64,000 nt of DNA, taken from NCBI GenBank assembly GCA_965649765.1, contig OZ287759.1, positions 6,882,001 through 6,946,000 of the forward strand, in the 5' to 3' direction. Origin of the DNA: Bispira polyomma. Lineage: Eukaryota. Numbering within the stretch: position 1 is the stretch's first letter; each line of letters opens with the position of its first letter. The notes beneath the pieces are model-generated. The model had not been told where the DNA came from. It ran no database searches and was given only the letters and a program-made list of their open reading frames with translations. The translations under genes were made by a program, and so were the position numbers. Of the stretch, positions 1 to 64,000 are shown piece by piece.

Positions 1-329
1 ATCACGTCTTACAGGGTGCGAGTGGAGGTTATAGAATTGATCATCAATTAAATAATATAATAATTGTTTTCATGTAGACAGCTTGCAATTGCAACTTGCG
101 TTTATAAATTTGATTTCCAGATTGAATTTTGACGCATCAATAAGCTAGGAATACACAAACAAACACACTTTTCTTTAATGTTCACAGGTATTGAATGTTT
201 AGTAGTATTCTTCAGATTAAAAAGCTGAAAGAATTTTATCAATTGGACCACAAATATAATAAATTATGGCCTTCAGAATAAAATACCATGATTGGTATAT
301 TACATATCTCCCACAGAACTATAACCGCA

Positions 330-1690
330 AGCCGTACTCGCAAGCTGTGCGCATGAAAACATACACTTACTATCTTCACTAAACTTTGCCAAATCACCTA
401 TCAAAAATTCCACTCAAACATCATTTCCAATCAAAATTAGTAAAATAACTGTTGACTTTAAGAAGGTTGCTCTCCCAAAGTTTTTAGAACTGCCTGTGTA
501 ACTCCTCTAATCAAATGGCCATAGTAAACCGAAGTAACCTACAATTACATACCCGTTTCACATCTGAGCTCTGCCTCAAAGTTGAAGAAGCAGGTAGACT
601 TTAAATAAATAAACACTCGTCCACAAACAATTTGGAAAACCCACACGATTCAACCTACTGAAACAGCACTACTGCAAATTAGCAACAATATCAACATGGT
701 CTTGTACAGAAACTGTGAAGTTGCCCTAACCCTTGACTTATCTGCGTTGTTTGACACAATTGATCACAAGATACTGCATGAATGTCTTAATTCTTAGTTT
801 GGTCTACCATACTCAGTCTCTCAATAAATTGAATCTCATCTAAACCGCCTTGATCAAGTTATCAGGAGCAGCAGAGCTGTATCACCTTCTTTTTTGATCT
901 CCCATTTGGTGTCCCACAAGATTATCTTCTTGGGGTCCTTTTTTTCACTGTACACAACACTACAATAATATTAGCTATCACTTTTCTGCAGTCGATGCAC
1001 ACATCTGCTGCTCTCTCAGCCTTAAACAATGTTCCCAGGTCCTAGTTTGGCTCTCTAGCTGCCTCACAACAATTGAATCCAAGATCGCAAATTCTAAATA
1101 GCACAAAAAAAAAAAAATAATCCTGACAAAAAATATTTTCTACTTGATTACTGTAACACACTAGTCTACATAATTGGAACGGGGCAAATAAACAAGCTGC
1201 AGAAAATTCCATACAATCTATTGTATGTCTAAAATTCCACTGGCTACCTATTTAGTTTTGTATCAAATTTTTAAGGTATTTCTCCTCATTTTTAAGACAA
1301 ACTAAGTGCATCAGCCTGTCTACTTATTATATTTATTGTCTCTCAAGAAATGTTACCAGAGGGAATCGTTTTTCCACCTCCAGTTTTTTCTCAAAATAAC
1401 TGGCTAGTTCACAATCATTCAAAGAAAGTGGCAGCACCTGCTGAGTGGAATAGTTTCCCTAATAGTCTTTACAATGAAACAAAGACTCCTGGCTTCAAAA
1501 CAAAGTCTCAAGCACATTTGAATGAACTCTCTTTTCAGCATTATCTTTTGTCTCCTGGTCAAGACTCAATTATGATCACAAACCTTTTTCCCCCTATGAG
1601 ACTATTCTTTTGCTTACTCATTTGGATGTGCACCACAGAGGATGTGTAGCCATCGATTGTGGTGCTATAGAAGTAAAACCATTACTGGCG
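330..1690 (+). mobile_element. Decayed L2/CR1-type LINE RT fragment
   Basis: Broken RT motifs: ctactgaaacagcactact (STETALL-like, ~655), cttgacttatctgc..tttgacacaattgatcac (LDLSAxFDTIDH, ~732), ggtgtcccacaag (GVPQ, ~909). ORF 1350-1649 resembles a LINE C-terminus (AAPAEWNSFP). Confidence 0.7.
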
Positions 1691-3460
1691 TTTGTTCATG
1701 CCTGTGACATCCCAGTTAAAAATATATTTCTCCAAAGGATTACAGTGTCTTTCAGTATCAAGACTGGTTAAACCAACAAAAGATACAATTTATTTGCCTA
1801 ATTACAAAAGAATAAAAGCCCATATGAGCAATACCTAGAATGTATGTTCTAAGTTTGTGTATCCACGGATGTAGATAAGATATTTATACATCAACAACAA
1901 AGGTGTCCTTTCTGTCATATAGTTTGCTTTCTAAGATTACGCACATCGTATCTTGACTATATATCTTATCATATACACATGTGTGTCTATAATAAGATGT
2001 ATAATTTTTTATTCAAATACTATCATGTTATAATACTGATATATTACTTCTTTCGTTCAAAAATGCCTTTCTTCTGTGACATATATAATTTTATCCACTC
2101 TAGTTATATTTTGCTATTACAAGGCTTTCTACATTGATTTATTAATTTCGTCTCTTTTTCTAGTACAGTAACCCCACTCCAACCCCAAAGAAATGAAGCT
2201 TTTAACCTATGCCCATGAAATAGTTATTGACAAATATCTCGAGATTCATCCTGTATTTAAGAATAACACTGGCTTCGTCTTTTTTCATCAATATGTCAGA
2301 TTTTATTGTTATTACTAGAAGCCAGTTTGTGAATAGGAAGACTAGTCACAGAAGAGGACAATGGTGCTCTCTGCAAAAAATCCAATACGAACAGAAGCAG
2401 ATATCTAAAAGCAATGACAACTTAACCCGCTTGAATCCCAAGACAAAAACTATTGGCAGGAACTGAACAAACTTTTTGGGAAAAAATATGTTGCAGTTAA
2501 TAGTTGCGGTCACTAAAACATGCACCAATAACAGAGCTTGTGTTTATTTTTTTTTAAAATATGGGATTCTATTGGACTAACAATTTTCTAGTGCGAAAAA
2601 ATAATGGAAAATGAAAGAATATCTTTGGGGTGTTTTGATTACTTGTCGACATAGATTCTGGAAGTAACAAATGATGTTGGCTGCGAGTCAATAACTGAGA
2701 TTTTTTCTGCAAGGGTTAAAAATAATAGTCATTCATGTCTTGTTGGATAGAAAAAAAAGTCTTGTAATCAACACCTAAAATTCTGTGAAACAGAAAGCAA
2801 AAAGAAATAAGGCCATGGATGTTTTTTGGTTTTTGGTTACCGTTTAGAGAATATATTTGATAAAAACATCTTTGCACAAGGGTTTTTACTAATTGCATAT
2901 GTATAAAGAGACAATTATATCTTATATCCATTAAAAAGTAATGTGTCTGGAACATGCTAAATATTTATGTCATACATATTATTTATACATTTAAATGGGG
3001 GCATTTGTTCCACATAAATAAAATATGTAACTATTTGTAGCATAAAAAAGATATTGATATCCTCCTATTTGTATGTTTGTTTAATCAATATAGTAAGTGG
3101 TTAATGTTACTATTTTCTACCATGGTGGCTATAATTTGCTTTCTGTAATCATTAAAGTTCTTGGTTGTTTATTTTAGTCATTAAAAGTAAACATAAGCAC
3201 ATTTACCTCCTAATTTAGTTACTTAGCTCTTTGTCAATACAGTTTTAGTGGTTGGACAGCGAGGAAATAAACTCCGACACATAGACTATTGATATCCATT
3301 ATACACCATTATAAATACAACTTTATGTGTATTTTAACAAAGAAAAAATGTATATAACTAAAGAATTATGTCATCTCTTGTGTTTAACAAAAATTGTTAG
3401 ATCTAAAGGTTAGAGCAATGTATTTTAAACATTTAAAGAACATCACAAAAACATGATCTT

Positions 3461-3660
3461 CCGTGGACCAGTGGTTAGATAGTGGGTCTGGTGACCACAA
3501 GGTTCTCAGTGCTACTCACACTGGGGAGGTTGGTCTGGTGATCGAAAGGTCAACTTGGTTCAACTCTCGCTAATGCTGCTGCCAGCTTAATTTATCTACT
3601 AATGATGACCCAGACTTTGTTGAAGGACTATTCCTTTCGCCGAATGAGCAGCTGATATAT
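3461..3660 (+). mobile_element. Degenerate tRNA-derived SINE
   Basis: A-box-like gtggaccagtggttag and B-box-like ggttcaactctc; head similar to the minus-strand copy near 7840. Confidence 0.45.
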
Positions 3661-3919
3661 TAATTGGGGGCTATATGAATATTTCAATATTAATAATATT
3701 TGATCATTTTCGTACACTATAACAATTAAGAAAGTGACAAATTGTTTCAAATAATAAGTAAAAACTTTTGCAGAAAATAATTCTGCCGAGAGAATCTTGG
3801 GCCACATTAATATAATAGGTCTTAGTCTTGGCTTGGCTTTAGTGCCAGTAACAGTAAGCTATAGGGTATTTTGCTTAGTCATAATAACTTTGTACTTTGT
3901 ACAGTAAAACTAACTCTTA

Positions 3920-4165
3920 GGGGCCGCGGTGGCCTAGTGGTTAGCAAGCATTGCGCTTCACAATCACTGGTCTCTCACCTCTGGGCGGCGTGAGTTCAAT
4001 TCCCGTTGATGCCTATGTGGGAAAGGTGGTAGTTCCTTACTGTGGGCCGCTGGTTTCAGTGCAGAACCTTGATCAACTGTATGCAGTGTTTCCAACTACC
4101 CGTCCCAATATAACCTAAACAGGTACTAGAGTAGACGTTAAATATCCAAATTCAAAAAAAATTCC
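3920..4165 (+). mobile_element. tRNA-derived SINE family A, copy 1
   Basis: A box tggcctagtgg, B box gagttcaattcc, A-rich tail. Near-identical to 6187-6440 and 33088-33330. aaaactaact on both flanks (TSD-like). Confidence 0.9.
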
Positions 4166-4216
4166 AAAACTAACTGTGGGTAGTCATTGAAGTTTTAAAC
4201 ATATATGTTAAACTTA

Positions 4217-4520
4217 AGTCCACGTCTCCACAAGTACAATTTTCGCCGAACCATGTACAATGGTAATTTGTTTTCTCCTTATAAGTTGTATACAACTGTC
4301 TCCACAGTGATTTGTTTCCTCCTTATAAGTTATGTACAACTGTCTCCACACACACATGACCCCACTGTACTATTTGCGATTGCGATAAAAACAATTCGCT
4401 TCTGGAGAAAACTTTTCATATTGAACAGAAACATCGCACAGAAGTGGTGTCATCAACAATATTAAATCTATTAAAAATCTTGTAACCCCATACTAAATCA
4501 CATTTGTGGAGACATGAACC
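4217..4520. mobile_element. MITE-like element
   Basis: Imperfect terminal inverted repeats gtccacgtctccacaa / ttgtggagacatgaac, plus an internal ~43 bp tandem duplication. Confidence 0.5.
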
Positions 4521-4904
4521 ACAATATTTATCGCAAATGGTACGATCGAGATGGTACTTGTAAAAATGTACACTAACACTTTGTTTGTAAATAGAGCCTT
4601 TATTGTGGTATATAATTCCAATACCCTAAATCCCAATCATTTACACATTCACACAGTTTATAACAAATGAGGGGGTAATGTTTTTAAAATTAATTTATTT
4701 TACCTAAAATATCTATTATTTTTTTAACATTCTAATTCAACTTATTTCATATGGTTCAAAATACTAATATCAGGAAAACTATGTCATTACCAACAATATT
4801 ATCTACATCTTTTTACTATGTTTCCAAAACCAGTATCTACAGAACATTACATTAGTTTTAAAGCTGTTATCTTTCAACAGCCCCCATTTGTTGTTATTTA
4901 TTTT

Positions 4905-5765
4905 TCCTTTGGTAACCTCAAAGGTTGAAAGATATTTTCTCTTTTGTTTCTCCTAAACACGCTTAGAGGGCTGGGTCCAGAGTTTTCTCACAGTCGTTTA
5001 AGTTTAATAAGTGATAATGGAGGTCAAGTTAACTTTGACCTTGAAGTTGTGGCCTTCCAGGTTATGAGCTATATGTAAGTGATGAAGTCAGATGCGGTTT
5101 GGGATATTTATTTCTATCTACTTGTCTCTTATTTACAACTGTACAATAAAATTTTGTATATAAAATTTTTAAAATGCCACTACGGCTACATAATAACATA
5201 AAAAACACCAGACAGTAACAAAGTATGACTGATAAATAGGGCGAAATACAACCCTTTATAAAGTATATTGGGCGAGAAACACAACCCGTTAAGAAGCATG
5301 TAAAGTGCTTAAAAGATAAAGTTTTTGTCAACAATATCATTAGTTGACATACAATTAATAAGTTTAAAAGTTAATACATAGGAGAAATTATGGTTCATAA
5401 GGGAAGATTTAGAAGAATTAATTTGTAAAAGAATAGGAGCTCGAAACGCTGGGCACCGATTCGCCTGCAGAGAATCCCGCTTCACAGAGCTCTTTTTCAA
5501 CCCTGGAACCCTAAACGTGAACTCAGAGGAGGGGTAAGAAAGGGGATTCTCCACATGGTTAATGAGCTCCGTCTAAGGTCAAAAATTCTCGAAAATTATA
5601 TTGATTAGTAGATGTGTTTTAAGAAGGGAAGTGGGAAGGGAAAATTTTCAATGTTGCCTTAATGACTTGCAACTAAATAATGCCAAAGTAGAGGAAAAGG
5701 CGGGAATCGACTTATAATTAAGGAATCTGATAGGTTGTGAACCATAAGTGTTCTACACTATGATT
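4905..5765 (-). mobile_element. ORF-less derivative of the YR-retrotransposon family (promoter block, hairpin, palindromic motifs)
   Basis: Minus strand reads attataag..ttcccgcc..ttgcaagtcattaaggcaaca..ttcccacttccc, matching the 13220-13320 block (ttcccgcc..ttgaagtcaacaaggcaaca..tttcccaccctc). A GC-rich fold-back (5436-5570) follows, then ggtaacct and aggtcaagttaactttgacct palindromes at 4910-5045. Confidence 0.55.
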
Positions 5766-6186
5766 GGTGTGACTTGGTAAACAATTTTAAGGAGGTAAAT
5801 ATTACAGTAAAATGCTTAAACTTCGTGACTGACTTGCCATACTTGCGAGCAGTGACTATAAATTGCTGCCCCCATGTTATGGAATAGTCTTCCAGCAAAA
5901 CTTAGATCACTAGAAACATTGAATGTAAGAAGAACTAAAACCTGTCTCTTTAAACCCACTCACCCTTAGCTGTCTGTCTGCGAATGATCCTTATAATTTG
6001 GATATGTGTTTTATTTTGCTTCTGGATTGATTAATTGATCTAATACATATAATACAATAAAATTTCTAGAAAAAATCCTTCTGTTATTATCTGAAATATA
6101 ATTATAAAGTGTAAGAAAAGTACTCCTCATTTTGGTGAATACATATATATATATATGAGGTTATAGAGAATTGACTCGTGTATGTA

Positions 6187-6440
6187 GGGGCCCCGGTGGC
6201 CTAGTGGGTAGCAAACATCACACCTCACAATCACTGGTCTCTCACCTCTGGGGATCGGCTGAGTGGGTTTGACTCCCGTCGATGCCTATGTGGAAAAGGT
6301 GGTAGTTCCTTACTGTGGGCCGCTGGTTTCAGTGCAGAACCTTGATCAACTGTATGCAGTGTTTCCTCCAATGTTTCCAACTACCCATCCAAACATAACC
6401 TAAACAGGACTAGAGTGGATGTTAAATATCCTAATTCAAA
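6187..6440 (+). mobile_element. tRNA-derived SINE family A, copy 2
   Basis: Aligns along its length with 3920-4165. Confidence 0.9.
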
Positions 6441-7559
6441 GACGCATGCATGTAATAATTTAGGCATTGGAAGATGTTTAAAGTGCTAAATTAATTACAC
6501 ATGTGCTAAGGCACTAATTACTCAAAAAAGTGACAGTCCATCAACACAAAAAGGCTATCACTAGAAAAATACCTCACCATAAAGCAATTAAGGATGATAG
6601 ATAGTCTTAAACAAGAGTTGCCATTTAAAAAAGGCACATGTACACAGTGTGAAATACACCTACGTTGGCCACTTACACTCGGATTAGGCAAATCTGACAC
6701 TCCTTCCCAGTTTGGACAGGTCCATTGCTTCCTACTAATGCATGAAGGCCTCACATATTATTTCAAACATGGTATGCTGAAATATTTGAAATAGTATGTA
6801 CATGTAGTTTTGATTTTTGTATATTTTTTTTACATCTTCATATTTTTGGGGGACATAATATTTCTTTTTTAATTCTGTACATTTTACTTGTCCTTTCTGT
6901 GTTTTGCTTTCCCTTTATGGTACAATGTCTATGTCATGTGGATTTGTAGTTATATTTTCGGATTTTGATAAAATAAAGAAAAAAATATCTATTACCTGTA
7001 GAATGTTTAACCAAACAATATTGTAATTTTCACGTTGAGAAACCTGCAATAAAAAAAAGTGTGATTAGAATGACAAAATGAAAAAAATAACCATGGCGGA
7101 GCTTTCTCACATGGCATGGATAAAACAGATTGTGGGTGTGTGATCAAATAATGTATTATCCCTATAATATAAAACACATGGGCTACAAATTAGAGGGGAT
7201 TTTGTAAGAAAGATAGTCATTGAATGGCTTAAGTTTATGAAAAAGGTTTGCTTGTCCTATTTCTATAGTAGAATTCTTGTGTGGTATTTGTTAATTATGT
7301 GTACAAGGCATGAGTAAGGGGGGTCAGTAAGTGAAATGAAGGAGAAAGGGGTTTAAAGTGGGGGGTGGAGGGGTGGAGGCTAGCAGCAAAATACACACAT
7401 GAAATAGATAAATGGGAGAGACCTGTTCTTACAAGGCATTCACTGGTATTCTGCTCATTAGCACTACTCAGAAACAGCTAGCCTTGCTTTGATGCTATCA
7501 TGTATTTTGTATTCAAATTTATACTCAGAGCATACGATATTGTATTCACAGCACTAATT

Positions 7560-7845
7560 AACCCTTCCCTGACTGTAGCAATGAACGGCTTCAGTTACTG
7601 CCAGTCCCTAAGTGAAGAAAGAGGCTTGAGGATGACCATGTATTAACATGCCCAAGGATCATTAGCCTGCCACAGGTGTGGTGATAGGACCACTATTTCT
7701 AAAGTGGTCATCTGAGCCACTTGGCAAACATATGTACACATCTTGGCCAAAGATGTTGTCCCACTAATAAAAGCCGGTATCTGGAGCAAAACCCAAGACC
7801 TTCTGATCACCAGACCAGCTCCCTAACCACTAGGCCATGGGAGAC
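7560..7845 (-). mobile_element. Degenerate tRNA-derived SINE
   Basis: Minus strand begins tggcctagtggttagggagctggtctggtgatcagaaggtc, like the 3461 head. Confidence 0.5.
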
Positions 7846-9720
7846 CATGATGCCATGATTTAACCTACGTTCCCATGTATGTTAAGATCGCAAAATCGGT
7901 CAAAGTTGTTGTTCTCATATAAAAGTAACGTAGCACATAACATCTATTTTAACTGTGTGGTGTTTTGATATTTTTTTACATGTCATTTTAATAGGTATTT
8001 TGGGACACATATAATACATATAGCAGTGTGTAAAATAAAAAGGAAAATGATTAATAATAGGATATGCTTTAAAAACCTGATACTATTCGTATACAGCAAA
8101 GAGGTCCCGCATTTTCATTTTTCCGCTTCATTTTATCATTTTTTTAGCCCTGACCTTCCCGACTTTGAAATTGGACCCATCTCGCTGATCGAACTTGATA
8201 GTGTAATCACCATTTTAAAAAATCAGTTAAGTTACCATTTCCTAAAAGAAAAAGTCTTTTGTATTATTCATTTATGTGCATTAAGGGAACATATTTAAAA
8301 TGTACACGTTTTTTTTGAAGTTGTGTAGTGTATATAATATCTTCATATATGCTGGATCAATACTCGTATTATGTCACGATAGAAAGGCTTCACCACCTAG
8401 GAATTGTTTACAAATTTTACTTTCCTACATAGATTTTCAAATTATGGGACGTCACAATACAAGATTTGTTATACTATTATGTTAATCATTTTGCAATGAA
8501 ATATTAAACTTTTAAAAGCTTTGTGCTTAAAACTGTTGTTAAACATCCATTTCATGGCCACAGTAGTGGGTATAAAGCCAAAAAGAAAATTTGAAAATGT
8601 AGCATATCATCTCCGCAGCGCAGTTTTGTGTTAACATTCATAGCCCCTTAAAGTTGCTTTAAACTGATACGATCCTATAATGGTGGTCTGATTCAATGGT
8701 GGATGAAACCAGTGCTGGAGTACCTGACAAGCTTTGCCACATTAAGGAACAAACAGGATTACTGGGTATAAAATAGTAATCTTTTTTCTGACGAAGTGAA
8801 GCCTGTAACAATGTTATGTTAATGTCTTTACTTCTATAGTGCCATAGCAATTGATTGCAAGTCATCGTCTGTGGCCCACATTCCAATCAGTAAAGAAAGT
8901 AATAGTCAGATAGGTTCATGATCACAGTTCAGTCACACGCCAACAGGAGATGGAAGCTCAGGGGAAAAGCAAGTTTAATATCATTTTTATACAAACAGTG
9001 ATTTGAAATTTTTCAGATTTGGTTTCATTTTTTGATTCACCAAGGGGATTCTCTTGTGAAGACCTATTGAAATCAGATTGATTAAGTAAGCTCTAAACTT
9101 GACACTAGATCCATGAAAATGTGGATGCTGGGTAGTGGTATTCTTAGGTTTAGTTTTGGCACAATTTGTACAACTACACCACTGAGGCCATATGGATATT
9201 CTTTAGAAACCATCTGGATGGATTAGCACAACTTGTTCATTATTATGAGCTGTCCGTGTGGTCGGTGGTGTTAGGTGTACAGAACAGTCAGTTCTTTTTA
9301 TGTCTAGTGCTGTCTGGTGATGGGTTTAAAAGACATAAATAGACACTCATCAATTTTTTTGTGAAATAAAAGACTGTTTATTATAAACTTTACATCAGTA
9401 AAAAGTCCAAGTATATTGACTCACAGCAAACAAACTGGTAGACAAAAAATATTCTAAGCATCAATAATTGCATTTGTATCCCATTTTGTAGGTAGAAACT
9501 GACTCCTAAATGCGAAGCAAATTTGTTCAGAGAATATGTGGTAATTTCAAAGATGTCATTCAAGACGGTCCAAAGTCTTACAAATGTATATTATAGAGAC
9601 TCCATTCAATGATATTCTGTTGAATAGGCTATACAAACTATGTTTTAAAGGATGGTATTTTTTACACAAATCTTTATTATGTGTTGGCATCAATAGACAT
9701 TACTTTTTCCGTATTAAGAA

Positions 9721-12700
9721 TGCGGGGTAGACCCACAGGGGATAGCGATTTCAGTGCTACCAGTATTTTGTTAAACTTACCTCTGGGGTAATAACCCTTG
9801 AACTCGGCTCTTTAATTGGATAACTCTGTACTAATTAAACCTCAGTTTTCCTGCTCTTCTCTAGATTTACCACTTGCATTATTGAAGTCAAATAGGCAAC
9901 AACACCATCTTTAATATTTTTACTTTTTTAGCTTGTGACATTTTATTTGACATGATCTGTTTTGATATGTATGTGATGATACCAAATAATAGGCTGAACG
10001 GTTCATCTGAATGTGCTTCACACTACTGAAGAATCTATTGCTGTGTTCCAGTGTTTTAACTTACACTTTGAGTATTGCGAATATATTCTGGTTTGATTTT
10101 ATCATACAATCCTAGAAAAGTGTTCCTATACATAATACTCAAATATCACAGCAGCGAGTTCTTTTCTGTGTTATTCAGAGGCAATGGCCCCTAGAAAACT
10201 TTGTGATTGCCACAAATTTGAACGAGTCACGAAAAACCATTTAATGACAACTGTAAAGTGGCTAATAGTTCTGAACCAGCAAATCATGAGCTCTGTGCAT
10301 TAAGTGGTCGTATGACCCAGGTCGAGCAGAAAGTTTATTACAGCAAACATGAAACCCAGGTCATGAAGGAAACTTTGAGTCTGGAGAGTGAAGTACAGTT
10401 CATACAAGAGCAGCAGACATTACCCACTGCTACCCACGCTTGAGACTTCACAAACTGTTTGGGTGAAGCATAAAGTTGCATGGTCACAGAGTTTTATTAT
10501 AGGGGGACAGAATAAATCTAGAGTGTTATATGATTCACTCTCTATGGCGCAATGAGTGTCTGGCTTTGCAAGCATTGCTAGAGAGGAAAGTAATGTAGAC
10601 ACTAAAAACCAAATGTTGGACTATCTTACAGATCTTATAGAGGATTCTCATGATTTTTCTTAGGCCTTGGCTAAGGTCAGTCATGCCGTAGTCATTTGTA
10701 AGATGGAAGAGGGGAAAATCACCTGAGGGATGCCCATAAGCTGTAGAATTAGACAGGCTCACGCCCAAAAGGTTATAACCCAAACTCAAACCACTAGCAA
10801 TTATCAAACCAACCCAGGAAAAGTCATGAGAAATCGAACCCATGCAGATACTTCCAAAAAGGTACTTTCCCCCAGAAACGGGATCACGAAATCAAAAGTT
10901 GTTGCTTATGGTCGTACATGTAGTCAGTGTTTTTAAAATGGACGTTCATACCCACCTCCTGCAAAGGATTGCAGGAAGGATCCAGTAAATAACGAGTAAG
11001 GCATTACAGCAATGCAGTGCCAGTCTATGTATCTTCTAAGCCAGAAACAGTCAATAATTTGGTTGTGTTTAAATCTGTAAACAATCTAATTAATTTCCAA
11101 AGTAGAACTGTGTATAATAGTCCTTGTATTGCTCAGGGCAGTAGACACTGGAGGGCTGAGTTAGCCAAATTCGAAAATAAGTCATATGCAGAAGTTGTGA
11201 AAAAAGTGTATCCTCTAGTAGTGCTGCCAGTAATGTTGTTTGTGTACAAAGTTGTAATGTCAAAGGAACGCACCAAGGCGTCTATTCCCCATGAACATCC
11301 AGAAGTTTGATATATTGAAGTTGACCAAGCAAAACACGACTCAGGGCCCAAAGCAAATTTCAATACACTCACAAAAGCCCCCTATAATTCCTACAATGAC
11401 CACAGAGCCAGTGAGGTTAAAATCCCTCACCAAACATCAACAAACCCAGTTTCACAATGCACAAAGGGTAGTACACAACGGTAACCTGTTTATAACACCT
11501 CTAAGCTCCAACAAATGGTTAGGGTGAAAAAAGGATGGCCACAAAGGTGTTAATAGTTCTGTCATAAAGGTGGTTAATACCCATTCACACCAGGAAGTAC
11601 AATGGGATGTGCCCACCTGCAATTGGTTCACCCTAACAGGTAATACAGATGCCCAAGGCAAATGCAACCAAGGTCAAGGCCCAAAAATACCCTCACGTAG
11701 TACTGTGGGATTCAATGCGGACTTATAGCTCAAACTACAGATAAGTATGGCTTTATTCCCTTGGCTGAACTGTATGTACCAAAACAGATAAACACTTAAA
11801 GTCGGACATGTCACTGTTGAAATTACACAGTGTTATCAAAAACCAGAATTGCCCAAATTATTACCAAATCTCTATATTTCTCCCTTTATGACCAGGTAAA
11901 ACCTAGAACTGTGCAGATATAGTTCCTTTTATTTATGTAATTTCATGTTACTACACTTTTGTCTGCCATTCGGATTTTGCCATGGAAGCACAATCTTTCA
12001 GCAATTGGGCGACGCTGTCAGATATATCATGAAACGTCAGGGACATAACGTCACCAATTATATCAACAACGTAATCGAATATGTGATGTCACAGAGAGTA
12101 AACATTCATTTGACACTTTGCACAAATTACTTCAGAAAATACGTTTTACAATTAGAAAAAACTCATCCGAGCACCACGGTTCTTTACCTTGGAGTCTAAG
12201 TATGAACACAATGGACTTAGCAGTCTCACTGCCAGAAGAAAAACAGAAGTGCAAGACTGTTACTACAAAAACCGTTGTAAAAAACGTGAATTACAGGTCT
12301 CACAGGTGTTTCTAAACCGAATGTTGGACTACTATGAGAAGTGGGTGCCACTCAAAAAATACAACTTTATCCTGAATTCCATAAGGACGTTAATTGGTTT
12401 AGAAAATTCTTACCTAAATTCAATGGCAAAACTTTCTTCGAGTACAAACCTACTACAGGCTATATACAATTAGACACCTGCCTTCAAGATATAGGAGGTT
12501 GATGTAATTGACACCAAAGTTAGGAACAATTATGCTCAAATACTGAGGTGCTTAGGGCTTCACTAATCAAACATTTGCTTCCACACTTTCCGACATTGCC
12601 AGGTGTTACATTTGCATTTAATAGTAATGTTCCAAATTCAAGACATCCAAAGTTATGGCACCTGGACGTTGGAGTGTTTGTCGAAGTATATTGTTCAGGA

Positions 12701-13020
12701 CCACAATGGATCCGAGCATGTGGCACTTACCTTCAAAACCCTTCTTTTCCATCCTACTACTTCATAATTGGGCTTTGGGGCTTTATTTACATACATCATA
12801 TACAAATAATATATACTTAAATGTTAAATATAATTTTTTTGGGCCACCTTAGCACCTTATTTTATTTTAATCATTTATACATACATCTGGTAAGATGACC
12901 TTAATTTCAAACTGTAAATTCAATTTAGGATAACCTTAGTATCTTAACTTAAACTAAGTTTAAGGGTTCACTTTCTGATCTCCTTAAACCCCTGGTGACC
13001 TTAGTCTTTCAGTATGTATA
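9721..13020 (+). mobile_element. Decayed, internally deleted Ngaro-like YR retrotransposon (element 1)
   Basis: 5' terminus tgcggggtag..ttcagtgc shared with 63681. Gag remnants at 10184-10998 (MAPRKLC, AHAQK), RT remnant CLPFGFCHGSTIFQQLGDAVRYIMK (ORF 11945), YR remnant HxFRxxxxTFAFNSNV..HGTWT (12580-12720). Confidence 0.85.
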
Positions 13021-13561
13021 TAGTGTAGTGTAACCAACTTATATTCCCAACGGCTATGGTTCTTACTGTGTTATCTCCAACTTTAAGGCCACAATAGGGC
13101 ACTGTGCAAGGTAGCCCGGAGGGGCTAGTAGTGTCAGTGCTAGAAAGGGTCTTTTAAAAAACTATTCTGGTCTGCATGACCTCAATGCCCATTGGCTCTC
13201 ATTAACTCAATTACACAGCTAATTCCCGCCAAATAGCCTAAGGGGTTCACTTTTACAATTGAAGTCAACAAGGCAACACGCCATTTTAAGATATCCTAAT
13301 TTTGTTTCCCACCCTCATCCCCTACTCACTCCTTTCAGTTGGCTATAGCGTCATCTGGGAGCAAATTGCAGAAGGTGTGGTCCCGGTTCTCTCCCTTTAT
13401 GCCCTTAGGCGCAGGGAGTGCAAGGGGGTGCCGGGGTGAGGCTTCGACCTGTCAGCAACATAGCTTAGTGTAGTGTAACCAACTTAGAATAAAACTAATA
13501 TTCCCAACGGCTATGGTTCTTACTGTGTTATCTCCAACTTTAAGGCCACAATAGGGCACTG
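13021..13561 (+). repeat. Near-identical direct repeats 13021-13104 and 13466-13561 enclosing an element-5'-end copy and a long hairpin
   Basis: tagtgtagtgtaaccaactta..tattcccaacggctatggttc..ggccacaatagggcactg occurs twice; the second copy has a 12 nt insertion. tgcaaggtag..gtcagtgc at 13105 matches the family 5' terminus. Confidence 0.9.
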
Positions 13562-16290
13562 CTTTAATCATTTATACATACATCTTTACTAGATTTCATT
13601 TGGCAACCTTCCTTAAAAATCTAAGGTTACTTCAAAATTCAAACTTAAATGCAATCTTAAGTAACCCTAATTTCCAAGTTAAGGCTACCCTTAAATTAAA
13701 CTACTATGGTCACCTTGATTTGAAGTCCTCAGGTTAATTTCTTAAACCTCAACTCATGGTGCTAATTAGACTTTACTGTCAGTCAAACACTGAATGACTG
13801 CATTATACAAGTTCCTATTCTGTTCAAAAGTAGTCAGCACTGGTGTTTTATAACTGCCAGCTTCTTTATTTTATTCTGAAACTAGAGACTTGTGTCAGTC
13901 AGGAGCCAGCATTTGCTGGCGAGAGCCCACGATTTTAAAGCAGAACTACAGTGCATCCTTTTCAATATTACTGCTTCAACATAAACACCCTACTTATGCT
14001 GTGTGTGGAGTTATACTGCAGGTCATTTGAACGGAACATCTTTTCTGCTGCTCCATTTATAAACCCTACTATTTACCAATGAATGCCTGTGTGTGTAGAT
14101 ATAGTGTGTGTGTATAAAGTATGGGCCAGTTCTAAGTATTTGTATTTTTTAATCATTCAAAAACAATGTAATGTAGAGTGGGCTTTTGTAGAAGCAAACA
14201 CCTTGATTGTTTGACTTATTAAAATTGTTGTTTGAGCTATTAAAATTGTAATACACGTATAACATTACAATATCAGCATACTTGTCTGAGCATTTTCTGA
14301 TTTATTTGACTTTTGCATTTCCTCACCAACTGAATTATGTATTTCTAACTAGACTCACATGCAATATTCAATAATTTTGGAGTAATGTCAGTAATATCAG
14401 TTGTTTGTATTACTAAAAAATTGTTCATTCATCTGTCACTTACAGAGATTAAAAGCTGTTTCATTCAAAAAGGATTCCAGTAGAAATACCAGTTGAAATA
14501 TCCTTTAAGTTAAATCCTATAACAGCTGTAGAAATATGTTTAATTTGTGGAAAAGCATAGATGTCAAAACTGGATGTAGATTGTTTAAGCCTTATTTAAA
14601 AACAAAGACTGAACTTATACACAAGTCTTACTGTGACGATTTTTGATCTTCAATGCCACCGAATATAAAATTTGTTGTATTTAGTTAACAATTCCTCATG
14701 ATTCTTCCATAACAAATTCCCTATCCATTAAAATGTATTGTTTGACTCTCATGGTGAAATTGACTCTGATATCGTTAATTATTTCTGGAAAGTCGATAAC
14801 ATTAAAATTATCATTCCCTAATGTACTCAAAAATAGTATAAATAGTAAGACTACTCTAGTGGGCTTTTTTTAAAAATATGATGAAAGAAGACAATTAGTA
14901 CAATACGTTTTATTTTTATAGAGTCCTATAATTTTTTTAAATACACCCCAAGTGGATTTTTACTATATTATTTACTTCTAAAATGTAATTCTTATGCTTC
15001 TATAGGTCAACATATGACACAGAACAGTCAGAAAAAGTTCCAAAATATATAAGATTCACGCCATTTTCACTGACATCAGGTTATACGTTCCATTGTATCA
15101 TCCGGCCCATATCAAGCATGAAAACATCATAATTTTTATAAACTTAATGATTCATACATACTGTTAATAACAGTTCATAAAAAACATGGAATTTATGGTA
15201 AAACTTTTGCCACCAAAAGTTTATCATGTAATAAGATTTTTAACAAACTGTTAATCAGGTGTATCAAACAATAAAAAAGTGGGTAGAGAAGGGGTTATCC
15301 TATATTAAATTGGTCAACATTCCCCTGCATACTAGCAGCACCCTCTTCTATGTGTGACCTTGGCATAATAATAATTAGTGGAAAGTTTGATGGAATTTTC
15401 TCTTGATAACAAGGTGCACTAAAACATGAATCACCTCAAACATCTATATGTCATCTGCTTTTACACATTTATATTTTCCTCTACCAAAGCCTCCAGTAGC
15501 TGGATAACCACTACACATGAACTAATTTACTCCTAGTATATTTGGACATAATTATTTTAAATAATCAAAAACTAAAGGAGCAAGTTTACAAATAATTATA
15601 TTCACACTGGCAGTTCAGGCTAGATAAAATATATCATGCTTATCTAATATATATTCAACGGCTCTAACTTGTTTCATAGCATTAATTATAGCATTCATGT
15701 TTGCAATACTATTGATATTTCTGACATAACTTCACTACCAAAACTTAAAACAGAAAACACACTTGCTCAAACATAGAGTTCATTTACAGTCTATCTCTTA
15801 TGTTTACTTTCCCTATCAACAGCATGTGGTTCAACAAAAGCTCATGGGGTAAGTGTTGAAGTCACATACATAGGCCCTTTTAGTTCTTTAAAAACAAGCA
15901 CATGGATTTTACTGTTGTCATATAAACAGTATGGGATTTGTGAATTATATTAAACAGACTGGCAGTCAAAAACCTACGAGTACATAATGGTTTTTTTTTA
16001 CCTATAGGTGGCTCCATGTATTTCCAGGTGAGTGAATAAGACCCTTTAATCCACAGAGGGGAAAAAACCTCAAAAATCATAATGCCCTCATTGAAGGACC
16101 TTGCACAAGGTCTAGGTGCTAATGTGGAAAACATTGGCACTATAAATAGACTTTCCACTTTAGACTTTCTTAAAATCTTTTTCTCTCAAATCTGGGCAGT
16201 TTAACTTTGTAAATAGATACAGGTTCTGAGAAAAGTGTTTGTATATATATCTTCCACATGCTATTACAATTCATCAGGGACCAGTTTGCA

Positions 16291-16406
16291 TCAATTTTCA
16301 CAGATAAAACAGCCACTCTGGATGACAACAAGTGTCATTGTTACCGTGACAGCAGAGCCTCCCCATGCTGTCTGCATCTCAGCCTCGTTGTGGTCACACT
16401 CTATTA
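16291..16406 (-). CDS. Probable last coding exon of Cys-rich repeat gene (VIECDHNEAEMQTAWGGSAVTVTMTLVVIQSGCFICEN*)
   Basis: ttgcag acceptor, phase 1 matching the upstream exon, open to TGA at 16291-16293; hydrophobic tail segment. Confidence 0.55.
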
Positions 16407-16670
16407 CTGCAATATATGTTGTAAATACACTGGATATAAATGTCCTTAGTTGTATTTATCCATAACTATTATTACATTTTGGGGAATTGTAAGCCACTCA
16501 AATGTTATATTAAGCGAAGTGTATCTCTGGGACCGTATACAGAAGAGCTTAGACATTTTTTCTTTATACCGAAAGATACATCCTGGTATATTTTCACATT
16601 GTCAAAAATAATATACATCAAGGTTTCTACTAATTTACTTTTTATTGACTGTACAAAGACAAGGACAAAT

Positions 16671-17025
16671 TAGTACCATACAGTGCCAATTTTTATCTAG
16701 CACCATACAGTGCCAATTTTTATCTAGTACCATACAGTGCCAATTTTTATCTAGCACCATACAGTGCCAATTTTTATCTAGTACCATACAGTGCCAATTT
16801 TTATCTAGTACCATACAGTGCCAATTTTTATCTAGTACCATACAGTGCCAATTTTTATCTAGTACCATACAGTGCCAATTTTTATCTAGTACCATACAGT
16901 GCCAATTTTTATCTAGTACCATACAGTGCCAATTTTTATCTAGTACCATACAGTGCCAATTTTTATCTAGTACCATACAGTGCCAATTTTTATCTAGTAC
17001 CATACAGTGCCAATTTTTATCTAGT
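16671..17025. repeat. Minisatellite, 13 x 27 bp (tagtaccatacagtgccaatttttatc), intronic
   Basis: Direct reading; only units 2 and 4 differ (t>c). Explains spurious ORFs 16635-17057 and 16645-17064. Confidence 0.98.
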
Positions 17026-17750
17026 TTAAGGTTGTTCGGTACTACTGTTTTCCCCAAAAAATAAATTTCAATATTTTTTCATAAAAATTGCAGAAAATGT
17101 GCCTTGTTAAGTTGTCTATTGGGAATGATAAGTCACTTTGCCCTTTTATAAGCCACTCTGCTATAAAATGATGTTTATCTTCAGAAAAAAAAATCGCCAT
17201 GTTTCATGTTATTCCGAAAGAAACATAAGGTTTTTGGGCCCTAAAATTCTAAATAAACTGATGTTTAAAAAAGAATTGCGCAGTGACCCCGTTTTTTTCT
17301 TATATTTAGTTACAGTTTGTAATTTACCACAGCTGGGGAGAAAAAAATAAATTCTGTGTGTTAAAGTACCTTTTTATGTGAATTTGTCTTCCCAAAACAG
17401 GCTTTTCCATTGAAAACAATAAGCAAATAAATGGAAATACATACCATATTCAAAGCTCTGAAGGCAATGAAAGACCCTTGTGTGATATAGTTTTTTTGAT
17501 ATTTTTGTTCAACACATTAATCAAGCTTTTTATAAAACAAAAATTTAAAAAAATCTGTGGGTTAAAAAAAATGGTAGCAAACAACCTTAAGACAGTGGGT
17601 TTGGGGAATACACCATTTACAAAATACTAGAAGTAGTAGTGTGGTGTGTGTTTTAGTGACTCCAAAATTACTACAAATTTCCTTCAATTCCAGACGATAA
17701 CTTTCTGTCGGGGTTGAAAGCGTTAACTTATCTATGAATGATAAACTTAC

Positions 17751-17876
17751 CATCACAACTGTTTGTGGCCTCATTCAGCTGGTATCCCTTCTTGCAGGCA
17801 AGGCAAATGATTTCTAATTCTTCTTGAGTGTCTTTGTACCGACACAAGGTACAATTATCATCCACAATGGTGCATG
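17751..17876 (-). CDS. Cys-rich repeat exon (CTIVDDNCTLCRYKDTQEELEIICLACKKGYQLNEATNSCD)
   Basis: cccag acceptor, gtaagt donor, 126 nt, phase 1-1; C..CxxC..CxxCxxGY..C pattern. Confidence 0.85.
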
Positions 17877-18444
17877 CTGGGTAATGAATATATACATTAC
17901 AACATAAATTTGTGACGACTAATAATATTAGTAGAAGTATCACACTGAAAATATTAAGTTGGTGTATTTAATTCTAGACTTCCAGACTCAAAACATTTTT
18001 CGTCATAATTTTTGTCATAATATGTACATGTGTTTGGTTCGAGAACTTTGAAAACCAGAATTTTTTTATTTTGTTTTCCTTCAGTTCCTCGTGAGAGTAA
18101 TAGGTTAGTACATCAAAATCTCACATTAACAAAATTAGATGTGAGGCTGGTATTGAATACCATAAGTAGTCTGTCCTGTGTACTTCAGTACTTAATGGTA
18201 GTTTTCTTCTGGGGCTAATATTATACATTGTTATACCTCAGCTGGTAATCCAGTGATCCTATTGGTTAAAATTCAATCACGTGAAATAACATAAAATCCT
18301 ATATGGCTCTCTGAAAATTTGATATGGCCTCTAAAAATTCTGAAAAATGCTTCATTATAATAACCAGAATATAAAGCATATTGACCTCTGGTGCATAGCC
18401 ATATGACTCTCACAAATAAGTTATATTATGATATAAAGACTTGC

Positions 18445-18558
18445 AGTTGCAGGTTTTGTCTCTGTTTTGAAAGATGTAGCCTTCTTCACAGGAAGCGCAG
18501 AGTAGGCTGGTACGCTGGTAGAAACACATCTGACAGTGGTCTGTGACCATGGAGCAAG
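18445..18558 (-). CDS. Cys-rich repeat exon (CSMVTDHCQMCFYQRTSLLCASCEEGYIFQNRDKTCN) with GC donor
   Basis: cacag acceptor; donor gcaagt gives 114 nt, phase 1-1, the same length as the neighbouring exon. Confidence 0.8.
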
Positions 18559-20237
18559 CTGTGGAATACAGCAGTGATATAGCATTCATAAAAGGGCAAT
18601 ATTGAAATAAATTATATGTATGTGAAGGTATGTTTATATTATGATTTTTCCCCTATTGTGGTATCATCGAACTTTACAATTTACAACCCCAGCTTGGATT
18701 GATATTTGTTGTACTCTCTAATTCATTTAAAGTCATGCTTGTGATCTACAAATAAAACTTGATAATAATGTGTGGAGGGTGTCAATATTGAATGTGATAT
18801 TAAACGGTATGTTCCGGTAATAAGAGAAAAAATGTTTCTGTTAGCCGTGTTTGGTTAGCAGACAAGCAAAATCGTCATGCTGTTGAACATTACAATCATT
18901 ATATAAAGCAATCAGTACGTATCATATATTTGTTTCCTCGGGTCAGTACACCTTAATTAAGCATTATCAAATTTTGTTTGAAATCCAGAAATCAAAATTT
19001 AGAGCAGTTGTCGCCTTTCCTTTAGTAACCTCGAGAGACCAAAGAGACTGTTAAACCCACCTAGAGGTCTGGATTTAAAGTTTTCTCGATCGCTGGCCCT
19101 ATGTTATTGGATTAATGGGTCTCCCACTTGAGTCCAGTTTCCCTCCTTGTATACCCCTAGACCGGGGTGATGTCTTTGCTGATGTTTTGATTCACTGAAG
19201 TGCACGCCGAGGAACAGAGTTGTTTTCTATTGCAAATCGTTGTAAATGTAACGCGTCATTTATTCATATACTATACAATAGAAACATATGGCAATATTTT
19301 CAAATAATGATATTTAATTTATTCAAGTACTTTTAGGTTGGTATAATAAGTTATAATATTGTGTATGGCTATTGGATTAATCAATATACAACCACAGACT
19401 AAATAGATAGATGATAGTTTGTTGGTTTGCTTTTACACATTTTCAACAATTCACTATAGTAAACAACTCTGTCCCTCGTCATGCATACATCAGTAAAAAA
19501 TCAGAGCATTGTTGTGGGATAGAAAACTCGGTCTATGTTCACCCCAACATTTTTCTTTACAACCGGGCCACGTTTTTTTTTTTTTTGAACTTCGGACTTT
19601 AGATTAGTTACCTGACGTAGTTGTTGCAGTTTAGAAGCTACCGTGTGTTAATAATGCAAGTCCAAAGGCAACATACAATATATCAGACTTTAACCTAAAG
19701 TTCCGGGTATTTCGAAGTATGCGTGCTGCTGAATTCTAAACAATCGTACACTAGACCATATCGAAATTCCAGAAATTATTTGTGGTATGTGTTTTTGTTA
19801 CATTCGACTATCTAGAATGATATTTGCTTCAGTATACAGCAACACAACTCCCTAGTTGTGATGAAATTACTTTTTCATTGTAGGGATGGAACTTGAGAGA
19901 CCAATTTCAGAGAAGTATTTAAAGATGCACAAGTATTCCACGAATCAAACTTTTATATATTCCTATATTATCTCATAGCAATATATCTTTGATATCATAG
20001 TATCACCCAGATTATGTAACCTATTTGCTTAATGTTTCTTTATGAGTAAAAGTTTCAAGATATGCGCATGGTGTGTTCATCTACTTCTGTAAGGCTCATG
20101 TTGAGAATAAACGAAAATTAAATATTTATTATACAAAAGTTCAATGAAATGCTTACTACAGGAAGACATATTCTAGACAGATCTAACCATTAGGTTTTAA
20201 GGTTTAACATCTAGCTTCTTAAGGTACATTTAGGGAA

Positions 20238-20440
20238 TGCGTTGGTCCAGTGGTTAGAGGCATCTGCTTCAACATCATTGGCGTCTTACTGATGTTAGTT
20301 CCAAACCTGTTCATTCGTTCATGTGGTAAAGTTTGTCAGGTACATCCTGTAGTTCGGTGGCTTAATATCCTAGATTCCTCCCAACATTAAATCAGGCTAT
20401 CGTGGTATTACCTGAGTTGTTGAAAACGACTCAAAACCCC
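20238..20440 (+). mobile_element. tRNA-derived SINE with Meta-type core
   Basis: tggtccagtggttag head, tgtggtaaagtttgtcag..tcggtgg core, ctgagttgttgaaaacgac tail. Relatives at 56985-57155 and 58684-58790. Confidence 0.65.
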
Positions 20441-20702
20441 CCAAAAATCTCAATTCGAGCTTTAATTATCCTAAATACACTTCCCAGTTTTACTTAGGTA
20501 CCCTATGTAATCCACCATAATATATATAATCTGGTCTAGGATGCTGGATTTCCATAGTATGATTTAGAAAGGTCACATTTTAAAAATCACATCTCGAGCT
20601 ATTTAAGTTTCTTAATATATTTTCATCATGTGCAACTTTCTATTGGCAAAACTTCAACCAATCACAAATTCCACACATTGTAGATGTGACTTAAGAACTT
20701 AC

Positions 20703-20816
20703 CTTCACAAACACCATGCTTCACCTTGAGTGCCCAGCCAGCTTCACAGCCATAACACATCAGATCATTGCCATGGTAACCACATATATTACAATGGGTG
20801 GTGGATATGCTACAGG
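20703..20816 (-). CDS. Cys-rich repeat exon (CSISTTHCNICGYHGNDLMCYGCEAGWALKVKHGVCE)
   Basis: tttttgcag acceptor, gtaagt donor, 114 nt, phase 1-1. Confidence 0.85.
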
Positions 20817-21464
20817 CTGCAAAAATGTGACATGTAGCAACATTTAAATGTGTACATCAGACAAAGCCGGATATTGATTTCACTCTAAAAGGGTGACGCC
20901 ATATTAGAAAATATGTAAAGGCCTTCGTGAATCAATTAGATTGGCAATGGACCCGGCCAAACTGAGGTGGTGTCAGATTTATTGTTATCAGGTGCTGCAT
21001 GTGTCATGTGGAGTATATAGTGGCCATATCAACCTTAGTGAATGGCACACACTGTGTGATTAGATATTTGTTAAAAAGACAACTGTTGTTTTATAAACTG
21101 CACATACATTTGTTTTTATATATGAAAATGAGAAACATATATAGATATTTACTATGGTGATTTGCTTTGGTACAATAGCAGTTTATAACTAACAAGAAAG
21201 ATACAGAATTACCTAGCTCTCAATGGTGCTGATAAGGCACAGTGAATACAAGTAAGTTTGGCACAGATCATTATATTTCAATACACAATTTATTGTTTAT
21301 TTCATGTCATAATTTGTAAACAAATTTCCCTGTTTACTCCTGAGTGTGTTAAAACAGATCAATAAACAAGTGAGGGATATTAAGATGTATTAAAAGACTA
21401 AAAACTGGACATACACACATATAGAATGATACATTGGTATTATACTATTAATAATCATTTAAGC

Positions 21465-22140
21465 ATTTATGGAGCACCAAAATGATGAGAACATCCTCTA
21501 AGCCACTGATATTCAAAAAGGGAAAGTCCAGGGGAAAGCAAAAGGTTGTCAGCAAAAACATCTACCAACGAGGTAACTAACGAGGGGTAAATCAGTGATT
21601 TTCTCCTATGTTCTGACAATTTCTGGGAGTTTCTTCCATTCAACAGGAGCCGCGACAGCAAAGCAGCTCTTGCCAATTTTCCTAATTGGCTGAGTTGAAG
21701 AGAGGGAGAGGTGGTTTCCCTGGATAAAGTTACTAGACTTGATGAGTGAGGACAAATAAGGATGTTGGTTGAGCTTGGTAGTTTTGAACACAATAATGTT
21801 GTTTTTCAAAAGAATACACTGTTCAAAAGATGGTCACTGTTGTTTGTTTATGTATGATGAAACATGACTGAATTTTTCAAGCTTGTACACAAGGGCATCT
21901 TGAACTCCTTTACGTATCATTACAATAGTCTAACTGACTGCTCAGCATGGCATCGAGACTGAGATAGCTGCATATTCTAGGTAGATTGTGTAGGTGGTAA
22001 CAACAGGCCCGGAAGACACTGGCTACATGGCTACTGTTGAGTTGTCTTTGTCAAATATAATACCGAGGTTCTTTACTTCACTTGCTGGTGACATATTGTT
22101 TTCAAGAAGACTGATGAAGAAGAATAACTTCAAACTGCGG
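21465..22140 (-). mobile_element. L2/CR1-type LINE 3' fragment
   Basis: KEVKNLGIIFD-like segment near 22070; ORF 21606-21809 GKSCFAVAAPVEWKKLPE. Confidence 0.7.
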
Positions 22141-22599
22141 CACACCATGGTCGAGTTAGAAAGCGTCTGAGAATTGTACACCAAGTTTGATTAGTTTTTG
22201 CTTACTACGATGTACATGTAAATAGGACTGGATCCAACAAGTGATGGGGGTGAGTACTGCCACGCTGCCACTGTCAACAAAAGCAGATATATCATTTTGA
22301 CTTTTCAACAGTGTGGTTTCAGTTGAATAAAAGCATATGTATGCTGATTGATGTATTTTTGAGGTGATTTCATGGGTAATTTAACTGTGTTGCCACGGCT
22401 TTCTCAATGAGTTAGCAGACATAACTCAAATTAGATACAGGTCTAGAATTGCATAACAATTAAAGTTTACGATGATTTGCTATAGTAAAAAACTCTGTAC
22501 ATCGCCATATGTAACGTCAGTAAATCAAAACATTGTTGAGGACAGAGAACTCTTGCAGAATATACTTGCTGCTCTCGAATACCCCTCCCTTCCACTTAC

Positions 22600-22734
22600 G
22601 TGTACATGCATTGTTGTTTTCCTTATTGTTGTAGGCCCATCCATCCTGACAAGAGGTACACTCTACACTAGTGGGTTCTGTGGTGGTCTGGTTATAGGTA
22701 CAGCTGTGACAATGTGGGTCCACTGTTTGACAAA
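22600..22734 (-). CDS. Cys-rich repeat exon (VCQTVDPHCHSCTYNQTTTEPTSVECTSCQDGWAYNNKENNNACT)
   Basis: ttgcag acceptor, gtaagt donor, 135 nt, phase 1-1; lies inside ORF 22517-22759. Confidence 0.85.
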
Positions 22735-23266
22735 CTGCAATGAAAAGGGTAAAAAACATAAGGTGGGAATTACATAGAAGTGTTATTCATTAGAACAGAT
22801 TATATGGGTTTTAAAGAGGGACACATTTGTAACCTTTAATGTTTTATGGATATTTTTGGAGCCTTCGTAATAACACCAAATATATAGTTCTATATTCTAA
22901 TTTAATCTAGGAGAACTCAAAGTGCCATAACCTCCTAATAATAGGTAAAATTTATAATAAGACGGACATAACCAAGGTCAAAATCATTCAGACAGCATGA
23001 AACAGAAGGGCTATGTTAGAAAGGCTTTGTTGAGGAAATGTTTTTGCTGTCCTGATGTGGAGTGGGAGATTATTCCAGAGTAAAGGAGCAATTTACAAAA
23101 GTTCATTAGTCGAAAAGACTACTGTATGGACAGCTGGACTGCCAGTGCCCAGGGGGTTCAGATCTCAATATGAAGACATTGACCAAAGCAACACAGGGAG
23201 TGTGGTTACAAATATTTATTAGCTCTGCCTTTATACTATGCTTGGTGTATATAGAGTTGTTTTTTG

Positions 23267-23473
23267 TTTGGGCATAAGGTCACCTCAGCTAAAGGTGAAC
23301 AGTCACCTTAAGCTGAATTTGAGGTCACCCTATCTTGATTTTAAGATAGTGAGTTTTAGGTTAGGGTGACCTTCAGTAAAATAGTTTTCACCAATTTTGA
23401 AAATGTTGAGGTTAAGTCCTTCTTGAAGTATTAGGGCAATCTACTGAATTCTAGAGGTGGCCTTATGCCCAAA
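23267..23473. repeat. 3' inverted-repeat-bounded palindromic array of host copy
   Basis: tttgggcataaggtcacctc (23267-23286) / gaggtggccttatgcccaaa (23454-23473). RGGTSACCY-like motifs at 23277, 23300, 23322, 23364, 23385, 23409, 23434, 23455. Confidence 0.9.
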
Positions 23474-23569
23474 AGCCAGTAATTTTTTTATTTTACTATA
23501 TATTTAAGAATAACTCTGTTCAATACTTGGCTGACAAATTTGCTTTGTCAGCCCACCAAACACCAGATA

Positions 23570-24300
23570 CTAGGTAGTTAGTAGTTAGCCAAATGCAGTC
23601 CGACGTCCAGGTGCCATGCCTTTGTATGTCCTGTATGTGGACATTATTATTGAAGGCAAACGTGGCCCCTGAACATCGGAATTCGTCAATGGTCAAACCG
23701 AATTAGGCTAAACCCAGGATTTGCAATGTGTTTTTCAAATGATAATGCACTGGAATATCCATCAGGGGAATCCAACCCTGATCCAATTTATATTGAAACA
23801 GAAGCAAATTTTTGCCAGCTGGTGTTATACTCATATTTTGCAAGGCTTTGACTGAGCAAAGCATTGAATCAGGTATGGCAGGTACAGTAAATAATTTGAT
23901 TGCGTCGTTTGTTTGCAACGTTTTGAACCACTTGACCATTATTACTGCGTATCCAGGTTTGAACACGATATCAGCTCTGGCTAACTGCTCTAAAGGCAAA
24001 AATGTACTTGCTGAGTCAGGGCAAAGGTTAGACATCTTTAGAAAACTAAAGAAACTGGTCAGGTATACTGCTTTGGACACTTGGCCTATACACGTCAGGT
24101 CACATTTTGGTTACCAATTCTTTAAGAAGGGGGATGTCAAACAAACATTTTTTATTTTACTTGCAGATGTCTATCAGGAGAGCTCTGTTATAATAAGCAA
24201 TTTTTGGATCGGTAAAAGCCTCCACATTAATGATAAACAATATACATTGGGCCTCAATAGCCGACAAATGATTAGCAACTTGAGAGACTGAGATAGCATT
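23570..24300 (-). pseudogene. Tyrosine recombinase of host copy (decayed)
   Basis: KAVYLTSFFSFLKMSNLCP..VKWFKTLQ; downstream FRCSGATFAFNNNV..RHGTWTSDC; collinear with 30331-30969. Confidence 0.9.
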
Positions 24301-24359
24301 ATGCCCCAAAAAATATGACAGTAATAATAACACAGTAATTTCTGGTGTAAGTTGCTAAA

Positions 24360-25950
24360 ATGGGGTGCCTGATTTTGCTACTTTGCAAGACACTTACCAC
24401 AGCTTGGTTATCACACCAAACCTTTTGGTCCCTGCCATGTTTTGGTCCTCAATTTTACCCAGACTACAATGTTTACAATTTCCAAATAAGTAATGTTGTC
24501 ATTTTGCATGTGACTTCATATTTTGATTTCATATACTTGATTTGCAAGGATACCTCCCATACCTTTGAGGGAGGCATCCAGTTCGATTGGAGCAGTTACA
24601 GGCTTATGGTCAAAGAAGGACATCCAAACAAATTGTTCTATGAATGTATGGAACCAATTTAAGTCACGTCTTAACTCAGGGGTTACTTTAAAATGAGTTT
24701 TGCTGTGATTGTTTCTAAGCAGCTCTAGCATCCGGTTTAGAAAAATACATGCATACTTAATGTGTTTGGCTTTGTACAGTAGCTTTCCTAGCAAATATTG
24801 TAACTTGTAACATTTTGTACAATGGGTTTTTATCTCCCAGTTTCTGCACAGAGCTTTGATTTCTTGCAATTTTTTACTTGGCTTGGATGTTGTGGAATTT
24901 ACTGTGTCAATAATAATAATAATACCTAAGCACACAACTTCCATGCCAGGGGGTATCAACGTTTTCTTACTTACAGTAAGACCAAGTTTGTCAAGCACCT
25001 GTTGCAATCTGTCATATGACATGTTTATTTTGCCCGGTAGCAGGACACATAAAAAATTGTCTATAAAATTTTTAATAATGTGGCCCTCTGACCTCATCTA
25101 ACTGCGTCCGAGAGACGTTGAAATATCGTGGATCCCTTTTGATACCCGAAGGGGAGCGATTCATCTATGTAATATGACTTCTGCTTTAGTCCCAAGAGGT
25201 CGACATCACCAGGGCCAATCGAGACGTGACAGAACGCCCTGCTGATGTGAACCTTGTATATAAGGCAACCTTCCCGAATTTTACGACTTCCTGTGTTAAA
25301 CTGTCTATTGACGGATAAGATGATAGAAATTCTGTTCCACGTTGGGGGAACTACTGCATTTATGGAAGCCCCTCGGGGCCAGCTGAGATCAACTATGACT
25401 CTTCTAGTAACTGAACTAGACTTGTCCCTAATCATAAGGGGAGAGAAGTGTAAATTTTTAATTGGTGACTCTAAGAAAGGGCCTGGCATGGCTCCATATT
25501 TACATTTGTCTTGCATATAAGTGTCCACATGGTCGGGCCATTCATTTGCCGACTTGTAATTATCACCATTCGATTCTATATCACTACTGCATTTGAAATC
25601 TAGTGAAAATCCATACTCAATAAACAGGGGCAGTTGCCAGTCCCAGTAAGCATGCAAGTATTTCCTCCAGGTTTTTTCATGCAGTTGTGAATGCACTGGT
25701 ATCTGCAAGCCACAATAATTGTGACGACCGTCCTATCTAAGTACTGGATGCACTACGAGTTTACTTAAGTATTGTTTTGTATTACTATCAAGTACTACCT
25801 CGCCTAAACTAAAGAGGGGGATTAACCCAAACTGAATCGCTCTGTGCTTGCCATTGATGGATGATTTTATTATCTTTGGCTTTTATTAGCAATTCGCTTT
25901 TGTTTTGTTTAATCTTGAACTCCCCAGAATACTTGTCCTCGGCCACAATG
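24360..25950 (-). pseudogene. RT-RNase H of host copy (decayed)
   Basis: RRVIVDLSWP, LPFGYQKGSTIFQRLSDAVR, FIDNFL (decayed YLDD), ELDASLKGMGG, WCDNQAVV. Confidence 0.9.
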
Positions 25951-26242
25951 CATTCTATGCTTTTATGCTCATTGTAACCCCAAGTTTCCTTTCTCTTTTG
26001 TTAGGCTTTCATAGCGACGGGGTTGGGGGCTGTTACTGCCTGACCCCTCATCACTATTTTCAAACATATTTCACCAATTAGGGGGCAAACCCTATTTTGA
26101 ATAGATGTGCCTCCCTTTTTAGTCATTGTTAGTTTGTCAGTGTTAGTTTTTTTTCTAAACAATGTAAGGCAGGGCCCCAGCTCTGGCGCTCTCAGTTCTG
26201 GGGGACCAGTCTTAGCCTTCACGCTTCAGTGCTTGCGGGCTG

Positions 26243-26274
26243 TATATAAGGCAGCTTCAGTCAAACGTCCCGCC
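26243..26274 (+). promoter_or_regulatory. Internal promoter-like block: TATATAA plus CCCGCC
   Basis: Same TATA..cccgcc spacing in the host copy (32508-32475, minus). cccgcc also at ~13225 and ~5700 (minus). Confidence 0.65.
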
Positions 26275-26400
26275 ATTTATAACAATAGTGTTCACAGAAT
26301 AACAACTTTGGAACGGACATCTTGGAAATTCAAGTTGATGTTGCAGATTTTCTTTCTGTTTTTAGTCTTTTAGTGTATTTTATCAGTTTTAAACTTTACA

Positions 26401-27425
26401 ATGCCTCCCGTGTATCATTGTTCGAGGTGTCAAGAGAAGCATGAGAGGCCGGTTGGCAATGCTTGTACTCTGGAAGCCGTGTCTGTGGTAGCCACTTCTA
26501 GCGCTGTCTCTGCTGAGGATTCATCCACTCTCCCTTCGAATTCGGGTTCAGATAATGTTTCTAGTCAAATTTTACTGCAACTGCAGTCCATGGCCCAGAT
26601 GATGGAACGCATGGACCAAAGAGTTCAGCAGATGGAGGCAGCGCTGGCGGCGGACGTCCATAACAAGAATCAGGCTAGTATTGTTTCAAATTCTGTTGTT
26701 AACAGTAGTTCTGTGAGCACCGATACCAGTGAAGTTTTATCCACTGAAACTGTAGTTCCGAATATAGACTTTTTACGGAAGAACAGTCAATTCAAAGCCA
26801 GGTTGAATTAAGGCTGGCGGAGTTAAAACAGCTAAATGAAAACCCACAGCAAGGTAAACTAAAGTCACAAAGGGGAGGGGGCATTGATATATTGGTCAAG
26901 TGCGTCGTAGAATGGCCCCAAAACCACGTCTTGACGGGTAGTTGTAAATCAAGGCCCACATATGATGACTTATCAGTCAACCAATGGGTATGTGGTTTTA
27001 CGCGCATTATCCAGGAAGAAAAGTCGAACGAGATTAGGGAAATTATGCTAGATTATATGGCTAATCTGATGGAAGATGCAGAGGATTTCTCTTGGGAGTT
27101 GGCAAAAGCTTGCCATGCGGTGGTGCTTACCCACATGGAAATGGGGAAGGTTAAATGGTCAGAGGTCGAGAAGCTTGACAGATTCAGAAGGGCTCATGCC
27201 CAGAGACATATTGCTAGCAATCATTCTGGTAGTAATAATCGTGGTTCGAATAAAACACAGGCCTCGGGTAAGCAGTCCACAGCGAACTGTAAGTTCTTCC
27301 AGGATGGTACGTGTAAGTTTCCCAACAGTCACAAAACGGGCAATACCTACTTCAGGCACGTTTGCGAAACCTGTGGGGGGTCACACAAATCCACTGCATG
27401 TAGCAAGAAGAGTCTAAAAAACTGA
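26401..27425 (+). pseudogene. Gag-like protein (one frameshift)
   Basis: ORFs 26401-26811 and 26892-27425 join after a 1 nt correction. N-terminal CxxC..H..C, coiled coil, C-terminal CKFFQDGTCKFPNSH and HVCETCGGSHKSTAC zinc knuckles. Confidence 0.88.
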
Positions 27426-27449
27426 GGGGCCACTGCAATTCTGCAGTGG
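27416..27449 (+). promoter_or_regulatory. Putative -1 programmed ribosomal frameshift signal (A AAA AAC plus hairpin)
   Basis: cta aaa aac tga in the gag frame, 7 nt spacer, perfect 8 bp stem ccactgca-attc-tgcagtgg; the -1 frame is open into ORF 27446. Confidence 0.75.
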
Positions 27450-29945
27450 AAAATAGCAAAGACAAAATTTTTTCCAGAACTTTTTATAACTCAGAATTTT
27501 GTAATTTGCAGTTATTTGATAAAGACGTAAGGGGTAAAATGCTCACTTACAATAAAGGTAAACGTGCATGCTGTTCATACAGCGACGCATTACAAAATGT
27601 AAATAGCACAAACAAACAGGTCGTTGTAAATAAAGGTAAAAGTGTCAAAATGTTCAGTGGGCGACTGGGGGATGCACGTGCAGCTGTGGATTTGACACGA
27701 GCACACAGCCAGACACCCTCAAACGCCAACAAAACCTTGGGTGTAAGACCTGTACATAAGGGTCGTCTTTACTTTGGCCCAGCCACGTGAAACGAACAAA
27801 AGGCCTGTGAGCGGGGGCAAAGTAAGCACACCAAGGAAACAATGCTTGGACGTACCAAGCCTGTTATTGAATGTCTCCCATATAAAGCACCAGTCAATAA
27901 TAGTGTCCACCGAGATGCCTTGTGGCATAACAGATTTCAACCCCTCTACCAAACCATTGTTGAACTCAACAATGGGGAGGTCGAGGATAATGTGAACACA
28001 AACGAGAGTGTTAGTGACAAGCCACAACAAGGTGTGAAAAAACAAAGGCGGTTGATTAAACACAATGCTGGGAATCAGGGTAATGACAGAAATGTCAACA
28101 CAAATCCAACATATCACTCAGTTGCCCCTTCAGACAAGTACACTTTGGGGCTTAAGCAAAAACGCAAGAAAGGAGAGTTGCTAACTAAAGCCCGGAGCGA
28201 TGACATGTACAAGGCGTGGCATGAGCAGAATGACGTCGACTATGGATTCATTCCACTTAACACTTTAGGAGGGAAAATTTGGGATAGGGGGGGCGAAAAA
28301 TCATGGCCTAAATACCTTCCAAATGCATGCTAAATTAAGAGCTGACGGCAGACACAATTATAAGGGTCTCCAACTTGTGGTCGAATCGCAATTAAATGCC
28401 GACAAATGGCAAGATTACCTCGCTAAGTATTGGGACTGGCAACTGCCCCTGCTTGTTAAGTACGGTTTCCCGTTAGACATATGTCGCGCTAAAGTCAGTC
28501 AGTCGGACAATTGTAATCATAGTTCGGCGGAAACCTTCCCTGAACATGTGGAGCCGTATCTCAAGGAGGAGTGTAACTTTGGGGCTATATTGGGCCCCTT
28601 TAAGGACCCCCCTATTAGGGACTTGCATTGTTCGCCGATGATGACACGGGAGAAGTCCACCTCCGCTAATAGGAGAGTGATAGTCGATTTGAGTTGGCCA
28701 CATGGTCAGTCGGGTAACGCAGGTGCTTCGGCTAACTCCTACCTTGACACTGATTTTATTCTATCATATCCTTCCATTGATAACATCACTACTGAAGTAA
28801 CCAGATTGGGTAGAGGATGTCATATCTATAAGATTGACGTAAGTAGGGCCTTTAGGCACGTTCCCATAGACCCGGGTGACATCGATCTCCTTGGCCTAAA
28901 ATGGAAAGAATTCTACGTCGATAAATGTCTGCCCTTCGGGTATCAGAATGGTAGTACCATTTTTCAGCGTCTTTCGGACGCGGTAAGATTTATAATGAAG
29001 GCGGACGGATACAAAGTGCACAACTATTTAGACGATTTTTTGACCGTATCGTTGCCAAGTAAAATAACAGCCAGTTACGAACGTCTTCAGGTCTTGCTCA
29101 AGGAGCTTGGCCTCACGGTCAGTCAGAAGAAGTTGGTTCCTCCCAGCACACGGGTAATATGCCTGGGCATACTAATAGATACTGAAAATTATACCACCTC
29201 TATCCCGGACGAAAAAATGCAGGAAATCACGGCCAAGTGCGACATGTGGCAAGGCAAAGAATTCTGTACTAAAAAGGAATTACAGTCTTTATTGGGCTCC
29301 CTCTTGTATGTAGCCAAATGCATTAAATATGCTAGAGTCTTTTTGAACCGCATGTTGCAATTCCTCAGAGACAATTATAGCAAAAGTCGGTTGATAGTCA
29401 CTGAGGACTTCAACAGGGATTTAAATTGGTTTACAACCTTCATGAGGCATTTCAATGGCATGTCTTTTTTCTCGCATAAGGCTACCCATGCACAGGTAGA
29501 ATTAGATTCATGTCTAACCGGTATGGGAGGCATCTGTGGCAATGACGTGTACAAACTTAAAGTCCCCTCACACATGACCAGTGACAACATAGCGTCGCTT
29601 GAAATGATCAACATACTCGTTGCCCTTAAGCTATGGTCCAACGTGTGGCAAGGCAAAAAAGTTCTGTTCAAATGAGACAATCAGGCAGTGGTTAGTGTCA
29701 TGGAAACCGGGCGTACTCAAGATCCTGTTTTGGCTGCCTACATCAGAAACATTTACATGTGGGCTAGCAAATTTGACATAGACATAAGAGTTATTCATAT
29801 TTTGGGGGTTAAGAACAAGGTTGCAGACCTTCTCTCACGTTGGGATAAAGTGAATAATAATGAAAACCTACTTGCTCAATGGGCGGGGCCGGTTAACTGG
29901 TTGCACACAGATGCCACCCTCCTAGACATTGACTACACAATTTAA
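27422..29945 (+). pseudogene. Pol: N-terminal extension, reverse transcriptase, RNase H
   Basis: RRVIVDLSWP, KIDVSRAFRH, LPFGYQNGS, HNYLDDFL, ELDSCLTGMGG, LEMINIL, K*DNQAVV, NKVADLLSR. Confidence 0.95.
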
Positions 29946-29982
29946 ACATGTTGTATCTTTCCTGTGGTAATATGTTTCAGGA

Positions 29983-30969
29983 ATGCAGCCGTTGGACTCC
30001 CTATTAACAAATAGAGCCTGCAAGAGACTGCATTTTGCTTTTGCTGAATCAACAGCCAGGGCATATGATGCCATGTTTAGACTGTTCCTGGCTTTTGGAG
30101 CTTTCATGCAATGGCCTTTATATCAGGTGACTGTATTCAGAATTTTGTCATTTTTAGAGTTTCTGACTTTTAATCATATGTCTGCTGCTCAAGTTGCAAA
30201 TCATCTGTCGGCTGTTAAAGCTAAATGCATTCTTTTTCATGTAAATGTGGACTGATTTGCAGATCCACGCTTATCTTATTATAGTAGGGCTCTTGCTATT
30301 AATAAGCCTTTACAAGCCAAACTTAAAACATTGTTTGATATTCCTTTGCTAACTGAATTGGTTGCCAAATGTGACAACACATACATGGGTCAGATCTTTA
30401 AGGCTGTTTATCTGACAAGTTTTTTCAGTTTCTTGAGGCTTTCTAATTTGTGCCCACACTCTGTGGCTGGGTTCTCTCCATTGCAGCATTTGGCCAGAGG
30501 GGATGTGTTGTTTAAGCCTGGGTACATAACTCTTTTAGTGAAATGGTCTAAGACCATGCAGGTGAACAATCAAATTAAACTGTTAAATATTCCAGTCCTG
30601 CGGAACTCATCCCTTTGTCCGGTAGCTGCTCTGAAAAATGTGCTGGCCCTTACCCCTGTTGGCCCTAACATGCCTCTTTTTCAGTATAAGTTGGGTGGTG
30701 CTTGGGTTCCGTTGACGGATACCAGGGTTAGGCGTCACTTGAAGAATGTGCTGCAGCTCCTGGGCTGTGCTAATGCTAACCTTACTTTCCATGTGTTCCG
30801 GCGTTCAGGTGCCACGTTTGCCTTTAACAATAATGTCAACATACAGGACATCCAGCGGCATGGCACCTGGACGTCGGACTGCGTCTGGAGGTACATTACA
30901 GATTCGGCCCAGACGGGGTCCCAGGTCGCTGATTGCTTCAAGGGTGCGCTTCAGCCTACTTCTAGGTAA
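29983..30969 (+). pseudogene. Tyrosine recombinase (one in-frame TGA)
   Basis: ORFs 29983 and 30331 share a frame. Catalytic R (FLRLSNL), K (WSKT), HxxR (HVFRRSGAT), HGTWTSD, Y (WRYI). Confidence 0.95.
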
Positions 30970-31078
30970 CTCTGGTGTTTGGTGGTTTGACGTCTATAGG
31001 TCACCTGTGCAAAAAGAATATATAAATGTTATGGTATAATAAACATAAATTTGGACAGTTCACAACCCCCTTGTCCTT

Positions 31079-31469
31079 GGGCATAAGGTCACCTTATATC
31101 TCGGTACATTATGTACTCTTACATAATTTATCTTCCAATCACTTTGCAACCTCCATAGTATGCTTTAAATCAACCTTAAACTCAAGGTAGGGCCAACAGT
31201 TCGGGCCCATTTACTTCCATACTGACTTGAACTCAAGGTATGTTCAGAATGAAGTTCAAATTTAAGTCGGGCTCACTAACGGTGCCCCTTCATTGGCATA
31301 CTCTTGACACATTGGTTGCTAGTCTTAAACTCAACTTAGGGCCATCGTTAGGCCCCCTCAAAATTCTTCTTGAAGGTGACCTTAAGTCTACCTTATTGTT
31401 ATATAAAGAATTTAGACTGACTTTACGTTCACCTTAAACTTTAACTCACTGTAAGGTGACCTTATGCCC
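31079..31469. repeat. 3' inverted-repeat-bounded array of the near-intact copy
   Basis: Perfect 18 bp IR gggcataaggtcacctta (31079-31096) / taaggtgaccttatgccc (31452-31469). Internal accttaaactcaaggt-type motifs and three gggc..gccc mini-hairpins. Confidence 0.92.
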
Positions 31470-32797
31470 CTCAACTATAATCCGAAACTGTACATACTAT
31501 ACCTGTAGAACTAACCATGCTAGTGATTAATAAATATTTACCCGCAAGTGTTTTTCTGTGTTGCTAAAGGAATTAGAAAATTATTAAGGTTTCTATTACT
31601 AACTTTCCCTTGGCCCACGGGGAACTGTAGCTGTCTCCCTTTGTTTCAGTGTTTGTTCACCAGTGCTATTTCGTTTAAAATTGTTGTCAACTTTTGGTGG
31701 CTTGGTTTTGTTTTGTTTCCCCCTTTTAATAATTCTACCCACCGTTGTTTGAGGTTCTGTTTTCTTGGCATGAGTGTAGTCCAGCATGGCTGCTTTTGTT
31801 TCAATATTTTTCTCTTCCTGAATGATCCTATTGAATCCACAAACCCACTGAACAAGGGTGAGGTCATCATTGAAGGGTTTAGCATTAACGGTCCCTGTTA
31901 AAACATGGTTTTGTGACCAATCTATTGATTTTTTGACACTTCTGAGGTACCCCCACGTTAGGATTTTACCATACCTTGTGAGGGATTCTTAGTGATTTGT
32001 ATAAGTTCAATGAGCCTTTGCTCGACCTGAGTCTGAATCTCAACATTATGTTTCAGAAAATCAACATTTGGGACAATGCTGGTTTCACTACTCTTATGTG
32101 ATACTGGCCTGATCCTTTGAGGTGTTTCCTGGCAACACCGCCTCAATGACTTGCACCAGCTTGTCCATTTTTTCCATCATCTGGGTAATGGTCAATAATT
32201 GTGTTAATATTACTTATGGGATCTTACCATCCGGAGTAGAACTCATCAGGGTGCTGTCTCTCGGGTCAACGTCACTGGACAGGTCGAGTAATACTGGACA
32301 ATTCGGACTCAGGTCTTTGATGTCTTTGCAAACATTTACTACAATGTACCAGCTTCACTCGAGGCATAACGAGATATTTTTTATGTTAACGTTGTAAAAT
32401 AAAATAAGTTTAAAATCAAATTCTAGTTGCACACCTTTTAATATTTGTTAACCTGTACACTCCCCGACAAGAATGGCGGGAAAATTATGAAGGGGGCGTC
32501 CTTTTATACTTGTGTACAAACTCCCCCCCCCCCCCCCCTCCAGATTACTAGTCTGGTAACCTGGTACTGAGACCAGTATCGCCCAGACGCTACCTTTCAA
32601 TATTGTGATCACTGCGACTCCTAATGGTCCCATTGAATCTGGCCGTCGTGATATTACCTAAGTTGTAGAAAGTGACTAAATTAAATTTAAAAGCATACCC
32701 AATTGAAACAGGCCCTTCTGTGTACCCAGCAGTAGTAGATCAACTAAAACCATTAGACCACACGGACGTTGGCATAATACATTCACTGACACCTAAC

Positions 32798-32963
32798 CTG
32801 ACATGAAATACCATGTCACATCTGCACAGACACCATTGTCATTGGTGTATACTTTATAGTTTAAATCACTGTCTAAATAATCTAGCATGACCTCTGATAC
32901 ATGCAGAAGGGATATGGTAAAAGGTGATCCAGGGTTGGTGGCAGGTGTATTCAGAGGTCTAAC
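32798..32963 (-). CDS. Candidate upstream exon of the Cys-rich gene (VRPLNTPATNPGSPFTISLLHVSEVMLDYLDSDLNYKVYTNDNGVCADVTWYFMS)
   Basis: ttctctctag acceptor, open 166 nt, phase-1 gttagg donor compatible with exon 22734. Confidence 0.55.
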
Positions 32964-33087
32964 CTAGAGAGAATGGGTATAAGAGGGATATAAAATAATT
33001 AGGTACAAACGTGGATTGGAAATTACTATTAGCTGTATTGCCTTAATGATCTAGTTAATCACTGGCCTCGGTTTTCCCTGGTGAGCC

Positions 33088-33330
33088 GGGGCTGCGGTGG
33101 CCTAGTGGTTAGCAAGCATTGTGCTTCACAATTACTGGTCGCTGGGCAGCGTGAGTTCGACTCCCATCGATGCCTATAAGGGAAAAGTGGTGGTTCCTTA
33201 TTGTGGGCCGCTGGTTTCAGTGCAGAACCCTGATCAACTGTATGCAGTGTTTCCTCCAGCGTTTCCAACTACCCGTCCCAATATAACCTAAACAGGTACT
33301 AGAGTGGACGTTAAATATCCCAATTCAAAA
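33088..33330 (+). mobile_element. tRNA-derived SINE family A, copy 3
   Basis: Aligns with 3920-4165; B box gagttcgactcc. Confidence 0.9.
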
Positions 33331-34599
33331 ATACCCTACTGAGCTTTGGTGAAAGTCAACAATGCTGCAAGATATGGTTGCTGACAGAAAGTTGACAAAA
33401 GCTTTTGAGAAAAGGAGTGATAGTCCAACAAGTAGAGAATTGGAGTGGTCCAATCGACTACTTACGAGTGCATTTGCTATGACTATGGCAGTTTGATGGG
33501 ATATTTTTTTTCTGATTATCTTGAGGTCACAAATAAGGTAGCATGAACAAATTTAATAAAAAAAGATCCTCGATTCTCCCTTAAACTAAGACCTGCTTCA
33601 AAATGCAATCTAATTATCTTTAGAGAATAACCCACCAATAGACCATAGTTCTTGGTTTAAATAGTCCTACCAGTAATGTGTGTATACTGTGCTCTTGTTG
33701 CTTTCCACAACATAAGCAAGTTGAAAAGACAAAAACTTTCTTTGAAATTCTCGAGTGCTTTTTATAAACAATCAGATTCTTTAAAGACAAATATTTAGGA
33801 AAAAGAATCTTTGTGAAGACCAGTCCTGATATGTAGTTAGTGTTTGACACATTTTACTGAGGGAAAACTATAAACATAGATCATTTTTAGATGGCGATCA
33901 GATTGAAAGGGTAATAAGGATATAAAAAGGTTATAGTAAATTGTGGTAACATTGGTTTCAATATTACTCAGATTTTACTATATTAAAAAATATATCAACT
34001 AAGTGTCAGCAATTTTAAAGAGATTTATAATTTTCTCCTAAACCTAAAAACATAATACGACCCACCACCCTGAGCATCTATGACCTTGACTTTTTCACAT
34101 GCCAACATTTTAATCCTAAGGTCATCCATCATCAAGCCGCATTGTCCATCGGTAGAGAGGCATCAAGCTCCATCTTTGTAGATTAGGTCGCCTTGAAAAA
34201 CTTTATAAAAAGCATATAAAATAAGTAAACCCATAACCCATCAAAGATCACAAAGCAGGAACAAAGTTCTGTATGTGTATATGCTGTTTAACCATGTTTT
34301 ACACCAAAGGTTGCAGTGGTAAATTTTGGATCTACACTAAAAACTGTACAATTTGGGTATGGAACCCTTTTACAACTGAGGTGGAACAATAATTGTCACA
34401 TTAAAGTATCAAGAGCGAACAATATATTTGTCAGCAGAAGAATCAGTAGTCTACACTGAATAAAATAAATAGTACTCTAATTTTCATGATTTTTACATTT
34501 TGTTTGTCTTGCTATATTGTGGATTTATATTTTTATTACGCATTTTTTTTTTATTTTTAAACTTGATTTTACTTTATCAAATGTATTATGGTATTTGAG

Positions 34600-35412
34600 G
34601 CTGCTGAATCAGTGCAGAACCGGGTTTCATATTTAACTTTGATTTCTCCTTCAAAAGGCAGGTTGATGCTGTGTGCAGGTCATGTTTTGTTGGACTTCGG
34701 GATCTGCAGAGATTAGACAGTACCTACCAAAGATGGTGGCTATCTTGGCAACAAACCCACTTGTCAGTTGCAGATTGGACTACTGTAATTCACTACATCA
34801 GGGTTTATCTAAAGATAACCTGAGAAGATTGCAGTGTCTGGAAAATGCGTTGGCACTAGTTGTCATGGGTTCCCGCAAGTGGACCCACTTTACACCAGTA
34901 CTGAAGTCTCTACATTAGCTTTCTGTTAAAGAGAGAATTGCTTTCAAAACTGCAACCCTCATTTACAAACATTCACCCTCATTCTGGACTCTGGTATGCT
35001 GCAGTACTGCAGTACTTCCATGAATACATAAAATATTACACATCCTCTGTCAATACCAGACGTACTGTTGTTTCAAAGAAATACCCAGTTGTTCCCACCT
35101 TTAATCCTCAGTTTCTTAAGTCTAAAACTCATTTTGACGGATCATTTGCAAATGACGGACCCAGACTTTGGAACAGCCTCCAACTTGCTTTACGATCTGC
35201 CTCCACACTGTCAACTTTTAGGTGCGAGCTTAAGGCTCACCAGTTTTATAAATCCTATCCTCCTTAGGATCTTCTCCTATGGTTGTGCAAACGCTTTCTG
35301 ATGCCGACCTTTACTTATGATATTGCCTCTACCCCTTATGCTTTATTCCGCCTTAAAATTTGATTTACATCAAATTAAGCGCACCAAAAGTTTGTAAATA
35401 ATAATAATGATA
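34600..35412 (+). mobile_element. L2-type LINE 3' fragment
   Basis: LVSCRLDYCNSL..LRRLQCLENALA..HFTPVLKSLH; GPRLWNSL; (aat)n tail. Confidence 0.85.
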
Positions 35413-35494
35413 ATACTAAAATAGGATCCAATATATTGCAATACTCATTGTGAATACAATTGAAATGTCGCAATATATAGTGTTATAAATAAAA

Positions 35495-35745
35495 GCCTTT
35501 GGATTTGAAAGATCCGAGGGTTCCGGTTCGACCCTCGCTGCTGGCCTCGTGATTGTACCCTTGGACTAGGTGCTTCACACAAAGTTGTCCCTCTCTAACC
35601 AGGTGTATAAATGGTTTACACCTGGCCGCTAAAGGGTGTTAGTCTTTATGCGCTGTATGTGGTGTATGTGGTAGTAAGGCTAGTATGCTTGCTGAGGGCG
35701 CTGAGACTAAAAAAATTGTTTGACAAGTGGAAGAACCAGGGCTGT
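35495..35745 (+). mobile_element. SINE with Deu/Nin-type core
   Basis: ggttcgaccc B box then gtacccttgg..aggtgctt..ctctctaaccaggtgtataaatgg; second copy at 37715-37955. Confidence 0.75.
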
Positions 35746-35913
35746 GGTGACAATGTCAAAGGGCATTAGAAAACAGTGATGTTTATAATGCAGTATATCA
35801 AATGAATAATTATTATTATTGTATACCTCCATACGATTTCCAGCCATAATACTCAACATATGCACATGTTTCATTCTAGTTCTAAGTATACATGCATGTA
35901 TGACAAAACTCAC

Positions 35914-35947
35914 CTTCAGCCGTTCTTCCCCGGTTCAGCATCGCCAC
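35914..35947 (-). CDS. Candidate small exon of the minus-strand gene (VAMLNRGRTAE)
   Basis: ctcaccag acceptor and strong aag|gtgagt donor; linkage to the other exons not established. Confidence 0.35.
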
Positions 35948-36150
35948 CTGGTGAGAGAATTGATCACTAATCAAGATATATAAAACATACAAAAACATAT
36001 TCCGGAATGATAAAATGACTACATCATCTATTTAAATACACACTGACAAGCACAATGCCTCGCGTGTAAATAGAATTAGCGGCCAAAGCTACTTATCATT
36101 AATTTGTAAAGTTAAAGTAAATAAAACTTCTGAACCACATCAATAGAGCA

Positions 36151-36794
36151 TACATCCGTGGTCGTTACTTCGGCCGGGTCAATACTTCGGCCACTACCAC
36201 AGTATAGCATATAAAACACCAAATAAAAAATCCTCAACAAAACAACACGTAAACATTTTAGAATTTACGAAAATACAACTTTTTTCATGCCCAGAATGCC
36301 ATGTTACCACAGAAATATTTAGTATGAGGCCAAATGAAATATCCTTACACTTGATCACAATATTGAAACCACTTTCAACGATAGCTAATTTACAGAAATT
36401 TGAACTTATTGAAGGTAGTTCTACAAATACCCTCAGGAAATTAGGTAGGACATTTTATATGGTTACATTTTTTTTTTTCTTTTTTGTATGAATGAACTTG
36501 TGTAGACATATTTTACGATTTTTAACCTTGGTTACAACACCAACCAATACATAATTAAGCAACAACCTTGAGGGCGGCCGAATTATTGACCCCCCTTTAG
36601 TAGAAAGCAACTGTCAACATGGTCGAATAAAGGATCACTGAAAATAACAAAAACTTTTCAGTGAAAAGTTACTGACAATTTTGAGGCATGTCATCTAGTG
36701 TTTATGATGTAATTATAGTTAAGTATTAAAGAGGCGTCATATTGTAATGATCGATAATCACTAAAAAGTGGCCGAAGTAACGTCCACTGATGTA
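36151..36794. mobile_element. MITE with terminal inverted repeats, TA-flanked
   Basis: tacatccgtggtcgttacttcggcc / ggccgaagtaacgtccactgatgta; subterminal ttcggcc repeats; related motif at 63791-63820. Confidence 0.8.
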
Positions 36795-37714
36795 AAGGAT
36801 TATTGGAGACAACAAATAGACAACAGGGAAACACCAAAAGGAATGAAGGAGACAGTAAGGAGACAATGAGGAGAACCTTTGTGATTACATTTTCATGTTG
36901 TGGCTTCTCATCTAGACAATTTGCTAATGTCCTATGGGGCCTGAGGTACTCCAAGGTGGAATAAGGATGGTAAATGATCATGTAGTTTATTACCCCTCAA
37001 TGCTTATTGTGGCTTTACCAGGGTCGTAAACCTTTCATCGCCACACCAACTGCCTAGCTACTATAGACTGCCCTAAAAATAAATCCCCTTAAAATACATA
37101 GCAGCTATATACTAATTGGAATGCCAATAAAACAATGGCCATTAAGCAGCTGCTATTTACACTATTTCTTATATATATATATATATATATATATACACTA
37201 TTTATATCCCATTTACCTGATCAAAAGAGAAATCTAAAAGAATATAGCAGTTTGGACTCAATAACATTAGACAATGTTAGATACTATTTTGACATGAAAA
37301 TACATAAAAAAATAAATGTGTAGGTTTATATAGTCTGAAAGCACCCCCAATAAAATCTCATCTGACTTGCAAATTTACACCCCAACCAGTGAGTTCTAAT
37401 AATTTATTTTCACACTTCCCTTGGAGAGTATACCCACAATGCTGCAAAATACGACCACTATCATCCATTAGGAGCCAGCTGACCATTTGTATTCCTAGGT
37501 AGATTGGTTCATAGATTAATGAGTCCCATATCCACAGTCCGCTAAATACAGCTACAGATTTGCACAGTGAAAATTGAGTAAAGCAGTTTATTTCTAGATA
37601 GCTGTAGTAATCAGACATTATACAGCCTTGTTTGGCTTTTGTTCATTGGGCAATAAAATATTGGCACATTGTTGAAATGATCCATTCAGGTTTATTAATT
37701 TTGCTTCTGTATCA

Positions 37715-52030: not shown

Positions 52031-52860
52031 CTCTTGATTCTTCTTATCCATGATACTTTCAATGCTTGAATAAAATGATGTATGTTGACCATTTTTAGGC
52101 CGCCATCAATATAATTTTTGCATATTGTATTTCTTTTGATATTGTCCAGTTTTTTGTTCCATAGAAATTGAAAAAATATTTTGTTGATTTCCCCTACAAA
52201 ACTTTCTGGCGTTGGTAAAGAGGTAAAAAGATGAATAAATTTGGACAACAAAGTTGTTTTTATCACTGTTATTTTTCCTAATGGAGTGAGTTTTCGGCTT
52301 TGCCATTTTTGGATATTTTTTTAAATTGTTTCTGTAGCTTTTTCATAATTTTTTTCTGGCATAGTACTCAAATTTACTGAAAATTCTATTCCTAATAATG
52401 TAAATTCAGTTTTACCCCAATCCAGTGTTTCACAGATTATAAGTTTTTCTTTTGAATATCTTTTCCTACCTATCCATATTCATTTTTGTCTTTTCCTTAT
52501 TCATTTTCAGCCCTGAGAAGTTACCAAAAATCTCAATTGTATTTAACACTGATTGTAGAGAGTGCTGGCTTCCATCTAAGATTAAAGTGGTGTCATCCGC
52601 AAACTGTGTTAGTTTCAGTTTGGTAGAATTCAGATAAAATCCTACAATATTAGGGTTAATTTTGACTAACATAGAGAGAATTTCTGCCCCTATCAAAAAC
52701 AAATATGGAGAAAGTGGGTCCCCTTGTCTGCAACCCCTTTGGATTGCTATTTCTTGTGATAAAAAAGCACACTGTAAAACATAGGCTTTAATATCAGTGT
52801 TAAACATTTGTACCCATTTGATAAAATGGTATTTATTTATGAAACCAAAGTTATGAAAGA
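52030..52860 (-). mobile_element. L1/Tx1-clade LINE RT fragment
   Basis: RGCRQGDPLSPYLF, QFADDTTL, FSGLKMNKEKT, GGLKMVNI. Confidence 0.9.
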
Positions 52861-55800
52861 GTGCGTTATCGCGACTTACAAGAAATGACAAAACGCTTAC
52901 ATATATATCTAATATATATTCGCAAATCCATGCTTTTCCTTGTATATCTATCTCCCGACACATGTCCGTCGAAGCATAAAAAGATATAAGAAAAAATGTG
53001 GTAATTACTAGACCAAATTACTAACGTATTTAACAAACAAATAAAATTAAAAAAATAGATATATTATAAAATGATTCTCGTTCTAAGTACCAAACAATCT
53101 TTTTTCACTGTGTAATCAAGATTCTATCATAATAAAAATCAATCAAATAAATGCATTTGAGCTTTGACCTACTTCAAGGTCACATGACAGCGAATTATCA
53201 AGGAAAGCATTCATTGTAATAAATAGCATGGACATTGGAAATACAATCTATATCCATAATAAATACTTCAGCAGTACAATAATCCGTTAAAACAAGTGAA
53301 ATAACAGGTCTATCAATATTCACTTGTTGTGTACTTTAAGTTCACTGTTCGGCTCGAAGTGTGAGAACAATACTCAAACCACTGATATAAAAATGACTAC
53401 ACCTCCACATGATTTTAGGTATGCAACTTTTGATGAAATTGGTGAAAGTAGACCAACCGGCACTTTTATATTGACATTGCCATGTCAGATTTTTGGAATG
53501 TTTATCAGAGTGGGTTAATTTCAAAATGTGTTTCGGCTGCCGCGATAGGGAAACCCACCTTCTCAACAATATCTATTTTCATATTATCCAAACATATTCT
53601 ATTGTGTTTCCTCTACTTTTTCAAGGAGGAGCATTTATCTCATCAAAGAACACAAAGCTACTGCTTATATACTGCAGTTCCACATTGTTGAATTACATAT
53701 GTGTACCAACTAATTTAATTTACTGTATCAACTAACCTTTTATATCTTGCCCTTCTCGGAATCCAGATAATGAACAATCAGACTGTATAAGGATAGATAG
53801 TTTGACTGGGAAATGTTTTGTGTAATTTAATCTTATAGAAATGGATTTTATAAACCAACTTAAGTAAAAACAGCTGAAGTAAAACTACAAAGAAACTTCC
53901 AACCGGCAAAATATTTAAGGTAGAAAGATCCCCATCACATATGACCTTGTAGCAATTTCAATTTACCATGATGTAGAACCGTTTAGACATAGTGTTGGGC
54001 AAGTATCAGCATGCATAGATATAATGCCTACAGATATTCAATTAATAATCCACAGATGGATGCTGGCCTGTATCTGTGCCTCCACTTGATCCTGGTGTTA
54101 CTTGGAGTCTCGGCTGTGGAATGTGACACTAAAAATTCAGGTAATTTTACTTACACCTCTGCATCTTTTTGTATGAGCATTCAACAGAAATAAAATAGTT
54201 CTATTCTTAAACGTTTCAAATATTTGCCCGAATTTGAGCCCAGTTTTGACAAATATATATATCTAAAATCTAAATTACTTTTGGGTTTACTTTAGACTTA
54301 AATGAAATTTAATACAATAACGACAGGAATTGCAGCCAGAAAGAAAGTTGTATCCAAATGATGTGATATCCAGAGAAAAAATAAAGATATAGACAGAGCT
54401 ATTTTGATGATTTTGTTTGTTTCTATTGTATTCACATTCATACAAATCGCATTTATCTATTGTTAGCACTAATCAACTTTTCCATTACTTGCCAAGTATA
54501 GTCAACCAGAAACTGGGTTTGCTCTAACTGAACACACTAGCTTGAGGATGACACCATTCATCAATGTCCCTAAGATTCTCTTTAATGACAACTTTACATG
54601 TACTAATTAGAATCCCAAGTCCCAATCTGAATTTAAACAGGCACATTTGCCTGAAATGTGATTTATTAGTTCTTTAAAACCTGGTCTCATTCAGACTGAC
54701 ATCTTTAAACATACCTTGCATCAGTTTTGTGGCTTTGTCCACATATACACCACCAGATCACCCCCCCCCCCCCCGCCCACCATCCCCCCAAAATCACCTC
54801 AACCATACTGCAACCAAATAGAGGTATGTACAAAACGAAACTGCAAAAGTGACACTTACCAGCAAGAACACCCACTCAGGAAAAACAAAGACATAACAAA
54901 CAATAACAAATACCCGTTGATACCAACAAATAGTCACTAACTGTTACTAATTAATACAAATGTAAAAACAAACCGACATAATTTAATGCTTTCGTGATGG
55001 TGCGACTAATCCTTACAGATATCAACGAAGAGTTCCAAAGTGGGACTAATATTCACAGATATCAACAAAGAGTTCTGAAGTGCTACTAATATCTGAAGTT
55101 TGAAACGTACAGTCACCGAACAATACAAAGATGTTTGTGCTGTGTTCGTAACGTCCATTCGTTCATATGTGATCAAAGTATGTTTTGATAAAGTATTAAA
55201 ACTCATTTTACACAATTTTATTTCATTCAATACCTGCAGTATATATTGTCTTTACACTTAAGGTTATTGTATCACCGGTGTGATGGCGGAATGTACTGTG
55301 GTCAATGAAGGCATGAATTAATTAGTATATATTTACAGGAGAGTATGATGATATAATTCTGGATGGAGGGGTGGCTGGTGTCATGGTATCACGTACTTAG
55401 GTCGTACTTAGGACACACGGTGGAGTTAGGCCCTCAGTGGGTGCACTTTGTGAAGGAACATACATCAAACCCACTGTAAGTGTGAAACACTGTCATATGA
55501 TGCAGGAAAACACAGCAACGCCCAAGTTATATGTATTTACCAATCAAGAATGTAACATTATGGTTATTAAACAATCTAAGAAAATATCTATATATATACT
55601 ATTTACAGCTTAAGGGGAGTTAAGGCTCAACATTAAAGTAGAATGTGTTTACATTTTATATATTGTTTCACATACAAGACACACCATAACATAAAACAAC
55701 ATTTCAGCCCATATGTCATGCGGGATACATTACACAGCAAAAAAATGGTGTTAAACATTGTGATAATACATACAATTGGTCAGAGAACATGGGATTCAAA

Positions 55801-55873
55801 CCTCAAACTCAACTCCCAGTACCACAGCCTGAAAGTTACCACAGATAAATACCCTATACCATGATTTATATGG

Positions 55874-56583
55874 AGTGTCACATATTTCAAACAATTCAAC
55901 TTGCCAACTGTTTTAGCTTCCATGCAGCCATGAGGTACAACGTGTCAGGAGTCTAATCAGATTATCTTGACCTAATCTTCTATGATGAAGAAGGGAATAA
56001 TGTCACAGAAGAGGGGATGACAGAGTTTGGGGTGCTGGGCAAGGCTTATGATAAGACGGTTAGAGAATCCCAAACTTCTACATGCATGTATTTGTATCTA
56101 AATGTGATATCCCATGACTATGAAAGTTACCACAGATAAATACCCTGTACCATGATTTATATGGAGTCTTTATACCTGGTTTGAAATGTTAAAATTATTA
56201 TTGTGTTCTTTTTAATGTGCTTTATTCATGCTAGGCATCTCCCAAAACGCAACAGCAGCATCAGGGATCCCATTAAGTCTATGGGCACAGTAAAGTCGTA
56301 AGGATGTGCACCCATGAAAGTCCAGTTGCAAGAAAGTGTCACATATTTCAAACAATTCAACTTGCCAACTGTTTTAGCTTCCATGCAGCCATGAGGTACA
56401 ACGTGTCCGGAGTCTACTCAGATTATCTTGACCTAATCTTCTACGATGAAGAAGGGAATAATGTCACAGAAGAGGGGATGACAGAGTTTGGGGTGCTGGG
56501 CAAGGCTTATGATAAGACGGTTAGAGAATCCCAAACTTCTACATGCATGTATTTGTATCTAAATGTGATATCCCATGACTATG
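55874..56583 (+). repeat. 249 bp local duplication containing oxidase exon 3 (55874-56122 and 56335-56583)
   Basis: Near-identical copies. The upstream one has TAC>TAA at 55954 and is bracketed by a ~47 bp repeat (55830-55876, 56121-56167). Confidence 0.95.
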
Positions 56584-56984
56584 TAGTTAGGGATTTAGTC
56601 TGATGATCTAAATGTCCCTGGTTTGACTTCAGGTTGGGAGAGTTTGCTTAGTGATGATACAGGCCTTGGTTCAACCAAAGCTAATGCATTGGTGGGTTAA
56701 CATCCTTGGGCAAGATGTGAACATACCATTACCTCAAGATAATGATCCAGGCTATGTTGTAAGACTATCTCTTCCAGATAATGTTCAATTATTAACACAT
56801 CATCCACTTGTCTACAGAGGCAGACCAACCATTAGGCTATTGTTATCTTTATAGTTTAAATATGGAGAGAATCTTGTGGCTGCCTGTCAGATTAGGATAC
56901 CATTCATTAACATATGACCACCATCTATCGCCATGTATATCATCTTGTTAAATCAACTGTACCTCCTGTCCCAAAATATGCAGG

Positions 56985-57155
56985 TTCATTGTGGTCTAGA
57001 GGTTAAAAGTGCTTGCTAATAATCACTGGTAGCTCCTGTCTGTGAGAAAGTTTGTCAGTGGTTGATGGTACTGTACGACTGTTTTTTATTCACTGGTAAA
57101 TCTAACCGCCGAAACATGACCTAAGCTGTTGAAGACAACGTCAAAGCCAAATAAA
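56985..57155 (+). mobile_element. Meta-type SINE, intronic
   Basis: gtggtctagagg head, tgtgagaaagtttgtcag core, gacctaagctgttgaagac tail. Confidence 0.6.
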
Positions 57156-60100
57156 TGCAAATTCAAAAATGATACTTGCATATGCAAAAATGGCTTTACA
57201 TCAGTGGTTTTACATTAGTGAATGTTCCACAGCATATAAATTTGACTTTAACAGGAAATATTTTTGTGCAGGAGATTGAGTTCTATCATCAGAAACCCAG
57301 ACAATAACATGACTCGACACAGATACTTTTGAATTGACTGCAACTTATATATGTGAGGCTTTAGTGCTCTGACTGAAGAGACTTGCAATATTTTATGAGC
57401 GTTCCATCATCCCAATAAAACATTTTTCTAACATTGTAGTATATTTGAGGCCAAGGAAGTATCTGTACATGTTCTATTTGCAGTATGAATATGGGAAAAA
57501 ACTGCAGTCTGACATGTACTGTGGTGACATCTCTCTGAAGGGATCCCTCCGCTGGTTCGGCTTCAACTCCAGGACACCAGTCCAGATGGCCTGCGAGTAT
57601 TACTACACGGAAGAAACTACGGCAGAGCAAGCCAACATCATCAGTAACCGCTTCTTCTTTGCAACTGATGAAACAGAGGGGATAGAGATTACATGATAAC
57701 TGATCCAAGGGGCTTCTCCAAAGTGCACAGAGTATCTTAGAAAATGAAGTGCCAGGTAATATATCCATTAAGTTTGTGTCTTTGTATATGTAGTTCATCT
57801 CATATATTAAACTAGGTGTTCAAACTCGTGTTTTTTTTGCAGCATAGCTTGCTTGTTGTTGTTACAGTTGTTTCATCATTTCATACATGTATGTATGTAT
57901 GTATGTATGTATATTATGTGTGCACAAACTTTTTACTTTGTCCATTTACAATTTATTTCTTATTTATACTCATTTTATCTGTGAACTTGATTCACTGGTT
58001 AACAGACTGGCAGGCAAGGGTTCGCATGGGGACGGTTGTGACAGCCATTAATTACACTGATAACCACGTGGTTGTGACAACGGACCAGGGCAGCTTCACA
58101 GGTGAGTCCATGTTAAGCATAATTTAAGATTTTTTTTTTTTTCAATTTGTATAGCTGTAAATTGAAACCTAACTGTCATTATAGTAATTTATGAGTAAAA
58201 TATTTATGAGTAAAATATCTTTTGCTAACTTCCCAGTTCAACCCTGAAAACTTCTAATTGACTGACTGAACAATTCACACTCTGAAAACAATGATCAAAG
58301 AAATTTGTAAATTGCCTTGCGAATTATATAGTCCGCCTGTTATCTTGTGTTCAAGGTAATGTTTTTCTTGAATTAATTTGACAAATAATACTAACACCAT
58401 TCAATGCACATTTCTTTATAATTTGATAGCATATGCACACAGCTAGATACAGTTTCTAGTTCTGTTTATCCTGTGCACTATATAAAATATGGCATGAGTT
58501 TGTTTGCATTACAATGTAGTATTGCAATTGTGTTTTAAGGAAAGAAAGCCATTGTCACTTTCAGCCTGGGTATACTTCAGAATGCTGGGGTTCAGTTCTA
58601 CCCAGCCTTACCTGAGTGGAAGCTGGAAACTATACACGGGGTAAACACTTTCATACCATATATAGACTTCCACCAATACGTCAGGGGCCACAGTGGCCCA
58701 GTGATTGGAAGCTAAGACTTCATACTTATTGGCTTCTCACCAGTGTTAGTTCAAATCCTGTTTGTACCTTTATTTGGAAAAGTTAGTCATATTAAAAATT
58801 AATGAGAAAACAATTTTTCCATATTACTACAGTGATTGAATCTTACTTAATGTAAGGTGTGTGATCTTGTGTTAGGTACTTGCCATATGTTGATTGTTTA
58901 CCTTGTCGTATTTTGTAGTTCCTGTCCTCGCCATATTAACTAAGGTGTTTATGAAAACTCAAACAAGATATTTTTATATCGAAGGGTATATATCTTACTA
59001 TCCATACTACTACACAAGCGACTGGCATCTTTACTGACCCACACAAATTCTGTTATGTATTTGATTAGTTCATGATGGCCGACTACATCCACATATATGT
59101 GAGGTTTAGTCCAAACATCCTTTGGTTTGTTCCACATGACAGAGAGTGGATTATCTAGGGTGGGTTACTTCACTGTGTGGCAAAATATGAACAAGGCATT
59201 ACCTGGCAGTCACACATTACAGGCAGCTGTGAGTGGAAACGAGGCTAGGAGACTGCAGACTGCTACATGTGAGTGATAACATGAGATTTAAAGTAAATGC
59301 AAATATTCATTTCAGCATCAGGTCACATAGCCTTCAATGTGTTAATAAATGGTGTTCATGAAGCCTGTGTCTTCATTGGTAGTCACTGGTGTTTGTTGGA
59401 TGTACTTCTGTAGTAATGATAATCAAAGTGTATGACTCTGATTACAAAGACATTTTGTCCAAACTCTGCTTTTTCTAACAATATATACACAAACAATATC
59501 AAAACATGGTCACAGCCCAGTACAACCCAGTATATTAGTTTATGTCATTACCCTCTATGCTTAAGCTTTATTATCTGAAAATGTGTTGTTTATTAAAATC
59601 AACTGAACGAATAAAGCTTGATGTAGCATATTATAATTTGTGAATTGAATCTCAGTGAGTGAGTATAATAAGCTTGGACACAAAATTGATTCACAAAAAT
59701 TCTGCCATTTAATGTTTGTTTAAATATATTATTTCAAACCTTTGCTAGTGCATTGTATTGGATTTTGGATTTTAAATGTGCCTTATTAATGCAAGGCATC
59801 TCCTAAAAGAAATGGTAAACCAATGGAAAAGTTCAAGAACATATTCAATGTTGTAAGGAAGGATGTAGGAGTGTACAGGAAGGGAAACTATGGGGGTTCC
59901 CTATTATGGTGGCTGAATTTTTTTGTTTTATTTAGGTTAATTTATTTAGACACATTACATATACATATATACTATGTTGTCTATCGTAAGTGTATGTTAT
60001 ACATATCATCCAATTTATTACACTAATATGTTACAAGTAGCCTTCAAAATATATATTTACACCTGAAAATGACTTTTGAAATAGATTTGATCATATAAAT

Positions 60101-60889
60101 GACATTTTCTCATATGTTACATATCATGTGATATATTTCTTGTAGTAAATGACACCAAAGAAATAATTACATTATTACAGAAAATATGTACATGTATAAG
60201 TGGTTGGTAATAGTAAGTAAATATGTCTACTCTTATTTTGGTCAGCATTTTTATCTCACCAATCATTTGAGCATATTCATCTTTTGGAAAAAATTTTTTC
60301 TTAGTTTGCTAAATTTGAGTGTATAAATATTGCTTAAATCTATGTTCAACTGAATCAGCCATTTAATACATGTACAAATCTTAAATGAATTGATAGCAGG
60401 CAAGCAGTCTTTATTTATAGACAACAGTAAGTGATAATTACAATTAATGTCTAACTTCAAATTGAATGGGTGATTATTTTGAACCTTCTTAATCCGGCTC
60501 AATGAATTTCTTAAACTGAGAGGCCACATCTCAACTTACATGTAATTGTATTTTAAGTTAAGAAGCCACAAGTACTAATATATCTATTTTTTAAATAATA
60601 GTTTATTCCCCCTATTCAATCATTTGTACCTGGTACGGTGACATCACAGAAACAATTATGATTAAAAAAACATAGTTAACATACATGTATATTAAATTGT
60701 ATATATATAAGCCTGACATAATATATCCACTTAAATTTTACCAATATAGCAAATTATAGTTCATAGTACATATGCGTGTGTAACTGTAAATATATACATA
60801 TATACAGATACGTATATAATTGGTCAAATGTTTGTTTTTTAGAGAATTTTAAAAGTTTACACATGCTATGTTGTAAGGATATTACATAT

Positions 60890-61425
60890 TTTGTATACAT
60901 TTAACAACACAATATGGTGGCTGAATGAAGCAGCAAGGTCCTATGCTGTTGAGAAACAGCGACTTTGAGTGTGGTGACAAAATTTGACAGGTAATGGGAA
61001 GCCAATGTCGATTTTTGAGATATCGAGTGACATTGGTATGAATACGCCAGATGAAAGCTTACTAGAGTCTGATAGTTTTGAATAGACTGCGACCTGCATG
61101 TGTGAGATCTTTATGCTCCAACCAAATAGAATAGCAGCAGTTTAAATGGCTGCTAAAACGGAGGTTAGCGATAGTGATGGCTGTATCTAATGACAAATGA
61201 TTTTTGATTCTTTTGATGTGACAAAAATTGCTTATGTGTCTATGAATTGAGAAAACCGAGCCAAAGGTGAGGAGAGGCATTGAAGAAGTAGACTGAGATT
61301 ATTGTGGGCATTATGACGGAGCACATTACAATTATAAGGATTATCGTATTACAAGCAAAGCTAATTTTATGTTCATTAAGGTTGTCATGGATTTGTTTTG
61401 CAACAGCTTTCTCAATGAGTTTCAA
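60890..61425 (-). mobile_element. L2-type LINE fragment, intronic
   Basis: LKLIEKAVAKQI; RIKNHLSLDTAITIAN..SSHLNCCYS. Confidence 0.65.
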
Positions 61426-63680
61426 CACAAAGCTGAGGCTAGAGAATAGTCCAAATATTTTAATGGATTTTTATCAAGCAGTATTTTTGTGGTTACAGAT
61501 GAGGAGGTGAAAGAGGAAGTAATGGCTGTGCTGAAGAACATGTTTGGTGAAGATGTCCCAGATTGCGAAGAAATACTCGTCCCGAGGATGTACACAGACC
61601 CATTGTTCCGGGGAAGCTATTCTCATTGGCCAGTTGGGTATGTCAGTCACTCATTGCTAGCCTTAAATAATAATCAACCATGACATAATGGTGTAATTGA
61701 TGTTGAGATATAATAGTGTGTGTATTGATGGTTTGCAAGGCCGAGAACCTTGACCAACTACCATCTCCGATTTCCACCACCAATGAACTGCCCATTCTGA
61801 TATGACACAATATATGTTGAAAGCAACTCAAATTAACTCCAAATAAATAAATAAATTGATACATCATGCATAACGAACTGATGCATCATGCATATAACTG
61901 TTTATCTCTTTTAATAAATACACCAGGACACAGCATCAAGCTCTTCAAGAACCTGTTGGTCCAGTCCACTTTGCTGGAGAGTGTTACTCTTTCACCCACT
62001 ATGGCTATACCATTGGTGCCATGTTGTCAGGTGAAAAAACAGCCATGGTATTGCAGCATGTTTGAAATATCACAAAGCCTGTGCCAAGCCTTACGTCCCT
62101 CCTTACGCAGCCAAGGGGTGTACCTACAGGTTCTTCATCAATTATGACCCAGAAGCTCAGATAGATGACGGATCCTGTATGATGGTGGTTAACCCTCCAA
62201 CATCAGGCAGTGTCAATGTCCTTGCCAAAGGCATCATGACACTTCTTGCACTGATTCTTTTGAGTTTCTAAAGAAGGCAATGGGTTTACGAGATAATACA
62301 ATTGAACCACATATGTACCGTTTTTATCTATTTTACTTGTAATAAAGTGTAAATCTTTAGAAGTAAACTTATTTCAAGCCATTTCTGTACATGTATAAAT
62401 TTATACAGCAGTAAGTTTTTAATAACTGTATTTTAACAATAAAAAAACTTGGTGTTTGGTTTTCTCTTTTGTAGTAATTATTTTTTATTGCATTAACATG
62501 TATCTTCACTTCACTTCTTTTGTATCTATTGCTGTATATATACCTGTGGTTGCATCTTATTTTATGTGATTTTTTATATTAAAAAAAGAACATCTTTTTA
62601 AAAGTTTAGTGCTATTTTATACAGCAAAGTCTAACCTATCACCAACTAGTTTTTCATACTTTCCATTTGCTGCCACCATGTTGATTAGGTCGACAAGACC
62701 ATAACCCATGACTCAAAACTATCCCACACAACCAGGGGTTTATCAACATACTAACCAGAACTGACATTAATACTCTGGGGTTCCTCTACCACCAACTAGC
62801 TCGGACAACTCTGGCCAGCTAACCACCAACCAACCCATTCACCCTGCCCCATTTCAAGTGGTCCTACCCAGCTACCGACCAATAGCTGCTCCTGGAATAT
62901 TCTAAACCGGAGAGTCCAACCTCAAGGTTTCTCAATCTATTAGTGTAAACCGATCACAATGTAGAGTCAGGGTCGTGAATAAGTTGAATATTGCAGCCTA
63001 CGTTCAAGGATTCCCTTGTTAGGACAAGTATTCTACCTTACAACTCATTTGCAGGGGGGGGGGGGGGGGTTGTACAGTCACAGTTTTTAAAAAAAACATG
63101 CTTTACGGACGGACACTCTGTCAACCAACTGCAGGTTTATTAACCAAGGTCAAGACTATTGGCTTTCAAAGTCTTGATCAAAATCACCATCTACTTTGAA
63201 ACCTTTTGGATTTACTGGCAACTCAGGTCAGGGGCTATTAGAAGTTGTTTTGATAGAGTGGAAAACACAATAATGGAAACACAATAATTCACATTTTAAG
63301 CAAGTATATATTAATAACGAATGTAAATATTAAAATGGACAGAATACATGTGGGGAGCAATATTAAAGAGAAAAGCTATACATATGTGTACATAATAGCA
63401 AACACTAATCATTAACTGACTTAATATTATAGCAAGGAGATTTTAAACAGTTCAGGTTTATATTTTTGGAATTAGAATATAAAGCATTATATAGCAGTCA
63501 ATACCCACATATGACATTGAAAAGAAGAAATAGACACTGTAAACATACATTAACCAAGAAAACAAATAACATTAATGAATTCAAATATACAATGCACTAA
63601 TGCAAGTGGCAGAATAGAATACTTATTTCTGAACAACAAATATTTGTAAAGTTAAAGAAAGCAATAACATTTACATATTA

Positions 63681-64000
63681 TGCGGGGTAGACCCGTAGCG
63701 GATAGCTAGTTCAGTGCAACTACTATTTTGTTAAACATATCAAACTAAATTTCTAATTCATCGTTTGTTTTCAATTTTTCAGTTTTTCGTTTGGGCCGAG
63801 GTACTTTGGGCCGAGGTAGCTTTACAAAATGAAATCACCCGCGCATTCCGTCACATTAAGATAGACCCGGCTGATTATATTCTACTAGACCTAAAACTGT
63901 ATAAATACTACGTAGACTCATCTGTGCCATCTTTCAGCGACTAAGTGACGCCGTCAGATACATCATGAAAAAGCGGGGTTATTACGTCACAGTGCAATGA
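63681..64000 (+). mobile_element. Further decayed copy of the YR retrotransposon family, running off the window
   Basis: 5' terminus tgcggggtagaccc..ttcagtgc..tattttgttaaac as at 9721; RT remnant IDPADYILL..AIFQRLSDAVRYIMKK. Confidence 0.85.

What the first reader, a model, noticed from the sequence alone, without database searches (positions are those of the whole stretch)
27416..27449. Retrovirus-style -1 frameshift signal at the gag/pol junction, conserved in a second copy
Seen: A AAA AAC in the gag frame just before TGA, a 7 nt spacer, then an 8 bp perfect hairpin; the -1 frame reads LRGHCNSAVENSKDK into pol. Element 1 has the decayed equivalent aaataac-gagtaa-ggcattaca-gcaa-tgcagtgcc (10987-11021), with different outer pairs but the same fold. 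Known: X XXY YYZ plus a stem is the canonical -1 PRF signal. I do not recall it being well documented for YR retrotransposons.
Basis: partly seen in the sequence, partly recalled or inferred. Interest (0 to 1): 0.7.

Follow-up and report, generated by a model that had tools for sequence, protein, structure and literature searches.

The report
Conserved ribosome slip in Ngaro retrotransposons
A large family of jumping genes in this genome keeps the same slippery sequence and small hairpin at the end of its structural gene, so ribosomes likely slip back one base there to make the copying enzyme, a trick known from retroviruses but untested in this kind of element.

Summary
The signal is real: A AAA AAC (27416-27422) in the gag frame, TGA, then an 8-bp hairpin (27430-27449). 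It sits at the gag/pol junction of a dead copy of a Ngaro-like tyrosine-recombinase retrotransposon. The pattern AAAAAAC-N8-CACTGC-N6-GCAGTG occurs 1,188 times in the genome (reversed control 0), and 1,188 of 1,222 matches keep this exact spacing. It spans 40 subfamilies in two groups whose RT/RNase H is only 47-49% identical. Between the groups the gag stop moves one codon and the closing pair flips C-G to G-C, while the heptamer-to-stem distance stays fixed. All 43 copies with a frame open from the junction through the RT motif use the -1 frame, and one group has no conserved start codon. Best reading: programmed -1 frameshifting makes Gag-Pol (0.85, inferred; no RNA or protein data). A sister clade has an in-frame CAA-TAG instead (readthrough candidate). 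The signal is of the canonical retroviral type; I found no paper describing it at a YR-element gag/pol junction, but the key reviews were not readable. The scan earlier noted the Gag-recombinase splice in this genome and readthrough candidates elsewhere, not this frameshift.

The parts
27416..27422 (+). Slippery heptamer A AAA AAC (last two gag codons, Lys-Asn)
   Evidence: exact in 186 of 218 loci with a gag hit
27423..27429 (+). 7-nt spacer holding the gag stop (TGA 27423-27425)
   Evidence: stop is TGA, TAA or TAG, and one codon later in the other group
27430..27449 (+). Hairpin, 8 bp and 4-nt loop here; near-invariant core CACTGC 27431-27436 / GCAGTG 27443-27448
26401..27425 (+). gag-like ORF with C-terminal Cys/His knuckles; one-base break near 26789 in this copy
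27416..29945 (+). pol (N-terminal extension, RT, RNase H) in the -1 frame; broken here at 27788, near 28287 and at 29673
29981..30969 (+). Tyrosine recombinase ORF, preceded by a conserved U-rich YAG acceptor-like site ending at 29980
26851..26859 (+). Conserved phase-1 donor-like site in gag (predicted intron start 26854)
26163..26315 (+). Terminal repeat A1 (153 bp)
   Evidence: repeated as A2 in four full-length relatives
30980..31628 (+). Repeat B1 (649 bp); this copy ends here and lacks A2 and B2
10987..11021 (+). Decayed homologous signal in element 1 (other group: stop one codon later, G-C closing pairs)

Best explanation
This is a conserved slippery heptamer plus hairpin at the gag/pol junction of a Ngaro-like tyrosine-recombinase retrotransposon clade, and it likely makes a minority of ribosomes slip back one base so that RT/RNase H is made as a Gag-Pol fusion. 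Shown: the sequence, its fixed geometry, its conservation, and pol in the -1 frame. Inferred: ribosomes pause at the hairpin with AAA and AAC in the P and A sites, re-pair one base back, bypass the gag stop and translate about 840 further residues (predicted fusion about 1,180 aa; Pfam finds no protease in pol, so it would probably stay uncleaved); most ribosomes stop and make Gag alone. The recombinase is predicted to come from a spliced RNA that removes this signal, so the slip would act on the unspliced RNA only. The window copy itself is dead.
For: (1) 1,188 exact genomic matches, reversed control 0; 1,188 of 1,222 matches over 49 spacer/loop lengths have 8 and 6; relaxing four synonymous positions adds only 95 (1,283). 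(2) Among loci picked by protein only: 104 of 120 (gag query) and 28 of 28 with a gag hit (RT query) carry the motif at 16 or more of 19 bases. (3) The first heptamer base is a gag third-codon position: A in 38 of 40 subfamilies by majority while the amino acid varies; background A at fourfold sites 264 of 1,193, AAA 191 of 325 Lys, AAC 62 of 162 Asn. (4) Closing pair C-G in 102 of 105 and G-C in 51 of 51 exact copies of the two groups, and the stop moves one codon while heptamer-to-stem distance does not; 92.8% of cells pair on the 40-subfamily alignment against 17-49% for slid controls. (5) -1 frame in 43 of 43 copies open through YxDD, from 9 subfamilies; it opens only about 3-9 codons above the heptamer in most subfamilies. 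(6) Stops in the 35 codons after the stem: -1 frame 25, frame 0 158, +1 frame 197 of 202 copies; 18 of 46 loop hexamers hold an out-of-frame stop triplet, none an in-frame one. (7) A protein motif upstream of any conserved Met aligns across both groups, and 9 of 9 group-1 representatives share no Met column in the first 100 residues. (8) Outside assemblies: 25 of 29 gag homologs with a terminal knuckle end in KN or KN+1, 30 of 62 such 50%-cluster representatives end in KN+0-2, and two mutant proteins run on into K-K-x-x-x-H-C-x-x-A-V (P0082, P0217). (9) A AAA AAC is listed among the most shift-prone heptamers for mammalian ribosomes (PMC5009743).
Against: No translation or RNA evidence. The 6-bp core shows no compensatory change; covariation rests on the flanking pairs, and the closing-pair flip is probably one event inherited by a clade. 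The hairpin is modest (-13.5 kcal/mol here) and no pseudoknot is supported. 19 of 22 group-2 representatives have a Met about 40 codons downstream. The stem's 3' arm holds a CAG in the same phase as the gag donor. The 40 representatives in the alignment were chosen for best motif score, which inflates its pairing. 32 of 62 outside representatives do not end in KN. Copies are related, so counts are not independent events.
Confidence: 0.85

Rival explanations
1. Pol is made by splicing: the conserved gag donor (26854) joins the CAG in the stem's 3' arm (27446/27447), giving an in-frame Gag(N)-Pol, with the hairpin damping acceptor use.
For: The AG is in the same phase as the donor and as the YR acceptor; the core is invariant rather than covarying; these elements very likely splice their recombinase.
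Against: The 20 nt before this AG hold 3.7 T on average against 11.0 before the YR acceptor; it passes a simple acceptor rule in 5 of 22 and 2 of 9 representatives while a phase-1 YAG stands at the YR start in 102 of 112 copies; the would-be intronic loop avoids -1-frame stops (0 of 46 against 18 out of frame); the heptamer is unexplained; pol is always -1 to gag while YR is 0, +1 or -1 to pol.
Confidence: 0.06
2. Pol is translated separately, by reinitiation after the gag stop or from an internal start at the Met about 40 codons downstream; the hairpin aids termination or reinitiation.
For: Met conserved in 19 of 22 group-2 representatives; the stop lies next to the hairpin.
Against: Group 1 has no shared Met (first Met at residue 144 in 17 of 28 copies of its largest subfamily); the sequence above the Met is conserved as protein in the -1 frame; the hairpin keeps its distance to the heptamer, not to the stop.
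Confidence: 0.05
3. The palindrome is a DNA- or RNA-level binding site (recombinase, packaging) or just a conserved peptide (His-Cys-x-x-Ala-Val), and the A run only reflects a Lys-Asn tail of Gag.
For: Invariant arms with a fixed 6-nt gap look like a dimer site (resemblance recalled, not tested); the core falls on whole -1-frame codons.
Against: Synonymous positions are fixed in 1,188 of 1,283 matches; the wobble A of the heptamer is kept; a conserved -1-frame peptide above any start codon itself needs the frameshift; it does not say how pol is made.
Confidence: 0.03
4. The hairpin stimulates stop-codon readthrough in frame 0.
For: A sister clade has this layout.
Against: Here frame 0 closes within 35 codons in 158 of 202 copies, never reaches RT (0 of 43), and the stop codon varies.
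Confidence: 0.01

Closest known systems
-1 frameshift signals with A AAA AAC (astroviruses, deltaretrovirus gag-pro, MMTV), PMC3835772 passages
   Same: Same heptamer; stimulator 6-9 nt downstream; simple stem-loops are described for chicken astrovirus and were generally assumed for deltaretroviruses.
   Different: Here in a non-viral YR retrotransposon without a detectable protease; no pseudoknot support; stem core frozen in sequence.
Animal LTR retrotransposons with pol in the -1 frame (28 of 51 surveyed; PMC5009743 passage)
   Same: gag/pol overlap in the -1 frame with a heptamer shift site.
   Different: No LTRs, no DDE integrase; recombinase apparently expressed by splicing.
Ngaro-like retrotransposons (order DIRS); PMC4157794, PMC8547959, PMC9210276, PMC3783388 passages
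   Same: gag, RT/RNase H, YR; A1-ORFs-B1-A2-B2 split direct repeats; no methyltransferase.
   Different: None of the passages read names a gag/pol shift site. The proposal quoted from Poulter and Butler 2015 in PMC13003380 puts a -1 frameshift at the RT/YR overlap; here that junction looks spliced and the signal is at gag/pol. About 750-1,100 bp lie between A2 and B2.

Membership tests
Canonical -1 PRF signal | X XXY YYZ heptamer in the 0 frame | tested here: met
   A AAA AAC in gag frame
Canonical -1 PRF signal | Spacer of about 6-9 nt | tested here: met
   7 nt here; mostly 5-7 nt by folding the representatives, shorter where the stem extends; fixed 8 nt to the core; range from PMC3835772
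Canonical -1 PRF signal | Downstream stem-loop or pseudoknot | tested here: met
   Stem-loop predicted and conserved; pseudoknot not supported
Canonical -1 PRF signal | Downstream ORF in the -1 frame, overlapping the site | tested here: met
   43 of 43 unbroken copies
Canonical -1 PRF signal | Downstream ORF lacks its own start | tested here: inconclusive
   No shared Met in group 1; Met about 40 codons down in 19 of 22 group-2 representatives
Canonical -1 PRF signal | Measured frameshifting that depends on heptamer and stem | not testable with these tools
   needs a reporter or ribosome profiling
Ngaro-like retrotransposon | gag, RT/RNase H and YR ORFs in this order on one strand | tested here: met
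   YR Pfam hit is weak (E 0.0013, below cut-off), HxxR and a downstream Tyr present
Ngaro-like retrotransposon | Split direct repeats A1...B1-A2-B2 downstream of YR | tested here: met
   In 4 of 8 long relatives compared with the window copy and in both other groups; the window copy ends after B1
Ngaro-like retrotransposon | No methyltransferase domain | tested here: met
   Unbroken pol ends after RNase H; Pfam gives only RVT_1 and RVT_3
Ngaro-like retrotransposon | RT phylogeny inside the Ngaro clade | not tested
   No named reference sequences were available from the tools; PMC4157794 warns that structure alone can mislead

The most novel reading that the evidence does not exclude
The frozen 6-bp stem is read by sequence, not only by shape: a protein (Gag's own Cys/His knuckles or a host factor) binds it and sets the frameshift rate, giving feedback control of the Gag to Gag-Pol ratio; and YR retrotransposon clades have switched between -1 frameshifting and UAG readthrough at this junction, as retroviral genera have.
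Probability: 0.15. Interest if true: 0.8.

Novelty: new member of a known kind. Interest (0 to 1): 0.57.

Why it matters
How tyrosine-recombinase retrotransposons make their enzymes is not settled in the papers I could read; the one proposal I found places a frameshift at the RT/recombinase overlap. This gives a 34-nt, directly testable signal at gag/pol, present in over a thousand copies, and with the splice signals a complete predicted scheme: Gag by default, Gag-Pol by slip, Gag(N)-recombinase by splicing. A sister clade with an in-frame stop offers a natural comparison of two recoding routes. It also changes annotation: pol should be modelled from the slip site, not from the first ATG.

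Tried and rejected
RNA evidence: no RNA holder listed; the three runs laid were contigs of unrecorded kind and showed no joint at the predicted splice sites among those displayed, which is no evidence either way. Pseudoknot: loop-to-downstream pairing no better than shuffled partners, p 0.13-0.93, 35 representatives. Alternative heptamers before the same stem: 2 matches, both reverse readings of the palindrome in decayed members, so no subfamily with a swapped heptamer was found by that pattern. Motif in metagenome and viral contigs: 19 and 2 matches, none with gag, pol or YR similarity; treated as chance. A search for a genomic copy already joined at the stem AG was mis-specified by one base and tests nothing. 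Rfam: only a sub-threshold miRNA hit. PDB: no hit for pol. L110 was a false motif call (deletion fusing gag and pol) and was dropped, with L117 and L259 (heptamer deleted), before the 201-of-218 count; it is still inside the 202. Papers not held: Poulter and Butler 2015 and two others (the id was recalled).

Full report
Observation. The heptamer, stop, spacer and hairpin are at the stated coordinates and in the stated frame. Of 484 plus-strand heptamers in the window it alone is followed by a perfect stem of 8 bp or more at 5-9 nt, and the 61-nt region folds better than 200 of 200 shuffles. The element-1 site is also as described.

The element. Pfam gives RT at 28269-29672 and a weak phage-integrase hit at 30256-30966. 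Comparison with eight long relatives sets the ends at 26163 and 31628; four of them continue with a second A and a second B repeat, which gives A1-gag-pol-YR-B1-A2-spacer-B2. An unbroken pol of 845 codons ends after RNase H, with no methyltransferase or protease hit. By the structural criteria in PMC4157794 (passages) this is Ngaro-like; I did not test it by phylogeny. The window copy is dead (breaks near 26789, at 27788, near 28287, at 29673) and sits inside an opposite-strand relative.

Conservation. The window lies in a 1.04-Gb genome. The pattern AAAAAAC-N8-CACTGC-N6-GCAGTG has 1,188 exact matches, the reversed pattern none. Letting the gaps vary over 49 combinations gives 1,222; letting four synonymous positions vary gives 1,283. 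I examined 219 distinct loci; 218 had a gag hit, 201 carry the motif at 16 or more of 19 bases and 156 exactly; most of the rest show deletions at the junction. For loci picked by protein only, the counts are 104 of 120 and 28 of 28. These are the top-scoring places of each search, not a random sample. Clustering 450 nt of upstream gag at 85% gives 40 subfamilies in two groups whose RT/RNase H is 47-49% identical.

Why a frameshift. The first A of the heptamer is a third codon position in gag, yet it is A in 38 of 40 subfamilies under several different amino acids, against 22% A at fourfold sites of the same genes; Lys is AAA and Asn AAC in 39 of 40 each. In group 2 the stop follows the heptamer at once (104 of 105 exact copies), in group 1 one codon later (51 of 51), while the distance to the stem is unchanged and the closing pair flips from C-G to G-C: the stem is placed relative to the heptamer, not the stop. 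On the alignment of 40 representatives (chosen for best motif score) 92.8% of cells pair, three pairs change on both sides, and slid controls reach 17-49%. Every one of 43 copies open from the junction through YxDD uses the -1 frame. That frame begins only a few codons above the heptamer in most subfamilies, avoids stops just below the stem (25 of 202 copies against 158 and 197 in the other frames), and carries a motif shared by both groups above any conserved Met. Loop hexamers hold out-of-frame stops in 18 of 46 cases and in-frame stops in none. Unnamed proteins from other assemblies agree: 25 of 29 and 30 of 62 gag homologs with a terminal knuckle end in Lys-Asn plus at most two residues, and two mutant copies read on into the same -1-frame peptide.

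Against, and rivals. Nothing here measures translation. The six core pairs never covary, which a plain roadblock does not require; double duty as coding sequence may freeze them. Group 2 has a Met about 40 codons down (19 of 22), which keeps separate initiation alive for that group only. Earlier scan notes prompted a test of splicing. A phase-1 donor-like site in gag is kept in all three groups, and a U-rich phase-1 YAG stands at the YR start in 102 of 112 copies, while YR's frame relative to pol varies: YR is likely spliced, as other reports of this scan on this genome already say. The stem's own CAG is in the same phase, but it lacks the U-rich tract (3.7 against 11.0 T in 20 nt), and no acceptor-like site is shared by more than 4 of 12 representatives on the way to RT. 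I give that rival 0.06. No pseudoknot is supported.

A sister clade. A more distant YR clade (gag about 28%, RT 37-42% identical; split direct repeats in L320) has pol in frame with gag behind CAA-TAG in 26 of 30 loci, and six longer copies are open in frame 0 through YIDD. Its downstream structure is weak by folding. It is a readthrough candidate and shows that not all YR elements here use the slip.

Literature. I read passages only (find mode) of PMC3783388, PMC6681497, PMC8547959, PMC3266345, PMC13003380, bioRxiv 2022.06.16.496473, PMC9210276, PMC5009743 (first 300,000 of 449,034 characters held), PMC3835772, PMC7192593 and PMC4157794; no supplements. PMC5009743 lists A AAA AAC among the most shift-prone heptamers and has no mention of DIRS or Ngaro in the held part; PMC3835772 lists the heptamer with 6-9-nt spacers in astroviruses and retroviruses. 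PMC13003380 quotes Poulter and Butler 2015 proposing a frameshift at the RT/YR overlap of Ngaro elements. Seven searches showed no description of a gag/pol shift site in a YR element. That review was not held and I did not look up Goodwin and Poulter 2004; either may already suggest frameshifting for ORF2, so novelty is provisional.

Verdict. A real, strongly conserved signal of the canonical -1 type, most likely making Gag-Pol (0.85). The mechanism is known; the host class and the testable three-way expression scheme are what is new. Interest 0.57.

Noticed in passing
window 26854 and 29980: Conserved phase-1 donor-like site in gag and U-rich acceptor-like site before YR: predicted Gag(N)-YR splice that removes the frameshift signal and pol. 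Already noted by the scan in this genome.
   Followed up: partly
L320, L328, L330, L335 gag end: Sister YR clade with in-frame CAA-TAG between gag and pol: stop-codon readthrough candidate; CTG-N4-CAG/CGG follows at a fixed distance.
   Followed up: partly
window 23589-25973 and 31776-32384, minus strand: The element is inserted inside an opposite-strand relative whose gag and pol it splits.
   Followed up: partly
window 31628; L152, L165, L159: Several copies end exactly after B1 and lack A2 and B2, as expected from B1/B2 recombination; the ends share a TGT triplet.
   Followed up: no
L189, L193 and many places: A young subfamily with an identical 812-codon open pol frame in dozens of places: recent activity.
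   Followed up: no
L110 (G000:C6:51004772): One copy with a small deletion at the junction that fuses gag and pol into a 1,221-codon frame.
   Followed up: partly
window 31077-31472 and 23267-23473: Inverted repeat and short palindromic repeats in the B repeat, shared by the two nested elements.
   Followed up: no
window 26244-26250: TATA-like box inside repeat A1, about 150 nt above the gag ATG.
   Followed up: no
window 52469-53017 (minus) and 63831-63988 (plus): Further RT fragments.
   Followed up: no
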